Shown here in pieces: positions 1 through 64,000 of a stretch of 64,000 nt of DNA. The notes below the pieces were generated by a model. That model worked only from the letters and a program-made list of their open reading frames with translations, was not told the origin of the DNA and did not search any database. The position numbers and the translations under genes are program-made. Source of the stretch: Patescibacteria group bacterium (lineage in GTDB: Bacteria; Patescibacteriota; Kazan-3B-28); contig JAQUNP010000001.1 of assembly GCA_028717565.1 (NCBI GenBank), positions 229,996 through 293,995 of the forward strand, given 5' to 3'. How positions within the stretch are numbered: position 1 is the first letter of the stretch; each line of letters opens with the position of its first letter.

Positions 1-753
1 ATGAAATGATGGCACACCCAACACCAAATGAGCTTGGTCACTTTTTTTATAAATGACTTTCAGTTTTTTGTGGTGCTTTTTGAAAGAGTAGGGGACTGGC
101 TGATTTTTCTTACCACCTTTCTCATAGGGGAAGTATTTTTTGGCCAACCGATTGGCATCTTTTTGGGCAATGCCTCCCACTACCATTAAAACGATGTTTT
201 TTGGAGTATACAGGCGTTGGCGATAATCGCTGAAATCCTTGGATTGTAAGCGTTTGATAACCTCTGGCAGCCCCAAGGTCGTCCAGCCCAATGGATGGTC
301 ACCGAAGAGCAAAGATTCAAAGTCATCCCAAATGCCACGAATGGGGGTATCGTTCTTCATGTTCATTTCCTCTAAAATCACCCCCCTTTCTCGATTCAGA
401 GCATCTTTATCGAAGTGGGCGTTTAAAAGCATATCGGAGAGAACATCAAAGGCGGTCTCTACCTTATTTTTGGCAACTCGCACGTAGTAACCGACGAATT
501 CGTCGTCAGTAAAAGCATTGAACTCGCCACCGATACCATCGACGGTTTCCGAAACCGCTCGAGGTGTCGGGTAGCGTTTACCACCTTTAAAAAACATATG
601 CTCCAAAAAATGAGCGATGCCGTTAATACGTTTGGTCTCATAGCGAGAACCGGCCCGGATGTGAACCATCACGGTGACGGCTTCGGTGGACTGCATTGGA
701 ATAGTGAGAACTCTCATCCCGTTAGGGAGGGTGGTTTTTTTGATTTTTAACAT
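1..753 (-). CDS. M16 (pitrilysin/insulinase) family zinc peptidase, N-terminal part; gene runs off the window start
   Basis: Not in the ORF track because it is open at the edge. My translation from ATG at 753: MLKIKKTTLPNGMRVLTIPMQSTEAVTVMVHIRAGSRYE...GIAHFLEHMFFKGG, which contains the HxxEH zinc motif of M16 peptidases. Confidence 0.85.
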   Translation of the reverse strand, partial: MLKIKKTTLPNGMRVLTIPMQSTEAVTVMVHIRAGSRYETKRINGIAHFLEHMFFKGGKRYPTPRAVSETVDGIGGEFNAFTDDEFVGYYVRVAKNKVETAFDVLSDMLLNAHFDKDALNRERGVILEEMNMKNDTPIRGIWDDFESLLFGDHPLGWTTLGLPEVIKRLQSKDFSDYRQRLYTPKNIVLMVVGGIAQKDANRLAKKYFPYEKGGKKNQPVPYSFKKHHKKLKVIYKKSDQAHLVLGVPSFH

Positions 754-755
754 AG

Positions 756-780
756 AAAAAAAGCTGATGATATATCAGCT
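756..780 (-). terminator. hairpin plus T-run ending 2 nt before the peptidase ATG
   Basis: Minus strand reads AGCTGAT-atatc-ATCAGCT followed by TTTTTT. Confidence 0.5.
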
Positions 781-800
781 ATTATCTTAGCACAAAGTGA

Positions 801-831
801 AGGCCGCCCGAGGTAGAACCAAGGGCGGCCT
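801..831 (-). terminator. GC-rich hairpin downstream of the 70-aa ORF
   Basis: AGGCCGCCC (801-809) pairs with GGGCGGCCT (823-831), 13-nt loop; the tail is not very T-rich. Confidence 0.5.
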
Positions 832-863
832 CTAGGGAGGTCGAATAGCCATGGATGTGCCTC

Positions 864-1076
864 CTACTTGTCGTAGACGGCGATAATTTCCACCTGGCCG
901 TCGTCCGTCCGCTGTGCTGTGAAACCATTCCGCGCCATATCTGTAGAGATGTACACCGAGTCTTGGGGCACAACTCCGACATACTCGAGGAACGGCTTGC
1001 CGTCGGGGTTAACGAACTGCAGAATGCTGCAGATAACCGCCACGGCGACTAGAATCCAGAGGCTGCGAATAGACAT
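864..1076 (-). CDS. hypothetical small secreted/membrane-anchored protein (70 aa), high-GC cassette A1
   Basis: ORF track. N-terminal hydrophobic signal-like segment (SLWILVAVAVICSIL). GGAGGG SD (1082-1087) 5 nt before the ATG, with its own promoter and terminator. No family recognised. Confidence 0.5.
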   Translation of the reverse strand: MSIRSLWILVAVAVICSILQFVNPDGKPFLEYVGVVPQDSVYISTDMARNGFTAQRTDDGQVEIIAVYDK

Positions 1077-1182
1077 TTTGACCCTCCAATAGGGTGCATC
1101 CTCACAATAGACCGAGGTTGTCTCGGTAATCGGTGTCGAGGCATAATTTACCCCTTATAGGGGCATACCACCGATTGCTCTC
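1077..1182 (-). promoter_or_regulatory. structured ~105-nt 5' leader of cassette A1
   Basis: 8-bp stem AATCGGTG (1128-1135) / CACCGATT (1169-1176) encloses CCCCT-ata-AGGGG. Next comes ACCGAG-acaac-CTCGGT, then CCCT-attgg-AGGG overlapping the SD. Confidence 0.4.
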
Positions 1183-1234
1183 ATTGTACCGCGTTTCCAC
1201 CTTTTTGTCAAGAGTTTTGTCGCTCCCAGAGCGC
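1183..1234 (-). promoter_or_regulatory. sigma70-type promoter of cassette A1 with shared upstream module
   Basis: Minus strand: GCGCTCTGGGAGCGACAAAACTC-TTGACA(1211-1206)-17 nt-TACAAT(1188-1183). The 29-mer at 1234-1206 matches 52275-52303 at 27/29 positions. Confidence 0.7.
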
Positions 1235-1354
1235 ATTTCTCGCAACTCCAAAGAAGTTGCAGTCCCGAAGCACTGAGGGATTTTCCATACACCTGAAAAC
1301 CATCCCGAGCCTGCCGAGTGACCACCCCTCAATTCTTCTTCGGGGTTCTTCGAA

Positions 1355-1389
1355 TAAAAAACTGCCCTGACACGCGAACGTGTCAGGGC
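1355..1389 (-). terminator. strong intrinsic terminator of the 69-aa ORF
   Basis: Minus strand GCCCTGACACG-ttcg-CGTGTCAGGGC followed by AGTTTTTTATT. Confidence 0.8.
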
Positions 1390-1413
1390 GATACAACAAG
1401 CCGGTAATCCCCG

Positions 1414-1623
1414 TTAACCTTCCTCTACACAAGCCGCGTGTCCGATGCTGCTAGCCGCCGTACCCCCCGGCTGACTTGCAGCAACTAGACCCGTGGCACC
1501 ACAGCCGCCACAGACAGCTGTGGCTCCCGTGGCGATGTTTCTGACGCCACAGGTCTTGCATCTGACTCGGCTACCACCGAGCGGGATGAATTGTGACTTC
1601 AGTTTCTTTGGTCCTTTGCCCAT
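1414..1623 (-). CDS. hypothetical small Cys/Gly/Ala-rich protein (69 aa), CxxC-x13-CxxC zinc-ribbon-like, cassette A2
   Basis: In-frame ATG at 1623 (MGKGPKKLKSQF...) preceded by GAGG 8 nt upstream; the ORF track starts 11 codons earlier. Own promoter and terminator. No family recognised. Confidence 0.45.
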   Translation of the reverse strand: MGKGPKKLKSQFIPLGGSRVRCKTCGVRNIATGATAVCGGCGATGLVAASQPGGTAASSIGHAACVEEG

Positions 1624-1699
1624 AGGCAATACCTCACAAATAGGGGATTGGTGCAATCAGTTGATAACAACTGAGCGCCCAAAATTTGGACGCTCGGTT

Positions 1700-1728
1700 A
1701 TTTAACCACAAAGTAGGGGAGAGGTCAA
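1700..1728 (-). promoter_or_regulatory. promoter of cassette A2, starting 2 nt after the rny stop
   Basis: TTGACC(1728-1723)-17 nt-TTAAAT(1705-1700). Followed by the palindrome GAGCG-t-CCAAA-ttt-TGG-g-CGCTC. Confidence 0.5.
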
Positions 1729-1730
1729 TC

Positions 1731-3278
1731 CTATTTAGCGATGGCCTCGGCTCTAGTTTCTCGGATGACGTTGACTTTGACTTGCCCGGGATAGGTCATT
1801 TCTTTCTCGATTTGTTTGGCAATATTGGTAGCCATTTTAGCCGCTTCCAAATCGTCAACTTTTTCTGGCTGGACCATAATGCGAATCTCACGACCGGCTT
1901 GGATAGCAAAGGCCTTGGCCACGCCCTCATAGCTCGTAGCGATAGTTTCAAGATCGTGCAGACGCTTTACAAAACTTTCGGCAGATTCACGCCTGGCCCC
2001 TGGCCGAGCAGCGGAGATGGCATCGGCGGCCATGGTAATGAAATCGAGTGGTGTAGAGGGGCCACCGAAACCTTCATGGCTGACCTCCAGCGCGTGGACG
2101 ATTGGTTCGGGTAGATTGTACTTTTTGGCGATATCTCGCGAGAGGTCAATATGGCTGCCTTCGTACTCGTGATCGAGGGCCTTGCCGATGTCGTGCATCA
2201 AGGCAGCTAGTTTGACCATGCGCAAGTCCTTCATCCCCAATTGGCTGGCTAACATAGCAGCAATATGACCGGCCTCGACGGAATGCCTTAAGACATTTTG
2301 ACCGTAGCTGGTTCGAAACTCCAGTCGGCCGATGATTTTAATAAGGTCGGGGTTAAGACCAGTTAGGCCCAACTCCAACACGGCAGCTTCGCCAGCTTTT
2401 TTCATTTCTTGGTTGATGCTATCCTCGGCTTTCTTTAGCAGCTCCTCAATGCGTGCCGGTTGGATGCGGCCGTCTTTGACCAGTTGCTCTAAAGCCCTTT
2501 TGGCAATATGGCGGCGGATTGGATCGAACCCTGAGATAGTCACCACATCGGGAGTATCGTCGATGATAAGATCGACACCAGAGGCCTTTTCAAAGGCCTG
2601 AATATTGCGACCTTCTTTGCCGATAATACGGCCTTTTATTTCATCGTTGGGCAAGGCCACATTGAAGGTAGTGTTTTCGGTAGCCACTTCTGAAGCGTAG
2701 CGCTGAATGGATTCGGCAATAATCTCTCTGGCTTTCTCGTCAGCTGTTTCTCTAGCTTCGGATTCGATGGATTTGATCATGGCCAAAAGCTCGTCTTTGT
2801 ATTCTTTTTCTAAACGAGCAAAGAGCTGCTCTTTGGCTTGCTCGGTAGGCAGCTTGGCTACTTCTTCAAGCTTTTTGAGTTGCTTGTCTTTGATCTCTAA
2901 GATCTCATCGCGGACACTTAAAATTTCCTTATCTTTTTTTAAGACCGCTTCTTTTTGTTTTTCTAGCTCGTCCATTTTTTTATCCAAGTTTTCGTCCTTG
3001 GTTAAAAGCCGCTTTTCTAAAGCGGAGAGCTCTTCGCGTCGATCACGCTCTTCCTTATCGATTTTGTCACGAAGCTTGGTGGCCTCTTCTTTGGCTTTTA
3101 AGACCACGGCCTTGGCCTCATTGTCGGCCTCGGCGAACTTTTCTTTGGCTTTGGCCAGAATCTTGTTGGCCTCACGCTCAGCGTTGCTAATCTTTTGCCC
3201 AGTCAGCAAACTTTTGGCAAAGTAGCCCAAAGCTAGCCCCACAAGCAGCGCCAATGCCCCGATTACAATGTTTGTCAT
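1731..3278 (-). CDS. rny: ribonuclease Y
   Basis: 515 aa: N-terminal TM, long E/K coiled coil, KH domain (GRIIGKEGRNI), HD domain (LMHDIGKA). AGGAGG SD. Confidence 0.95.
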   Translation of the reverse strand: MTNIVIGALALLVGLALGYFAKSLLTGQKISNAEREANKILAKAKEKFAEADNEAKAVVLKAKEEATKLRDKIDKEERDRREELSALEKRLLTKDENLDKKMDELEKQKEAVLKKDKEILSVRDEILEIKDKQLKKLEEVAKLPTEQAKEQLFARLEKEYKDELLAMIKSIESEARETADEKAREIIAESIQRYASEVATENTTFNVALPNDEIKGRIIGKEGRNIQAFEKASGVDLIIDDTPDVVTISGFDPIRRHIAKRALEQLVKDGRIQPARIEELLKKAEDSINQEMKKAGEAAVLELGLTGLNPDLIKIIGRLEFRTSYGQNVLRHSVEAGHIAAMLASQLGMKDLRMVKLAALMHDIGKALDHEYEGSHIDLSRDIAKKYNLPEPIVHALEVSHEGFGGPSTPLDFITMAADAISAARPGARRESAESFVKRLHDLETIATSYEGVAKAFAIQAGREIRIMVQPEKVDDLEAAKMATNIAKQIEKEMTYPGQVKVNVIRETRAEAIAK

Positions 3279-3367
3279 ATTGACCTCCTGACACAGATTT
3301 CAGAAAGCGAGCTCACACACTCAAAGTCGGGAAGAGTGAAGTGAACCTCCTTAAAGCGCCAACCCTT

Positions 3368-3410
3368 AGAAAAAGAAAATGAAGCTGGAGACCTCTAAAC
3401 CTGGCTCCAG
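3368..3410 (-). terminator. terminator/attenuator-like hairpin inside the rny upstream region
   Basis: Minus strand CTGGAG-ccaggtttagaggt-CTCCAG followed by CTTCATTTTCTTTTTC; lies ~90 nt upstream of the rny ATG. Confidence 0.4.
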
Positions 3411-3575
3411 GACATCAAAAAATGAAACGACTGGTTCTGCAATTAAGGCAAGTAGTAAGCTCATGCTCTGAAATGAATTTTTTAAATATAGATGATCGAA
3501 AGGGTATCTCTTGTCTGCTTCTTCCAATCACTCATAATGTATGCTTTTTAGATTTGGCAGTCAAATAAAATGTGA

Positions 3576-3606
3576 AGCCCCCGCTTCCAAGTGGCGAGTG
3601 GGGGCT
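3576..3606 (-). terminator. hairpin downstream of the 161-aa ORF
   Basis: AGCCCCC ... GGGGGCT 7-bp stem followed on the minus strand by TCACATTTTATTT. Confidence 0.55.
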
Positions 3607-3631
3607 GATGGCAACACAAAGGAGTGCGCGC

Positions 3632-4117
3632 TTACGACTGAACTGCCCGGGAGACCGTGCCGTCGGGGAAATACTTGGCGACCGGACACCAAATCGAGCT
3701 GCCACTCATGTCGCGGTCATAGAGGCATACCTCCTGGCCGCAGACCATGGCGACCGCTGCCAGCGCACGGTGACCGGGTGCAGCGAGCCCGTCCTGGATG
3801 ATGGGAATACCATCGAGCCCGCGGTAGCGTAGGTAGGCCGGCAGACCGTCTGCATCGTCCTGGATGGCTAACATGAGACTATCCAATCGGCTCTCCCCGC
3901 CTACCAGGAGAGAGAGCTGCGGCTGACTGGCCAAGCTGGTGAACTGTGGCGGAAACCGTCTGGCCTGCATGGCGCGGTCGATTTCGGTGCGGTCCTCGGG
4001 CGAGAGCGCTGTCGTACGCTCTGTCCAGGAACCACTGCCCTGCAGAGCCAGTGACTCTGGCTGGGGTACCGCAATCCCAGCACCGAACGCTGCGTCTGCG
4101 AAGCTGCTGTCACACAT
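3632..4117 (-). CDS. hypothetical protein (161 aa), high-GC cassette B
   Basis: ORF track. GAGGAG SD (4124-4129) 6 nt before the ATG. Alternative-frame ORFs overlap it, as expected for high GC. No domain recognised. Confidence 0.5.
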   Translation of the reverse strand: MCDSSFADAAFGAGIAVPQPESLALQGSGSWTERTTALSPEDRTEIDRAMQARRFPPQFTSLASQPQLSLLVGGESRLDSLMLAIQDDADGLPAYLRYRGLDGIPIIQDGLAAPGHRALAAVAMVCGQEVCLYDRDMSGSSIWCPVAKYFPDGTVSRAVQS

Positions 4118-4159
4118 ACGCTGCTCCTCGTCGTTGAGATGAACATTACTTACGTTGCC

Positions 4160-4208
4160 ACGGTACGTCTTTATTTACTACCCGTCAAGATTTTGGCCAT
4201 GAGAACGC
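4160..4208 (-). promoter_or_regulatory. putative promoter of cassette B with a diverged copy of the shared module
   Basis: Minus strand GCGTTCTCATGGCCAAAATC-TTGACG(4188-4183)-17 nt-TACCGT(4165-4160). The -10 is weak. Confidence 0.4.
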
Positions 4209-4470
4209 ATAAATCACTCACGGCGCCAGTATCTTTGTTTCCGTTTTTTAACACCAACCGCCAGTCGGCGCTTCATATTCACATTTTGAGGATCATGCCT
4301 GGACTTGGACTAGCCAACCCACGCCAGGGGCCGTTAACGTGGTGATTGTAGAAGAGGAAATAAATCTTCTGCCATCGTCAACACTACCACTGCCAGCAGC
4401 TGGGGCGCCTTTGAGAATGTGGATGGGAATTGGCTTGATGAGTTTCTGTCTGGCCTCTATGCTGGTGTGG

Positions 4471-4476
4471 TATAGA
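4471..4476 (+). promoter_or_regulatory. -10 box of a leaderless tsaE transcript
   Basis: TGg-TATAGA, then 7 nt, then ATG(4484); no SD. Confidence 0.5.
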
Positions 4477-4483
4477 TTCAACA

Positions 4484-4960
4484 ATGAAATTTATCACCAA
4501 TAGTTTGGCCGAGACCCACACGTTGGGGGAGAAGATGGGCAAAAAATTGAAGGGCGATGAGACCATCGCTTTGATTGGCGATTTGGGTGCAGGCAAGACC
4601 GCCTTCGTGCAAGGACTAGCCAAAGGATTGGGCGCCAAAGCCGCTGTGACAAGCCCAACATTTGTATTAGAAAAGATTTATAAGGGCACGGGAAACAGAA
4701 TGCTGCATCATTTTGATGTTTATAGGATTGAGGGAGAAGATGTCGGCAGCACAGGATTGCTAGAAATCTTGGGAGAGGTCGCCGACCCAGGGGAATCTCT
4801 GACCCGGAGGGGGATAGTGGTAATTGAATGGGCCGACAAGATCAAAAGTGTCTTGCCCCGTGATACGATTTGGATACGGATAATGCATCCGAGCGAAACC
4901 AAGCGCGAATTTATATTTGATATTCCTGAAAGTCGAGACTATCTACGCTATATAGCGTAA
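4484..4960 (+). CDS. tsaE: tRNA t6A37 biosynthesis ATPase TsaE
   Basis: 158 aa; P-loop GDLGAGKT and the SPTF motif typical of TsaE/YjeE. Confidence 0.9.
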   Translation: MKFITNSLAETHTLGEKMGKKLKGDETIALIGDLGAGKTAFVQGLAKGLGAKAAVTSPTFVLEKIYKGTGNRMLHHFDVYRIEGEDVGSTGLLEILGEVADPGESLTRRGIVVIEWADKIKSVLPRDTIWIRIMHPSETKREFIFDIPESRDYLRYIA

Positions 4961-4974
4961 TTACTAGACAAGAT

Positions 4975-5595
4975 ATGAAAAGAAATATTTTGGGTATTGA
5001 TACCAGCCGGCCGGTGACAGTTATTTCACTGAATGGCAAGACAGTGGCATGGGAATCTATACGCAACCAGTCGCAAGAGCTGTTGCCAAAAATCGATAAG
5101 CTCATCACAAGCCAAAAGCTTAAACCCGAAGCTTTAACGGGTGTAGTGGTGAATCTAGGCCCCGGTTCCTTTACCGGCTTGAGAGTGGGCATAACTATTG
5201 CCAATGGATTTGGCTATGGCCTAAAAATTCCAGTAGTGGGCTTGAGTGAATTCGAGATCATCAAAAAACTATACCCGAAAGTTGATTGGATAATTTTAGA
5301 CGCAAAGCGAGACGAGCTTTTTGTCCAGCACAAATCTGCCCAACCAGAGCTGATGAGCGTGGAAGCGTTTGGCCAAAAGCTAAAAAAGAGTGAGCGTGTA
5401 TACATCGATGACTATCGACTAATTAAACTACTACACGACGCTTTGAAGGGAGTGGCTACAATCTACATCCCAAACTTGTCGCGCGAAGAAAAGATGGCTG
5501 CGATGCTCGCTGTTGCCAAGCTGCCCAAGCGTTTCAGCCAAGTGCTTCCACTTTATTTACGTGGAGCCAACATCACACAACCCAAGAAAAGGTAA
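4975..5595 (+). CDS. tsaB: tRNA t6A37 biosynthesis protein TsaB (YeaZ)
   Basis: 206 aa; ILGIDTS and GPGSFTGLRVG motifs; sits next to tsaE. Confidence 0.85.
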   Translation: MKRNILGIDTSRPVTVISLNGKTVAWESIRNQSQELLPKIDKLITSQKLKPEALTGVVVNLGPGSFTGLRVGITIANGFGYGLKIPVVGLSEFEIIKKLYPKVDWIILDAKRDELFVQHKSAQPELMSVEAFGQKLKKSERVYIDDYRLIKLLHDALKGVATIYIPNLSREEKMAAMLAVAKLPKRFSQVLPLYLRGANITQPKKR

Positions 5596-5596
5596 G

Positions 5597-5619
5597 CCCC
5601 GATTCACCTGGAACCGGGG
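5597..5619. terminator. bidirectional hairpin between convergent genes
   Basis: CCCCG (5597-5601) / CGGGG (5615-5619) between the tsaB stop and the stop of the 115-aa ORF. Confidence 0.5.
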
Positions 5620-5620
5620 A

Positions 5621-5968
5621 TTAGAAACCAACTAGGAAGCGAGTGGTTTTGCCTTCTAAAATGGCTTGGCCTAAAGGGATTTCTTCGGCCGCTTGAAAGT
5701 TAGCTGGGTTGTTTAAAATATCTTGAACGTACTTTTGGTATGCAAAGTTCTCCGGTATTGCAGTCGGTTCGAGCATCGTCACTACTGGCGCCGCCTCTAC
5801 TGGAGCGATGGCCGCTTCGGCCATGGCAGCTAGACCAGTGTGGCCACACAAAACATTAATTTCTTCACGGAAGAGAACGATACCTACCAACAAAATATAA
5901 CCCGTCACAATGAAGCCGATCATAGTCGGACTAAGTAGGCGGCGGATTGTGTTGGGGAGGTAGGTCAT
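5621..5968 (-). CDS. hypothetical single-TM protein (115 aa), co-oriented 40 nt downstream of the giant gene
   Basis: ORF track; one hydrophobic helix (MIGFIVTGYILLVGIVLF); no terminator between it and the giant gene. Confidence 0.55.
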   Translation of the reverse strand: MTYLPNTIRRLLSPTMIGFIVTGYILLVGIVLFREEINVLCGHTGLAAMAEAAIAPVEAAPVVTMLEPTAIPENFAYQKYVQDILNNPANFQAAEEIPLGQAILEGKTTRFLVGF

Positions 5969-6008
5969 CTTTTTGGTTTTTATTTTTTGTTTTTTTAAAG
6001 TAAGCGCT

Positions 6009-9000
6009 CTATGGCTTCGGCGAACCGTCGCCGAAGTTGGTTAACCAATACCACAGATCGTAGCCGTTGACTAAGAAGTCACGATGCATATCGGCCAGAT
6101 AGGAGTCGGCATCCCAAGCCGCTAGGATAATATCTAAGTCGAGGCCATTGATTTGATTGTCGTGCCACGGAGTCGTGACTTGCTGTGCATTGATTTCGGG
6201 GGACAGGTCAGAGGCCTTGAGTTCATTAAAGGTCACATTGACTGTTGAGCTAGCCGAAGAAGTAGTGAATTGTTTGGTGGCCGCTAAGTGGTTTTTACCT
6301 TTAACCCACACGTCATAGGTTTTATTGGCGCGAAGATAGAACGGATTAGGTAGACCTTGCAGCAGCTCGTTGCCGTCACGGGAGTAGGCCTCATCGACTT
6401 CATAAGGTTCGACAGAGTTGGCCTCATGAATAGTTAACCAGATGCCTGGGTTGGTGACATTATCATAATCGTAATCGCGTGCCTCGACAGGTACCTTGAT
6501 GCCTAGATTGGTGATAGGCACCAGACCGTTTTCAAATGAAATCGGAGCCTTGACGGTAGTACCGGCAATTAAGGCAGTGGCTTCAGTTTTGTGAGCCGTA
6601 TTAGAGCTGACTCTAAAGACCACATGGCCACCATTACTGGTAGTAAATGTACTCGGATTATTTATGCCAGCGCCCGTGACATCGCGCAGAACATCCTGTG
6701 TTGAGTTAGTGGTACCAATGGTAACGGAAATACCATCCAGCGGGATGCCGTTATCATTTCTTACGGTCACCGTCACAGTCGAGTAGGCGCTGCCATTGGC
6801 TGGCACACGATACGGTGCCGCAGCAATATGACGATATCCCACGTCCTGGCCGGCGACTTTCTGCAATAACAAACTCTTTTGGGGCAGGAGCAGGGGTACG
6901 GCACTAGCAAAGACGTTGCCAATCTGACTACCTGGCACAAAGTTGGTGGTTAGTGTACCAGCTAAGCTCGTGACACCGTTGTAGCGAGTCAGATAATCCG
7001 CCGTGTGCTGACCAGCGAGTTTGAAAACAATCGGCCAGCCACCCATCGGTTTTAGAGTTTGACCATCAACCAAAGTAGCGGTTAGGATGACGTAATCACT
7101 GCCACCCACCTCCACAGTAGTTTTGTTAGCCGCCCACGTCAGCTGATATCTTTCGGTGTCAGCATTGTATTTGTTGATAGTTATTGGATTTGAGTACAAC
7201 CAGCCATAGGTAGGCAAGAGGGCCTTGGCACGAATCTCGACCGTGCCTACATTGGCATCGGCCACATAATGGCTATAGGCAATACCCAAGCCGTTGCTTT
7301 TATCAATAACCGGGTCTAGTGAGCCGGTGCCATCGGTAATGATGAAAGTCACATCCTGCTGAGGCACCACTTTGCCAGTGGGGTCAGTGAGGGTGGCAGT
7401 CAACAGAGAGGCGGCATATTGTCCAGGAATGATTTCGAGCTTATCCACTTCGCTAATCAACTCAAATTCGTAGACGTTGTCTTGCTTTATGATAGTGGTT
7501 GATCCTTCTACAAAGACGCCTTCCGTGGCATTTTCATACGTAGCCAAAATACTGGCTTCGATTGGTTCCACGCCGGCCTCTTCATTGTCGATGGTGTAGG
7601 TGAAGGTAAAACCGCCATGCTCGTCGGTAGTTACTTCTTTGGTGCTAAGAGTGCCTTGCTCCCGTTCATCTTGGAAGTGAATATCCACAACGGCGTCAGC
7701 TACTGGGATAATACCACCCGTGCCAACATCAAACCGAGCTAAGATGCCCGTAATAGTAGATTTTTCCAGACCGTTCCGTAGCAAAGCATTGGGGCTGGCA
7801 GTCATATCAATGGCATAACCACTGCTGGAGACGATTGTAAAATCATAGTGACCCGGATATTCAGCATGTTCGGTATAGGACTTGTCGACAAAGGTTTCGA
7901 CGTAGATATCCCAGTAACCAATCTTGGCACTGGCCGGGATAGAGGTTTCCACTACGAGTTGATTCGCACTGAGCACGTTGATCTTGGCAGGATCAGTTAT
8001 ATCAAAACCGTCCGTACCGGGATTCTTGTTATTAGGACTGGGCCGGAAATGAACTGTAGTTCTGTCCTTAGGCGCGACCGTATCAAAGTTGGTGTTAGTA
8101 CCAGTGATAGTAATGTTAAGTGTATCGCCACGATCGCTTGTACGCGGGACAACGCTGGCTAGATACGGGCCAGTGTTTTCGCCTGGTAGTACGGTAAAGA
8201 AAGTGGTTAGACGTTCCGTATAGGCAAAGCCCGTGTCGGTCACGGCAGGGGAGAGAGTAGTAACTCTCCAAATTCCTACAGGAGCCAAGCTGCCAATTTT
8301 TATATCAAAGGTTAGAACCTGTGAGTTCTGATTAATTTCTAAGTTCTCAACCTCAATTGTGCTGATACCTCCAGCCAAGTGATTATAAATTTCCCGACGA
8401 TCGGAGACAAAGTAACCATCAACTTGGGCATGGGCAATTATAAAATCGTAGCCAGGATTATTGGACTCATACCAAACCTCGCGGCAGGCCTCGCCATCAC
8501 CATAAGTACAGCTGGTTGGTGTGGTGTCGATAGTACCGCCGTTGGTAGCAATAAACTGGACGCTGCCACCGTATGTATCGGTAATATTAATCGGGTTGCC
8601 ATCTTGGCCAGTTTCATAAACTCTTACTTTAATAATGGAACGGGTAGTGTTTTCGTCTAACTCTTTGGGATCAACGCTGATGATGCTTAATGAATACGGG
8701 CTGACCGGCTCGATTGCGCGTAACCAAACATGGGCGTCATAATCAACACCAGCATAGGTAGTAGCGCCGACGATTTCGACCATGCCAGCATCCTCCGCAA
8801 CCGGTGCTCGATAGGTAATAGTGGCGATACCACTGGAATTGGTCGGGTAAGTCAATATATCCGGTGGCGAGAAATGGCCAGCGCCGGTGACAATTTCAAA
8901 AGTGATAGGTTGGCCGGCAATGGCGTTACCCTCGTCGTCAACAAATTTGGCAGAAACGGTTTTGGTAGATTGGCCATCCGCCACCACTTGATCGTCGCCC

Positions 9001-12000
9001 GAACTGTAAAGAGCGAGCTGTGATGGTTCATCGAAGAACACCGTGGTCTCGAGACCAAAATGCGAATCGGTACCGGCTATCTGCACATCGTAAATGGTCT
9101 GGCCTTGTTCGCCTTCATCGGGTTCGATGCGTATACCACCCGCATCCGGCACTCCAGCGGAGAACGGCCCCATGTATTGGGTAACTGAAGAACCAATGCC
9201 GCCGTATTGATACACCACACGCGATGGGTTTTCGGTTAAATTAACCGCCGTCAGTCCAGCTGTGGGGAAGCTAGAGGTTAAGTTGACTGGCATTTCAGCC
9301 ATAATTTGCCAACTTTGGCTAAAGGCATCGCCAACCGGAACGTACATGGTGGTTTCAGGGTGGAATTGGAAGCGAATCCACTCTATTTCCTCACCGGGGT
9401 CGCCACCACTTGCTCCTTCGCCAAAAGTTTCGCCCGTGGCTTCGGCAATATTTGGATACATTGGCACATGCGGATCAAGCAAGAAGATCTCGGAGTCGGC
9501 AGGAATGGTGCTGTCATAGCGGTTGTAGGTATTTTTTTGTTGGAAGTCACTTTGTCCACCATGAACCAACACGCCCCCATCCAAGCCAGTAGCAAAGTTG
9601 TTGTAAACCGGAATTGGTTCATGCTCCCCATCATGAATATCACGATAGTCGGCATCGACTTGCCAACCATTGGTCCATTTTTCAGTGCTAGCCGAGGCCT
9701 CAACCTCAATGCGAATGACATCTGTATCGTAAAGTGGACCACCAGTAGTCGGAATCCGATAGGCATAGACCTCCATCACTTCAACATCGTTGGCAATGTT
9801 TCGCAAACCTCCGACGGCGATGAAGTCGTCACCGCTGGGCGTGTAGGAAGCCAGGCCAAAGAAGGCACGACCATGCGCAACTCCGCTCTCCTTGAAGGCA
9901 TATTTAGCATCCAGTTTACTGCGACTATTTGCCAGTCCGGTTACCGGAGTGGTGCCCGACCAATAAGTATTATTAGCCGCCAGTCGGTAGGCCACATTAC
10001 CAACGAATTTATAGTTGAGGGATTTACCGAAGTCCATAACTGGCATACCAAATGGCTTATTGGATCCATCTGGTAGTTTCGACGTAGTATAAAACGGATG
10101 GATGACATCATCTATAACCCAAAAAGTTTTTACTCGGTAGTTATCAACCCGAGCCGTCTGAACATCTGGAGAGATGGGTTGTGGATCGGACGGCCAAGGC
10201 GGGAAGTGAGTAAAGTAGGTTTTGGCAAGCTTGCCGATATGGCTCACCTCCAAGCTCTTAAACCAGCTGGCACCGCCCAGCACTAGAATCTCTCCGGCTT
10301 GGGTTTTTATAACCTCATGTCCATAGCGACCTTGCGGCACTGGCACAATAGAGTAGACCGTTTCTGTCACAGCGTCGGGAGATTCAATGTAGGTGGGCGA
10401 GCCACCACCGGTAACATACCACTGTGGGGTGGTAGTAACTTGGTTGGCTTGAGCCATAAAGCGCAAGTGACCTAAGTGCATTACTCGATTGACCGCCCAC
10501 ACGTCACTCAACTGACCGATATAGTCACTTTCCAGTTCACGTTCAATTGAACCACTGGCAGTCGCGCTAGCGGTTTTGACAATATAGTGTTCACCCACAG
10601 TGGTGACGAAATCACCTGAAAGCAGGGCGTCGCGCAAAAGGGGAGCGAGGTCGATACTGGACTTGATTTTAAATTCATCAGTCATAGCCAAAACATCACC
10701 CATGTGGCTGGGGTGTAAACTGACCATGCGAATAGTAGCATGTTCCGAATAAACATCCGACGGAACCGCCCAAGCCAACTGCTGCGCGGTGACGTTCACG
10801 ATATTGTTGGTGCCTACTTTGTACCAGACTGGGTTGTCATCCAACTTTTTGACTGCATATTCCAACTGGACCGCAAAGCTTTCTTGGGTCGGGACGTTGG
10901 TGTACCAACGAATAGCATAGTTGCTGCCCGGTTCGATGACGGCTGGTTCTTGTTCGCCAGTTTCAGTGTTGAACGGTACAGGCGCACTAAATAATACCCA
11001 GGGCTGACCCCGGTCAGAAACTTGAAAAGTATTAGACAATGACCGTGTCTCTTGCGGATAGTAGTTTACCAACCAAGGATAAGGAGGGACTAAGGTTAAT
11101 CTGAATTGGACTTCGTAAGTAGTCCCGTCAGTTCCAAAGGTTTGCCAGGTATAGCCACCTCGCCCTGCGGGAACCTCGGTGACAAACTGCCAATCCGTCC
11201 AAGTGGTGTTGCCCACAGCACGCCTTTTGTATTCAACCTTTACCGTGCTGTTGGCACCATGAGAGTCCCAAGTGATTCTCTGGCTAGTGTATTCCGACCG
11301 ATCAGTTAGATTCTGCGCGGCTTGAATCCAGTACTCGGGCTTCAAAAGCACTGTGACAGTGTCCACATGTGCACCTGTACATTCAGGATCAATTTCAAAT
11401 TTACCAGTTTCAGGATTGAGACGGTAAGCGGATTGGTCACACAACTTAATGTCAGCCAGAATGTCGTTGCCATGGCCAACATAGGTACCACCCGAGTAAC
11501 TTCCCACGCGCCAAGCATATTTACCGTCGTTCTCTGTACGAGCACTGATAGTTTGCCATTCGGACCAGTAATTATCATCTTCAGGGGGTGGATCGTCGAA
11601 ACTAAACTCACCGCTGTCTTCGTCCAAAATGCGAATAAACAGAGCTGCGAATTGAGTCGCCTGTGGCTCCCAGGTTATGTCATAGTAATCACCAATCTGG
11701 AGTTCTTCCAGTTTTTGTCCGACTGGTTTGCTGGGATCAAAGTCGCGCGGCGTGATGATGCCTAGGTTACTTTGGGCGAAGGCCTTGGTTACAAAATTTT
11801 TCAACCTCATCGCCAGATTGACCATGGTGGTGCTCAATGATTTGTTGAGACCGGCCTCGGCGGCAGCCACGTCGGCAGCCCTGAGCGTATCGATTAGTGT
11901 TTGTCGCGTAGTGTTGATGCCCACATTTAAGCCCCGGTCAGTGGCCAGCTGCTGCAGCTGGTCGGTAGTCATCGAGTCGTACTCATCCGTGGTGGTAGTG

Positions 12001-12911
12001 CTGGTCGTAGAGACAACTGCACTGGTAGATGTGTGATAAGAAACCGTTGTGCCTTGATTGATAGTGGAGCCCACCGTGCCCCCAGGAAGATAGAGTTGGC
12101 TACCAATCGAACCGCCTGGGCCGATGACACGTTTGGTGCTTAAATTCAGCTCCTGCCACTGGCTGCTACCCCAGTCCACAATGCTTTGTAGGGGGTCGCC
12201 ATCCACGCCGACTGGCAGATCGAATGGATAACCATAAACACCACCCATAATATGCAAATCGGTACCGACCGAGATTACTTCTGGATAATAGTTCACACCA
12301 GTCAGCAAGGCGTACACCTTCCAACCGGATTCAATATTGGTTAGGTCCAGACGTTCGATAGTGGAATAAAAGAGTCCGATCTTGTCTGGCTCTTCGGGCG
12401 GAGTATGCATATCACCTGCCACCACGTATAAGAAATTGCCCACTCTCTCGACACCAAACTCCATGTGACCGAAGTTCAGATCGGGGACTTGTTTCCAGTC
12501 AACAAAATTGTTGGTACCGGGTTTAGTTTGGATTAAGCCAGTTTGGTTATCTACCTCGATTCTTTGAACAGAGTTAGACGCCACCCATTCGGTTTGGCCA
12601 TTAATGTAATTGTACCTGGCATCGCCGCCGCCAATAACATAAAGCCAGGTTTGGCCACCCTGTTCTAGTTGGACCAGTTTGGCATGTGCCCGTTTTTCGC
12701 CACCAGTATTCTCAACTTGTTCCCAGGTTTTGTCTAAATCGACAGGCAAAATACCGGCTCGGCTGCCAAAGAGAGAGAAGAGATTGCTAATTTGAGTAGA
12801 GAAAAACACTGCTCCAAACAGCACAAACAGCCCGACAACAAAAATAATCAGGCGTGAGCGGTTCCTAGGGACATCTAACCACTCAAAGAATTGTTCTCTC
12901 CAATTAGACAT
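6009..12911 (-). CDS. giant (2300 aa) N-terminally anchored surface protein: Kelch-like beta-propeller blades, HeH/SAP-like motif, many Ig-like (Big_1-type) repeats, dockerin-like duplicated C-terminal segment
   Basis: A single uninterrupted ORF. TM helix at residues ~20-40. Repeated blade signatures (LYVIGGG, LYVVAGD, LHIMGGV, ILVLGGA, FIAVGGL, VLVHGGQ, YQYGGIG). Invasin-like repeats, e.g. DGQSTKTVSAKFVDDEGNAIAGQPITFEIV. C-terminus DNQINGLDLDIILAAW / DFLVNGYDLWYWL. Confidence 0.9.
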   Translation of the reverse strand: MSNWREQFFEWLDVPRNRSRLIIFVVGLFVLFGAVFFSTQISNLFSLFGSRAGILPVDLDKTWEQVENTGGEKRAHAKLVQLEQGGQTWLYVIGGGDARYNYINGQTEWVASNSVQRIEVDNQTGLIQTKPGTNNFVDWKQVPDLNFGHMEFGVERVGNFLYVVAGDMHTPPEEPDKIGLFYSTIERLDLTNIESGWKVYALLTGVNYYPEVISVGTDLHIMGGVYGYPFDLPVGVDGDPLQSIVDWGSSQWQELNLSTKRVIGPGGSIGSQLYLPGGTVGSTINQGTTVSYHTSTSAVVSTTSTTTTDEYDSMTTDQLQQLATDRGLNVGINTTRQTLIDTLRAADVAAAEAGLNKSLSTTMVNLAMRLKNFVTKAFAQSNLGIITPRDFDPSKPVGQKLEELQIGDYYDITWEPQATQFAALFIRILDEDSGEFSFDDPPPEDDNYWSEWQTISARTENDGKYAWRVGSYSGGTYVGHGNDILADIKLCDQSAYRLNPETGKFEIDPECTGAHVDTVTVLLKPEYWIQAAQNLTDRSEYTSQRITWDSHGANSTVKVEYKRRAVGNTTWTDWQFVTEVPAGRGGYTWQTFGTDGTTYEVQFRLTLVPPYPWLVNYYPQETRSLSNTFQVSDRGQPWVLFSAPVPFNTETGEQEPAVIEPGSNYAIRWYTNVPTQESFAVQLEYAVKKLDDNPVWYKVGTNNIVNVTAQQLAWAVPSDVYSEHATIRMVSLHPSHMGDVLAMTDEFKIKSSIDLAPLLRDALLSGDFVTTVGEHYIVKTASATASGSIERELESDYIGQLSDVWAVNRVMHLGHLRFMAQANQVTTTPQWYVTGGGSPTYIESPDAVTETVYSIVPVPQGRYGHEVIKTQAGEILVLGGASWFKSLEVSHIGKLAKTYFTHFPPWPSDPQPISPDVQTARVDNYRVKTFWVIDDVIHPFYTTSKLPDGSNKPFGMPVMDFGKSLNYKFVGNVAYRLAANNTYWSGTTPVTGLANSRSKLDAKYAFKESGVAHGRAFFGLASYTPSGDDFIAVGGLRNIANDVEVMEVYAYRIPTTGGPLYDTDVIRIEVEASASTEKWTNGWQVDADYRDIHDGEHEPIPVYNNFATGLDGGVLVHGGQSDFQQKNTYNRYDSTIPADSEIFLLDPHVPMYPNIAEATGETFGEGASGGDPGEEIEWIRFQFHPETTMYVPVGDAFSQSWQIMAEMPVNLTSSFPTAGLTAVNLTENPSRVVYQYGGIGSSVTQYMGPFSAGVPDAGGIRIEPDEGEQGQTIYDVQIAGTDSHFGLETTVFFDEPSQLALYSSGDDQVVADGQSTKTVSAKFVDDEGNAIAGQPITFEIVTGAGHFSPPDILTYPTNSSGIATITYRAPVAEDAGMVEIVGATTYAGVDYDAHVWLRAIEPVSPYSLSIISVDPKELDENTTRSIIKVRVYETGQDGNPINITDTYGGSVQFIATNGGTIDTTPTSCTYGDGEACREVWYESNNPGYDFIIAHAQVDGYFVSDRREIYNHLAGGISTIEVENLEINQNSQVLTFDIKIGSLAPVGIWRVTTLSPAVTDTGFAYTERLTTFFTVLPGENTGPYLASVVPRTSDRGDTLNITITGTNTNFDTVAPKDRTTVHFRPSPNNKNPGTDGFDITDPAKINVLSANQLVVETSIPASAKIGYWDIYVETFVDKSYTEHAEYPGHYDFTIVSSSGYAIDMTASPNALLRNGLEKSTITGILARFDVGTGGIIPVADAVVDIHFQDEREQGTLSTKEVTTDEHGGFTFTYTIDNEEAGVEPIEASILATYENATEGVFVEGSTTIIKQDNVYEFELISEVDKLEIIPGQYAASLLTATLTDPTGKVVPQQDVTFIITDGTGSLDPVIDKSNGLGIAYSHYVADANVGTVEIRAKALLPTYGWLYSNPITINKYNADTERYQLTWAANKTTVEVGGSDYVILTATLVDGQTLKPMGGWPIVFKLAGQHTADYLTRYNGVTSLAGTLTTNFVPGSQIGNVFASAVPLLLPQKSLLLQKVAGQDVGYRHIAAAPYRVPANGSAYSTVTVTVRNDNGIPLDGISVTIGTTNSTQDVLRDVTGAGINNPSTFTTSNGGHVVFRVSSNTAHKTEATALIAGTTVKAPISFENGLVPITNLGIKVPVEARDYDYDNVTNPGIWLTIHEANSVEPYEVDEAYSRDGNELLQGLPNPFYLRANKTYDVWVKGKNHLAATKQFTTSSASSTVNVTFNELKASDLSPEINAQQVTTPWHDNQINGLDLDIILAAWDADSYLADMHRDFLVNGYDLWYWLTNFGDGSPKP

Positions 12912-12984
12912 AGTTTTATTTTAATTTTTTTCTTGTAATTCTCCTAATACTATCACCTTACAAGAACCCCCAATATGCAAAAAC

Positions 12985-13013
12985 ATTATACTATTTTTTT
13001 AGTATTTTGTCAA
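12985..13013 (-). promoter_or_regulatory. consensus promoter of the giant gene
   Basis: TTGACA(13013-13008)-17 nt-TATAAT(12990-12985). The ~70-nt leader has a 9-bp hairpin TTCTTGTAA/TTACAAGAA and no obvious SD at the ATG. Confidence 0.7.
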
Positions 13014-13021
13014 GGGGTAGT

Positions 13022-14086
13022 TTACTCGACCCCTAGTTCCTCTAAAGTCGCCCGCTGAATGTCGCTGCCCGCGCCAGTTCCCGTGCTGGCAGTACCGCTG
13101 GTATCATCTTGGTCCGGCATATAATAGCCAGTGATAACTTCACGGATGTAATCCTCATCAGCGACCATGAAGGCGAGAGGGGTATCAAACTGTGCGGCCA
13201 GTTCGCCCATTCTTTCGGGTGACGGCTCAGCAATAGCTACGGTCAAGGCCTCGCCGGAACGGGCGATTGGCACTGCCATGTATTTCACTGCGGTATCATA
13301 CGACATTTCCTGTACCACACCAGGATCAATTTGATAGCGAGAGAGGTCAATGGAGGGAATATGGTACTGATTGCCTAGTGCTCGAATCAGCTCTTCGCGA
13401 GAAATAAGTTCTTTGTCCAATAAGATCTTGCCTAAACGCTGGCCACTACTGTGTTGTTCACGCAAGGCCATAGTTAGGTCTTGGTGCGAGATTGAACCTT
13501 GCGCGACTAAAATCTCACCCAGAGTTTGCGTTGGCTTCATAGTTTTGACTGTCATCTCTCCCGTTCCAGAAGCAGGGTGGGTAGATTCGCTGTAATCAGA
13601 AATGACTTGGGCCCATTTTCTGGCATTGGGGATAGACCGCAACTCAAAGAAACTTTCCTTCCCCGCGGATTGTACCTTTATATCACCGAAACCGAACACC
13701 GAAGCCCAGGTGCCTTGGATGGTAAAACGCACGTCTTGAATCTGGGAAAACGGAATTTGAGAAATCCGACGGTTGAAAAGAGTAACTAGTTGAATATCAA
13801 TTAAGCGTTCCTGGGTAAGTATCCATGCATCCATATACCAGAAAATCCACTGCATCATGAAGAAACTGATAACAAAGACAATATATAATCCACCAAACAT
13901 CCAAGCGCCGGCTTCGACTAAAGGATCCTCAGTCAGCCCTAGTGCGTTAACGCCAATTGCGCCTAAAGCCATTGGCAACAACATGGCCACAGACCATCCA
14001 AAGGGCGCTAGCAAGTTTAAAACATGCCGACGTAGGGTCTTCTCAATACGCTCCTTGGTGGCAAATTGTGAGTCAGAGTACGCCAT
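13022..14086 (-). CDS. membrane bPH (YdbS/YdbT-like) domain protein fused to a T2SSE_N/MshEN-type domain
   Basis: 354 aa: 2 TM helices, then a PH-like region (ILTQERLIDIQ...IQDVRFTIQG...FGFGDIKVQSAG). Two 24-residue motifs, TLGEILVAQGSISHQDLTMALREQ and RLGKILLDKELISREELIRALGNQ, are separated by 5 residues. Confidence 0.8.
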   Translation of the reverse strand: MAYSDSQFATKERIEKTLRRHVLNLLAPFGWSVAMLLPMALGAIGVNALGLTEDPLVEAGAWMFGGLYIVFVISFFMMQWIFWYMDAWILTQERLIDIQLVTLFNRRISQIPFSQIQDVRFTIQGTWASVFGFGDIKVQSAGKESFFELRSIPNARKWAQVISDYSESTHPASGTGEMTVKTMKPTQTLGEILVAQGSISHQDLTMALREQHSSGQRLGKILLDKELISREELIRALGNQYHIPSIDLSRYQIDPGVVQEMSYDTAVKYMAVPIARSGEALTVAIAEPSPERMGELAAQFDTPLAFMVADEDYIREVITGYYMPDQDDTSGTASTGTGAGSDIQRATLEELGVE

Positions 14087-14089
14087 GTC

Positions 14090-14290
14090 TTATACGTTAT
14101 AGGCCACGATACCAGCGATGAGAGAAAACCCTGCTATCGTCACCACCAGAGCCAGATAAATAAATAGAACGATTAAAGATTTGTCGGCTGGATCTTTGAT
14201 ACGGAAGCGAAAGACATGAAATATGTTAATACCGACGTACGTAGCCGCCATTAAAGCCAAGATAATGTATGTAATAATCAGGCCTGTCAT
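14090..14290 (-). CDS. hypothetical 2-TM small membrane protein (66 aa)
   Basis: ORF track; its ATG overlaps the ruvB stop (ATGA). Confidence 0.5.
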
Positions 14291-15303
14291 GATTGAAACA
14301 GCCGTGGGCTGTCCTGTGTAAGACCCAGATGCATACGAGCCTTGTCGGTAACTAGGCGCCCTTGAGCCGTCCGTATAAGATAACCTTCCTGGATCAAATA
14401 CGGCTCATAAACGTCTTCCAAAGTTTGGCTTTCCTCTGAAATAGCTGCTGCCAGAGCCCGTAATCCTACTGGGCCCCCATTAAATTGATTAATAATGATC
14501 GTGATGATGCGCCTGTCAATTTCGTCTAACCCTACCATATCTATGGTCATTAAGTCAAGGGCTTCCTTGACCGTAGCGATGGTGATCTGACCACCATTCT
14601 TGACCAAAGCGAAGTCCCGTACACGTTTGAGAATGCGGTTGGCCGTCCGTGGAGTACGCCGAGAGGCATGGGCCAGTACGTCGATGCATTCTTCATTTAG
14701 GATTATCCCTAGAAGTTTGGCGGAGCGCTTGATGATAGCTTGGATATCTTCGACATCGTAAAAGTCCAACCGAAAAATAGAACCGAAACGATCGCGTAGG
14801 GGAGAAGACAGCAGCCCAGCTCGCGTGGTCGCGCCAATCAGAGTGAACTTGGGTAGGTCGATTTTGATTGAACGAGCCGACGGCCCCTTGCCCACAATAA
14901 TATCAAGTGCATAATCCTCCATGGCCGTGTAGAGCACTTCTTCAATCGGTCGGCTTAAACGATGGATTTCGTCAATAAACAAGATGTCACCGTCTTTGAG
15001 ATTGGTTAAAATCGCTGCCAAATCACCAGCTCGCTCAATCGCAGGGCCGGAAGTAGTTTTAAATCCTACTCCCATTTCTTTGGCGATGATGTTGGCCAGA
15101 GTCGTTTTGCCCAAACCCGGAGGGCCAAATAGCAAAATGTGGTCTAGCGCCGCCGAGCGCTGCTGGGCAGATGCGATAGCAATCTGAATCGCGGCCTTGG
15201 TATTGGTTTGACCAATATAGCTAGCAAAACTCTGCGGACGCAGGTTTTGGTCTAGGAGCTCGTCATCTTCTGAGATGTGGGGGTCAACAACTCGAGTTTG
15301 CAT
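14287..15303 (-). CDS. ruvB: Holliday junction branch migration helicase RuvB
   Basis: Walker [16 protein letters not shown], RuvB winged-helix C-terminus. I prefer ATG 15303 (AAGGA just upstream, 7 nt after the previous stop) over the track's GTG at 15333. Confidence 0.95.
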
Positions 15304-15310
15304 ATCCTTA

Positions 15311-15781
15311 TTATAACGAAAGAAGCGCGACACCCCCCAGTGTCGCAGCCGCAGAAATAATCACGGACAGAAAAATGCCTATTAATAACAAGATGGCGGA
15401 GTGGTGCAGCTTGATGCCAAACAGATACGCCAGAAGTGCACCTGTCCATGCCCCAGAGAAGGGCAAGGGAATCGCAACAAAAATCGTTAAAGCCACCGTG
15501 CCCCAGCGTTCAAATTTCTGAGAATGGCGATGATACGTAGTATGAAAAATGGCGGCAAAGAACTTGTCGATAGCCGGATGCCAAGTCCGCACCCAGCTCG
15601 TTAGATATGTCAGCCCCAATAAGATCGCAAAAGCCGTAACAAAGCTCACTACAGTGGCTATCAACATAACCCAAATTGGTGGCAACCCAAGTGAGATGCC
15701 CAGAATCACTGCACCCCGTGCTTCGATAATTGGCATGATGCTGGCCAGCATGACACTCTGATAGTCGGCGATAAACTCCAT
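15311..15781 (-). CDS. small integral membrane protein, COG2426 / putative small multidrug export family
   Basis: 156 aa, 4-5 TM. Starts ...[11 protein letters not shown]; [10 protein letters not shown] segment typical of that family. Confidence 0.7.
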
Positions 15782-16588
15782 TTATCTAAAAAGATAAAGT
15801 GCTATAAGACCAGCGCCTGTTGCGATAAGATATCCTGCGAAAATGAACAAACGATTGTTTTTTAAGAAGTTTATAAGTAAATGGATAGCTAAAAGACCGA
15901 ATCCGAATGCAGTTACAAAGCCTATTGCTAGTGCCTCCCAGGCCACGGTATCCGCCGCCGTGCTAAACTGCCAGAGAGAATAAAGTCCGGCCAACACGAT
16001 GATGGGCATGGCTGCCAAAAAGGAATAACGGGCAGCGGTTTCGCGTTTTAGACCGTAATACATACCGGTGATGATGGTAGCTCCCGAACGTGAAATGCCC
16101 GGCAAAATAGCCACGGCCTGTGCCAGGCCGATACCAAGCGCATCAAAAAAGTTGAGTTTTGAGGTATCCTTTTTGGCCTGAGAAATACGCTCGAGCCATA
16201 TAAACATCAGACCAGTAAAGACCATCAATGCCGCTACGGGTATCACGCCACGAACTTGCTGCTCAATGGTTTCCGCCCAGAGCAGCGCAGCACCGATGGC
16301 CGGAATAGTAGTAACGACTATCAATAGGAAGAGCCGTCGCGATTGAGTAGCGGTGCGGGTTTCTTTTTTAGAAAAAATGGCAACGGAAATATTTTTCCAT
16401 TCCTGCCAAAAATAAATCAACACAGCGAGAGCTGTGGCCAAATGCAATACGGCGTCAAAAGCCAGACCCTGGTCTTGAAACCCAAAAATTTCTCGAATTA
16501 AAATAAGGTGCCCAGATGAGCTAATCGGAATAAATTCGGTTAAGCCCTGGGTGGCCCCCAAGATTGCTGTCTCAATATACGTAGCCAT
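15782..16588 (-). CDS. uppP: undecaprenyl-diphosphate phosphatase
   Basis: 268 aa polytopic; FIPISSSGHL and SRSGATI motifs of BacA/UppP. Confidence 0.9.
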   Translation of the reverse strand: MATYIETAILGATQGLTEFIPISSSGHLILIREIFGFQDQGLAFDAVLHLATALAVLIYFWQEWKNISVAIFSKKETRTATQSRRLFLLIVVTTIPAIGAALLWAETIEQQVRGVIPVAALMVFTGLMFIWLERISQAKKDTSKLNFFDALGIGLAQAVAILPGISRSGATIITGMYYGLKRETAARYSFLAAMPIIVLAGLYSLWQFSTAADTVAWEALAIGFVTAFGFGLLAIHLLINFLKNNRLFIFAGYLIATGAGLIALYLFR

Positions 16589-16593
16589 GTCCT

Positions 16594-18495
16594 CTATATT
16601 ACATTAATAGTCCAACTAAAAGTTGGGCCAAACCAAGTTATGTATTCGGATACCAACTGGAAGGTTTCTGTGTAAACGCCTGTCTGGCTCGGCGCGAACA
16701 CTTCAACCGCAAGAGTTATAGAACTACCAGGCGGAACATTGAAGCCACCGGTCAAAACGCGATTAGGACTTAGCCAGGTGGGGAGATAAAAGATGCTTTT
16801 ACGATCATGGGGGAGGGCAGTGCCCAGTTTGACGACGCCGGTATTTGAACCGGATTGGCTGCCTAGCCAAGTAGCCGTTCCGGTGTTTTTCAACGTAACA
16901 GACAATAAGACCTTTTCACCCGGACTGGCTACCAATGGACTATTAATTTGTTCGACGTTGGCCTGGTAGGCCACTGGGCTAACAACCGTACCAGACGCCC
17001 CCCCAGTCCCAGTGACAGTGACATCCCAATAGATGCCCAAGTCATTCAGCCAGGTGACTCCCTCGGCCACAACACTAAAATACTCCCTGAAATTGCCAGG
17101 TTGACTTGCGGATATGGTAAAGGTAAAGCGACCAGTTTCGCCCGGCTGGACTACAGCCGGGGACATAGTAGCAGCCCGATTCGAGCTTAACCAACTAGTG
17201 TGATATAAGCTACTCGCTCGATCTTTGGGTCGGTCAGTGCCTAAACGCACTTGACCCATATCGGTTGCCGACTGGACTTGGCTGACCCACGTAGCGGCAC
17301 CAGCATTTTTGAGCTCTACCCACAAAGTAGTTTGCTCACCAACCGCCAGAGTCGGATAGGCACTCTGACCGAGCCATTGCATCCGATAATCAGCGGGGTT
17401 AGAGCTAACTGTAGCTGACGCGACTTGAGTCCCAGCCTGCCCCAGCGCCGCCCAAGCATCAGCGCGTCCGGAACCAAAGAAAATACTTTGGCCGCTACCT
17501 AGCGGAAACGCAGTCGTAGTCATTAAATGCTGGATCTGACTAGGCGAAAGTGCTGGATTCTTTGCCAACAACAAAGACACTATGCCAGTCACTTGTGCAG
17601 AGGCAAAAGACGAGCCAGCTCCATCAACATAATCCTGGCTGCCTAGACCCGCCATCACGATATTCTCACCTGGGGCGACTATGTCCATATTGCTACCATA
17701 GTTTGAAAAGGCAGACAGTTGATTTTGGGCATTAATTGAACCGACGGCAATCACTTGAGGATATCGCGCTGGGTAAAAAATTTCGCCACTGCTATTGTTG
17801 CCAACCGCCGCCACTATCGACACCCCATGCGAGATGGCATAAGTAACGGCTTCGGATAATACCGCTGCATCTGAATTTGAACCAAAGCTCATGTTAATAA
17901 CTGAGGCACCATTGTCCACGGCATAGCGGATGGCTTCAGCCACATCCCAAAAATCGCCTCCGCCCAAATTGTCCAAGGCCTTTAGTGCCATAATGCGCGC
18001 CGACCAATTGATGCCAGCCAGACCCAATTGATTGTTGGTGTTAGCCGCTATGATACTAGCGATGCCAGTCCCGTGGCCATGGCCGTCATTAATATCGGAG
18101 TTGCGATTATAAAAATTGTATCCGAGATAATCATCGACATATCCATTGTGATCATCATCCATTCCGTTATCGGGGATCTCGTCACTATTAACCCAGAGAC
18201 GATTTGTTAAATCTTGATGGTTCCTATTGATTCCAGTATCGATGACTGCCACCGTTGAGGGTGAGCCAGTAGCCAAACTCCAGGCCTGATCAATTTTTAA
18301 TGTACGGAGTGAGACCTGCTGAGGGAAGTAGGGATCGTTGGGGTTGACGGTTTGGATACGAACGGGAGTCGGTTGAATTTGCCCCAAGATTTGTCCAGCA
18401 ATATAAACGTCCGACTCTGACGAAGCCAAGGTCGGCGAAATACCCGCGCAGGTGAAGGGCAGCAATATCGCGACTAGGACAAGCATTTTTCGCAT
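16594..18495 (-). CDS. secreted subtilisin-like (S8) serine peptidase with two C-terminal NBR1-type Ig-like repeats
   Basis: 633 aa; signal peptide; catalytic triad contexts AVIDTG, HGHGTG, GSSFASAQVTG; two ~120-aa repeats homologous to the N-domain of the L,D-transpeptidase at 47243. Confidence 0.9.
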   Translation of the reverse strand: MRKMLVLVAILLPFTCAGISPTLASSESDVYIAGQILGQIQPTPVRIQTVNPNDPYFPQQVSLRTLKIDQAWSLATGSPSTVAVIDTGINRNHQDLTNRLWVNSDEIPDNGMDDDHNGYVDDYLGYNFYNRNSDINDGHGHGTGIASIIAANTNNQLGLAGINWSARIMALKALDNLGGGDFWDVAEAIRYAVDNGASVINMSFGSNSDAAVLSEAVTYAISHGVSIVAAVGNNSSGEIFYPARYPQVIAVGSINAQNQLSAFSNYGSNMDIVAPGENIVMAGLGSQDYVDGAGSSFASAQVTGIVSLLLAKNPALSPSQIQHLMTTTAFPLGSGQSIFFGSGRADAWAALGQAGTQVASATVSSNPADYRMQWLGQSAYPTLAVGEQTTLWVELKNAGAATWVSQVQSATDMGQVRLGTDRPKDRASSLYHTSWLSSNRAATMSPAVVQPGETGRFTFTISASQPGNFREYFSVVAEGVTWLNDLGIYWDVTVTGTGGASGTVVSPVAYQANVEQINSPLVASPGEKVLLSVTLKNTGTATWLGSQSGSNTGVVKLGTALPHDRKSIFYLPTWLSPNRVLTGGFNVPPGSSITLAVEVFAPSQTGVYTETFQLVSEYITWFGPTFSWTINVI

Positions 18496-18526
18496 GAACT
18501 CATTTTACCACAGGACTTTCATTGGT

Positions 18527-18555
18527 TTGACAAGCAAAGTCCATTAAAATAGAAT
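18527..18555 (+). promoter_or_regulatory. promoter of tRNA-Lys(UUU)
   Basis: TTGACA(18527-18532)-17 nt-TAGAAT(18550-18555). Confidence 0.65.
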
Positions 18556-18575
18556 CGGATAGCGACTTTTTCCTT

Positions 18576-18649
18576 GGGTCCATAGCTTAGTGGTAAAGCA
18601 GTTGCCTTTTAAGCAATTGATGAAGGTTCGATTCCTTCTGGACCCACCA
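18576..18649 (+). tRNA. tRNA-Lys (anticodon UUU), CCA encoded
   Basis: GGGTCCA acceptor pairs with TGGACCC. Anticodon arm GTTGC-CTTTTAA-GCAAT. T arm GAAGG-TTCGATT-CCTTC. A-CCA end. Confidence 0.93.
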
Positions 18650-18657
18650 AAAAAATC

Positions 18658-18680
18658 CACCCAGAGACACGTCCTGGGTG
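18658..18680. terminator. bidirectional hairpin between the tRNA and the convergent lipoprotein gene
   Basis: CACCCAG-agacacgtc-CTGGGTG preceded by an A-run. Confidence 0.55.
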
Positions 18681-18687
18681 AGTTGAA

Positions 18688-19584
18688 TTAAAAAGTCATT
18701 GGTAACTCGTTCAACAACGAACCGTAGGGATCAAATTGTTGAACAACTGGTGCCTTAATAGTGGGAACATGGTTATGATTGGACAAAGCGATATCTAAAT
18801 CCACACCCAAAGGAATACCCTGACTGGAGTAGACACCTCGGAAAACTAATCGAGTGGGCCAAAAGTCCCGCTTGCCAATCCAAATATCGACTACGTAGTT
18901 GCTCAATTGATCCAAGACATCATCAGGCAATAGTACCGTGTCCGTCAGCTGCGCCAGTAGGGAAGAGAGAACGGCTGTTTTGACATGGACACGGTAGTGA
19001 TACGAGCGCAGAGCCCCGATGGTCTCGTCAGGCAGCGCCTCTACGATTTCAAACAGATTGGGGTCAAATGACTCGGCGTTGGATAAGGTCAAAGCTTGCG
19101 ACGGAGCTGTGCCCAGAACCTGACCGGCAGTTTCTATGGCTGGATGTTTTACTTTGTACCAACGACCCAGTTGACCAATGTCAGAAGAGAGAAACAAGGG
19201 CAGCTGCAGGGCATCGATCTTGAAATAGGTATAATCGTCCACGCTAATCAGTTGGCCACCGAGTGTGACAGGCAGACCCTCCACTTCAGTAGTGATTTGT
19301 CCGCTGGCTTTGATGTTTGGCTTGGCTGAATCTGTGCCATCCATAAGACCTGTCAAACGAAGGGTGGCTGCTTCCACATTTTGGCCTAAACCGGTGGGGA
19401 GATTGCCAGACAGTTCTAGAGTCAAATCGTAACTGAACCCAGACAGTCGTTCTAGCTCAAGAGAGAAGTTGGTCATCACTTCTGTTGGCTCAAGTGAAGC
19501 GGCTTGCAAACCACTGATACACCCAGACAAGGCAATTGCCGCTGCCGCTAGTGCTAATCCGAGAATTACTAACCTAGACCTCAT
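18688..19584 (-). CDS. hypothetical lipoprotein
   Basis: MRSRLVILGLALAAAAIALSGC, with lipobox LSGC. I prefer ATG 19584, which lies 7 nt after TATAAT (19597-19592), so the transcript would be leaderless. The track starts at TTG 19602. Confidence 0.65.
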   Translation of the reverse strand: MRSRLVILGLALAAAAIALSGCISGLQAASLEPTEVMTNFSLELERLSGFSYDLTLELSGNLPTGLGQNVEAATLRLTGLMDGTDSAKPNIKASGQITTEVEGLPVTLGGQLISVDDYTYFKIDALQLPLFLSSDIGQLGRWYKVKHPAIETAGQVLGTAPSQALTLSNAESFDPNLFEIVEALPDETIGALRSYHYRVHVKTAVLSSLLAQLTDTVLLPDDVLDQLSNYVVDIWIGKRDFWPTRLVFRGVYSSQGIPLGVDLDIALSNHNHVPTIKAPVVQQFDPYGSLLNELPMTF

Positions 19585-19648
19585 ACTAGTCATTATACAC
19601 AACCCCGAATTCCAAAAATTTTCCTATATAATGAAAGCGGAGGTGAAG

Positions 19649-20191
19649 ATGGCGCTCAATCTACGGCCAATTAGCGGCTTTGCAAATATGCCAGTACTCG
19701 ACTTAGAATCTGGCGCCGTGCTGGGGAGAGTTTTGGATTGGATTTTTGATGTACCAAAACAAAAGTTGGTGGCTTTTGTGTTAAACCGTGGGAGTGTATT
19801 GGCCCCCGCACAAGTTTTAGTCCCAACCGATATTGTTGAGTATGGACCTAAAATGATTTTAGCTCGTAATCGTAATGCACTAATCCACCCAAAAGAAGTG
19901 GTCGGCCTGTTAGAATTGATGAAATTGCATCCCAACCTGCTGGGCCTAACCGCTACTAGCGTGGAGGGTAAGTTGCTTGGAAAAATTAATGACTGTGATA
20001 TTGATACAATCAGCTCGATCGTCCAGCGTTACCACATAGGTGCCCCCTTGGTGGCTCTAACCCAACCCGACCTTCTACTGCCGGCTAGTCGGTTTGTACG
20101 CACAGACAAGGGTCGTATTATCTTTGACGTCAGTACACAGCCAACCAAAACACTAGCTGAGTCCCAACAGACTCAAACCGAAACGGCCTAA
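19649..20191 (+). CDS. PRC-barrel domain protein
   Basis: ATG 19649 preceded by GGAGGTG. The N-terminal region MALNLRPISGFANMPVLDLESGAVLGRVLDW resembles PRC-barrel (YlmC/YmxH-like) proteins. The upstream part of the track ORF overlaps the divergent gene. Confidence 0.6.
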   Translation: MALNLRPISGFANMPVLDLESGAVLGRVLDWIFDVPKQKLVAFVLNRGSVLAPAQVLVPTDIVEYGPKMILARNRNALIHPKEVVGLLELMKLHPNLLGLTATSVEGKLLGKINDCDIDTISSIVQRYHIGAPLVALTQPDLLLPASRFVRTDKGRIIFDVSTQPTKTLAESQQTQTETA

Positions 20192-20889
20192 ACCTTTAGC
20201 ACCAGACCCAACTTCTGCAGTTCGACCTTGGCCTGATGGTAGTTAGACAGGCCCTGGATCTTTAGATACTCTTTTTTTACCACACCCGGGGAAAGTTTTT
20301 TGACCAAAAACCCATAGCGCTTGAGTGCCGCTAAGGTTTTAGCATCATATTTGAAACCTAGTTCATGTTTAAACCTAACCACGCGCAAAATTCTAAGTGG
20401 ATCTTCCTGAAACCGGATGCTGGGTTCACCAATGATGCGAATCACCTTGTCTGTAATATCTTGCAGACCACCAACGTAATCTAGGTATTTACCTGTTTTG
20501 GGATTGAGATAGATAGCATTGATGGTGATATCACGGCGCGGTGCATCCTGGGCCGCCACTTGCACGAATTGTACTGCTTCAGGATACCGTTTGACATGGG
20601 CTAAATCTTCGCTATAAATATCCCGTCTAAAAGTGGTAACCTCATAAAGCACTTCATTAAACCGGAAGGCTACCACACCAAATTTTTCATCTACGGTAGC
20701 AGGAATGATATTATGCTGTCTTAGCATTCTGGTCACGTCTTGCGGCCTGGCATTAGTAGCCACATCAATGTCTCTGGGGTCGTCATTAATCCCAAGTAGC
20801 CGACTGCGGACTTGGTTGCCTACAAAATAAGCTGAGAAACCAGCTTCCTGAAGCCAAAACAGAGGCGTGTTAATCTCTTGATTTATCAT
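20188..20889 (-). CDS. minimal class II tRNA nucleotidyltransferase / poly(A) polymerase head domain protein (CCA-adding-like)
   Basis: 233 aa: GNQVRSRLLG, DIDVAT, RRDITINA, EDPLRILRVVRF motifs. It lacks the usual C-terminal body/tail region. Confidence 0.8.
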   Translation of the reverse strand: MINQEINTPLFWLQEAGFSAYFVGNQVRSRLLGINDDPRDIDVATNARPQDVTRMLRQHNIIPATVDEKFGVVAFRFNEVLYEVTTFRRDIYSEDLAHVKRYPEAVQFVQVAAQDAPRRDITINAIYLNPKTGKYLDYVGGLQDITDKVIRIIGEPSIRFQEDPLRILRVVRFKHELGFKYDAKTLAALKRYGFLVKKLSPGVVKKEYLKIQGLSNYHQAKVELQKLGLVLKV

Positions 20890-20899
20890 TTATACCTCA

Positions 20900-21676
20900 T
20901 TATATCCCAAATAACTGCCGCGCATTGGCAGTGGTTTGCTCACATACTTCTTTTAGGGGCAACCCTTTGATCTCGGCAAGCTTTTTCGCCACCTCGCTAA
21001 CGTGCATAGGTTCACATCGGGCTTTGCGGATTTGTTGCGGTGGCAAAAAGGGACAATCTGTTTCTAGAACAATCCGGTTTAGGGGCATATCTTTGGCGGC
21101 TTCCTGCAAGGCAGCATTTTGAGGATAAGTAAGCATATTATTCAGGCCAATATAGAATCCCATTTGTAAAAACTTACGTGCATGCGCAGGGCCCGCCGTG
21201 AATGAATGGATCACACCCGGGATACGTCCACCCAGGTGGGGGAGATAATCTCGTTCGAGTATTTGAACTGCCTCGCCATAAGCATCTCGGCAGTGGATCA
21301 CAACTGGCTTTTTAAGACCGAGGGCTAATTTGAGTTGTTCTGCAAAAGCGGCCTGTTGGCTTTCGTGAGCAGCTAGGTTTCTAAAATAATCCAAGCCAAT
21401 TTCACCAATAGCTACTACCTTGGATTCTTTGGCCAGAGATTTGATCTGACTGGACATCGCTGCAAACTCCTCAGCCGAATGGGGATGTACCCCTACTGCT
21501 GCGTAGATATCTTGGTAGCGGCCGGCTAAGTTGACTGAGTTTTGAGAAGTTTTGAGATCGGTCCCAATGTTTACCATGGTGTTTATACCATGACGTTTGG
21601 CTCGATCGATAACCTGCTCCATATCCTCACGAAACTGGGGGAAATCCAAGTGAACATGTGTATCGATGATATTCAT
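20900..21676 (-). CDS. TatD family metal-dependent hydrolase/DNase
   Basis: 258 aa; IDTHVHLDF start; EIGLDY and HCRDA motifs. Confidence 0.9.
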   Translation of the reverse strand: MNIIDTHVHLDFPQFREDMEQVIDRAKRHGINTMVNIGTDLKTSQNSVNLAGRYQDIYAAVGVHPHSAEEFAAMSSQIKSLAKESKVVAIGEIGLDYFRNLAAHESQQAAFAEQLKLALGLKKPVVIHCRDAYGEAVQILERDYLPHLGGRIPGVIHSFTAGPAHARKFLQMGFYIGLNNMLTYPQNAALQEAAKDMPLNRIVLETDCPFLPPQQIRKARCEPMHVSEVAKKLAEIKGLPLKEVCEQTTANARQLFGI

Positions 21677-21680
21677 AGAC

Positions 21681-22532
21681 CTAATGCATTAAACTAGCCC
21701 AAACCACCAATAGGGTGACAATGATGCTAGCAATAATATTTTTGACCCTCCACTGCTCATGTAAGAAGATAACCGAAAGAATATAAACTAGGATTGGGGA
21801 GAGCACAAAAATAAAAATGGTGTGTGATAACCCCAGAGCATGAAACGCACTATAGGCCGAGACCACTGCCACCACCGCCAACGCACCGATAACTGCAAAT
21901 GGCCCAAGGTGATGTCGTTTTATGATTGAAAAATTTGGCCGCGCCACTAGTGTCAGGGCAACTAGAACCAGCGAGCTTCTAACGAAATACAACACAATCG
22001 GGTCATAGACAGCCAAGAGTGTCTTGATAGCTACCGCCTCGAAACTATATGCAACCATAAATAACACAATGGCCCAAAGGCCTTTGGTTAATGCGAACCG
22101 ATGCTTTTTATGGTGTAACCAAAGCAGCGTGAGGCTCGCAATACCGACTGCCACATAGATAGGCCAACTGCGTTCCTCGGCATAAAAAGCCCCAGCGATA
22201 AGAATGGCGCCCAAGGGGTTAAACAGCAAGAATGGCTCGACCTCTGAGATTTTCTCATGTTCGATTCCCCAAAAGTATAGCAGGTTACTAGTAGTTGCTA
22301 GGATGACCACGATTAATATCAACCACCAAGAAGCTACGGCCTGTGATAAACTCGGCCAAGACCCAAAGAACGGTAATGCCAAGAGCAACACAAACACAAT
22401 GCCGGCAAATTGGAGCCAATTGAATTCTCGGCTAGTTAATCGGCCATATTGGCGAAAAAACTTTTTCGTGATAGTCAAAATTCCCGAATCAGCACAGACC
22501 GCCAAGATTGGCAACAGAACAGGAGGTATCAT
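21681..22532 (-). CDS. EamA/DMT-superfamily transporter
   Basis: 283 aa, ~10 TM, two-fold repeat architecture. Confidence 0.65.
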   Translation of the reverse strand: MIPPVLLPILAVCADSGILTITKKFFRQYGRLTSREFNWLQFAGIVFVLLLALPFFGSWPSLSQAVASWWLILIVVILATTSNLLYFWGIEHEKISEVEPFLLFNPLGAILIAGAFYAEERSWPIYVAVGIASLTLLWLHHKKHRFALTKGLWAIVLFMVAYSFEAVAIKTLLAVYDPIVLYFVRSSLVLVALTLVARPNFSIIKRHHLGPFAVIGALAVVAVVSAYSAFHALGLSHTIFIFVLSPILVYILSVIFLHEQWRVKNIIASIIVTLLVVWASLMH

Positions 22533-22585
22533 AAAAGGGAGGGGTTAGAGGAGTATAGAGTGACATTCCCTCTTATAATAACATT

Positions 22586-23212
22586 ATGGAAATAACCCGA
22601 TTAAAGACCCAGGTATCAAATCCGAATCGAGTGAATGTCTTCGTCGATGGGAAATTTTTTCGTGGGCTAAATACCTTGGTAGCAATGAAACTTGGCCTAA
22701 AGGTTGGTTTAGTTTTAAACCCCTATCTGGTGAAGCAGCTCGACCAGCAGGTCACTGGTGATGACGCATGGGAGTATGCCTTGCGATTGCTGCAGCATAG
22801 TCCAAAAAGTGTGCGCCAATTGGAAACTAAATTGCGTAGTAAGTTTGACACTCAAACCGTGCACAAGACCACCACCAAGTTGATTAGTCAAAGAATTGTG
22901 GATGATACACGCCTAGCTGGTGACTTGGTCGGCCGAGCCATGGCTGAAAAAACGAAGAGCCGACGTCAAATCTTTGTCTGGCTAAAAACTAAGCTATTCG
23001 ATGATGCGACTATCAACCAAGCGTTGAAATTGATAGATGACGATTATGACAGGCAGGCCGCTTGGCAGGTAGGCAGCAAAAAATACGGCCAACTACTGCG
23101 GCAAGGCAAAGTGGGGGATATAAACAAGAAGTTAAGTGCTTATCTGGCACAGAGGGGATTCGGGTACAATGCCGTCAAAGCGGTTTTATCCGATATCCAG
23201 CAGCTGGCCTAG
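22586..23212 (+). CDS. recX: recombination regulator RecX
   Basis: 208 aa; helical-repeat protein with the RecX-like N-terminus NRVNVFVDGKF. TATAAT (22574-22579) lies 6 nt before the ATG, so the transcript would be leaderless. Confidence 0.7.
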   Translation: MEITRLKTQVSNPNRVNVFVDGKFFRGLNTLVAMKLGLKVGLVLNPYLVKQLDQQVTGDDAWEYALRLLQHSPKSVRQLETKLRSKFDTQTVHKTTTKLISQRIVDDTRLAGDLVGRAMAEKTKSRRQIFVWLKTKLFDDATINQALKLIDDDYDRQAAWQVGSKKYGQLLRQGKVGDINKKLSAYLAQRGFGYNAVKAVLSDIQQLA

Positions 23213-23452
23213 ACGCATTTGGTCAAAACCAATTACGATTTCCTCTCGCATAGTCCCACTATCATCTAGCTGAACAATGCTCACTGGAACGCCTAGCTGG
23301 TGACTCTTGGCGACCATCTCCTGACGTGCTTCAACATCTGACGCAACATCTTTTTCTTCAAATGCCACATGGTTTTCTTTTAACCAGTCCTTTAACAAGT
23401 GACAATAGTGACAAGTCGGTGTGGAATAAATAGTGTATTTTGATAACTTCAT
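23186..23452 (-). CDS. glutaredoxin-like (NrdH/YruB-type) protein
   Basis: 88 aa; CHYC redox motif in IYSTPTCHYCHLLKDWL. Confidence 0.75.
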   Translation of the reverse strand: MKLSKYTIYSTPTCHYCHLLKDWLKENHVAFEEKDVASDVEARQEMVAKSHQLGVPVSIVQLDDSGTMREEIVIGFDQMRLGQLLDIG

Positions 23453-23478
23453 GGTGCCTCCTTTTTCAAGTGTCTTGC

Positions 23479-24729
23479 TTAGTGTATCATACCCCGCAAT
23501 CGCATCGCGTTGACCAACCGTTTAATGGCTACCAGGTAAGCCCCGACTCGCAATGAAACTTTGTTGTCAGTCGCCTGACTTAAGACCGCGTGGGTAGAAT
23601 TAGTAATATAACTACGTAATTTCTCGACTACATGTGCCTCGCTCCAATAATCATGGGAAAGGTTTTGGATCAGCTCAAAGTAACTAATGATAACCCCGCC
23701 GGCGTTGGCTAGGATATCAGGGACCACTAGAATATTGCGGGCATCTAGAGTAACGTCGGCCTGGCTGGTAATTGGGTGGTTGGCTAGTTCTAAAATGATT
23801 TTGGCTTGAACATGGTGAGCGTTCTGATCGGTAATTTGATTCTCCATTGCTGCCAAAACCAAAACATCAACGTCTAAACTAAGTAGTTCACTGTTGGTTA
23901 ATACTTGAACATATTCTATATCCTCAAGCGTACCCTGGCTCTGTTTGCGCCGGAGGACCTCACTAATATTGAGCCCACTCGGATTAAAGATAGCGTTGCG
24001 GCTGTCACTGAGCGCCACTACTCGGAAGCGGGGGTCTTGTGCTAAAAGTTGAGCAAAGCCCGCTCCGGCATTGCCAGCGCCTTGGATAGCCACAGTCAGA
24101 TGCGTTTTAGTGATGTTTAAATGTTTGATTATTTCTTCCAAAACATATTTCCCGCCCAAGGCGGTTGCGATGTTCCTGCCCCTAGATCCAAACAGCTCGA
24201 CTGGTTTACCCGTGACGATACCGGGAACTGTGTGCCCAACAATTTGCGAGTACTCATCCATCATCCACGCCATGATTTGATCGCTAGTGTTAACATCTGG
24301 TGCGGCCACATCTTGCCACGGCCCCAGCACGGAATGGAAGGCACGCAGATATGCCCGAGCTAATCTTTCTAACTCTGTTGGGGATAGGTTCTTGCTGTTG
24401 ATCCGAACACCACCCTTAGCGCCACCCAGAGGAATATCAGCTAAAGCGGTTTTAAGAGTCATGAGACCGGCTAGAGTCGTCACCTCAGCTTCATCTACTG
24501 CCGGATGAAACCGCACCCCGCCTTTGTATGCACCTCGCGCATTATTGTGTTGCACCCGCCAGGCCGGGCAGGTAATTGTCTCGCCATTGTCTAGTTCGAT
24601 CCCAAGCGTGGCTTGATGGATAGCATTGGGCTTTAAAATAGCCTCCTGAATCCGATGACTTACCCCCAAAATAGTAATAGCTTCTTTAAATGCAGACGCA
24701 AAACTTGGTAGTTGTGTTACTTCGTTCAT
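23479..24729 (-). CDS. Glu/Leu/Phe/Val dehydrogenase family (glutamate dehydrogenase-like)
   Basis: PLGGAKGG catalytic-Lys motif; Rossmann GAGNAG. ATG 24729 has AAGGGGG 9 nt upstream; the track starts at TTG 24738. Confidence 0.9.
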   Translation of the reverse strand: MNEVTQLPSFASAFKEAITILGVSHRIQEAILKPNAIHQATLGIELDNGETITCPAWRVQHNNARGAYKGGVRFHPAVDEAEVTTLAGLMTLKTALADIPLGGAKGGVRINSKNLSPTELERLARAYLRAFHSVLGPWQDVAAPDVNTSDQIMAWMMDEYSQIVGHTVPGIVTGKPVELFGSRGRNIATALGGKYVLEEIIKHLNITKTHLTVAIQGAGNAGAGFAQLLAQDPRFRVVALSDSRNAIFNPSGLNISEVLRRKQSQGTLEDIEYVQVLTNSELLSLDVDVLVLAAMENQITDQNAHHVQAKIILELANHPITSQADVTLDARNILVVPDILANAGGVIISYFELIQNLSHDYWSEAHVVEKLRSYITNSTHAVLSQATDNKVSLRVGAYLVAIKRLVNAMRLRGMIH

Positions 24730-24757
24730 AAGTATCAACCCCCTTTTAAAAATATGT

Positions 24758-25711
24758 CTATTTAATGTAGCCCTGATCGGCTGACTGGGTATCTGCGCTA
24801 AGCCCTTGAATGTAATTATAAGCCGCTAAGGCCGCCTTGGCACCCTCTCCGGCAGAAATTACAGTTTGTTTAAAGGGAACCGTAGTCGCATCTCCAGCGG
24901 CAAACACCCCCGGAGTGGTAGTTTGATTAACATGATCGATGACAATTTCGCCAGCAGCATTGAGCTGAACCAGCTCACGTATAAACTCACTGCCGACTAC
25001 ACTTCCAATCTCTACAAAGACACCATCGACATTTAGAGTTTGTTCGCCCATCGGTGTTTGAATCACTAATCCAGTTACAAACGAATTTCCTATAATTTTT
25101 TGGACAGTGGCGTTTAGAACAAGCTCTACCTTATCATTGGCTTGGGCACGTTTCACTAAAATTTCTTCTGCCCTAAATGTGTCGCGACGGTGGACGAGAT
25201 AAATTTTCTTGGCAATTTTGGTTAGTAATAAAACTGCGTCAAAAGCCGCGCTACCGCCACCTACCACCGCGACTGTTTTGTCACTAAACAGCGGTGCGTC
25301 GCAGGTGGCGCAGTACACCACGCCCTTGTTGCGAAACTCTTTTTCACCACTTACATCCAGCGCCCGATGGTGTTTGCCAAAGGCCAATATAATCGTCTTG
25401 GCACCATATTCACTACCGTCTTCGGCTTTCACCCAAAAATCTTGCTCACCGCGTTTTTTGATATCAGCGATACCAACTAACTTGATTTGAGCTCCAAACT
25501 TTTTGGCTTGATCAGCAAAGTTATTCATTAGCGCTGGCCCTGTAGAAAAATCTATGCCGGGATAATTCTCTATATCCATCGTGGTAGAAGTTTGACCGCC
25601 CAAATCTTTGCCAAATACCACCGTCGAAAGTTGACGACGCGCAGCATACAGGGCAGCAGTCAGGCCAGCTGCACCAGCCCCCACGATAATAACATCAAAC
25701 TTTTCCTCCAT
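24758..25711 (-). CDS. trxB: thioredoxin-disulfide reductase
   Basis: 317 aa; GAGAAG FAD motif; CATCD redox centre. TATAAT (25723-25718) lies 6 nt before the ATG, so the transcript would be leaderless. Confidence 0.95.
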   Translation of the reverse strand: MEEKFDVIIVGAGAAGLTAALYAARRQLSTVVFGKDLGGQTSTTMDIENYPGIDFSTGPALMNNFADQAKKFGAQIKLVGIADIKKRGEQDFWVKAEDGSEYGAKTIILAFGKHHRALDVSGEKEFRNKGVVYCATCDAPLFSDKTVAVVGGGSAAFDAVLLLTKIAKKIYLVHRRDTFRAEEILVKRAQANDKVELVLNATVQKIIGNSFVTGLVIQTPMGEQTLNVDGVFVEIGSVVGSEFIRELVQLNAAGEIVIDHVNQTTTPGVFAAGDATTVPFKQTVISAGEGAKAALAAYNYIQGLSADTQSADQGYIK

Positions 25712-25745
25712 GATGCAATTATAACAAGACTAGGCAAGGGGGTAT

Positions 25746-25773
25746 TAAAAACCCCGCTTTGAGAACCAAGCGG
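25746..25773 (-). terminator. terminator of the acidic-protein gene
   Basis: Minus strand CCGCTT-ggttctc-AAGCGG followed by GGTTTTT. Confidence 0.6.
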
Positions 25774-25806
25774 AGTTTTTAATATTTCCTTCAAAAAGGA
25801 AGTGGA

Positions 25807-26016
25807 TTACATGTCGTCACCGTCTTCGTCATCCACATCACCCATGTCATCGTCAGCATCCAAGCTGTCGTCATCGGTGTCGGTGTCATCATCATCTCCT
25901 TCACCAGCTGGCGTAGGAGCATTATCTGTGTCACCGTCTTCGTCAATACCAGTATCGGTATCGTCGGTGTCAGGAGTGTCTAGTTCCTGGTCGTCTTGCA
26001 TAATTTCGTCGTCCAT
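25807..26016 (-). CDS. hypothetical poly-acidic protein (69 aa, mostly D/E/T/G)
   Basis: AAGGGG SD 4-5 nt before the ATG, with its own promoter and terminator. The Ser-rich antisense ORF lacks such signals. Confidence 0.6.
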   Translation of the reverse strand: MDDEIMQDDQELDTPDTDDTDTGIDEDGDTDNAPTPAGEGDDDDTDTDDDSLDADDDMGDVDDEDGDDM

Positions 26017-26104
26017 CAGACCCCTTAAAATTAATTGTATGCACTATTACAATCTGTAATCTAAAAAGTTACGACCCTTACAAGTTCTCGTATGTACATT
26101 GGCG

Positions 26105-26133
26105 AGTTTATAAAACCACTTCCCGCCTGTCAA
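26105..26133 (-). promoter_or_regulatory. promoter of the acidic-protein gene
   Basis: TTGACA(26133-26128)-17 nt-TAAACT(26110-26105). Confidence 0.55.
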
Positions 26134-26149
26134 TACATATATTCAAAAT

Positions 26150-26224
26150 TGGTAGCCCGTAGGGGAGTCGAACCCCTGTTTCAAGCTTGAAAAGCTTGCG
26201 TCCTAACCGTTAGACGAACGGGCC
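26150..26224 (-). tRNA. tRNA-Glu (anticodon UUC), CCA encoded
   Basis: GGCCCGTTCGTCTAACGGTTAGGAC... Anticodon arm CAAGC-TTTTCAA-GCTTG. T arm GGGGTTCGACTCCCC. G1-U72 wobble. Confidence 0.92.
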
Positions 26225-26265
26225 CTATGAGTCGACCGACTCTTCGGGCTCAAGACCTTAAGCCA

Positions 26266-26327
26266 GTGCAGTGGGATTTGAACCCTTGGTCAATTCTGCT
26301 AAATAGCAGAATGGCTGCTTAACTGCC
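26266..26327 (-). pseudogene. decayed tRNA-like fragment (T-arm-like GGGTTCAAATCCC, abnormal anticodon-like hairpin, no D arm)
   Basis: Minus strand GGCAGTTAAGCAGCCATTCTGCTATTTAGCAGAATTGACCAAGGGTTCAAATCCCACTGCAC. Only a 3-bp T stem and a 5/7 acceptor pairing. The anticodon-like hairpin has a 6-nt (or 8-nt) loop. Confidence 0.4.
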
Positions 26328-26331
26328 AGGG

Positions 26332-26403
26332 TGGGCGCAGAAGGATTCGAACCTTCGGCCAATCGCTTAAGAGGCGACTGCTCTACCGCTGAGCTATGCG
26401 CCC
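26332..26403 (-). tRNA. tRNA-Lys (anticodon CUU), 3' CCA not encoded (ACCC)
   Basis: GGGCGCATAGCTCAGCGGTAGAGCA; anticodon arm GTCGC-CTCTTAA-GCGAT; T arm GAAGGTTCGAATCCTTC; TGCGCCC-A. Flanks extend the acceptor helix by 8 bp. Confidence 0.92.
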
Positions 26404-26410
26404 ACCCTGA

Positions 26411-26445
26411 CTGTTAAGCCTTCCCACCGCTTTAGCTATGTGCCC
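26411..26445 (-). pseudogene. degenerate duplicate of the 5' half of tRNA-Lys(CUU)
   Basis: Minus strand GGGCACATAGCTAAAGCGGTGGGAAGGCTTAACAG aligns to GGGCGCATAGCTCAGCGGTAGAGCAGTCGCCTCTTAAGCG of the intact gene just downstream. Confidence 0.5.
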
Positions 26446-26459
26446 AGGTTGTTAATTAC

Positions 26460-26536
26460 TGGCGTCCCCGGGAGGACTCGAACCTCCGACCTTTGGTACC
26501 GGAAACCAACGCTCTAATCCGCTGAGCTACGGGGAC
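26460..26536 (-). tRNA. tRNA-Arg (anticodon CCG), CCA encoded
   Basis: GTCCCCGTAGCTCAGCGGATTAGAGC; anticodon arm TTGGT-TTCCGGT-ACCAA; T arm GGAGGTTCGAGTCCTCC; CGGGGAC-G-CCA. Confidence 0.92.
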
Positions 26537-26578
26537 ATTGTAGCGGTTTAATTCAAACAATGTCTAGGCCAAGCCTAC

Positions 26579-26654
26579 TGGGGTGGACGATGGGATTCGA
26601 ACCCACGACCGCTCGGACCACAACCGAGAGCTCTACCGCTGAGCTACGTCCACC
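26579..26654 (-). tRNA. tRNA-His (anticodon GUG) with encoded G-1, CCA encoded
   Basis: G-GTGGACGTAGCTCAGCGGTAGAGC; anticodon arm CTCGG-TTGTGGT-CCGAG; T arm GTGGGTTCGAATCCCAT; CGTCCAC-C-CCA. The extra 5' G opposite C73 is the His identity element. Confidence 0.93.
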
Positions 26655-26665
26655 ATGAAACATCT

Positions 26666-26741
26666 TGGCACCCCGGGCAGGACTCGAACCTGCGACGCTC
26701 GGTTTAGAAAACCGATGCTCTATCCACTGAGCTACCGGGGC
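26666..26741 (-). tRNA. tRNA-Arg (anticodon UCU), CCA encoded
   Basis: GCCCCGGTAGCTCAGTGGATAGAGC; anticodon arm TCGGT-TTTCTAA-ACCGA; T arm GCAGGTTCGAGTCCTGC; CCGGGGT-G-CCA. Confidence 0.92.
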
Positions 26742-26854
26742 AAACAGTAAAAGTAATTAGTTTAAGATACATCACCAATTTAGCACAAGCAATACAAAAA
26801 ATCCTTAAAGCGGCTAGATCGCATAGGGACACTGGCGAGCAACGAATTGTGTTC

Positions 26855-27244
26855 TTAGCAGAGAGGGGAGTGGGCCTGGTGACGTTTTAAGGCGGCGTCA
26901 ATTTCTGATTTAGTCATGACAAAGAACTGCAGAAAGCCGAGTTGCGAGACGGTCAAATGTTTAAAAATCTGTTTTGACTGATTTTCTACCCGGAGTTCTC
27001 GCCAGCTAGGGTAAAGTTCGTGTAAGAGTTCGTGTACCAGAGTAATCACGCGATCATTTATACCGATATTTTTGTTGATATAAATCCTGAGCTCATCTGG
27101 AGCAATGTAGCCCTTGGCTTCACGAAATCTAACATATTCGCCCTTGGCCACAACCATTTTGGCACTTAAAACCACCTCATAACCAGAGTGGAGGAGGGCA
27201 TCTTTAATCTTTTCGAAAATGTAGCGAGTTGCTTGTTTGGTCAC
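26855..27244 (-). CDS. hypothetical small HExxH protein (possible ImmA/IrrE- or SprT-like metallopeptidase fold)
   Basis: 129 aa, GTG start. Single HExxH (LVHELLHELYP). Own consensus promoter. Confidence 0.55.
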   Translation of the reverse strand: MTKQATRYIFEKIKDALLHSGYEVVLSAKMVVAKGEYVRFREAKGYIAPDELRIYINKNIGINDRVITLVHELLHELYPSWRELRVENQSKQIFKHLTVSQLGFLQFFVMTKSEIDAALKRHQAHSPLC

Positions 27245-27302
27245 TTCTTTTTGTTTTTATTTTGCGAGGGATGATGAGGGGAACTTCCCGACTCATTAGT
27301 AA

Positions 27303-27331
27303 ATTATATCACAAAAAAACCGGTGTGTCAA
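27303..27331 (-). promoter_or_regulatory. consensus promoter of the HExxH gene
   Basis: TTGACA(27331-27326)-17 nt-TATAAT(27308-27303). Confidence 0.65.
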
Positions 27332-27392
27332 GTACATAAAATTGGCTCCAGATATACCAAACTACCTTCTTAGGATAGAAAGGGCTGGGAGT

Positions 27393-27468
27393 TGGAGCGG
27401 GTAACGGGAATCGAACCCGTATCTTCTGCTTGGAAGGCAGATATAATAAGCCGTTATACTATACCCGC
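27393..27468 (-). tRNA. tRNA-Gly (anticodon UCC), CCA encoded
   Basis: GCGGGTATAGTATAACGGCTTATTATA; anticodon arm TCTGC-CTTCCAA-GCAGA; T arm ACGGGTTCGATTCCCGT; TACCCGC-T-CCA. D loop unusually long (11 nt). Confidence 0.9.
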
Positions 27469-27504
27469 AAGGGGAGCTTGTATGCTTATATTATGGCAAA
27501 GTCG

Positions 27505-27548
27505 CCTAAAACAAAACTCCCGTCATTCATGAGCAGGGGAGGAGTTTT
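27505..27548 (-). terminator. terminator of hup
   Basis: AAAACTCC ... GGAGTTTT 8-bp stem followed by GTTTT on the minus strand. Confidence 0.55.
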
Positions 27549-27563
27549 GTCGTAATATTAAAT

Positions 27564-27836
27564 CTACTTAATTAAAGCGCGCAATTCTTTGCCGGCTTTG
27601 AAACGAGGAACTTTAGTGGCAGGAATAACAATCGGTTCGCCGGTCTGTGGATTGACACCATTGCGGGCAGCCCGAGAGCTGACGGAAAAAGTGCCGAAGC
27701 CGGTAATAGTTACCTTCTTGTTTTCTACCAAGTTCTTCTTTACGGATTCAATAAACAAATCAATCACGTTATTGGCCGATTTCTTCGAAAGGTTGGCCTT
27801 GTTCGCGATCATCTCGATAAGTTGAGATTTGTTCAT
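27564..27836 (-). CDS. hup: DNA-binding protein HU
   Basis: MNKSQLIEMIANKANLSKK...GFGTFSVSSRAARNGVNPQTGEPIVIPATKVPRFKAGKELR. GGAGGTG SD before ATG 27836. Confidence 0.93.
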   Translation of the reverse strand: MNKSQLIEMIANKANLSKKSANNVIDLFIESVKKNLVENKKVTITGFGTFSVSSRAARNGVNPQTGEPIVIPATKVPRFKAGKELRALIK

Positions 27837-27928
27837 TTTCACCTCCATACAAGTGATTAATATAAGCTAGTGCTATTGTATATGATTATATTTTTCTGTC
27901 AAACTTTTTCTTCTCTAGCAAAGGATTT

Positions 27929-28321
27929 TTATCTTCCTCGGGCTAACCAGTTCTCAAGTATAACGGCGGCAGAGACCGCATCAATATCGGCCCGCGTATG
28001 CTCGACCATCCGGAGACGGTGGGCAGCTGTATGGCTGGTTAGGCGCTCATCCTCTAGGATAACGGGGAGGTCCAGCTTGGTTTTTATCTTCTCAACCACT
28101 TCTTTGACACGAGAAGCTTGCTCTCCCTCGTGCCCCGCTAAAGTGAGTGGTAAACCGACTATCAGCTTTTTAATATCATGCTGTGAAACGAGTTTTTTGA
28201 GCTCATTAACAAACAGCCGGTTATGCCTCAGGGTCAAAAGAGGGGAGGGAATATCAACCTGCGTATCAACAATCGCTACCCCAATGCGCCGGTCGCCAAT
28301 ATCTAGTCCTAGTATTTTCAT
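27929..28321 (-). CDS. ruvX: Holliday junction resolvase-like / pre-16S rRNA nuclease RuvX (YqgF)
   Basis: MKILGLDIGDRRIGVAI start; 130 aa. Confidence 0.9.
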   Translation of the reverse strand: MKILGLDIGDRRIGVAIVDTQVDIPSPLLTLRHNRLFVNELKKLVSQHDIKKLIVGLPLTLAGHEGEQASRVKEVVEKIKTKLDLPVILEDERLTSHTAAHRLRMVEHTRADIDAVSAAVILENWLARGR

Positions 28322-29958
28322 TACTCGCCCAAGTAGATGACTTGGATACGGATATTATTCAACAACATCGGCATCCGAGTCAAAAAAGTTGGCACAATCT
28401 CAACCGAGCCAGTTGTGATATTAGCATCAGATTGTAACTGCTCGACGGCCTTGGCCACGGGTTGGTTGGCTAAGCTTTGGCGGATTGATTCAATATCCAG
28501 CTGCGGACCAACCCGGCCATCCAATTTAACAGCCAGTTGAATTTCTCTGGTCAAAAAATTGCTTTCTAAGACCTCGACTGTAGCGTTGGCAACGGTTTGC
28601 TGGGTAACTTGTTTACCCTCTGGCACCTCAAAAACGGCGGCATTAGAAATGGCCTCGTTAATGCTTTTGCGCCCGACGACAATAACCCAACTCCGCGACT
28701 GTACCCTGACCTCGAATTCATCACGTTTAGCCCCGGCCGTGGCGCTCGGCACAGCGTCAATCACATCATTTTGAATCAAAAATGGCAGGACTTCTTCGCC
28801 ACGCTTCAGCTGGTTATTGATTTCACCTTCGGCGGCCACGAAAATATTTTTTGTAGCTTCTTCCTTGGCTTGGTTGATATCGTCTTCGGATACCACCTTG
28901 ATAATGTCGTCAGTCCCACCGGCAAAAGTTCCGACTACTTCGCCGTAGACCAGATCAATTCCGGTGTCTCCCAAACCAGGAACAGTCAATTTGGTTGGGG
29001 CGGACACATTGTAAGCCGTGCCGCCGCCATCCGAGGTGGCCGATACCACAGCTGTACCCGGGCTACCAGACCGAGCTGGGCTTACCAACACTTCCTCATT
29101 GATTCGAAAGATTAGACCAGCTGATGACTCAAAGCGAGTATTCTTTACGATACCCTGGATGACATTGGTGTGGTTGACAATTCGGATTTGTCCGCTAGAT
29201 TTTTCGCCTCGGTTCTCTTCACCAGTGGCCTTAAATGAGCTGACATCTTCTCGGGTCACTTCGAGAAATCTACCCGTTAAAACATTTGGGCCAGCTGCAC
29301 GTAAATCCTGTTCGTCCGCTAGAGTAATAGTGAACTGTTTGGCGAATGGTTCTGATTGTACTTCTATGTCAACGAAGGCCTTGGGCGCCACAAAAAAAGA
29401 AACGGCGCCAACCAAGATGAGACCCATGAGAATAAACCCGAACAAAATTTGATGATGTCGTTGAATCTTAAAGTTTTTGATGAGGTGCCAATCCCAACGC
29501 ATAGCTGCACGTAACTTTTTGGTTCGTTGCGATGGCATTTCTAGAGCCAGATCGTCAGTTTGTGGCAGGGGATCGGCTAATTTTTTGTAGCGCACAACCG
29601 GAATCTCGCCACCAGCATCAAAACTGGATATATTATCCTGATAAGACGAGGTTTTCGGGGCTGAGGGAAGAGTAGGAGTGGCAACAGCCGCAGTCGGCGC
29701 CTCGCCCAGCTGATCTAAGAGCTTGAGGCCCACCTGACTGGCAAAATTCTTCGCGATTTCATCTTGGGTAATAATGCTCAAAACTAATTTTAGAGCATCT
29801 GCTTGTTGTTTAATTACTTTAAAATTAATCGGACTGTGTGCAATAACTGCCCGTTTCGGGATGACGAGAACCACGTGATCTTGTTTGGCGCCCCTTAGAC
29901 GCGTGACCACCTCGGCTATTCCATCGCCAATATCTAAATAGATGAGTTGCTCGGCCAT
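28321..29958 (-). CDS. hypothetical bitopic membrane protein (545 aa): ~170-aa cytoplasmic N-domain, one TM, ~350-aa external domain
   Basis: ORF track. TM ILFGFILMGLILVGAVSFFVAP. Start abuts the stop of the FtsA-like gene. No family recognised with confidence. Confidence 0.7.
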   Translation of the reverse strand: MAEQLIYLDIGDGIAEVVTRLRGAKQDHVVLVIPKRAVIAHSPINFKVIKQQADALKLVLSIITQDEIAKNFASQVGLKLLDQLGEAPTAAVATPTLPSAPKTSSYQDNISSFDAGGEIPVVRYKKLADPLPQTDDLALEMPSQRTKKLRAAMRWDWHLIKNFKIQRHHQILFGFILMGLILVGAVSFFVAPKAFVDIEVQSEPFAKQFTITLADEQDLRAAGPNVLTGRFLEVTREDVSSFKATGEENRGEKSSGQIRIVNHTNVIQGIVKNTRFESSAGLIFRINEEVLVSPARSGSPGTAVVSATSDGGGTAYNVSAPTKLTVPGLGDTGIDLVYGEVVGTFAGGTDDIIKVVSEDDINQAKEEATKNIFVAAEGEINNQLKRGEEVLPFLIQNDVIDAVPSATAGAKRDEFEVRVQSRSWVIVVGRKSINEAISNAAVFEVPEGKQVTQQTVANATVEVLESNFLTREIQLAVKLDGRVGPQLDIESIRQSLANQPVAKAVEQLQSDANITTGSVEIVPTFLTRMPMLLNNIRIQVIYLGE

Positions 29959-31221
29959 TTATTCCCTCATGGATCTTACTATGCTTTGTAGAGTATTAGT
30001 GACTACATCCTGTTCGCTAGTTAAATCCAAGGACAGCTTGGCTAAACACAGCGGCGGCGTATCTTGCGTTTCTAAATCCAACTCTTCGAGATTGGCCACT
30101 CCCCACATATCGGTAGGTTTGATGAGGTAGGGGAATGGTTTTTTCAAAAATGGCAGCTGTTCGGTCCAGGCCTTGGTTAGTAACACCCGCTTGAGTTCTG
30201 GCAGAGGCGCAGAGCCACCGGTTAGATATATCTTGGAGGGGAGAATTTTTAAGTCGGGAAACTCACTTAAGGCAACCTGTACCCCTGCCAGCCAGAGCTG
30301 GGCTTCCTCTAGCAGTTCGGCTGTGAGTTTGGCAGTAGTCCGCTTATCGAGCTTACCTGAAACATATTCTAATTTAGTATCTTCACTTTTCTCTAAGCTT
30401 TTGCCGGTCAGGTTTTGTATCCGTTTGGTAAAGGCCTCGCCGCCAAAGGCAAAACTTTGGATACCTTCGACGCTGCCATTTTTAACTACTACAACGTCAG
30501 TAGTTGTGCCTCCTATATCTATAAAAATGGCATCGCGTTTATCGTCTTCCTCCGCCAGCAAGTTCGGATTCACAAAAACTTTTGAGATGCTATAAGGCAA
30601 TGCTGCAATGCTGACGATATCTAGGCCCAACTCTTTGGCGACATTCTGCAGGATGCTGGTGTAGAGTAGGGGGACATAGGCGTTGAAAATCGTTAAGCTG
30701 AGACGTTTGCCTTGGAATCCTACTGGATTTTCTATGCGATAACCATCGAGTTGGACATCGACTACCGAAGCATGAATTAATTCAATATCAGGATGGTCAT
30801 CTAAAAACTTTTCCTGCAAACTGGTACGTAACTTTTCGGATGAGCGCTGTTGGATTTTGTAGATAATATTTTTTAATTCCGCATGTTCCAGAGGTTGCTC
30901 CGGATGCGCTCGATCATAGTGCACTGTAGTGGTAACCCCCTCGATGAGTTGTCCATTCACACCAAAGATGGTTTGGCGGCAGGCCTCGCCACTATCTTCC
31001 CAGACGGCTTCAACAGTTTCTTTACAGGCCAAGATAACATCGTGCAAATTGGCTACCATGGCCCCTTTCATGCTGTTTGGCTCATGCTGTCTGACAGCAC
31101 TAGAGACGACTCTAACTTGGTTGTTATCAATGTAATATAAAACCGCTTTCACAAAAGAGGTGCCGATGTCTAGAACCAGCAAGTGCTCTGGTTTTGTTTG
31201 TTTGGTTAACCCCCAGACCAT
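29959..31221 (-). CDS. FtsA/PilM-like actin-fold ATPase
   Basis: 420 aa; phosphate-1 LVLDIGTSFVKAV and phosphate-2/adenosine FIDIGGTTTDVVVV motifs. Confidence 0.8.
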   Translation of the reverse strand: MVWGLTKQTKPEHLLVLDIGTSFVKAVLYYIDNNQVRVVSSAVRQHEPNSMKGAMVANLHDVILACKETVEAVWEDSGEACRQTIFGVNGQLIEGVTTTVHYDRAHPEQPLEHAELKNIIYKIQQRSSEKLRTSLQEKFLDDHPDIELIHASVVDVQLDGYRIENPVGFQGKRLSLTIFNAYVPLLYTSILQNVAKELGLDIVSIAALPYSISKVFVNPNLLAEEDDKRDAIFIDIGGTTTDVVVVKNGSVEGIQSFAFGGEAFTKRIQNLTGKSLEKSEDTKLEYVSGKLDKRTTAKLTAELLEEAQLWLAGVQVALSEFPDLKILPSKIYLTGGSAPLPELKRVLLTKAWTEQLPFLKKPFPYLIKPTDMWGVANLEELDLETQDTPPLCLAKLSLDLTSEQDVVTNTLQSIVRSMRE

Positions 31222-31224
31222 AAA

Positions 31225-32943
31225 TTATTCTAAAACGGCTTTTATACGCCTGATGCCAGCGGAACTGCTCTGTTCTTTGATGATTTTAAAAGTTCCCAGT
31301 TGGCTACTATCCGCCACATGTGGCCCGCCACAAAGTTCCTGACTAATGACCTCACCGCTGTTTCCATTATATATGGTGTAGACGTCGACCATATCGGGAT
31401 ACTTCTCTTTGAAAAAGGCATAAGCCCCTTTGGCGATGGCTTCATCATAGGGCAAAGTGTCCTTTGTTACTTGAAAGCCACAGCGGATTTTATCATTCAC
31501 CCAATCTTCTACTGATTTGATCTCGGCGTCAGTTAGTTTCCGTTCGAAGTTAAAATCAAACCGTGCTCGCTCAGGGTTAATATCTGAACCGGCCTGGTGA
31601 ATATCTTCACCCAGAATGGTTTTTAGGGCTTTATGTAGCAAGTGAGTAGCGGTGTGCAAACGGGTGATTTTCGCTGTATCGGCCTCGCTGATAGTAGCAC
31701 CAGCTGCCAGTCCATGACCGCCGAACTTGGCCTCTACTCCAGCCCGCGAGATAGCTTGGTGCTTGGCAAAGGCAGTATCAAAACCTTTTTCATCCACAGT
31801 GGCTTTTTCCTTTATAAAATCGATGGGCAAACCATAGGTAGAAAAAAGCATAAATGCAGTTTCGCCGTCTAGCCGAGAGGTTTTGGTTAATAACTTATTA
31901 AGTTCATTTTCACCGGCATCAAGAGTCCGAGAGAATTTGTCGGCCTCCTCGCGAGCGAATTGTTTGATATGATCCTGTTCTTGCAGCAGCTCTGGGTATA
32001 CCGAGCCAAAAATCTCAATGACTTTGTCTATTAGATCCTCTAGAGCTACGCCGCTATTCCGCAAATGGATGAGCAAACGACGGAGTATCCGACGTAGGAC
32101 ATAACCCTCTTCCTTGTTTGATGGCCGAACATGATCAGCCATTAAAAAGACCGTGCCACGAATATGGTCGGCGATTATACGCTGGGATTTTTCCGGCAAA
32201 GCCGATAACATCCCAATCAGCGGGGATAACACGTCGGTTTCAAAAAGATGAGTCATCTTATTGACCGCCACCAACAATCTTTCAAAACCCGTTCCCATGT
32301 CCACGCCCAGGCCAGTTGGTGAAGGAGTTAGAGACTGATCGGGATGGCAGTAAAATTCATTAAATACAGAATTCCAAACCTCCACCCCATCGACATAAAA
32401 CTCTACGTTAGGACCACATGGCCCCTCGTCCCCAGTTGGACCCCAAAAATTATCAGAATCGGGATGGGCACTGATTTGAGTTAGCCCCGAGAGCCCTTCT
32501 AGAGCCGCCTGGGACTCGGTATCTGCGCTAGTGCCTACACGGTTGCCGTTATAGTAAGTAGCCGAAATCCGTGTTGGGTCGATGCCCATCCATTGCGTGT
32601 CTGTTAAAAACTCCCAGGCCAAATCGATAGCTTCTTTTTTGCTCACAGCATTTCCAAAGGCGAAGTGGCCCAACATTTCAAAAAATGTCAGATGGGTGTT
32701 ATCGCCCACATCATCAATATCCGCAGTGCGAAAACACTTCTGAATCGATACAGTCTTGTCAGAGTGAAAGTCACGTTGCACGTCTTTTACCCCAACAAAA
32801 TATGGTTTGAACTGCTGCATACCAGCTACGGTGAATAACACCGAAGGGTCATCTTTAGGAAGTAGGGGAGCGGAAGCTACCCAAACGTGGCCTCGGCTTT
32901 CAAAAAACTGCTTGAATTTGGCTCTTAGCTCGGTATGTTTCAT
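31225..32943 (-). CDS. alaS: alanine--tRNA ligase, short form (572 aa; editing-domain HxxxH present, no C-Ala/DHHA1 tail)
   Basis: MKHTELRAKFKQFFESRGH...FTVAGMQQFKPYF; VDMGTGFERL; HTATHLLHKAL; ends at ...SSAGIRRIKAVLE. Confidence 0.95.
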   Translation of the reverse strand: MKHTELRAKFKQFFESRGHVWVASAPLLPKDDPSVLFTVAGMQQFKPYFVGVKDVQRDFHSDKTVSIQKCFRTADIDDVGDNTHLTFFEMLGHFAFGNAVSKKEAIDLAWEFLTDTQWMGIDPTRISATYYNGNRVGTSADTESQAALEGLSGLTQISAHPDSDNFWGPTGDEGPCGPNVEFYVDGVEVWNSVFNEFYCHPDQSLTPSPTGLGVDMGTGFERLLVAVNKMTHLFETDVLSPLIGMLSALPEKSQRIIADHIRGTVFLMADHVRPSNKEEGYVLRRILRRLLIHLRNSGVALEDLIDKVIEIFGSVYPELLQEQDHIKQFAREEADKFSRTLDAGENELNKLLTKTSRLDGETAFMLFSTYGLPIDFIKEKATVDEKGFDTAFAKHQAISRAGVEAKFGGHGLAAGATISEADTAKITRLHTATHLLHKALKTILGEDIHQAGSDINPERARFDFNFERKLTDAEIKSVEDWVNDKIRCGFQVTKDTLPYDEAIAKGAYAFFKEKYPDMVDVYTIYNGNSGEVISQELCGGPHVADSSQLGTFKIIKEQSSSAGIRRIKAVLE

Positions 32944-32951
32944 ACCCTAAT

Positions 32952-32990
32952 AGTATACTGGGAGGAAGCATTTCTTGAAAGCTCCCAGAG
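32952..32990 (-). promoter_or_regulatory. alaS leaderless promoter bracketed by a 7-bp inverted repeat
   Basis: Minus strand CTCTGGGAGC-TTTCAAG...CTCCCAG-TATACT-8 nt-ATG. CTGGGAG and CTCCCAG are separated by 17 nt. Confidence 0.5.
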
Positions 32991-33000
32991 ATTGGGCACA

Positions 33001-33035
33001 AAAAACACGCCAGAATAAGTCGCGACGTGTTTTTT
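33001..33035 (-). terminator. terminator of the basic-repeat gene
   Basis: Minus strand AAAACACG-...-CGTGTTTTTTG. Confidence 0.55.
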
Positions 33036-33045
33036 GGCATAAGGT

Positions 33046-33297
33046 CTACTTCTTTTTGCGAGCCGTGGTCTTACGACGACGGGTCGTAGTGCGTTTCTTG
33101 GTCGTAGTCCGCTTGCGAGTTGTAGTCCGCTTCTTGGCAGTAGACTTCCGACGGGTTGTTGTCCGCTTCTTGGCAGTAGACTTCCGGCGAGTTGTTGTCC
33201 GCTTCTTAGCGGTTGTCTTCCGACGGGTTGTCTTCTTGCGAGTAGCGGGTTTACGCTTTGCGGTTGTCCGCTTCTTGCGTATCATGCTGACCCCCAT
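33046..33297 (-). CDS. hypothetical poly-basic repeat protein (K/R/T-rich, histone H1-like composition)
   Basis: MGVSMIRKKRTTAKRK...; 12-aa repeat KKRTTTRRKSTA encoded by 36-bp tandem DNA repeats. Start uncertain (ATG 33297 or 33285; the track uses TTG 33321). Confidence 0.6.
   Translation of the reverse strand: MGVSMIRKKRTTAKRKPATRKKTTRRKTTAKKRTTTRRKSTAKKRTTTRRKSTAKKRTTTRKRTTTKKRTTTRRRKTTARKKK
33125..33196. repeat. 36-bp tandem repeat x2 (34/36 identical) with degenerate flanking copies
   Basis: GTCCGCTTCTTGGCAGTAGACTTCCGACGGGTTGTT (33125-33160) vs GTCCGCTTCTTGGCAGTAGACTTCCGGCGAGTTGTT (33161-33196). Confidence 0.9.
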
Positions 33298-33383
33298 GTT
33301 TTTAATAATATATAAAAACAAAAAATGAAAATGTTTTTACATTTAAATTATAGATTATTTTTTACAATAAAAAATAAAAAATA

Positions 33384-33411
33384 TAAAAAAACTTACTTTT
33401 TATTTTGTAAG
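33384..33411 (-). terminator. terminator of rplY
   Basis: Minus strand CTTAC-aaaataaaaa-GTAAG followed by TTTTTTT. Confidence 0.6.
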
Positions 33412-33443
33412 TTAATTAAAAAAATAAAAACTTTTTTAAAAAG

Positions 33444-34148
33444 TTATTTGTCGTCAGCAGGTGTTTCCGTAGTTTTGGCTTCGCCTTCTGCAGCTTCTGC
33501 CCCCGCTTCACTCTCAACCTCAACACCCGCTACTGCTTCGGCCTCACTGACCACAGGCTCCTCTTCTTCTTCCCGCTTAGCATTGACCACTACAATAGAT
33601 TCCTCGGCATCGTCCAAAATTTCAACTCCGCCCGGAAGTTTCAAATCTTTGATCTGGATTGAATCATCTATGGCCTTAAGAGCGCTTAAGTCCACCTCAA
33701 TCGCATGAGGCAAGTCACGAGGCAAACATTCGATTTCTACTTTGTCCTTGTTGGTAATTAGCACACCTTCCAGCTCTTCAACAGCTGGCGACTCGCCAAC
33801 AAAGACCAACGGAATGTCGGTACGAAGTTTTTCGCCAAGTTTGATTTGATACAAATCAACATGAGTTACTTCATTGGTTCGCGGATCGTGTTGCAAATCT
33901 TTAAACAACACGATTCTATCTTCATTATCTAAATTCAAATTAACTAGTGAGCTTTCACCAGCTTGTCTGTAAATGTTATAGAATTCTTTGATATCAAAAA
34001 CTACGGGTTTGCTGTCCGTTTCTTTGCCATAAACCACCGCTGGCAACTGGCCAGCCCGACGCAGTGCGGATAGGCTCTCGGCGATGTCGCGAGGTTTAGC
34101 TGTAATAGAATATTTACCAATACCCATAACAAGAGCCATTCTATACAA
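33444..34148 (-). CDS. rplY: 50S ribosomal protein L25 / general stress protein Ctc, with acidic C-terminal tail
   Basis: ITAKPR...LRRAGQLPAVVYGK...; full Ctc-type length. Start ambiguous (TTG 34148, ATG 34139 or ATG 34127); a TATAGA box directly abuts ATG 34139. Confidence 0.85.
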   Translation of the reverse strand: MYRMALVMGIGKYSITAKPRDIAESLSALRRAGQLPAVVYGKETDSKPVVFDIKEFYNIYRQAGESSLVNLNLDNEDRIVLFKDLQHDPRTNEVTHVDLYQIKLGEKLRTDIPLVFVGESPAVEELEGVLITNKDKVEIECLPRDLPHAIEVDLSALKAIDDSIQIKDLKLPGGVEILDDAEESIVVVNAKREEEEEPVVSEAEAVAGVEVESEAGAEAAEGEAKTTETPADDK

Positions 34149-34211
34149 AAAAACCGCATCAAGTCAAAGGTTTTGTCTCAAAAGAGATGCGGTTTTTAGA
34201 GGGGGGAGTGG

Positions 34212-34685
34212 TTAGCTCATCAATTTTTCAAAATCGCCTCTGAAAGTGTCCAGATATTGATGGACATCCAGAACGTCGTCATAGGAAACAGGAGTGAGGG
34301 CCATTAGTACCTTCTCGGCCTTGATAGCTTCAACCGGAATGTCCTGGGGCTCGGTCTCGGGGCTATCGATGTCTATCGATCTTTGCTCAAAACCAACATT
34401 GCGCAGCTCTTCATCATAGGCCAGCTCCTCGCCAGCTGGGCTATCGGTAACTGCAATATCTTCAGCCGTGATATCGCTGGGGAACAGCTCGCCATTTTCA
34501 TTGGTGGTAGCCACACTAGCAAAAACTGGGGAGTGACACTGGCTACATTTCATATGCAAAAATGTCATACCATCGAGCTGACCCAGATAGCTGACATCAC
34601 CGAGCGAGTATTTTGCAGAACAATGCGGACATCTCATGACGTCCTGGAGGTTAGCGACTAAACGCTCAAACTGCTGATTGTTCAT
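34212..34685 (-). CDS. hypothetical zinc-ribbon protein with acidic C-terminal half
   Basis: 157 aa; CPHC...CSQC four-Cys ribbon. Confidence 0.55.
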   Translation of the reverse strand: MNNQQFERLVANLQDVMRCPHCSAKYSLGDVSYLGQLDGMTFLHMKCSQCHSPVFASVATTNENGELFPSDITAEDIAVTDSPAGEELAYDEELRNVGFEQRSIDIDSPETEPQDIPVEAIKAEKVLMALTPVSYDDVLDVHQYLDTFRGDFEKLMS

Positions 34686-34756
34686 AACGTTTGGTTTTAG
34701 TTTTTATTTTTGACCTTCCGAACTTTATCTAATCATACAACAAAATTAGCCGATTG

Positions 34757-35782
34757 TCAAGAGCGCCGTCTTTGACGCAACCAGCTTAAAATGCGGATTA
34801 GAATGACTACCCCAACCACCATGATAAGCAAAGCTACTAGTTTACTTGAACTGCTGGTCATGAGTGCTACCGTACCAAAGCCGGCGGTCAAGAGATAATA
34901 GATTGAAACCGTCTGACGTTGGCTCAACCCTGACGACAGGAAAAGATGGTGCAGATGGCCCAAGTCGGCCGACCAGGGGGCTTGGCCCTTTAAGATACGA
35001 CGGGCAGCCGACCAAATGACGTCTATAAGTGGTAAGCCCAGCACTAACACGGCGGTGGCCAACTTCCCGCCGCTGATAATAGCCAGGGTGGCTAACATAA
35101 AACCTAGCACATGGCTGCCGGAATCACCCATAAACAGCTTGGCTGGATGCCAGTTGTGAACCAAAAAACCTAAAGCCGCGCCACCAACAACTAGTGCCAA
35201 TATGGCGGTGTCGGGCTGGTTGATATAGGCATATAAACTTAGGATAGCAATGATGAGTGAACCGATGGCAGTCACTCCCGAGGCCAAACCATCCATGCCA
35301 TCCAACCAGTTGAGAGCATTTATGACAAAAACTATCCAAATGCCGGTAAGCAGTACATCGAGCCAGGGAGCCAGCAAGATGTTGCCACCAAAGGGATTGG
35401 TAAGATTGCTGATAGTAATCCCAAACATGATGACTAGACTAGCTGCGAGGGCTTGCCCTATAAACTTAGCCAGAGGTGGCAGCTGGTAGATGTCATCCAA
35501 AAGGCCGACAACAAAAACTACGATTAACCCTAAAATGACTCCATAAAGTTTTGGATCAAATCCAAAAGTGAACAACATCACCAGTAGTATGCTCACAAAT
35601 AAAACTATGCCGCCCACTCGTGGAGTAGGGGAAGTATGCAGCCGACGCGCAGACGGGAGATCAAACAACCCGATTCTTTTAGCCCAGTTAGCTACTATGG
35701 GCGCACCCAGCCAGCTAATCAAAAAAGCTGGTACTAAAGCTACCAACATTGAGGTCCATGGGAAAAATGCTAGATTACTCAT
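34757..35782 (-). CDS. glycosyltransferase family 4, WecA/TagO-like undecaprenyl-phosphate GlcNAc-1-phosphate transferase
   Basis: 341 aa polytopic; HTSPTPRVGG, DDIYQLPP, NWLDGMDGLA motifs. Confidence 0.85.
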   Translation of the reverse strand: MSNLAFFPWTSMLVALVPAFLISWLGAPIVANWAKRIGLFDLPSARRLHTSPTPRVGGIVLFVSILLVMLFTFGFDPKLYGVILGLIVVFVVGLLDDIYQLPPLAKFIGQALAASLVIMFGITISNLTNPFGGNILLAPWLDVLLTGIWIVFVINALNWLDGMDGLASGVTAIGSLIIAILSLYAYINQPDTAILALVVGGAALGFLVHNWHPAKLFMGDSGSHVLGFMLATLAIISGGKLATAVLVLGLPLIDVIWSAARRILKGQAPWSADLGHLHHLFLSSGLSQRQTVSIYYLLTAGFGTVALMTSSSSKLVALLIMVVGVVILIRILSWLRQRRRS

Positions 35783-36077
35783 GATGTAAGTTTAACAGTG
35801 AAGTTTGATTATCTTGGGGCGAGATCTTGTTTTTATGGATATGCCCACATTTTAAACACTGATGCACAATTTTGTCGGGTAGCCCACCTTTCAGTTGCAC
35901 TGATACCGGTTCCATCAAGCCGCCACAGAGATTAGCCCGATCACCCGGGACATTATCCACATGCTTACTAAAAAGACATTTGGGACAGTGGTTAGTATAA
36001 CCGTCACCTTGGACTGGTGTACCACAATTTTCACAAATGAAATCTTCGGGTTGTCTGATAAAATTTTTTCTTGGCAT
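35775..36077 (-). CDS. RNHCP domain protein
   Basis: MPRKNFIRQPEDFICENCG...GYTNHCPKCLFSKHVD. ATG 36077 lies 6 nt after TATAAT (36089-36084), so the transcript would be leaderless. The track's 16-codon extension is unsupported. Confidence 0.7.
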   Translation of the reverse strand: MPRKNFIRQPEDFICENCGTPVQGDGYTNHCPKCLFSKHVDNVPGDRANLCGGLMEPVSVQLKGGLPDKIVHQCLKCGHIHKNKISPQDNQTSLLNLHHE

Positions 36078-36143
36078 ATCTTTATTATAAAGAAAGCGCT
36101 GGCCCATGGGCGACCAACGCTTCAAGACGGAGCACTCCGGGTT

Positions 36144-36437
36144 TTAAGCTGGTGCACTGGTAGTAGGGATAGCCGAGACGTCGGCCGTGTCTTCAATGAC
36201 ACCCACCACGGTGACCATCTCTGCGCCATGATAGAGACGCTTGCACACATGGCAGTGCGGGCAACGTACTGGCATGGTGGGTGACCCTGGGGGCGGAGCC
36301 CCAGCACAGCTGAGTACGTCCACCAACTCGACGTGTAACCGCCGGCTGGTACCCTCCAAACACAGAGGGTGCACCGTGTCACCGACTTTGGGGTTAAGAC
36401 TCCTCGGGACCAAATGAGCGATCCTTGCCTTTTCCAT
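36144..36437 (-). CDS. hypothetical Cys/His-rich protein (97 aa), high-GC cassette C
   Basis: GGAGGG SD 8 nt before the ATG. CPHCHVC cluster. Own promoter. No family recognised. Confidence 0.45.
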   Translation of the reverse strand: MEKARIAHLVPRSLNPKVGDTVHPLCLEGTSRRLHVELVDVLSCAGAPPPGSPTMPVRCPHCHVCKRLYHGAEMVTVVGVIEDTADVSAIPTTSAPA

Positions 36438-36468
36438 ATTGTATTCCCTCCAGCAAAGAATTGGCTAA

Positions 36469-36497
36469 ATCTTAGCCCCTAGAGCCAACAAAGTCAA
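36469..36497 (-). promoter_or_regulatory. promoter of cassette C, overlapping the stop codon of the comEC MBL ORF
   Basis: TTGACT(36497-36492)-17 nt-TAAGAT(36474-36469). Confidence 0.5.
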
Positions 36498-37360
36498 TTG
36501 TCGGAAGACACGGCATACCGTGTTCCATCTGTCACAATTTCTACCGTACCGTCGGCTAATGTGGAATAAATATGTGAGCCGGCCTGTTGTAGCTTGGCCA
36601 ACGTTTCAGGGTGAGGGTGCCCAAAGCTATTCTTCCCGACTGTGAGGACAGCCGTTTCTGGCTGCACAACTTTCAAGAAAGCTTCGCTGGTCGAGTAGCG
36701 ACTGCCTTGATGCCCAACTTTTAGAACCTCTACATTGTGTAGCTGACTATGGGCTATTAGTTCTCGCTCTATGTCCGCACTGATATCAGCAACGAAAAGA
36801 GCGTTGAAGTCGCCACAGGTTAACTCTGAAACAATAGAGGTGTCATTGACATCGGTAAGTGTTTGGCTGAGATTGCCTCTATATAAAATGTCCAGCCGGC
36901 ATTCGTTAAAATCATATGTCATACCGGCTTTGGCCTCTACCAAATTAACCTGTTTCTGACTAATGACGCTATATAGCGTAGATATAGTGTGCGTATCGTA
37001 ATCAACCGGGTTGTGGAGAAACGCATCAACGTGATAGCGGTTTATGACTTCGATCAAACCGGTCACATGATCGGCATGTGGATGAGTTAAGACAACTAGA
37101 TCTAAGTTTCGTTTCCAAACCGGCAACCGGCTATCAATCTGAGCCACAACACTAGCGCTAGGGCCGCCGTCAATGAGGATGGCCTGCCGCTCGGGGGTAG
37201 TAATCAAGATGGAGTCGCCGTGACCTACATCTAAAAAATAAATGTGGGTGAGCCCATCATGTCGCGTTACGACGGCCCATACCCAAGTCAGATTGGCCAG
37301 CACCAATAGTATTGCTACCCATAATCTAGGCGTAAATTTGCCGAATACGTTTCTTCTCAC
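36494..37360 (-). CDS. comEC: ComEC C-terminal metallo-beta-lactamase domain protein (separate ORF)
   Basis: 288 aa; GTG start; one TM; FLDVGHGDS and THPHADH MBL motifs. Confidence 0.8.
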   Translation of the reverse strand: MRRNVFGKFTPRLWVAILLVLANLTWVWAVVTRHDGLTHIYFLDVGHGDSILITTPERQAILIDGGPSASVVAQIDSRLPVWKRNLDLVVLTHPHADHVTGLIEVINRYHVDAFLHNPVDYDTHTISTLYSVISQKQVNLVEAKAGMTYDFNECRLDILYRGNLSQTLTDVNDTSIVSELTCGDFNALFVADISADIERELIAHSQLHNVEVLKVGHQGSRYSTSEAFLKVVQPETAVLTVGKNSFGHPHPETLAKLQQAGSHIYSTLADGTVEIVTDGTRYAVSSDN

Positions 37361-38834
37361 ACAGCCACCAATAAATTATTAAAAGCCCAAGATAATAACC
37401 GATGGGCGCCCATACCGAAAGAGACGGAGTTTCTAGAAAAGCGAACGGTAGTGAGCCAAACCAGGTAATAATAAGAACCACCAGTTTGGCAGTGATGACT
37501 CCCAAAACATTAACGGCTGCCCAAGGAATAACTAATGTTATGACCAAGGAGATAAAACCTACTAACATCGTCCACGGGATAAGTGGTAGAACAACCAAGT
37601 TAGCTAAGAGCGCAATAACTGACACGCCGCCAAAATGAAAAGCTGCTAGGGGAAGCGTCATGGCTGTGGCAGCCAAGGTAGTAGCTATGACTTCGCTGAG
37701 AACCCTGGGGACTCGTCTAAGTTGAGGGGTGATGAGCGGAACCAATGTAATAATCCCAATCGTGGCAGCGAGCGATAGTTGGAAGCCAATATCGTATTGC
37801 AGAATATAGGGGTTAATCATCACCATTCCGGCGCCGGCCACCAAAACCGCATTAAGCCCATGGCGACGGCGCCCCCACCATAAAGTCAGAAGCATTATCC
37901 AGCCCATTATGGCCGCTCTGGTAACAGAGCTACTAGCCCCTGTCATTAGAACAAATAATAAAATACCGATCGCGGCTGCAACTAGCGCCCATTCGCGTCT
38001 GAGGGGACGTGCCAGGAATAAAAGAAATCCGGCAATAATAGTAATATTGAATCCAGACAAAGCAATAATGTGAGTTGTACCAGAATTTTTTAGATAATCT
38101 TTGAAGTCGTCAGGCAATTGAACTCTAAGGCCAAGCAGCAGTCCGTTCATTAGTCCTGCGCTGGGCTCTGGGAAAAGTGTGTTGATACGTTGGGAAATGA
38201 AGTCACGAAATTGATATAAGCCACCTAGTAGAGAGGTATGGGGCGCATCAACCAGCTCAACCTCTGATCTAGTTTGTCCGATAGCAACTATGCCGTCCTT
38301 CCTAAGATAGCGCAGATACGTAGAGTCGTCCGCTGTAAGCATTGTGACAGCTTGCACGACAGCACCGTACTCAAAAGTAGGGAAGGGGAAAGTTTGAATA
38401 AGAATTTTGTATGGTATGGCTACTGGTTTTGAATTGATGGTATCAATACGTAAATAAAAGGACTGTTCGCCATCCTGGGTGGCGGGGTGATTAATAATTT
38501 GCCCCGTGACATTGATAGAGGTACCCAGATACTGGACGGGGATACTAGATAGGACGCCGACTTCAAACCGTAACATACCCAAAACCACCCCAATCACAAT
38601 TACCAACCAAAATTTTACCCAGCTCAACCGAGCTAGCCAGATACCTGCGAGACAAAACCCCAGAATGACGAGAGCTAACCAGAGATTAAAAGTAAAGTAT
38701 GAGCCTAGAACTACTCCCAGAAGAATGCTTAGAGCGGCGGTGGCAAAGTATTGATACGGATAAACGTTATAAGTACTTGGCTTTATTGGCGTTGTGTTCA
38801 GAGAGAGTTTTGGCGTAGTAGGTGTTGCCGTCAT
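37326..38834 (-). CDS. comEC: ComEC/Rec2 DNA-uptake channel (DUF4131 plus competence domain)
   Basis: 502 aa polytopic. Overlaps the MBL ORF by 35 nt in a different frame, and overlaps the mltG 3' end by 68 nt (true start may be further downstream). Confidence 0.8.
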   Translation of the reverse strand: MTATPTTPKLSLNTTPIKPSTYNVYPYQYFATAALSILLGVVLGSYFTFNLWLALVILGFCLAGIWLARLSWVKFWLVIVIGVVLGMLRFEVGVLSSIPVQYLGTSINVTGQIINHPATQDGEQSFYLRIDTINSKPVAIPYKILIQTFPFPTFEYGAVVQAVTMLTADDSTYLRYLRKDGIVAIGQTRSEVELVDAPHTSLLGGLYQFRDFISQRINTLFPEPSAGLMNGLLLGLRVQLPDDFKDYLKNSGTTHIIALSGFNITIIAGFLLFLARPLRREWALVAAAIGILLFVLMTGASSSVTRAAIMGWIMLLTLWWGRRRHGLNAVLVAGAGMVMINPYILQYDIGFQLSLAATIGIITLVPLITPQLRRVPRVLSEVIATTLAATAMTLPLAAFHFGGVSVIALLANLVVLPLIPWTMLVGFISLVITLVIPWAAVNVLGVITAKLVVLIITWFGSLPFAFLETPSLSVWAPIGYYLGLLIIYWWLCEKKRIRQIYA

Positions 38835-39750
38835 CGTCGTGCAAATAATAAAGATAATCGGAATCGGTGGGGGAGAGCACGGCTTTAATCGCAGCTAGGC
38901 CTGGGTTGCAAATCGGGCCTGGTGGCAAACCAGCAAAACGCCGAGTATTGTATGGCGAGTTGATATTTAAATCGGATTGGGTAATAGGACCCTTCCAGTT
39001 ATTTGTGAGGTATCGGACCGTGGCGTCCACATCGAGTCGCATACCAATGTCGAGCCGGTTGATTAAAATCCCCGCTACCATTTTTCTAACCTCATCGGTA
39101 CGAGCTTCCTTTTCTACTAGAGAAGCTAGGGTAATAATTTCATGCAGAGAATATGAGCTACTTTCGATTTGGCTGGTCAAAGATTTGGTGCGGCTGCTGA
39201 AGTTGTTTAACATTTGTCGAGCCAGGACATCCGCCGCGGTACCTTTATTCATGTTGTAGGTATCGGGGAAGAGATATCCCTCCAAAGAATTATTTGCACG
39301 GCTTTTCAAAAAGTCATAATCTGGCGGAAAATTCTCGGCCGCAACAATAAAATCTTTGGCAGTAATCAAGCCCAACGCATCCATCCGCTCGGCAATTTGG
39401 TTAATGGTAAACCCTTCTGGAATAGTCAGACGGACAGTGGAAGTTTCACCCATGCGCATCAGTCGAGCAATCTGCCAAGCATCCATTCTGGGCGAAATAT
39501 TATAACTGCCATCCTTAATCGCTGTGACTCGGCTTAAACGAAAAGCTATTTTGGTACCAAAAACGGATTTTACTAATCCTTCAGTGTGTAAACCAGTAAT
39601 AATTTGAGTAATGGACTGGCCAGAGTCCACCACAAACAGCTTGGCCTCGCCACGATAGTTGGCAGGTGCAAGCCATAAAAGGTAAGCGCCGACAAAGATT
39701 ACTGCCAGCGCCCCCAAGACACTCAAGATAATGCCGTGATTTTTCTTCAA
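38767..39750 (-). CDS. mltG: endolytic murein transglycosylase MltG (YceG-like)
   Basis: 327 aa; N-terminal TM; LEGYLFPDTY and ASLVEKEA motifs. Confidence 0.9.
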   Translation of the reverse strand: MKKNHGIILSVLGALAVIFVGAYLLWLAPANYRGEAKLFVVDSGQSITQIITGLHTEGLVKSVFGTKIAFRLSRVTAIKDGSYNISPRMDAWQIARLMRMGETSTVRLTIPEGFTINQIAERMDALGLITAKDFIVAAENFPPDYDFLKSRANNSLEGYLFPDTYNMNKGTAADVLARQMLNNFSSRTKSLTSQIESSSYSLHEIITLASLVEKEARTDEVRKMVAGILINRLDIGMRLDVDATVRYLTNNWKGPITQSDLNINSPYNTRRFAGLPPGPICNPGLAAIKAVLSPTDSDYLYYLHDDDGNTYYAKTLSEHNANKAKYL

Positions 39751-39752
39751 GC

Positions 39753-39941
39753 CTAGTCCTTATCTTCTAAGAAGGCCTTCAGGCCTAATACAATCAAGAT
39801 GACTGGCCAGTACGCCAACCATTCATAGCTCAGGAAGCCGAGGTTGACAAGCAATAAAATCACACCAACCAAGACCAACAAGAGCTTTTCGGTGAAGTCG
39901 AAAGTGTTTTCAAAAAACCCTTCGTATTTTTTCTTCATCAC
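39753..39941 (-). CDS. hypothetical 2-TM small protein (LiaF/DUF5668-like TM hairpin)
   Basis: 62 aa, ORF track; tightly packed between ruvA and mltG. Confidence 0.5.
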   Translation of the reverse strand: MMKKKYEGFFENTFDFTEKLLLVLVGVILLLVNLGFLSYEWLAYWPVILIVLGLKAFLEDKD

Positions 39942-39963
39942 ATGCCCCCATGTGTTATTAATA

Positions 39964-40527
39964 TTATTTGCCCAGTAGTTTTAATGCGTGTTTAACTCGA
40001 TCTTCCGTGTCTGCCAGATCTCTGGGAATTTGCGGCAGAACTGCTTTGACTTCATATGTATTATATCCCAGAGCCGAAAGAGCTGTCAGTAATTCTTCGG
40101 TATCTTTAGATGCGTTACCAGAAAAGCCATCCAGCTTGTTTTTAAGATCAATAATAATACGCTCGGCGGTTTTGCGACCGATACCAGAAATCGTGGTAAA
40201 TAGAGCCACATTAGAGTCATTAATGGCACTTTTGAGATCGTCTACCTTACCAGCGTTGAGTATGCCTAAGGCACTCCGGGGGCCCACACCAGAAATGCCG
40301 ATTAAAGCTTTGAAAAATTCGACTGTAGGTTGGTCTTCGAAACCATACAGCGCCAACACATCCTCTCGAACAACTAGATGGGTTGATAAAGTTAGATCGT
40401 CACCAATTTGAGCTTTGGTTAAAAGATCGTGGGTGGCATAAACCTTATAGCCAACTCCGCCAGAAGTGCCAATCAGCACCCAGTCGCTACCTTTGTCCTG
40501 AACTTGTCCGGTAATACGTCCGATCAT
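39964..40527 (-). CDS. ruvA: Holliday junction DNA helicase subunit RuvA
   Basis: MIGRITGQV start; HhH motifs (GISGVGPRSAL, ISGIGRKTAERI). Confidence 0.92.
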   Translation of the reverse strand: MIGRITGQVQDKGSDWVLIGTSGGVGYKVYATHDLLTKAQIGDDLTLSTHLVVREDVLALYGFEDQPTVEFFKALIGISGVGPRSALGILNAGKVDDLKSAINDSNVALFTTISGIGRKTAERIIIDLKNKLDGFSGNASKDTEELLTALSALGYNTYEVKAVLPQIPRDLADTEDRVKHALKLLGK

Positions 40528-41018
40528 GATAGTTGTTCCTCAAGCCGCTTCGAATGCGCACAAGTAATAGCAATAGCTAGGGCATCGGCGGCGTCATCAG
40601 GACGGGGTATATCTTCCATCCTTAATATCATTTTAACCATTTTTTGGATTTGCTTCTTGTCGGCCTTGCCATAGCCAGTGAGGGCCTGCTTAACTTGCAG
40701 GGGAGTATAGCTAACAATCGCCACATGGTGATTGGTGGCAGTTTGTAGAATCACCCCGCGAGCGTGTGCTACCGAGATAGCCGAGGTAATATTTTTGAAA
40801 AAATACAGTTCCTCAACCGCAACGCGAGTCGGCTTGTGTTTTTTTAGGAGAGTGGCAAAGGCCTTAGCTATCGTATCCAGGCGAAGATGCAAATCGGTTT
40901 TGGCTGGCGTTTGGATAGTCCCATGGTCAATATAAAAGATTTGGTCGTCTTGGACCTCCACTACACCAAACCCGGTAGTAGCAGTACCGGGGTCAATGCC
41001 GATAATGATGTCTGTCAT
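40524..41018 (-). CDS. ruvC: crossover junction endodeoxyribonuclease RuvC
   Basis: IIGIDPGTATTGFGVV; 164 aa; overlaps ruvA by 4 nt. Confidence 0.92.
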   Translation of the reverse strand: MTDIIIGIDPGTATTGFGVVEVQDDQIFYIDHGTIQTPAKTDLHLRLDTIAKAFATLLKKHKPTRVAVEELYFFKNITSAISVAHARGVILQTATNHHVAIVSYTPLQVKQALTGYGKADKKQIQKMVKMILRMEDIPRPDDAADALAIAITCAHSKRLEEQLS

Positions 41019-41755
41019 GACAAATTATTTAGAATCTCGTCGTCTATATCAAAGTTGGCAAAAACTTCGGTGACATCTTCATGATCATCCAAGGCATCCA
41101 TTAAGTTCAGGATCTTCTTGGCCACTGCCGGATCGGATACTTTGACCATACTGGTTGGTACCATAGCCAGCTTGGCGTCCTTGGCCTCTAGGCCTTCGGT
41201 GGCGAGGGTCTGTTTGACTTTGTTCAAATCTTTGGGCTCAGTGTGGACTTCGAAACTATCGCCTAAATCTTCATAGCTGACTGCCCCGGCATCAATCAGT
41301 TTTAGTTCGGTCTCTTCATCTTTTTTGGGCACCACCAAAACTCCTCGGCTAACAAACTGCCAGGCCACTGACCCAGAACTACCGAGATTGCCGCCGGTTT
41401 TAGCAAAGATGTTTCTAAGCTCGGCTACTGTACGATTACGATTGTCGGTAAGGGCGTTGATCATAATCGCCACATTGCCTGGGCCCAAGCCCTCGTAAAC
41501 GACTTCCTCAATACTACTAGCATCTTTCCCCAGACCTGCACCCTTTTGAATGGCCTTTTCGATATTGATTGCCGGCATATTAGCGGCTTTGGCTTTTTGG
41601 ACTGCTAGTTTAAGCCGGAAGTTCATCTCTGGGTCAGCACCGCCCTTAGCCGCTACCTCAATAATCCGAGCGATTTTACTGAAAAGCGCACCACGCTTCG
41701 CATCGGTGGCGGCTTTTTTGTGCTTGATAGTAGACCATTTAGAATGCCCTGACAT
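41015..41755 (-). CDS. YebC/PmpR family DNA-binding transcriptional regulator
   Basis: Canonical N-terminus MSGHSKWSTIKHKKA at ATG 41755, 6 nt after TATACT (41767-41762). The 43-codon upstream extension in the track crosses a terminator-like hairpin. Confidence 0.9.
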   Translation of the reverse strand: MSGHSKWSTIKHKKAATDAKRGALFSKIARIIEVAAKGGADPEMNFRLKLAVQKAKAANMPAINIEKAIQKGAGLGKDASSIEEVVYEGLGPGNVAIMINALTDNRNRTVAELRNIFAKTGGNLGSSGSVAWQFVSRGVLVVPKKDEETELKLIDAGAVSYEDLGDSFEVHTEPKDLNKVKQTLATEGLEAKDAKLAMVPTSMVKVSDPAVAKKILNLMDALDDHEDVTEVFANFDIDDEILNNLS

Positions 41756-41787
41756 AAGCAGAGTATAACAAACTATAGTCCCAGAGC

Positions 41788-41829
41788 AAAAAAAGAGGGG
41801 TGGGATAATGCTCCTCCGAAGAGGTCCCC
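41788..41829 (-). terminator. UUCG-tetraloop hairpin plus T7 just upstream of the yebC promoter
   Basis: Minus strand GGGGACCTC-TTCG-GAGG...CCCACCCC followed by TCTTTTTTT. Confidence 0.5.
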
Positions 41830-41990
41830 ATCGCCCGAGAGCGACAGAGCAGGTCGCGCGGCTTTCAAACGCAACCTTAGACATTCACCACCCCCTGAGG
41901 AGGCAACGAGACATGGAAGTGCTCCATATCCCTTACCGACAATCTGGAACTCGTCGGCTTTGCTACGATATCATTAAAAAAGTCAAAGGG
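41830..41990 (-). other. high-GC structured transcript candidate (small RNA or micro-ORF cassette E)
   Basis: Hairpins CCGAC-...-GTCGG and TGGA-gcac-TCCA. 16-codon micro-ORF 41927-41877 (MEHFHVSLPPQGVVNV). Possible TTGACC/TTGACT -35 boxes near 41980-41995. 63% GC in my count of 41821-41880. Confidence 0.3.
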
Positions 41991-42011
41991 TCAATGTATA
42001 TAATGTAAAGC

Positions 42012-44117
42012 ATGGGTAACAAACTAGGCGATCTCAACCCGGAGCAAATCAAAGCCGTTAAACAAATCGATGGGCCGGTTTTGGTTTTGGCGGGAGCTGG
42101 CAGTGGCAAAACCAAGGCACTCACGCACCGCATTGCGTATTTAATGAATGAGAAAAATGTCAGTCCACAAAATATTTTGGCGATTACTTTCACCAATAAA
42201 GCGGCTGAAGAAATCCGCAACCGCGTTAAAAAACTGACTCAGCTTAAAAGTGATAAACGTTTCAATATCAGCACCTTCCACTCACTTTGTGCCAAGCTTC
42301 TGCGTATAGAAAGCCACCTGATTGGCTTTAATAAGAGTTTTTCTATTCTTGATTCCGACTCGCAACTAACTGCGGTGAAACAAGCTATGGCCTATCTGCA
42401 GATTGATACTAAGCGTGTCGTACCAGAAGCCGTCCGTTCACATATCTCATCGGCAAAAAACGAGCTGATCAGTGCTGCAGAGTATGCTAACCATGCACAG
42501 GGAACCTTCCAGCGAGTGGTGGCCAAAATATATCCCGTGTATCAACAAATCATTGAACGGGCTCAGGCCTTGGATTTTGATGATTTGATTATGCGAACAG
42601 TGCGACTATTCCAAGAATCACCCGAGACGTTGGCTAAGTATCAAAATCTTTTTAAGTATATTTTGATCGACGAGTATCAGGATACCAATACGGCTCAATA
42701 TACTTTGAGCAAGCTCTTGGCCGCAGCCCATCGGAATATTTTTGTAGTCGGGGACGACTGGCAAAGTATTTACTCTTGGCGCGGAGCCAACTTTAGAAAT
42801 ATTCTGAATTTTAATACCGATTACCCCGATGCGGTGGTAATTAAACTGGAGCAAAACTATCGCTCTAGTCAAAATATTCTCGATGCTGGTCATGCGCTGA
42901 TTGAAAAAAATCGACATAAGAGCACTAAGGTATTGTGGACGGACCAGCCGTCTGGTGAGCCGATTACAATCTATGCCGCCTTAAGCCAGCGGGATGAGGG
43001 CGATTTCATCGTACGTGAGATTCAGCGTCTCCAAACCTTAGGCGCCTCATTAAATGAGATGGTAGTACTCTACCGCACCAATGCGCAGTCACGTAGTTTG
43101 GAAGAGGTCATGTTGCAGAATCAGATTCCCTATAAGGTAGTGGGCGGAGTGAAGTTCTACGACCGGAAAGAGATTCGCGACATGTTGGCGTATCTGACCT
43201 TGTTGGTGAACATCCATGACAATTTAGCGTTAGGGCGAATTATTAATGAGCCAACTCGCGGAATCGGCAAACAAACTTTGGCTAAACTCGAGGAGCTGGC
43301 TCAGGCCGATGGCAAAAGTACGTATTTATATATCTTGGAGGGCCGGGAGCTCCCGCCCACTGTGGTCGAGTTTAAGAAAATGATGACGCAACTGGAGACC
43401 AAAAAGAAAACCCTGGCTCTAAGCAAATTGCTGGACAGTTTGTTAGTCGTGACTCGCTATAAACAAATGTTGACTGACCAGGGCATAGAAGGGGAGACCC
43501 GCTTAGAAAATATCTACGAGCTCAAGTCGGTAATGGAAAAGTATGATCATCTGGAGACCGAGGAAGCGCTAACTACATTTTTAGAAGAAGTGAGTTTGAT
43601 TTCTGATATAGATAATTTGGACGCCAAGGCCAATGGCATAACCTTGATGACCCTACATGCCGCGAAGGGTTTGGAATTTGACTATGTCTTTATCGCTGGT
43701 CTAGAAGAAAACATTTTTCCCCATAGCCGAGCCATCTTTGATTCAGATGAACTAGAAGAAGAGCGGCGGCTGGCTTACGTGGGTGTCACTCGAGCCAAGA
43801 AGAAGGTTTATATGATTTATGCACAGGAGCGAATGCTATACGGTTCGTTGCAAAATAACCCGCCCTCAAGATTTATTGAGGACATCCCGAGTGAGCTAGT
43901 TGAGACCATCCGCCCTCGCGGTATGAGTCATCTAAATCAAACCGTCCCCTCCGGCCAAGGACGCAGAGCTATGGAACCAGGCACAAAAGTAGTCCATCAG
44001 CAATTTGGAGAGGGGATAGTCATCAGCAAGACAGGCAATGTACTAACTGTGGCGTTCAGACACAAAGGGATCAAGAGTCTGGCAGAAGAGTTTGCTCACC
44101 TACGCCTAAAGAAATAA
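42012..44117 (+). CDS. pcrA: ATP-dependent DNA helicase PcrA/UvrD family
   Basis: 701 aa; AGAGSGKT Walker A; DEYQDTN; QNYRS; VTRAKK. TATAAT (41999-42004) lies 7 nt before the ATG. Confidence 0.95.
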   Translation: MGNKLGDLNPEQIKAVKQIDGPVLVLAGAGSGKTKALTHRIAYLMNEKNVSPQNILAITFTNKAAEEIRNRVKKLTQLKSDKRFNISTFHSLCAKLLRIESHLIGFNKSFSILDSDSQLTAVKQAMAYLQIDTKRVVPEAVRSHISSAKNELISAAEYANHAQGTFQRVVAKIYPVYQQIIERAQALDFDDLIMRTVRLFQESPETLAKYQNLFKYILIDEYQDTNTAQYTLSKLLAAAHRNIFVVGDDWQSIYSWRGANFRNILNFNTDYPDAVVIKLEQNYRSSQNILDAGHALIEKNRHKSTKVLWTDQPSGEPITIYAALSQRDEGDFIVREIQRLQTLGASLNEMVVLYRTNAQSRSLEEVMLQNQIPYKVVGGVKFYDRKEIRDMLAYLTLLVNIHDNLALGRIINEPTRGIGKQTLAKLEELAQADGKSTYLYILEGRELPPTVVEFKKMMTQLETKKKTLALSKLLDSLLVVTRYKQMLTDQGIEGETRLENIYELKSVMEKYDHLETEEALTTFLEEVSLISDIDNLDAKANGITLMTLHAAKGLEFDYVFIAGLEENIFPHSRAIFDSDELEEERRLAYVGVTRAKKKVYMIYAQERMLYGSLQNNPPSRFIEDIPSELVETIRPRGMSHLNQTVPSGQGRRAMEPGTKVVHQQFGEGIVISKTGNVLTVAFRHKGIKSLAEEFAHLRLKK

Positions 44118-44126
44118 AATTAAAAC

Positions 44127-45005
44127 GTGGATATCGACCTGACCGACATCAAGACGATTAAGAGTTTATTAACTCACTATAATACGTCGGCGCATAAATC
44201 TTTGGGGCAGAATTTTTTAATTGACCCGGAGGTGCTAGACGAGATTTTGTGTGCGGCGCAACTTAGCAAAAACGACTTCGTGGTAGAAGTCGGCCCGGGT
44301 TTTGGGGTGCTGACTTTGCCAGTCGCCGATGCCGCTGGCAGAGTATTGGCCATTGAAACCGATAAAAAAATCTTGCAGATTCTAAAGGCCTTAAGCAGCG
44401 GATATACCAATATAGACATCTTGCCCGCCAATGTTTTGAAACTAGAAAGCCGCCAACTGTATGAACGTTACCGACTATGGCGCAAAGCCCGAAATAAAAC
44501 CACACAATACAAGCTAGTTTCTAATTTGCCGTATTACATTACTTCCAGCATCCTAAAACAGTTTTTGGAAACCGAATTCCGACCCTCTTTACTGGTAGTG
44601 ATGGTACAAAAAGAGGTGGCAGAGAGAATCGTAGCCAAAGAGGGCGAGAGGTCAATTCTTTCTGTCTCAGTGCAGTTTTTCGGTAAGCCCGAAATTGTTC
44701 GAATCGTACCCAAGACCTCCTTTTGGCCAAAACCAGAGGTCGATTCAGCCATTTTGAAAATTGTTCCTTATCCTGAATTGCCGCACAATGTAGATGATAT
44801 CAAACTGTTTTTCCGTGTAGTAAAAGCTGGCTTTGGAGAACGACGCAAGCAACTCCACAATGCCTTAAGCGGTGGGCTGGGTGTTGATGACACGGTGATG
44901 CAAAAAGTTCTGAAAGAAAATCGCATCAATCCTAAACATCGAGCTCAAGACTTATCCATCGACCAGTGGGTCAAACTCTATCACGCGTTGGAAAAAATTA
45001 TATGA
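44127..45005 (+). CDS. rsmA: 16S rRNA (adenine1518/1519-N6)-dimethyltransferase RsmA/KsgA
   Basis: GTG start; LGQNFLID, VEVGPGFG, NLPYYITS motifs. Confidence 0.9.
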   Translation: MDIDLTDIKTIKSLLTHYNTSAHKSLGQNFLIDPEVLDEILCAAQLSKNDFVVEVGPGFGVLTLPVADAAGRVLAIETDKKILQILKALSSGYTNIDILPANVLKLESRQLYERYRLWRKARNKTTQYKLVSNLPYYITSSILKQFLETEFRPSLLVVMVQKEVAERIVAKEGERSILSVSVQFFGKPEIVRIVPKTSFWPKPEVDSAILKIVPYPELPHNVDDIKLFFRVVKAGFGERRKQLHNALSGGLGVDDTVMQKVLKENRINPKHRAQDLSIDQWVKLYHALEKII

Positions 45006-46234
45006 TTAGCGTTCCGATAAAAAGACGCCGCCGCTTCCGCCACAGTTTCAGCATATCTCAAGACGGCGTTATTACAGGTGCGGCAGATAATGACCCGGCT
45101 GGCATTGCCACTTATTTACAAGTGGGGGCTACTACTGGCTTCTCTTTGTTGTGGCTAATGGTTTTGATCACTCCTCTGACCATCGCCATCGAGGAGATGA
45201 GCGCTAGGATTGGGGTGATTACCAAAAAGGGACTCGCCAGAATCATCCGAGAACGCTATGGCCCAACTTGGGCATATATAGCCGCCTTTATTGTTTTGCT
45301 CTGTAACATTGCCACCATCACCGCCAACATTGCTGCAATGGCGGAGATTTTATCTGTCTTCACTGGAATTAGTTGGGCTTGGTTTGTCCTCCCGATAGCC
45401 GCAGTGTTACTGGCGGTATTGATTGCCAAAAGCTATGCCACAATCAGTCGGTATCTAATCATTACCACTCTAGTTCTGATCTTATACATTATTACTGGCA
45501 TCATGATGCAGCCGTCTCTGTCGGATGTATTGGCTGGCGTTTTTAGGCCGGTGTTTGAACTGGACAACCTCTTTTTGTTGGCTGGGGTTGGTTTGATAGG
45601 TACCACTATCGCACCTTATTTAATCTTTTGGCAGGCAACTTCGGAGATAGAAGATAATAAACAGATTAAAGATTTGCGACAAGAATCTTTTGGTGTGGCC
45701 TTGGGCTTTATCTTCGCTGGGCTGGTGGCTTTCTTTATTATCATTGCAGCAGCTATGACATTTGGGGGGAGCGAGCTAATCCCGACCACTACGGAAGCTG
45801 CGTTAGCATTAAAGCCGTTAGTCGGACACTGGGCGTTCTTATTCTTTGCGATTGGGATTTTAGGATCAGGTCTGCTAGGGATACCCGTCCTGGCCTCTTC
45901 TACTGCATATGTCGGGGCAGAGGCCATGCGGTTGCCAGAGGGGTTAAGCAAAACTGTTAAGCAGGCCCCCGGTTTTTATGTGTTGCTTATTGCTACGCTT
46001 TTTGGGGCTGGGCTTTTGGGCTTAAGCAGTATCCCACCCATGCTGATGTTGCTATATAGTCAGGTTTTAAACGGTATTCTTACCCCCGTATTAATTATTT
46101 TGCTGATGCTCCTAGCCAACGATAAACGCATTATGAAAACCCACCGCAATGGATTTTGGAGTAATTGTTTGGGCATAGTCAGTCTAGTAGTTATGATTGG
46201 ATTTGATATTGCGTTACTTGTAACATATTTGTAG
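45002..46234 (+). CDS. NRAMP-family divalent metal cation transporter
   Basis: Polytopic, ~11 TM; DNDPAGIATY motif. ATG 45002 overlaps the rsmA stop (ATGA). Confidence 0.8.
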   Translation: MISVPIKRRRRFRHSFSISQDGVITGAADNDPAGIATYLQVGATTGFSLLWLMVLITPLTIAIEEMSARIGVITKKGLARIIRERYGPTWAYIAAFIVLLCNIATITANIAAMAEILSVFTGISWAWFVLPIAAVLLAVLIAKSYATISRYLIITTLVLILYIITGIMMQPSLSDVLAGVFRPVFELDNLFLLAGVGLIGTTIAPYLIFWQATSEIEDNKQIKDLRQESFGVALGFIFAGLVAFFIIIAAAMTFGGSELIPTTTEAALALKPLVGHWAFLFFAIGILGSGLLGIPVLASSTAYVGAEAMRLPEGLSKTVKQAPGFYVLLIATLFGAGLLGLSSIPPMLMLLYSQVLNGILTPVLIILLMLLANDKRIMKTHRNGFWSNCLGIVSLVVMIGFDIALLVTYL

Positions 46235-46888
46235 ATGCTGTTTGTTGTTGCCACCCCCATAGGCCATCTCGATGACATTACCCTGCGCGCACTCAAAACT
46301 TTACGCGAAGTGGATTTAATATTGGCTGAGGATACTCGGGTTACCCAGAAGCTACTGAAACATTTCGAGATCTCCACACCAGTCAAAAGTTTGCATCATC
46401 ATTCGAGCCCCGAGAAAATCCGGTGGGTAGTTGAGGAACTCAAAACCAAGAAAGCTATGGCTCTGGTAACCGACGCGGGGACACCAGGCATTGCTGACCC
46501 AGCGGGGCATTTGGTAGAGGCCGTGTATCAAGCTGGGCTATCAGTTGTGCCCATCCCCGGTAGCAGCGCCCTTACCACGCTCTTAAGCGTCTCGGGGATA
46601 AATACCGACCAATTTATCTTTGCCGGTTTTTTGCCCAAAAAGAAGGGTCGCCAAACTTTTTTTGCTAAGTTCAAAGATATACATATGCCGATTGTGATTT
46701 TCGAATCGCCCATGCGTGTTGTCAAAACCCTAGAAGATATCAAAGCGGCTTGGGGGTCACGTGAGATAGTCATTGGACGTGAGCTAACTAAGCTACACGA
46801 AGAAGTGTTGCGGTGTGATACCAACACGGCTATCAAATATTTCACAGACAAAAAACCAAAAGGGGAGTTTGTGCTAATTGTCCGTTAA
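46235..46888 (+). CDS. rsmI: 16S rRNA (cytidine1402-2'-O)-methyltransferase RsmI
   Basis: LFVVATPIGHLDDITLRALKTLREVDLILAEDTR; 217 aa. Confidence 0.9.
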   Translation: MLFVVATPIGHLDDITLRALKTLREVDLILAEDTRVTQKLLKHFEISTPVKSLHHHSSPEKIRWVVEELKTKKAMALVTDAGTPGIADPAGHLVEAVYQAGLSVVPIPGSSALTTLLSVSGINTDQFIFAGFLPKKKGRQTFFAKFKDIHMPIVIFESPMRVVKTLEDIKAAWGSREIVIGRELTKLHEEVLRCDTNTAIKYFTDKKPKGEFVLIVR

Positions 46889-46908
46889 TCTATAATAGAG
46901 TAGACAAG

Positions 46909-47118
46909 ATGAAGGCAAAGAAAAAAATTGAGAAGGCTGTCAAACAAGCTAGATCTACTAGCCGATTCAGTATTTTAAGGATGCCGGAAGATACAGATGA
47001 GGCACCACATTGGTTGTTTTGGTTGCTGGTAATTGCGTTAATCGCTTTATTGGCAAGCTGGATATGGGAAAGCGTTTCGCTCAACTCTAGCCTGCAGGCA
47101 TACCTGCCATACCTCTAG
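46909..47118 (+). CDS. hypothetical small single-TM protein (69 aa)
   Basis: Lys-rich N-terminus plus TM (WLFWLLVIALIALLASWIW). TATAAT (46891-46896) lies 12 nt upstream. A competing antisense ORF at 46890-47084 lacks signals. Confidence 0.35.
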   Translation: MKAKKKIEKAVKQARSTSRFSILRMPEDTDEAPHWLFWLLVIALIALLASWIWESVSLNSSLQAYLPYL

Positions 47119-47142
47119 GACAAACCTACCACCTGATAAAGC

Positions 47143-47171
47143 TTGACTGGAAGCTGGTTTTTTGATATAAT
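47143..47171 (+). promoter_or_regulatory. consensus promoter of the L,D-transpeptidase gene
   Basis: TTGACT(47143-47148)-17 nt-TATAAT(47166-47171). The ~65-nt leader contains GGGCGCCC and CCAAATTTGG palindromes. Confidence 0.65.
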
Positions 47172-47242
47172 GAAAACAATACTAGCGGGGGGCGCCCGTC
47201 CAAATTTGGCTGACAACGGTCGGGAAAAATAAAAACAAACCC

Positions 47243-48190
47243 ATGCACCTCACCCAGTTTAAATTTTTAGTAGTGTCCCTGCTCGGCTTCTCCATGGTAG
47301 TGGGGATTTTTAATGTCTCCAGCACCTTCGCAGGGATTAACGATCCTGACACCGATTACGTAGCAGTTAATAATACGCCGGTTTTAAGTATGCGGCCTGG
47401 TGAAACTCGACAGGTGAGCGTTTTATTGAAAAACGCCTCGGTTGAAACTTGGGGAAGAGACATCGTGAAGTTGGGAAGTGTTTTCTACACCGAAGATATT
47501 GATCGACCAAGTGCGTGGGTAACTGATGAATGGGAGTCCAACACGCGGGTGAGCGCAGACAACGAAAGCAGCATTAGACCCTTGCAGATCGCTGAATTCA
47601 CTTTTTCTGTCACAGCACCCGAGCGCACAGGGGTTTATCAAGAATATTTTCGCCCGGTACTAGAATACAATCGCTGGTTGAATGGCGCGCCGGTTATTTT
47701 GACATTCAAGGTAGGCGAACTGGGTGATGTGATGGTGGCAGAGGGAGCCGAGAAGGAAGTCCGCATTTATCGCCGAACTCAAGAAGCAGACCTGCTAACC
47801 GGCGGTGTGATTATAGCCACCCTGCCGATATCTTCAGGCGCTCCGGGTTATAGCACCCCAGCTGGACAATATTCAATCATGAACCATTATAAGGACGCCT
47901 ATTCGTCTGAATATGCTTTGTGGATGCCGCATTGGATGGGGCTATATAGTTTTCAAAACGGATTCCAAGGATACGGTTTGCATGGTTTGCCCTACTGGAG
48001 AGTAAACCCAGCAAGATACGAAGAGGGCATGGTTTATCCTGGTGGTCGGCTCTATACACAAGGTCGGCTCTACGAAGGTTATGAGCATTTGGGTAAGCCC
48101 GTTTCACACGGCTGCGTGAGATTTGGAATTGATGAAATAAAGGTTGTGTACGACTGGGCCGAGAACGGTACACCAGTGACTATTATCTAA
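47243..48190 (+). CDS. L,D-transpeptidase (YkuD domain) with N-terminal NBR1-type Ig-like domain
   Basis: Signal/TM N-terminus; catalytic HGLP...SHGCVRF motif. Confidence 0.9.
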   Translation: MHLTQFKFLVVSLLGFSMVVGIFNVSSTFAGINDPDTDYVAVNNTPVLSMRPGETRQVSVLLKNASVETWGRDIVKLGSVFYTEDIDRPSAWVTDEWESNTRVSADNESSIRPLQIAEFTFSVTAPERTGVYQEYFRPVLEYNRWLNGAPVILTFKVGELGDVMVAEGAEKEVRIYRRTQEADLLTGGVIIATLPISSGAPGYSTPAGQYSIMNHYKDAYSSEYALWMPHWMGLYSFQNGFQGYGLHGLPYWRVNPARYEEGMVYPGGRLYTQGRLYEGYEHLGKPVSHGCVRFGIDEIKVVYDWAENGTPVTII

Positions 48191-48223
48191 ATGAAAACCC
48201 CGCCTTCCAGCGGGGTTTTTGGT

Positions 48224-49213
48224 TTAGACCTTGTGAAGTTTGCGGATTTCTTTTTCGAGTGCCTTGGCTTCTTTGGGATTGTCTCGCAAATATTGTTTGG
48301 CGGCATCCCGACCCTGGCCAATTTTGGCTCCATTGTACTCATACCAAGCACCGCTCTTTTCAACGAGACCAGCATGTACCGCTAGATCGATGATCTCGCC
48401 GGTTTTAGCAATGCCCTGGTCAAACATAATATCGAACTCGGCTTGTCGGAAAGGAGGAGCCACTTTGTTTTTTACTACTTTAACCCGCACTCGGTTGCCA
48501 GTGGGGGTTTCGCCCTCTTTGAGCGTTTGGATTCGCCGAATATCCAAGCGAACCGAAGAGTAAAACTTCAGGGCGTTACCACCCGTAGTGGTTTCGGGAT
48601 TACCGAACATCACCCCAATCTTCATTCGAATTTGGTTGATAAAAATGACTGTTGTATGAGAACGAGAAACGGCTGCAGTGATTTTGCGCAACGCCTGACT
48701 CATCAAGCGGGCCTGCAACCCCATATGCGAATCGCCCATGTCGCCTTCGATCTCGGCCTTGGGGGTTAGGGCAGCCACTGAATCAATGACGATTAAGCCC
48801 ACCGCATTGGAGCGAATAAGTGTTTCGGCAATGTCTAGAGCTTGCTCGCCCGTATCCGGTTGAGAGATGAGCAGTTCTTTGGTTTGTACGCCAATTTTTT
48901 TGGCATACTCTGGGTCGAGAGCATGTTCAGCGTCAATAAACGCTACCGTGTCGCCTAGCTTTTGGGCTTCGGCCACCACATGCAAAGCCAGAGTCGTTTT
49001 ACCTGAACTTTCTGGGCCAAAAATCTCAATCACTCGGCCACGAGGCACACCACCAACACCAAGGGCGATATCAAGAGTGAGGGAGCCAGTGGAAATCGTC
49101 TCAACATCAAGCTGTTTGGTATCACCCAAACGCATAATAGACCCCTCGCCGTAGTCCTTTTGGATACCTTGGAGAGTTTCGTCTAGTGTGGGGACAGTGC
49201 TAAGTTTGGTCAT
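48224..49213 (-). CDS. recA: recombinase RecA
   Basis: [12 protein letters not shown] Walker A; VIDSVAAL; L2 region; 329 aa. Confidence 0.97.
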
Positions 49214-49236
49214 AACATCAAAATTAAAAACGAATA

Positions 49237-49731
49237 TTATCGATAGTTAATAAATTGGAGTGGGAGAGCAACTGGCGCAGAAGCTTTTAACAGTGTCATG
49301 ATGGCCTGAAGCTCATCGATACTTTTCCCACTAACTCGGATTGTTTCTCCCTGGATAGTGGGTTTAACTTTGGGGAATTTATCGCGAATTAGTTTGTTAA
49401 TCTTTTTGGCGTTCTCGGCATCGATACCAGCAAGTAGGGGAATGTGGGAGCGAATCTGGCCACCGCTGGCTGGCTCGTTTTTGGCCTCGCCCAAAATCTT
49501 TATATCCAGACCTCGCCGCATAAGCTTAGTTTCTAAAATGTCTCTGACAGCACGTAGCTTGTGTTCATCGGCTGTGGTGATAGTCAGCGCCTTGTCTTCT
49601 TGCTTGATATCTGTGGGCACCCCTTTAAAATCATACCGCACTATGATCTCTTTGCGGACCTGATCCAACGCATTGGCCAACTCCTGCAAATCAATCTCGG
49701 AAACTATATCAAATGAATGTTCTGAGGCCAT
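49237..49731 (-). CDS. yajQ: YajQ family (UPF0234) nucleotide-binding protein
   Basis: [19 protein letters not shown]...RYDFKG N-terminus typical of YajQ; 164 aa. Confidence 0.85.
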
Positions 49732-49777
49732 AAAAATATTTAATTAATAGGACAAACCTGGAGGCACCGAGATTGTT

Positions 49778-49846
49778 CCGGTCCCACCGGAATGGGCTTT
49801 TGCCCATGAGCGTTGAGGGGAAAAGACCCCTCGGGTTTACCTCAAG
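49778..49846 (-). other. GC-rich cluster of three stem-loops directly after the ftsK stop
   Basis: CCGGT-ccc-ACCGG (49778-49790), ATGGGC-tttt-GCCCAT (49792-49807), GAGGGG-aaaaga-CCCCTC (49815-49832), plus outer TTGAGG/CCTCAA. No T-run. Confidence 0.35.
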
Positions 49847-49849
49847 GTT

Positions 49850-52066
49850 CTAGTAATCTTCACCTTCTCGAAATTCCTCGCCGGTTTCTTCATCAACATC
49901 TGTGTTGCCAAAAATTCGAGGGAGATCTTCTTTTTTAATTAATACATCGCGAGGTTTAGCACCCTCTGAAGGACCGATGATGCCCTTATCTTCCAAAATA
50001 TCAAGCAGACGGGCAGCCCGGGCATAGCCGATTCTAAATCTTCTTTGTAAATACGACGCCGAGGCCTTGCCCGTTTTGGCCACCAACTCGACTGCATCCT
50101 GAAAGAGATCATCGCCCTCGTCGTTATCGCTGCCACCAAACATATTACCGCCACTGCCCTTGCTATCTCGCAAGACCTCTTCAACATATTGAGGCCCGCT
50201 CATTTCGCGCAGGGCATTGCTGACGGCCTTGACTTCTTTGTCATCAATAAAGCAGGCCTGGATACGTTTTGGCTTCGAAGAGTCAGACGGCATGAAGAGC
50301 ATGTCTCCATTGCCAAGCAGTTTTTCAGCCCCGATAGTATCTAATACCGTTCTGGAATCAGTACCAGAGGTAACCGCAAAAGCAATGCGAGACGGGAAGT
50401 TGGCCTTGATCAGACCCGTGATAACATCAACCGAAGGCCTTTGAGTGGCGAGCACCAAGTGGATACCAACAGCTCGAGACATCTGAGCCAATCGACAAAT
50501 ATAGGCCTCTACTTCCCGAGCCGAGACTGCCATCAGGTCTGCTAACTCATCTATAACCAACACAATGTAGGGCATTTTACCGTCTCGGTTTTGACGATTG
50601 TAGCTGGCGATATCACGCACTTTAGCATCGGACATCGCTCGATAACGTCTGTCCATTTCCACCACTAACCACTTTAAGGAGTTAATGGTTTTGTGTGGGT
50701 CAACGATGACTGGCGAGAGCAAGTGGGGGACATCGTTATAGGTCGTGAACTCTACTCGTTTGGGATCAACTAGAATAATCCTCAAGTCCTCTGGAGAATT
50801 TTGGTACAAAAGACCAATCAACAAACTATTTAGAAAAACGCTTTTACCAGCACCAGTCGCACCAGCAATTAGCAGATGTGGCATTTTAATCAAATCGGTC
50901 GCCATCGGAGTACCAGCCACATCGCGACCTAAGGGGATTCTCAAAGGGGACTTGATGCTATCAAACTCACCGGATTCCATCACTTCCCGCAAACGCACTA
51001 AAGCAGTTTTTTTGTTAGGCACCTCGATACCTACCAGTGAACGGCCGGGGATAGGTGCCTCAATACGGATGGGGTGAGCCGCTAAAGCCAGAGCTAAGTC
51101 ATTAGTAAGGTTGGCGATCCGCGACAGCTTGATACCCGAGGCGGGCTTTAAAGTATATTGCGTGACAGTTGGGCCAACGTTGACCTCATGCATTTCCACA
51201 GCAATATTAAAGTCCTCCAGAGTTTCTTGGATAGTAGCGATATTGGCATTAATGTTTCCGCTATCAACTTTGGTGACCGCATCACTAAGCAGATCAATGG
51301 ACGGAGGAGACCAGTCGCCAGTTGGAGTGAACTGGGGGACAAACTCGGTTTCTTGTGCGGTCTTTTCTGACTTCGACTTGAACATGGCCTTGTAGGCCTT
51401 TTTTGCGCCATCATCTTCTCCCGCCTCTTCACCGATTTCAAAGTCGCTATTGATTTTAACATCAGGCATCTTTGGTATCTCTGGCAAAGATATCTTTGTC
51501 CGCAAATAGAGATCTTTTAGGGGCTGGCCGAAGGCAAACAAAAGCGAAATGGCAAAGCCCACCACAATAATTAAGAACGAAGCCCAGAAATCCATCAGAT
51601 TGAGTAGAAAACGACTAACCCAGAATCCCAAAAAGCCACCACCGCCACCTTCTTGAGCCAAAGCCAATCCGTTTTCTGGACCGATAAAGACATGCATTAG
51701 GGCGGACAGGGTGGTAATAAAAAGTAGCAAGCCAATCACATTGGCGGTTTTGAAATGGTAGCGCACGGGGTAGAAAAGGGCGACGCCAGAACCGGCGAAG
51801 AGGATAGGCATAATAAAGCTGGTCCAGCCCAAACCTAGACGTAGCGCTGTAAAGAAAATCTTACCCACGCTGCCAGCCCCCCCAAGAATGGCCAACAGAG
51901 TAAAAAGACCTAGCCCTACCAGTAGAATAGCGATTATCTCGCGGACTACCGCCGGATCTAGCTCTAGGTCAAAATTTAAATTGTCCACCCAATTGGTGGC
52001 CTTATTTTGGTAGGAGCGATAATTATATCTCCTAGTACCTTTTTTCTTTTTTCTTTTCCTAGCCAT
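49850..52066 (-). CDS. ftsK: DNA translocase FtsK
   Basis: 738 aa; N-terminal TM helices; motor domain GATGAGKS Walker A, VIDELADL; gamma winged-helix C-terminus. Confidence 0.95.
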   Translation of the reverse strand: MARKRKKKKGTRRYNYRSYQNKATNWVDNLNFDLELDPAVVREIIAILLVGLGLFTLLAILGGAGSVGKIFFTALRLGLGWTSFIMPILFAGSGVALFYPVRYHFKTANVIGLLLFITTLSALMHVFIGPENGLALAQEGGGGGFLGFWVSRFLLNLMDFWASFLIIVVGFAISLLFAFGQPLKDLYLRTKISLPEIPKMPDVKINSDFEIGEEAGEDDGAKKAYKAMFKSKSEKTAQETEFVPQFTPTGDWSPPSIDLLSDAVTKVDSGNINANIATIQETLEDFNIAVEMHEVNVGPTVTQYTLKPASGIKLSRIANLTNDLALALAAHPIRIEAPIPGRSLVGIEVPNKKTALVRLREVMESGEFDSIKSPLRIPLGRDVAGTPMATDLIKMPHLLIAGATGAGKSVFLNSLLIGLLYQNSPEDLRIILVDPKRVEFTTYNDVPHLLSPVIVDPHKTINSLKWLVVEMDRRYRAMSDAKVRDIASYNRQNRDGKMPYIVLVIDELADLMAVSAREVEAYICRLAQMSRAVGIHLVLATQRPSVDVITGLIKANFPSRIAFAVTSGTDSRTVLDTIGAEKLLGNGDMLFMPSDSSKPKRIQACFIDDKEVKAVSNALREMSGPQYVEEVLRDSKGSGGNMFGGSDNDEGDDLFQDAVELVAKTGKASASYLQRRFRIGYARAARLLDILEDKGIIGPSEGAKPRDVLIKKEDLPRIFGNTDVDEETGEEFREGEDY

Positions 52067-52210
52067 ACCCTGTAGAAGATTTTAGAAGGTAATATTTACA
52101 ATTTGATATACACTTTTTTACTAGCGTTGCCCCAGAGAGAAGGATAATTGCATCGTAGGTTATCCCAATATTACCAGATAGAATTGTTCTAAAATTCTCT
52201 ACAGGGCATA
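52064..52210. mobile_element. MITE-like element: 139 bp with 20-bp terminal inverted repeats (18/20) flanked by a CATA direct repeat
   Basis: CCCTGTAGAAGATTTTAGAA (52068-52087) vs TTCTAAAATTCTCTACAGGG (52187-52206). CATA at 52064-52067 and 52207-52210. The left CATA contains the ftsK start codon. Confidence 0.4.
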
Positions 52211-52225
52211 GTTTTTGACTATCTG

Positions 52226-52254
52226 ATTATAGCATATTTTATAGGTGTTGTCAG
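52226..52254 (-). promoter_or_regulatory. ftsK promoter
   Basis: CTGACA(52254-52249)-17 nt-TATAAT(52231-52226), upstream of the inverted-repeat element. Confidence 0.55.
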
Positions 52255-52274
52255 CCCCCTATGTTGCAAAAAAC

Positions 52275-52326
52275 GCGCTCTGGGAGCAAGAAAACTCTTG
52301 ACAGGACCCTTAATTTGGAGAATAAT
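52275..52326 (+). promoter_or_regulatory. promoter of cassette D with shared upstream module
   Basis: GCGCTCTGGGAGCAAGAAAACTC-TTGACA(52298-52303)-17 nt-AATAAT(52321-52326). 27/29 identical to 1234-1206 on the minus strand. Partial repeat GCGTTCTGGGGGAAACTCTAGAACGC in the leader (52342-52367). Confidence 0.7.
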
Positions 52327-52392
52327 TGGGCCATCATTCTAGCGTTCTGGGGGAAACTCTAGAACGCACATCAAAATTAAGTGAGGTATGCA

Positions 52393-53361
52393 ATGGAAAC
52401 CATTTTCCATGTGTTAGGCGTTGCGTTGTTTGTCATCTATGCGGTCCTGGTAATCTGGGACCCTCGACCTGCCGGATGGGGCTGGATCAGCGGGTGGGTA
52501 CGCCTCCGCTGGCTATCCCTGCTCGGCTTCACTGCCGGTCTGGCAATCATGTGCTGGACCATTCAGCTGGATCAGCCCGTCGTCGATTCTACGGCCTGGA
52601 CCACGACCTTCAATGGAGGTACGTGGTGGAGCTGGTTGTTAATCGCCGGCAGTGTAGCCGTGATGTCGTTTGGCGCTTTCCGGCCAGATGAGATCACGGG
52701 AACTAATCGCTTTACAGGCGATGATGTCCGGCTGGCCTTCGGTGGAGCACTGTTAGCAGTGATCTTCTGGGTTCCCCAAGGGAACCTGCAGATCAACTGC
52801 GGCGACACTATCCTGTGTCCTGTCCGCGGTACAGTTGCCGCCGGCCAGACCACAGAGGCTTATGTGGCTGCTGCCAAGAACGGTGCCCACCCTGATGTGG
52901 ACACGGAGAGGATCTTTACTCGCCCCGCCTTAGGGGACGAGGAAAGCGATTCTGCGCGTCTGATCTGGACCGGCTGGGGCCGGTGGATAGTGGTCGGCGT
53001 CGACTCACAGCCGGCTGCGAATGCCGCCCGGCTGCCACACTGGGCGAGTAAGCGCTTTAATGCGGCGAACAACCCGTCGCTCCTCAGCGCTGCCTCAGGT
53101 GGCTGGCTCAGACGCATGGTGCAACTGGATATCAATCCCGCACCCGAAAGCATCGGCATTGATGTTCCGCCCGCCACACCATCCGCACCGGCAGCCGACC
53201 CTGTGATGGAAAAGCTGGATGGCATCTCTGACCAGATCACCGCGCAGGAAGAGCACCTCAAAAACCTGGACGAGAAAGTCCAGGATATGGATGAACGGTT
53301 AGCACATGCCGAAGAGGGTGTGCGACAGTTCATTGAGATCGGGAAAAACGGCTGTGGTTAG
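52393..53361 (+). CDS. hypothetical Trp-rich 4-TM membrane protein with C-terminal coiled coil (322 aa), high-GC cassette D
   Basis: ATG 52393 preceded by GTGAGG. TM helices in the first ~150 aa. C-terminal heptad-like EKLDGISDQITAQEEHLKNLDEKVQDMDERLAHAEE. Confidence 0.55.
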   Translation: METIFHVLGVALFVIYAVLVIWDPRPAGWGWISGWVRLRWLSLLGFTAGLAIMCWTIQLDQPVVDSTAWTTTFNGGTWWSWLLIAGSVAVMSFGAFRPDEITGTNRFTGDDVRLAFGGALLAVIFWVPQGNLQINCGDTILCPVRGTVAAGQTTEAYVAAAKNGAHPDVDTERIFTRPALGDEESDSARLIWTGWGRWIVVGVDSQPAANAARLPHWASKRFNAANNPSLLSAASGGWLRRMVQLDINPAPESIGIDVPPATPSAPAADPVMEKLDGISDQITAQEEHLKNLDEKVQDMDERLAHAEEGVRQFIEIGKNGCG

Positions 53362-53395
53362 CCTAAGCTGTGGGCACGCACCGATCTACTCTAAC

Positions 53396-53430
53396 GGGAG
53401 GCGAGACCCTATCGCCCCCCGTTTATTTTT
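53396..53430 (+). terminator. terminator of cassette D
   Basis: GGGAGGCGA-gaccctA-TCGCCCCCC followed by GTTTATTTTT. Confidence 0.65.
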
Positions 53431-53443
53431 ATCTGTTTCTATA

Positions 53444-53472
53444 TTGACAAGGAATAATTTTTATGATATAAT
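53444..53472 (+). promoter_or_regulatory. perfect consensus promoter of the 451-aa ORF
   Basis: TTGACA(53444-53449)-17 nt-TATAAT(53467-53472); GGGGA SD 8 nt before the ATG. Confidence 0.7.
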
Positions 53473-53493
53473 GAAAATACTGGGGATAATGCA

Positions 53494-54849
53494 ATGTCTA
53501 TGATAGAAAAGGCTCCTGATAATTTGGACAACACTGAACCGGTTCGCGGATGGCGTGCCGATAGCGAACTGCGGCACGACGAACTCTATTCACAACCAGA
53601 ATCGGATGTTGAGTCAGACAGCCGCCCCGGTTCAACAAAAAGCATAGAGGCCAAACTGGGCGGTCGTTTTAGTACGCAAGGGATTGTGGAGTGGGGAGTG
53701 ACAGAAACTATCTGGGCCAAGAACCCACGCATCCGAGAGCAGGCCTATGAACTGGCTAAAGCTCGTTATCCGATGCCGGGTGAACAAACAGGTGAGAATG
53801 TGCCGAGATGGCTTCAAATAAAATATGAGAACGCGTGGCGCAGTACTGGCAAATGGCTGATTAGAACAGCAGTTTTTGGCGCCAAGATTGAAACCGATGA
53901 TTCCGCTGAGCAGAATATCCGGGAGGATATGCGCCGGCGAGAGCTTTTGGCTTATAATTTTCTTATACCCACAGAAACTAAACGCAACTGGGGAAAAGAA
54001 GAGAGATTGATCCGGCGCGGCGAGAAACAGGTCAGGACTGCGGCGGATAAATTGAGTGCACGTGCCAAAGTGGAACGCGACCAGCTGGTAAAAAAAGTGG
54101 CCGCAGGTGAGGCTGATGTCTCAATTTTACGAGAATATGACAAGAAAAAGGCACTGGAACAACAGGCTCTGGTTGAAAAAATGGAACGAAAACGTCAGCG
54201 ACTGCTTGAACGCCGAGAGGGGTTGGCGCAAGTGCAAACTGAAATTATCCAGGGTATTTTGAACCGACCTGAGTATAGTAGTGCCGAATCGATGATGCAA
54301 ACACTCCTTCAACAAAACGGTCACTGGCTAGAACAGTTACAAGACCCTCATTCGGCGCGTCGACGCTTCAGAGCCATTCGGCAAAGGTTTAGTTTTACTG
54401 AAACCGATTGGGTCCACCCAGAAGATCAACAAGCAATAGCGCAAGTTGGTGGTTTATCCGCAGAAGCACAACGACGAAGAGTAGAGATAATGGGTGCTAC
54501 TAGATTTGTCGAAAGCCGCCGACAGCAACTCGAACAATTGCAAGGCATCTGGAAAGAGCTTGACCAAAAACAGCCCGAAGATTTTTTGGAGCCGTTTAGG
54601 GAAGCCCTCCTGGAAGGTGTAAGTAGACAGGACTTTGTAGACATCTGGCATGATCGGTTGGTGCAAGAGATAGATGATACAACGCAAAAGAGTTTCACCA
54701 CATCTCTGCAAGAACGTTTGGGAAAGGCAAAAGCCTCTGTGGAAAAACAGCGCCAAGAACTCTTGCGCCTATATGACGCTACGGATCGTTTTGTCGAACC
54801 AGAATCTTCTGCAACGGGCGACAAGAAGAAAAAGAATAAAGCTGCCTAA
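53494..54849 (+). CDS. hypothetical charged, coiled-coil-rich protein (451 aa)
   Basis: ORF track; long E/R/K/Q helical stretches; no TM or catalytic motif recognised. Its stop overlaps the rnj stop. Confidence 0.6.
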   Translation: MSMIEKAPDNLDNTEPVRGWRADSELRHDELYSQPESDVESDSRPGSTKSIEAKLGGRFSTQGIVEWGVTETIWAKNPRIREQAYELAKARYPMPGEQTGENVPRWLQIKYENAWRSTGKWLIRTAVFGAKIETDDSAEQNIREDMRRRELLAYNFLIPTETKRNWGKEERLIRRGEKQVRTAADKLSARAKVERDQLVKKVAAGEADVSILREYDKKKALEQQALVEKMERKRQRLLERREGLAQVQTEIIQGILNRPEYSSAESMMQTLLQQNGHWLEQLQDPHSARRRFRAIRQRFSFTETDWVHPEDQQAIAQVGGLSAEAQRRRVEIMGATRFVESRRQQLEQLQGIWKELDQKQPEDFLEPFREALLEGVSRQDFVDIWHDRLVQEIDDTTQKSFTTSLQERLGKAKASVEKQRQELLRLYDATDRFVEPESSATGDKKKKNKAA

Positions 54850-56561
54850 ACTTCGATTACTACTGGCAAGACAAGTGGTCGGCGACCGGTCTCTTGGAAT
54901 AGGAACTCACTAAGTTGCTCACGCAGCTTGGATTTGATATTGGTCCAATCGTCAGGGATTTCTTTGACATGCTTTTTAAATAGATTTTGAACTCGTTGTT
55001 TTGCCATATCCATTAAAGCACCTTTTTCTTTAACATAAACAAAGCCGCGCGACATGATATCAGGAGTGCCGACCAGCCGCCCGCGCTTATCCACCACGGT
55101 AATCACTACAAAAGTGCCTTCTTTGGCCATGGTTTGACGATCTCTTAAAACCACTTCTTTCACGTCACCCACGCCTAAGCCATCAATCAGAACCGAGCCA
55201 GCATGAATGCGGTCTTTAAGCTTCTTGGCTTTGCCGTTTTTAAACTCTACCACATCACCATCTTCAATCACAAAGATGTTTTTAGGCGGGATGCCCACAC
55301 TTTCTGCAAGTTCCTTGTGGGCTACTAGCATGTGGTATTCGCCGTGCACGGGAATAAAGTAGCGAGGTCGAACTAGCTCCAACATTTGTTTCATTTCTTC
55401 TTGGTAGGCATGGCCGGTAACGTGGATTTGCATTTTTTTATCGAAGATAACATGCGCCCCTGCACGATAAAGATTATTGATTACGGCCGAAATAGATCGC
55501 TCGTTGCCTGGGATAGGGGAGGAGGACACTACCACGGTATCACCCTCTTTGATCTGCACCTGCCTGTGCTCCTTGAAGGCCATCCGCTGCAGAGCCGAGC
55601 CCTCTTGACCTTGGCTGCCAGTGCTCAAAATAACTAATTGGTGGTCTTTGATACGTTTAATTTGATGCAATGGCACCAAGAGACCCTTGGGAACTTTGAG
55701 ATAGCCCAGTTTGACTGCAACATCAAAATATTTCACCATACTCCGACCCGCAATTGCGACTTTGCGTTTATACTTGGCCGCAGCAGATAAGACATGCTGC
55801 ATCCGATCGATTCTCGAAGCAAATGAGGAAACAATGAGCCGACCTTTGGTGGATGCAAAAATGTCCATAAAGGTATCGGCAATGACCTGCTCAGAGACCG
55901 TTCGCCCAGGAGTATGCGCATTGGTGCTCTCACTCATAAGCAGAAGAGGTTTTTTGTCACCAATTTGTTTAAGTTTGTCATAGTCAGCACCAATCCCGTC
56001 TGGGGGAGTAGGATCGAATTTAAAGTCCCCGGTATGGAGGATGATCCCCTCGGGGGTTTCAACGATTAGACCAAAAGCGTCTGGGATACTGTGAGTTACC
56101 CTAAAGAAAGAAACGGTGAAGGCCTTGCCAACACGGATTTTGTCCTGGGGCTTGTATTTAATGACCTTGACCTGATTTTTGAGCGCAAATTCCTCTAAGT
56201 TGATTTCAATCAGAGCGGCAGCTAACACGGGAGCATAGACCGGCACATTCAGCTTCGGTGCGATATAGGGCACAGCCCCAATATGGTCTTCGTGTCCGTG
56301 AGTAACCACAATCGCCCGAACTCGCGACTTGTTTTGTTCTAAGTAAGTTGTGTCAGGAATCACGTAGTCGATACCTAGCATTGATTCATCTGGGAACATA
56401 AACCCACAGTCGATGATCAAAATATCGTTTTGATATTCAACAGCAACTAAATTTTTGCCCATTTGACCGACTCCGCCTAAAGGAATGATTTTTAATCCAT
56501 CCCCACCAGGAGATTTCATCTGGGGAATTTGGGAACTAGTTTGAGATTTCTTTTTTGACAT
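54846..56561 (-). CDS. rnj: ribonuclease J
   Basis: 571 aa; beta-CASP MBL with HGHEDHIGA motif. Confidence 0.95.
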   Translation of the reverse strand: MSKKKSQTSSQIPQMKSPGGDGLKIIPLGGVGQMGKNLVAVEYQNDILIIDCGFMFPDESMLGIDYVIPDTTYLEQNKSRVRAIVVTHGHEDHIGAVPYIAPKLNVPVYAPVLAAALIEINLEEFALKNQVKVIKYKPQDKIRVGKAFTVSFFRVTHSIPDAFGLIVETPEGIILHTGDFKFDPTPPDGIGADYDKLKQIGDKKPLLLMSESTNAHTPGRTVSEQVIADTFMDIFASTKGRLIVSSFASRIDRMQHVLSAAAKYKRKVAIAGRSMVKYFDVAVKLGYLKVPKGLLVPLHQIKRIKDHQLVILSTGSQGQEGSALQRMAFKEHRQVQIKEGDTVVVSSSPIPGNERSISAVINNLYRAGAHVIFDKKMQIHVTGHAYQEEMKQMLELVRPRYFIPVHGEYHMLVAHKELAESVGIPPKNIFVIEDGDVVEFKNGKAKKLKDRIHAGSVLIDGLGVGDVKEVVLRDRQTMAKEGTFVVITVVDKRGRLVGTPDIMSRGFVYVKEKGALMDMAKQRVQNLFKKHVKEIPDDWTNIKSKLREQLSEFLFQETGRRPLVLPVVIEV

Positions 56562-56570
56562 AATGTTTCT

Positions 56571-57179
56571 TTAAAATAATGCGCCCTGGCTTTGCGGAGA
56601 AAATGAAGCATCGTTTTGTAGTTCATCAATCTTTTGCAGCAACACAGGGATTTTTTTAATATCACTAAAGAGAGTGTCTTTGAGACGGGGATCATAGAGG
56701 GCGGCCGCCGGATGATACATGGCAAAAAAGATTCGGTTGCCTTGTCGTTTGGCAGTGCCTCTAAGAGAACTAATCTTTTCATTGGGTAAGAACCACTGCA
56801 GAGCATGGCGACCCAGAAGCACAATAAGTTTTGGCTGGATAAGCTCTAGCTCCCGTTCTAAAAATGGCTTGTGTTCTGCCACTTCAGAGGCCAATGGGTC
56901 GCGATTGCCAGGGGGGCGGCATTTAACCACATTGGTGATGTAAACATCTTCACGTTGCATATCGATTTGAGCCAGCCCTTCGTCCAGTAGCTTTCCGGCA
57001 GCCCCCACAAAGGGCCGACCCAGTTCATCCTCGGTTTTCCCGGGACCTTCGCCAATAAATACTACTGGGCTGTCAATATTACCTTCGCCCGGGACAGCTT
57101 GGATGCACCCGTCTCGGAGAGAGCAGTGGTGCTGTTTGATATCCTCGACTAACTGTTTGAACTCGGCAGCTCTATCCAT
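56571..57179 (-). CDS. uracil-DNA glycosylase, family 4
   Basis: GEGPGKTEDELGRPFVGAAGKLLD motif; 202 aa. Confidence 0.9.
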   Translation of the reverse strand: MDRAAEFKQLVEDIKQHHCSLRDGCIQAVPGEGNIDSPVVFIGEGPGKTEDELGRPFVGAAGKLLDEGLAQIDMQREDVYITNVVKCRPPGNRDPLASEVAEHKPFLERELELIQPKLIVLLGRHALQWFLPNEKISSLRGTAKRQGNRIFFAMYHPAAALYDPRLKDTLFSDIKKIPVLLQKIDELQNDASFSPQSQGALF

Positions 57180-57423
57180 AAATCACAAAGAAGATTATAG
57201 CGATAACCACCAGACCCACTACCACTATCCATCCCCAAATTGGTTTGGTCGCAGTCGGGGTAGAGGAGTACTGGATATCCACCAAATGTTCAGCTTGAGG
57301 GGGTACCATGACACTTTTGTTGCCATCCAACACCACGGGCTTTCTCTTATGCAATATCTCTAAACATCCCGCACAGAAAGTGTGGTCTGGCTGGTTTTCT
57401 CGTCCACAGGATTGGCAGCGCAT
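57172..57423 (-). CDS. hypothetical zinc-ribbon plus single-TM protein (83 aa)
   Basis: MRCQSCGRENQPDHTFCAGC; C-terminal TM. The ATG directly abuts the pnp stop. Confidence 0.55.
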   Translation of the reverse strand: MRCQSCGRENQPDHTFCAGCLEILHKRKPVVLDGNKSVMVPPQAEHLVDIQYSSTPTATKPIWGWIVVVGLVVIAIIFFVIYG

Positions 57424-59520
57424 TTATTGTCTTTTATTGAGTACGGCCTTGTGTGAGAGATTGATCCGACCACGGTCGTCTATCTCTGTTACAATCACTT
57501 CCAGTGTATCACCCTCTTTTACCACGTCGTTAATGTTTTCCACTCGTTCATTTCTGAACTGAGAAATGTGTACCATACCTTCACGACCTGGCAAAATCTC
57601 AACAAAGGCGCCGAAGTCCATTACTCGAGTTACTCGACCGGTGAATTTCTCGCCCGGCTTAATCTCTCGAACCATGTCTCGAATAGTTTGAGCGGCCTGT
57701 TCAGCCATCTCTTTCTTGGTGGAAGTGATGAAGGCCTGGCCGTCATCTTCAATGGAGATGGTGGTAACGCTTTTACCACCAGCTTCGTCAATAATGCCAT
57801 TAATAACCTTACCACCTGGCCCAATAATTTCACCAATCTTATCGACTGGGATTTGAACTGTAATAACTCGTGGGGCTCGGGGCGATACTTCTGGCCGAGG
57901 AGCAGCAATGATTTTTGCCATTTCATCCAGCAAGAACATTCGGGCTTGTTTGGCTTTGGCTAGTGCCTGTTCAAAAATTGGCCTCGTAATGCCTGCGATC
58001 TTAATGTCCATTTGCAAAGCGGTGATGCCGTCACGACTCCCAGCAACTTTGAAGTCCATGTCGCCGTTAAAATCTTCTATCCCGGCTAGATCGGTTAAAA
58101 CCTTGAATTGATCGCCATTAGTGATTAAGCCCATAGCCACTCCGGCGACTGGTTTTTTGATCGGTACTCCAGTATCCATCAATGACAGGGTGCTACCGCA
58201 AACAGAAGCCATTGAGCTGCTGCCATTGCTAGACAGAATTTCCGATACCACGCGAATGGTATAGGGAAAGTCCGTCCGGTTAGGGATCATGGGGGAGAGG
58301 GCGCGTTCGGCCAACGCTCCATGACCGATCTCACGTCGACCAGTTGAACGCATCGGCTTGGCCTCATTGGTGGCAAATGGTGGGAAATTGTAGTGATGCA
58401 TATATCGTTTGGTCGTGTCTTGCTCCATGGTGTCAATCAGCTGTTCATCGTCTAGTGACCCAAGAGTGACTACTGACAGAGCCTGGGTTTCGCCGCGTGT
58501 GAAAAGAGCTGAGCCATGAGTACTGGGCAGAAGTCCTACCTCCATCGACAACGGCCGGATGTCGTCTAGGCCACGGCCATCGGGACGACGGTCGTGCTCA
58601 ATAATATTTTTTCGTAACTCTTGTCCGATCACTTTGTCAAAAATACTTTCCACCATAACTTCTGGAGTTTCTTCGGCTACGAATTCGGCAAATAGTTCCT
58701 GACGTAGCTCATCCAGTTTGGCGTTCCGCACCATTTTTTCGGAATGATAGATGGCTTCCTCTAACCGACCAGATAACTTGCTAGCAATTTGATGTTTCAG
58801 CTCTTCGGATGGGGCAATTAGTTGATAGTCGCCCGGCTGGATATTGAGTTCTTTCACCATTTGCTCTTGAAACTCAATCAGGGGTTGCATGGCTTTGTGC
58901 CCAAAATCGATAGCCGCCAACATGACATCCTCGGGCACCTCATTGGCGCCGGCCTCGACCATCATAACGGCATCTTTAGTCCCCGCTATCACCAAATCGA
59001 GGTCGCTAGCATTTCTTTGCTCCCGTGTGGGGTTAGCAACTAGCTCACCGTCAATCCGTCCGACTCGGATACCAGCAACTGGCCCTTGGAAAGGGGAGCC
59101 CGTTTGCATTAAAGCCGCCGATGCCGTATTGAGCGCAACTATATCGGGATCGTTACTTAGATCTGCCGACAGAGTGGTAATAACTATTTGGACATCGTTA
59201 TAAAACCCTTTCGGGAAAAGCGGCCGGATAGGCCGATCGATTAGACGAGCGGTTAGAATCGCTTCCTCACTGGGGCGACCTTCGCGCTTAATAAAGCGAC
59301 TGCCAGAAATCTTGCCGCTAGCGTACATCTTCTCTTCAAACTCAACCATCAGTGGGAAAAATTCGGCTCCTGCTTTGGCGTTGGGCGAAACCACGGCAGT
59401 TGCTAAAACCACCGTATCTCCCAATCGGCCAACTACAGATCCACTGGCCAAGGTGGCCAATTTACCTGTTGAGAATGTAAAACTTCTTCCCCCAACTTGC
59501 GCTTCGAACTTCTTTTCCAT
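57424..59520 (-). CDS. pnp: polyribonucleotide nucleotidyltransferase (PNPase)
   Basis: Two RNase PH domains plus KH plus S1 (GKFTGRVTRVMDFGAFVEI). ATG 59520 (MEKKFEAQVGGR) preceded by AAGGAA; the track's 17-codon extension is unsupported. Confidence 0.97.
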   Translation of the reverse strand: MEKKFEAQVGGRSFTFSTGKLATLASGSVVGRLGDTVVLATAVVSPNAKAGAEFFPLMVEFEEKMYASGKISGSRFIKREGRPSEEAILTARLIDRPIRPLFPKGFYNDVQIVITTLSADLSNDPDIVALNTASAALMQTGSPFQGPVAGIRVGRIDGELVANPTREQRNASDLDLVIAGTKDAVMMVEAGANEVPEDVMLAAIDFGHKAMQPLIEFQEQMVKELNIQPGDYQLIAPSEELKHQIASKLSGRLEEAIYHSEKMVRNAKLDELRQELFAEFVAEETPEVMVESIFDKVIGQELRKNIIEHDRRPDGRGLDDIRPLSMEVGLLPSTHGSALFTRGETQALSVVTLGSLDDEQLIDTMEQDTTKRYMHHYNFPPFATNEAKPMRSTGRREIGHGALAERALSPMIPNRTDFPYTIRVVSEILSSNGSSSMASVCGSTLSLMDTGVPIKKPVAGVAMGLITNGDQFKVLTDLAGIEDFNGDMDFKVAGSRDGITALQMDIKIAGITRPIFEQALAKAKQARMFLLDEMAKIIAAPRPEVSPRAPRVITVQIPVDKIGEIIGPGGKVINGIIDEAGGKSVTTISIEDDGQAFITSTKKEMAEQAAQTIRDMVREIKPGEKFTGRVTRVMDFGAFVEILPGREGMVHISQFRNERVENINDVVKEGDTLEVIVTEIDDRGRINLSHKAVLNKRQ

Positions 59521-59698
59521 ATATTCCTTTCTTGAAAAGAAAATCGGAAGTCGAATCCTTTTTAAGGGCAACGCGAGTTTTCAAAAGAGCTTGAGATTTA
59601 AGCCAGGAGCAAAAGTAGGTTTATGGCATTCCCGCGACGAGCTTGGGACAAACACAACATACGCTTACTTCTGACTTTGCTCTTAATAAATAACGGCG

Positions 59699-59968
59699 TT
59701 ACTTCCTGATTTTCAATTTCTTAATTAATTTGTTATATGATTTTAGATCCTGTTTCTCTAGATAATTCAAAAGGCGACGGCGATTGCCCACCATTTTAAA
59801 CAAGCCCTGGCGAGAGTGCATATCACCCTTGTGTTTCTTCAAGTGCTTGGTCAAATCATCGATTTTCACCGTCAGTAAAGCGATCTGTACCTCGACAGAA
59901 CCTGTGTCCTTCTCATGGGACCGGTGTTCGCCAATGATTTTTTGTTTTTTATCCGCTTTTAATGCCAT
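59699..59968 (-). CDS. rpsO: 30S ribosomal protein S15
   Basis: 89 aa; GSVEVQIALLT...HLKKHKGDMHSRQGL; classical rpsO-pnp linkage. Confidence 0.95.
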   Translation of the reverse strand: MALKADKKQKIIGEHRSHEKDTGSVEVQIALLTVKIDDLTKHLKKHKGDMHSRQGLFKMVGNRRRLLNYLEKQDLKSYNKLIKKLKIRK

Positions 59969-60026
59969 TTTCTAGGTCAAAATAAATCCTTCACATGATA
60001 ACACCAACGCTGGATTTTTTCAAGAG

Positions 60027-61226
60027 TTAGTAGTAAGAATTTTCTTCTACAGGAGTATCTTTTTGTACATTCTGTCGGTGAGAGGCCAGATTTAGGCGTT
60101 CGGCCTGATAGGTTTTGATATTGTCTATAATCTCGGTGGCGGCTTGTTCCAAAGAGGACTTGGGCAGTTTAAAGGCAGCCGCCCCAGGGTGCCCACCACC
60201 TCCAAAGAGCTTGGCAATCTCATCCGCTTTGGCATCTGAGTTGGTACGGATGCTGCCATGGATAATACCTGGTTCACGCTCACTAATTAGAATAGCCACA
60301 TCAGTATCGGGGACACTGGACAAGAATTCATCGATCAGACCGCTTAAGTCCTGCTGGGTGGCACCAGTTGCGGACAGATCGTCTAGATTGGCCGTAGTCC
60401 AGACCAAGCGGTACTCTGTGTCTGATTGTGCCCGAGCCAGCACCCGCCCCCAGAGTTGGAGCGCGCCCAAGCTCTTGGTGCGATAGATATTTTTAATAAT
60501 TTCTTGCTGTCTAGCGCCAAACCCTACCATCTGAGCAGCTACGGTTAAGGCCTTGGGCGTAGTATTGGGGTTTTGGAATGAGTTGGTATCAGCAATCATG
60601 GCCGTCAAAAGGCAGGTGGCCACATCGTCATCTAGTAAATTAGAGCCAAGCGCCTCGATTAGGCCGACCAAAATCTCTGCCGTTGAGGCAGCCGTCATAT
60701 TAACCAGATTGACTTTGCCAAAGTAATCATTAGAAGCATGATGGTCAATATTGATAACTGGCGTCTCCTTAAATAACTCCTCATGTTTTTTGTAAATCTC
60801 ACCCAAATGAGACAAGCTAGCTGCGTCTAGGGTAATGATCAAATCATACTGAACAGAGCCGACTGTGAAGCTGACGTCCTCGGGTTTGAATTGGCCTTTT
60901 TTAGTGGCAATGATGACATTGAGCTTGCCGTTATCAAAGTTATACGAAAGCTTATCCGTTTCGACAGTCGCATTGTCCAGAGTTATGACAAAGTCGCGCC
61001 CACCTTCTAAGCTATTTCTCAAATCATGGATGTGCGGCAGGAAGCGGTAAGACGCATGCGGTGATTCTAGAGAAATAACCGCAATTTGTTTCCCTAGTTT
61101 TTTCAAGACACGAAACAGCCCGAGCGAGGAACCCAGGGAGTCCCCATCGAGAGCACTGGGCACCAACAGGATACTGTTGGCTTGGGTAATCAGCTCGATG
61201 GCTTGTTGTTTGGGGGTTGCTTCCAT
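60027..61226 (-). CDS. DHH/DHHA1 family phosphoesterase (NrnA-like)
   Basis: DHH motif (IDHHASN) and DHHA1 GGGGH motif; 399 aa. Confidence 0.85.
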   Translation of the reverse strand: MEATPKQQAIELITQANSILLVPSALDGDSLGSSLGLFRVLKKLGKQIAVISLESPHASYRFLPHIHDLRNSLEGGRDFVITLDNATVETDKLSYNFDNGKLNVIIATKKGQFKPEDVSFTVGSVQYDLIITLDAASLSHLGEIYKKHEELFKETPVINIDHHASNDYFGKVNLVNMTAASTAEILVGLIEALGSNLLDDDVATCLLTAMIADTNSFQNPNTTPKALTVAAQMVGFGARQQEIIKNIYRTKSLGALQLWGRVLARAQSDTEYRLVWTTANLDDLSATGATQQDLSGLIDEFLSSVPDTDVAILISEREPGIIHGSIRTNSDAKADEIAKLFGGGGHPGAAAFKLPKSSLEQAATEIIDNIKTYQAERLNLASHRQNVQKDTPVEENSYY

Positions 61227-61350
61227 AAATCAGCTATTGATAAGATAGTTCAGCTTATCGGAAGTAGGGGAGGAAGTCAATTTAGGCCTTTACAAACTAG
61301 GGGATAACCTCTAATCTTTGTAGAGTTAAGTTAAATAGTTAAAACGTCTT

Positions 61351-61584
61351 ATGCCAATTATCAAATCAGCCAAAAAGCGGATGCGCAGCAGCGCTCGGCA
61401 GAAAGCGCTCAATCTGTCTGTCAAACAAGCTTATAAGAGCTCAGTGAAAACTGCCCGCGCCCAGAAATCGGATGAAACTGTAAAACAGGCCTTTAAAGCA
61501 CTCGACAAAGCCGCCAAGCGTGGCGTGATTCATCCCAATAAGGCCGCTCGCTTAAAGTCCAGATTGGCCAAGAGTGCCGTCTAA
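61351..61584 (+). CDS. rpsT: 30S ribosomal protein S20
   Basis: MPIIKSAKKRMRSSARQKALN; 77 aa. Confidence 0.92.
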   Translation: MPIIKSAKKRMRSSARQKALNLSVKQAYKSSVKTARAQKSDETVKQAFKALDKAAKRGVIHPNKAARLKSRLAKSAV

Positions 61585-62525
61585 AGAGCTGCCGTAGTAA
61601 CTAACTTCACCGGAACATTCTCTGGAGCACATGCCCCAGTTTTTAGCTGATGGTCTATAGCCACCAAGCATTGGTATTGAGCCGTCAGCTGCGCCTTGGT
61701 TAAACCTTTTACGAGGGCTAGGTTTTGTTTGACCGCAAAGGGATGAAGCCCAACGCGAGCAGCGATTTGATGAGCTGACAGTCCTTGGTTGGCTAACTCC
61801 CAAACCTGAACCGCTCCCCTGAGCTGAAAGGTAAGTGCCCCTAGGATTTTCACAATATCTTCGCCTTTATCTAACTGCTGGTTAAAAATATCCAAGAATG
61901 TCCGAGAATCCTTTCTCACTAGGGCGGACAAGGCGGAAAAAACATTAAGTTGGAGCACACCAGGCAAAAGTGCGGCGATATCCGTTTCACACAGCGTTCG
62001 ATTTTGGGAGAAGGCGCTCAGTTTTTTGAGGTCATTATCAATCCCCAGAAGATCGCCCTGGCTGCTGACAATCAGTTGGTCAACGATAGCTGGAGTTAAT
62101 TTTAATCCGTACCCTAAAGCAAGCTCACCAACTCGCCGAACTAGCACGATGCCTGTCGGGTTTAAGAATTCTTGAACTTGCCTGGGCTTATTTAAAAACT
62201 TATAAAGTGCTTGGCGTTTGTCAAAGGTTTCTGATTCATAAAAAATCACCGTGGTGTCACTAAAATCCTGAGGCTTTATTAGCTCTAGCAGGGCGGTCTT
62301 GAACTCGGCGGGGGAGAGAGCCAAAATATTTTTTAGGACAATCAGCCGCTTGCCTCCAAGAAGGGTTTGCGCCAAAAAGAGATTGGGTAGTTTGGGAATA
62401 GTCAGCTCGTTAGCAGAACGCACCAAGAGATTCTCGGGCGGGTTGGTGGCTAAAAACTTATCTTGAATCGCCGTCAATTTTTGACGGGAAGACAAAACAT
62501 CTTCGCCATAAAGTAAAAACATCAT
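61581..62525 (-). CDS. holA: DNA polymerase III delta subunit
   Basis: 314 aa; LLYGEDVLSSRQKL N-terminus and delta-like helical C-domain. Confidence 0.75.
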   Translation of the reverse strand: MMFLLYGEDVLSSRQKLTAIQDKFLATNPPENLLVRSANELTIPKLPNLFLAQTLLGGKRLIVLKNILALSPAEFKTALLELIKPQDFSDTTVIFYESETFDKRQALYKFLNKPRQVQEFLNPTGIVLVRRVGELALGYGLKLTPAIVDQLIVSSQGDLLGIDNDLKKLSAFSQNRTLCETDIAALLPGVLQLNVFSALSALVRKDSRTFLDIFNQQLDKGEDIVKILGALTFQLRGAVQVWELANQGLSAHQIAARVGLHPFAVKQNLALVKGLTKAQLTAQYQCLVAIDHQLKTGACAPENVPVKLVTTAAL

Positions 62526-63967
62526 GCTGGGGGAGACTGATCTGGTATAGCTTCAGCGAGTGGCTCTTCGGAGGCGGCATCCTCGGGCAAAATATTTTCT
62601 GGGTTGGCCTCTACCGCACCCGCATCTTCAACTCCACGTAAGTATTTGGCTGGCCACGGGATATAGTGGCTTTTGAACGTATCTTCCAAAATTAGCTTAC
62701 CGTCTTTATAGACTTTGCGGTATAGTACAGCGTCAGCCCCTCGATGAGCAATATCCACTTGTTGGATTTCGCCTGGCTCGAGAGTAGAAGTGTCTATATA
62801 AATAGGCTCAGGATAATCGGTAACATTAAAAATACGTGGCCCATCTAGCTCGACAGTACGACCAGTGTCAGTTCCATAAAAATCAAAATAGAGCTTAGTG
62901 CCTTCTATATATGTATCCATAAAAATATGTGCACCAGTATCATTTTTGAACTTGAGATCCGGATAGGGCTGGTAAATGGTAGCATCAGTCCCTGCAGGTT
63001 CATAGTACACCACTCGGTAGGAGTGGTTGCGGCGCTCAACTACTGGTAACCCACCGTTCAAAATGGCTCGGAAGGCTGTGGTAGAAACCTGACACAGGCC
63101 CCCACCATATTCAGGGACGGTCTCGTCACCTTTGATAACTAGCTCCGGCAAATAACCTGTGCTGGCGTCAACATTGCCTAGGTTCTGGACAAAAGAAAAA
63201 GTGGCATCCGGTTTTATAATCAGTCCGTCGAAACGACCGGCCCCCACACCAATATTATGTCGCCGGTTACGGGGGCTACCAGAAAAATCGGAAACACCCC
63301 GAGCCACCAGGGTTTCTATACCCAAGGTATTGGTGTCGGCCAAAGTAATTTTGGGGCGAGTTATTTTTACTGGCAGCTCAATCGGCTCAATGGGATCCAG
63401 CAGCCGACTAGCAATTAGTGTTACGGCCCTATCTACATCCAGCTTGTGACCAGTTTGTTCACTAACAAACTCCACCACACGGTTGTTTTTTATAACCAGT
63501 TTAGCGTCGCGACCTTCTTGATCTACGTCATTGGCGATACTGTTGAGGTACTCCATCAGCGCCTCATGGTTGAACTGAGACATGAGATAGCCAGAATCAA
63601 TGAGTTGCTGTGGGCGTGCCAACACGGCTAAAAACCTCTCTTTTATTTGAGTGGCTAGACCGCCACGACGCCCAATGCTGATGGCAGTCTGAGTAAGTAC
63701 ATCTGCATCAAGTCTAAAATCAAATGCCTCTGGGCTAACCGTCCAAGCCGTGTTATCGAACTTTAGTGTAATGGGGTCTAGTTTGGCACTTTCCACCCTG
63801 TCACTAATCAAATGTAGTGCGCTGGTGATAGTGGCGCCACCTAGATTGACATCCGCAAAGGCAACTCGGGGCAAGACCTTGTTTTTATAAATTAGGTCGA
63901 CGCCAAAAAAAGCCAAAAGCAAAATGACGATTATAATACTTGCCCCAAAAATAATTTTTTGGAGCAA
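62522..63967 (-). CDS. VanW family protein
   Basis: N-terminal TM. VanW core ...FSFVQNLGNVDASTGYLPELVIKGD...GGGLCQVSTTAFRA. The frame stays open upstream to the window end, so the true start may lie beyond 64000. Confidence 0.85.
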   Translation of the reverse strand: MLQKIIFGASIIIVILLLAFFGVDLIYKNKVLPRVAFADVNLGGATITSALHLISDRVESAKLDPITLKFDNTAWTVSPEAFDFRLDADVLTQTAISIGRRGGLATQIKERFLAVLARPQQLIDSGYLMSQFNHEALMEYLNSIANDVDQEGRDAKLVIKNNRVVEFVSEQTGHKLDVDRAVTLIASRLLDPIEPIELPVKITRPKITLADTNTLGIETLVARGVSDFSGSPRNRRHNIGVGAGRFDGLIIKPDATFSFVQNLGNVDASTGYLPELVIKGDETVPEYGGGLCQVSTTAFRAILNGGLPVVERRNHSYRVVYYEPAGTDATIYQPYPDLKFKNDTGAHIFMDTYIEGTKLYFDFYGTDTGRTVELDGPRIFNVTDYPEPIYIDTSTLEPGEIQQVDIAHRGADAVLYRKVYKDGKLILEDTFKSHYIPWPAKYLRGVEDAGAVEANPENILPEDAASEEPLAEAIPDQSPPA

Positions 63968-64000
63968 GTATTTTGATTTCGGTACTAAGTTAAGGTCATC

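What the first reader, a model, noticed from the sequence alone, without database searches (positions are those of the whole stretch)
52064..52210. 139-bp MITE-like inverted-repeat element inserted exactly at the ftsK start codon, creating a uORF and an RBS-occluding 20-bp helix
CCCTGTAGAAGATTTTAGAA (52068-52087) and TTCTAAAATTCTCTACAGGG (52187-52206) are inverted repeats matching at 18/20 positions, 99 nt apart. The 4-mer CATA flanks both ends directly (52064-52067 and 52207-52210), like a target-site duplication. On the ftsK (minus) strand the duplicated TATG contains the start codon. The distal copy now opens a 6-codon uORF (ATG CCC TGT AGA GAA TTT TAG). The proximal copy is the real ftsK ATG. 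Removing the element and one CATA would leave TATAAT(52231-52226)-cagatagtcaaaaact-ATG. That is the short-leader style typical of native genes here. With the element present, the ~153-nt leader can fold into a 9+9-bp helix whose 3' arm ends 1 nt before the ATG. That helix would mask ribosome access to an essential division gene. No transposase is present in the window.
Basis: seen in the sequence. Interest (0 to 1): 0.6.

Follow-up and report, generated by a model that had tools for sequence, protein, structure and literature searches.

The report
Old MITE on the ftsK start codon
A 139-bp mobile inverted-repeat element landed exactly on the start codon of the cell-division gene ftsK in an ancestor of this tiny-genome (Patescibacteria, Kazan group) bacterium; relatives carry sister copies on the start codons of other genes, and the ftsK copy has since been kept almost unchanged at its ends, so it now buries the ftsK start in a strong RNA hairpin behind a six-codon mini-gene.

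Summary
The arms are 52068-52087 and 52187-52206 (18/20), CATA flanks both ends, and ftsK starts in the proximal copy.

The mobile-element reading is supported.
- Four relatives have the predicted empty site, TATAAT-N15-17-ATG.
- Full copies with their own 4-bp duplications sit in four other gene contexts in a related metagenomic population, every one on a start codon.
- The window has no transposase domain.
- About 77 kb sampled from this organism holds only this copy.

The insertion is old. Two relatives with 86-87% FtsK identity carry it at the same place. Four-fold synonymous sites between them and the window are saturated (33-37% identity). Even so, all 40 arm bases are identical between the window and the nearest relative, while the interior has drifted to 58%. 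That indicates selection on the arms.

The full-length leader buries the ftsK start. Opening it costs 20.7 kcal/mol, against a median of 8.2 for genes in the window.

My preferred mechanism is inferred, not shown. Ribosomes load on the native 5'-proximal AUG, translate the six-codon uORF into the 5' arm, and so unzip the helix. RNase III processing is the main rival.

This is a new MITE family with an unusual start-codon habit. Interest is moderate.

The parts
52068..52206 (-). 139-bp non-coding inverted-repeat element (MITE), oriented here with its CCCTGTAGAGAATTTTAGAA end towards the promoter
   Evidence: verify the repeat. An nhmmer profile of the family scores it at E = 8e-26. It is absent from the orthologous site in L011, L012, L013 and L031.
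52207..52210 (-). Distal copy of the 4-bp target-site duplication (TATG on the gene strand); its ATG starts the uORF
   Evidence: The same TATG/TATG flanks occur in L002, L003, L020 and L019b, CATA/CATA in L019a, and TGGA/TGGA in L021.
52064..52067 (-). Proximal copy of the duplication; contains the true ftsK ATG (52066-52064)
   Evidence: The N-terminus MARKRK is conserved in all homologues.
52189..52209 (-). uORF ATG CCC TGT AGA GAA TTT TAG (MPCREF*); its stop lies inside the 5' arm
   Evidence: Read directly from the sequence. It is identical in L002, L003 and L020. L019b encodes MPYREF*. DRH29 has lost it (ATA).
52187..52206 (-). 5' arm (gene sense) of the terminal inverted repeat
   Evidence: 20/20 identical in the window, L002 and L003 although synonymous sites are saturated.
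52068..52087 (-). 3' arm (gene sense); ends 1 nt before the ftsK ATG
   Evidence: 20/20 identical to L002. In L003 the outer 6 nt are replaced.
52088..52096 (-). 3' strand of the inner helix (AAUAUUACC on the gene strand)
   Evidence: Repeat I6. It appears in the MFE and centroid folds. Five of its 9 pairs show compensatory changes across copies.
52167..52175 (-). 5' strand of the inner helix (GGUAAUAUU on the gene strand)
52226..52254 (-). Native ftsK promoter: CTGACA, 17-nt spacer, TG-n-TATAAT (-10 hexamer at 52231-52226)
   Evidence: 11 of 12 positions, TG extension. The TG-n-TATAAT box is conserved in relatives with empty sites.
49850..52066 (-). ftsK (738 aa)

Best explanation
**Origin (well supported).** The 139 bp are a non-autonomous transposon of MITE type, from a family found in Kazan-group Patescibacteria. 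It has 20-nt terminal inverted repeats, an inner covarying helix and a 4-bp target duplication. It inserted into the TATG that holds the ftsK start codon, so the duplication regenerated the ATG. This happened in an ancestor shared at least with L002 and L003. In these lineages the ends have since been held constant by selection while the interior drifted.

**Consequence (computed).** The transcript from the unchanged native promoter now begins with the old short leader and the old AUG. That AUG now opens a 6-codon uORF ending in the 5' arm. About 120 nt further on, the true ftsK AUG sits at the foot of a helix of about 24 bp that pairs it with the uORF start region.

**Mechanism I commit to (inferred, about 35%).** Ribosomes still load on the 5'-proximal AUG as they did before the insertion. 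While translating the uORF they unwind the whole 5' arm. This frees the A/U-rich 3' arm and the ftsK AUG for initiation, so FtsK synthesis is coupled to, and throttled by, uORF translation.
For: **Empty sites.** L011, L012, L013-16 and L031 read TATAAT-N15-17-ATG.

**Family copies at other genes.** Each has its own 4-bp duplication and each sits on a start codon.
- L020: an oxidoreductase, flanked TATG/TATG.
- L021: PGM/PMM, flanked TGGA/TGGA. The start is now GTG, built from the last G of the element.
- L019b: a Big_6 protein, TATG/TATG.
- L019a: the opposite orientation, CATA/CATA.
- The orthologous sites are empty in the window organism: oxidoreductase and PGM. The Big_6 site is empty in DRH29.

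**Age and constraint.**
- Four-fold third-position identity in ftsK is 0.33 between the window and L002, and 0.37 with L003.
- The arms are 40/40 identical between the window and L002.
- The interiors are 58-61% identical, against a shuffled null of 51.5%.
- The four ftsK copies share two indels that the other copies lack.

**Structure.**
- The consensus fold has the outer helix plus an inner helix with compensatory changes at 5 of 9 pairs. In total 90% of cells pair, against 40-51% in slid controls.
- L019b carries a compensatory G:C to A:T change in the arms.

**Occlusion.**
- Opening -12..+12 around the ftsK AUG costs 20.7 kcal/mol. That is second of 53 window genes (median 8.2, sd 4.0).
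- It falls to 5.3 kcal/mol without the 5' arm.

**Support for coupling.**
- The three copies with opening cost of about 20 or more (window, L002, L019b) all keep the upstream ATG and its in-frame stop.
- Two decayed copies have lost the ATG: DRH29 ftsK (opening cost 9.1) and the L025 relic.
- Genes in the window commonly have TATAAT-N6-10-ATG or A-rich leaders without a Shine-Dalgarno sequence. A 5'-proximal AUG and an unstructured A/U-rich leader are therefore plausible initiation signals here.
Against: - No expression data exist. The transcription start, uORF translation and coupling are all inferred.
- The ftsK AUG lies about 120 nt from the uORF stop, so coupling would have to act through helix melting, not ordinary reinitiation.
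- L003 keeps the uORF although its outer helix is broken (opening cost 4.5).
- DRH29 keeps the element with neither uORF nor stable fold (z = +0.9). The arrangement is therefore not required in every lineage.
- Perfect 40/40 conservation is stronger than pairing alone demands. It may instead reflect a protein that reads the arm sequence.
- The NJ tree of FtsK places DRH29 (element present) next to L011 (empty). Either precise losses or independent hits at ftsK must then be assumed.
- The arms of L019a, L020 and L021 were found by searching with the arm sequence itself, so their 5'-arm identity is partly ascertainment.
Confidence: 0.8

Rival explanations
1. Same MITE origin, but the hairpin is an RNase III substrate. 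The near-perfect helix of 20 bp or more is cut. The downstream product then starts inside the 3' arm and regenerates a short-leader ftsK mRNA like the pre-insertion one. The arms are conserved because they form the cleavage site.
For: - The helix is long and nearly perfect: 19 of 20 positions pair on the sense RNA (one of them a G:U wobble), plus 4 pairs from the duplication.
- This would work in either orientation, as seen with L019a.
- There is precedent: RNase III cuts Correia-element transcripts at the inverted repeats (PMC10969869 section 4.1; PMC2649163 abstract).
- It explains why the element is tolerated on leaderless-type genes.
Against: - No RNase III gene lies in the window, and the rest of the genome was not examined.
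- It does not explain why the upstream ATG is kept where the helix is intact and lost where the helix has decayed.
- L003 and L020 carry a broken outer helix yet persist.
Confidence: 0.25
2. The element supplies its own outward-facing promoter. ftsK would then be transcribed from inside the element on an RNA that lacks the 5' arm, so the start codon is never occluded.
For: - TATAAT-like boxes align in the same column 17-20 nt before the 3' arm in several copies: perfect in L002, L020 and L019a, CATAAT in L003.
- A mirrored box, GATTATAT, lies next to the 5' arm.
- L020 scores outward promoter-like sites on both strands.
- Without the 5' arm the opening cost drops to 5.3 kcal/mol.
- Correia elements create promoters at their ends (PMC2649163).
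Against: - The window's own copy has only TATATC at that position, and the scan finds no promoter-like site inside it.
- L002 also yields no forward site.
- The interiors are AT-rich, so such hexamers arise easily by chance.
- The native upstream promoter is conserved and strong (11 of 12 positions).
Confidence: 0.1
3. The element is a tolerated passenger with no host function. FtsK is made at a sufficient level through helix breathing. The arm identity reflects recent independent insertions, or conversion from an active family kept constant by its transposase, rather than host selection.
For: - The family's arms are near-identical in distant genomes.
- Decayed copies exist, which suggests neutral decay after insertion: DRH29 ftsK, the L025 relic and the distal arm of L019a.
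- The window's interior is no closer to L002's (0.58) than to L020's (0.61).
Against: - Independent hits on the same 4 bp in three or four lineages, in the same orientation and sharing two indels, are unlikely.
- No second copy and no transposase were found in about 77 kb of this organism.
- The flanks and interior are diverged, while exactly the arms are invariant.
Confidence: 0.15
4. The sequence is not mobile at all. It is a dedicated ftsK leader structure that is ancestral in the clade, and relatives without it have lost it.
For: It is conserved at the same position in L002, L003 and DRH29. One copy was found in the sampled part of this genome.
Against: - The same element, with its own 4-bp duplications, sits at four unrelated genes.
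- The flanking 4-mer varies (TGGA in L021), as expected of a staggered-cut duplication.
- The empty sites keep exactly the N15-17 promoter-to-ATG spacing.
- There is no Rfam match.
Confidence: 0.03

Closest known systems
Correia repeat-enclosed elements (CREE/NEMIS) of Neisseria
   Same: Both are non-coding elements of about 100-155 bp with terminal inverted repeats, inserted next to genes and co-transcribed. Both form a long RNA hairpin. Correia elements can carry outward promoters and are cut or bound by RNase III (PMC2649163; PMC10969869).
   Different: There is no sequence similarity. Correia elements duplicate TA, whereas this family duplicates 4 bp, mostly TATG. The host phylum differs. 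This family sits exactly on start codons and leaves a uORF. Its interior is far more variable than its ends.
Rickettsia palindromic elements (RPE)
   Same: Both are small palindromic mobile elements in reduced genomes whose insertions spare gene function because of where and how they land (PMC10969869 section 4.2).
   Different: RPEs insert in frame inside ORFs and are translated as part of the protein. This element stays outside the ORF, closes the incoming reading frame after 6 codons, and the duplication restores the start codon.
uORF-plus-hairpin translational control of bacterial leaders (for example erm-type leader peptides), from general knowledge
   Same: In both, a short leader ORF's ribosome remodels a helix that sequesters the downstream initiation region.
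   Different: No stalling signal or alternative pairing is evident here. The uORF and helix were delivered ready-made by a transposon. The downstream start has no Shine-Dalgarno sequence.
IS families with 4-bp duplications and CC ends (IS1380; also IS701 and the IS5 group), recalled from the ISfinder tables
   Same: A 4-bp target duplication and termini that begin with CC.
   Different: No autonomous partner was found. No transposase lies in the window, and the match rests on memory only, so parentage is untested.

Membership tests
Bacterial MITE (non-autonomous DDE-transposon derivative) | Small size (tens to a few hundred bp) with no coding capacity for a transposase | tested here: met
   The window copy is 139 bp and the other full copies are 139-149 bp. 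No transposase domain occurs in the window.
Bacterial MITE (non-autonomous DDE-transposon derivative) | Terminal inverted repeats | tested here: met
   The arms match at 18/20. They extend to 23 nt at 87%. Zero are expected by chance.
Bacterial MITE (non-autonomous DDE-transposon derivative) | Direct target-site duplication whose sequence depends on the site | tested here: met
   The flanks are TATG/TATG at four sites, counting the three ftsK copies as one and the CATA/CATA pair as the reverse orientation. They are TGGA/TGGA at L021.
Bacterial MITE (non-autonomous DDE-transposon derivative) | Multiple copies at non-homologous sites | tested here: met
   Five independent sites were found across related genomes. 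In the window's own organism only one copy was found in about 77 kb, so copy number in this genome is unresolved.
Bacterial MITE (non-autonomous DDE-transposon derivative) | Empty orthologous sites in relatives | tested here: met
   ftsK is empty in L011, L012, L013-16 and L031. The oxidoreductase and PGM sites are empty in the window organism. The Big_6 site is empty in DRH29.
Bacterial MITE (non-autonomous DDE-transposon derivative) | A related autonomous IS with the same ends | not tested
   The arm-pattern scans of genome and metagenome collections returned only short elements or chance hits. No pair of arms far enough apart to enclose a transposase gene was seen.
Correia element (CREE) | TA target duplication and the Correia 26-bp inverted repeat, in Neisseria | tested here: not met
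   The duplication is 4 bp, the arm sequence is unrelated, and the host is a Patescibacterium.
IS200/IS605-derived palindrome-associated elements and REP/BIME | No terminal inverted repeats and no target duplication (subterminal hairpins); or GC-rich palindromes of 20-40 nt | tested here: not met
   This element has clear terminal repeats, a variable 4-bp duplication, and is AT-rich at about 140 bp.
Curated cis-regulatory RNA (Rfam) | Match to a covariance model at the gathering score | tested here: not met
   The whole-window gathering search gave only tRNAs. The permissive search of 51950-52420 gave only hits at E above 5.

The most novel reading that the evidence does not exclude
The family may be a start-codon-seeking mobile leader. 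Its transposase would prefer the TATG at gene starts, and the 4-bp duplication would rebuild the start codon. The arms would close the old reading frame after a few codons. The hairpin would then place a leaderless or short-leader gene under uORF- and structure-dependent translation. On this reading a transposon distributes a ready-made translational control module in minimal genomes, and the host has fixed it on ftsK.
Probability: 0.25. Interest if true: 0.8.

Novelty: new member of a known kind. Interest (0 to 1): 0.5.

Why it matters
- Patescibacteria have genomes of about 0.6 Mb and few recognised mobile elements. Full-text searches for MITEs in this group returned no paper on the subject.
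- Here a MITE family repeatedly occupies the one position where a 4-bp duplication leaves the gene intact. It turns leaderless-type genes into genes with a uORF and a start-occluding hairpin.
- One copy, on an important division gene, shows sequence-level purifying selection over a period long enough to saturate synonymous sites. This looks like exaptation of a transposon into a 5' leader.
- It also gives a tractable handle on how translation starts in organisms that largely lack Shine-Dalgarno signals.
- A practical point: such elements mislead gene callers about start codons. Short contigs in four assemblies end near these copies, so the repeats may also fragment assemblies.

Tried and rejected
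- **Rfam.** Gathering and permissive searches gave nothing relevant.
- **Genome-collection scan with the arm pattern.** It returned 7 single-arm hits in unrelated taxa, mostly inside coding sequence, which is chance level. The window's genome is not in that collection.
- **Viral-contig scan.** One chance hit inside coding sequence.
- **More copies in the window.** blastn, an nhmmer profile with --max, and paired-arm searches allowing 6 mismatches per arm all found none.
- **More copies elsewhere.** A further 12.7 kb of the same organism and 21.5 kb of the L011 organism held none.
- **Longer contigs of the MITE-rich population.** The exact LCP protein occurs only on contigs of 3.5 kb or less in four assemblies.
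- **G:U versus A:C asymmetry, to decide between RNA-level and DNA-level pairing.** The signals were mixed. The inner helix favours the sense RNA, while the outer helix of DRH29 favours the antisense strand. I draw no conclusion.
- **Using interior similarity to prove orthology of the window and L002 copies.** The values barely exceed the shuffled null. Only the shared indels support orthology.
- **An internal promoter in the window copy.** Not supported by the scan.
- **IS200/IS605, REP and attC-like readings.** Rejected on the terminal repeats and the variable duplication.
Full report
**1. The observation**

The sequence is as described.
- The arms at 52068-52087 and 52187-52206 are complementary at 18 of 20 positions and lie 99 nt apart. 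With the flanks, the tool extends them to 23 nt at 87%.
- In shuffles of the window a 20-mer with up to three mismatches is expected 0.00 times, and two were found.
- CATA abuts both ends.
- The minus-strand ORF 49850..52066 encodes a 738-aa protein with the four FtsK domains.
- Its ATG is the proximal CAT. The N-terminus MAR(K/R)RK is shared by every homologue inspected.
- The distal ATG opens ATG CCC TGT AGA GAA TTT TAG.
- A strong sigma-70-type promoter, CTGACA-17-TG-n-TATAAT (11 of 12), lies at 52254..52226 on the minus strand, 16 nt upstream of the distal ATG.
- The leader folds at -47.2 kcal/mol, z = -4.35.
- An independent Logan assembly of the same organism is identical here.

**2. The organism**

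The exact FtsK protein belongs to a Patescibacteria MAG (359-kb contig). Its homologues are from the 'candidate division Kazan' group.

Genes in the window commonly have a TATAAT box 6-10 nt before the ATG, or A-rich leaders without a Shine-Dalgarno sequence.

**3. Is it an insertion?**

Yes.

| Locus | ftsK start context |
|---|---|
| L011 | TATAAT-taatgggttaaaatt-ATGGCT |
| L012 | TATAAT-tactgcgtacatcat-ATGGCC |
| L013-16 (complete Kazan genome CP011216) | TATAAT-tgctctgtacacctatt-ATGGCA |
| L031 | TATAAT-tagctggttaaagcc-ATGGCG |

**4. Is it a repeated family?**

Yes, but this was shown in related genomes, not in this one.

A metagenome scan with the arm pattern returned three contigs of one sample that carry full elements in other contexts. 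A profile search then found a fourth copy on one of them.

| Copy | Gene at the insertion | Flanking 4 bp | Note |
|---|---|---|---|
| L020 | pyridine-nucleotide disulphide oxidoreductase | TATG / TATG | promoter context TATAAT-agaac, leaderless type |
| L021 | PGM/PMM | TGGA / TGGA | the ORF now starts at GTG, made of the element's last G plus TG |
| L019b | Big_6 surface protein | TATG / TATG | arms carry a compensatory G:C to A:T change |
| L019a | gene downstream of an LCP gene | CATA / CATA | opposite orientation, between a stop codon and the next ATG |

The orthologous sites are empty elsewhere. The oxidoreductase and PGM starts are empty in the window's own organism. The Big_6 start is empty in Kazan DRH29.

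All five independent sites, including ftsK, overlap a start codon. A rough census of the window counts 18 TATG/CATA sites at start codons and 52 elsewhere in intergenic DNA. Four of four TATG insertions at start codons is therefore more than 'TATG preference plus loss of intragenic hits' predicts (about 0.26^4 = 0.004). This rests on a small sample and a crude gene set.

In this organism I found no second copy in the 64-kb window or in a further 12.7-kb contig. No transposase domain occurs in the window.

**5. Age and constraint**

L002 and L003 (FtsK 87% and 86% identical) carry the element at the same place, in the same orientation, with the same flanks.

- Four-fold degenerate third positions of ftsK are 33% (window-L002) and 37% (window-L003) identical, which is saturated.
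- All 40 arm bases and both TATG copies are identical between the window and L002.
- The interiors are 58-61% identical, against a shuffled null of 51.5 ± 2.7%.
- If the arms evolved like the interior, 40/40 would have a probability of about 0.58^40, roughly 3e-10.
- The flanking leader and the first codons of ftsK are ordinarily diverged, so recent exchange of the region is unlikely.

A decayed copy also lies at the ftsK start of Kazan DRH29 (L032:9857-9999). Each arm has 4 changes, the flanks are TATA and CATG so the upstream ATG is lost, and the fold is no better than shuffles. The four ftsK copies share two indels against the other copies.

An NJ tree of FtsK places DRH29 next to L011, which is empty, on short internal branches. 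The history is therefore either one old insertion with precise losses, or more than one hit on the same 4 bp. From general knowledge, hairpins flanked by short direct repeats are prone to precise loss. I favour a single insertion for window + L002 + L003 and leave DRH29 open.

**6. Structure**

A consensus fold of seven copies gives the outer helix (arms plus the duplicated 4-mers) and an inner helix (GGUAAUAU / AUAUUACC).
- Five of the nine inner pairs show changes on both sides.
- Overall 90% of cells pair, against 40-51% when the partner is slid by 1-3 columns.
- On the sense RNA the two arm 'mismatches' are one G:U and one A:C.

The energy needed to expose -12..+12 around the start codon:

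| Sequence | Opening cost (kcal/mol) |
|---|---|
| window ftsK | 20.7 (second of 53 window genes; median 8.2, sd 4.0) |
| window ftsK, 5' arm removed | 5.3 |
| L002 | 23.4 |
| L019b | 19.7 |
| L021 | 12.6 |
| L020 | 11.8 |
| DRH29 | 9.1 |
| L003 (outer 6 nt of the 3' arm replaced) | 4.5 |
| relatives with empty sites | 7.4-11.1 |

**7. How it most likely works**

*Shown:* the element separates the conserved promoter and the old 5'-proximal AUG from the ORF. The old AUG now opens a 6-codon frame that stops inside the 5' arm. The true AUG is sequestered in the full-length fold.

*Inferred:* ribosomes still start at the first AUG. At the uORF stop they cover the whole 5' arm, which releases the A/U-rich 3' arm and the ftsK AUG. 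FtsK synthesis would then be coupled to uORF translation.

The supporting pattern is small but consistent. The three copies with an intact helix keep the upstream ATG and its stop, while two decayed copies have lost the ATG. I give this model about 35%.

Rivals:
- **RNase III cutting of the helix, regenerating a short-leader mRNA (about 25%).** This has precedent in Correia elements (PMC10969869; PMC2649163).
- **Tolerated passenger, with arm identity owed to the transposon rather than the host (about 15%).**
- **Outward promoter inside the element (about 10% for this copy).** The window copy has no such site by the scan, although L020 does.
- **A non-mobile dedicated leader.** This is excluded by the copies at other genes.

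**8. Comparison with known systems**

The element meets the structural definition of a bacterial MITE: size, terminal repeats, site-dependent duplication, non-homologous copies, empty sites and no transposase. An autonomous partner was not found and could not be searched for further.

It is not a Correia element, an RPE, a REP/BIME, an IS200/IS605 derivative or any Rfam family. A 4-bp duplication with CC termini recalls IS1380-type elements, but that rests on memory only.

**9. Novelty and score**

The kind of element is known. The family, its host phylum and its habit of sitting exactly on start codons are not described in the literature I could search. The apparent exaptation on ftsK is of moderate interest.

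I rate it a new member of a known kind, interest 0.5. There is about a 25% chance that it is a start-codon-targeting mobile leader module, which would deserve about 0.8.

Noticed in passing
window 52381-54849 (+); compare L002/L003 2836-3001, and L011, L012, L013, L032: The space between RNase J (54846-56561, minus strand) and ftsK is a variable slot. L002 and L003 have RNase J directly upstream of ftsK on the same strand. The window has two opposite-strand ORFs (326 and 451 aa) with no Pfam match. Other relatives have one, two or three different unannotated ORFs there.
   Followed up: partly
window 52270-52305 (also L012, L013, L031, L032 upstream of ftsK): A conserved motif, GTCAAG-N8-10-GCT(C/T)CCAGAGC, lies between ftsK and the divergent upstream gene. 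GTCAAG is the reverse of a TTGACA -35 box for the divergent gene (plus-strand promoter-like site at 52298..52326). The near-palindrome GCTCCCAGAGC followed by a T-run also scores as a terminator-like hairpin on the minus strand. It could be a shared operator or a bidirectional terminator.
   Followed up: no
window 26317-26339 and 26397-26419: A 23-nt inverted repeat (91% complementary) brackets tRNA-Lys(CTT) at 26329-26404. It extends the acceptor stem by about 12 bp into the leader and trailer, inside a cluster of six tRNA genes.
   Followed up: no
L025:11427-11519 (Kazan DRH29): A 93-nt relic of the same element family lies just upstream of the ortholog of the gene next to copy L019a. Its 3' arm is of the forward type, whereas L019a is in the reverse orientation. 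The same start codon was therefore probably hit twice, or the element inverted.
   Followed up: partly
L003:2994-2999 and L020:1091-1096: Two copies at different genes in different organisms end in the same variant hexamer, (T/A)TCACG, instead of ACAGGG. The variant unpairs the region just before the start codon and lowers the opening cost to 4.5 and 11.8 kcal/mol. This could be parallel relief of occlusion, a subfamily, or conversion between copies.
   Followed up: no
L033:9990-10160 (organism of L011): The PGM/PMM gene there is called 55 aa too long. Upstream of the likely true start lies an unrelated GC-rich hairpin repeat (GTCATTCCCGCGGAGGCGGGAATCC), possibly a different small repeat family.
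   Followed up: no
L027-L030 (four assemblies of the L019 region): Contigs that carry the exact LCP protein are all 3.5 kb or shorter in four independent assemblies, and they end near element copies. This fits repeats breaking the assembly.
   Followed up: no
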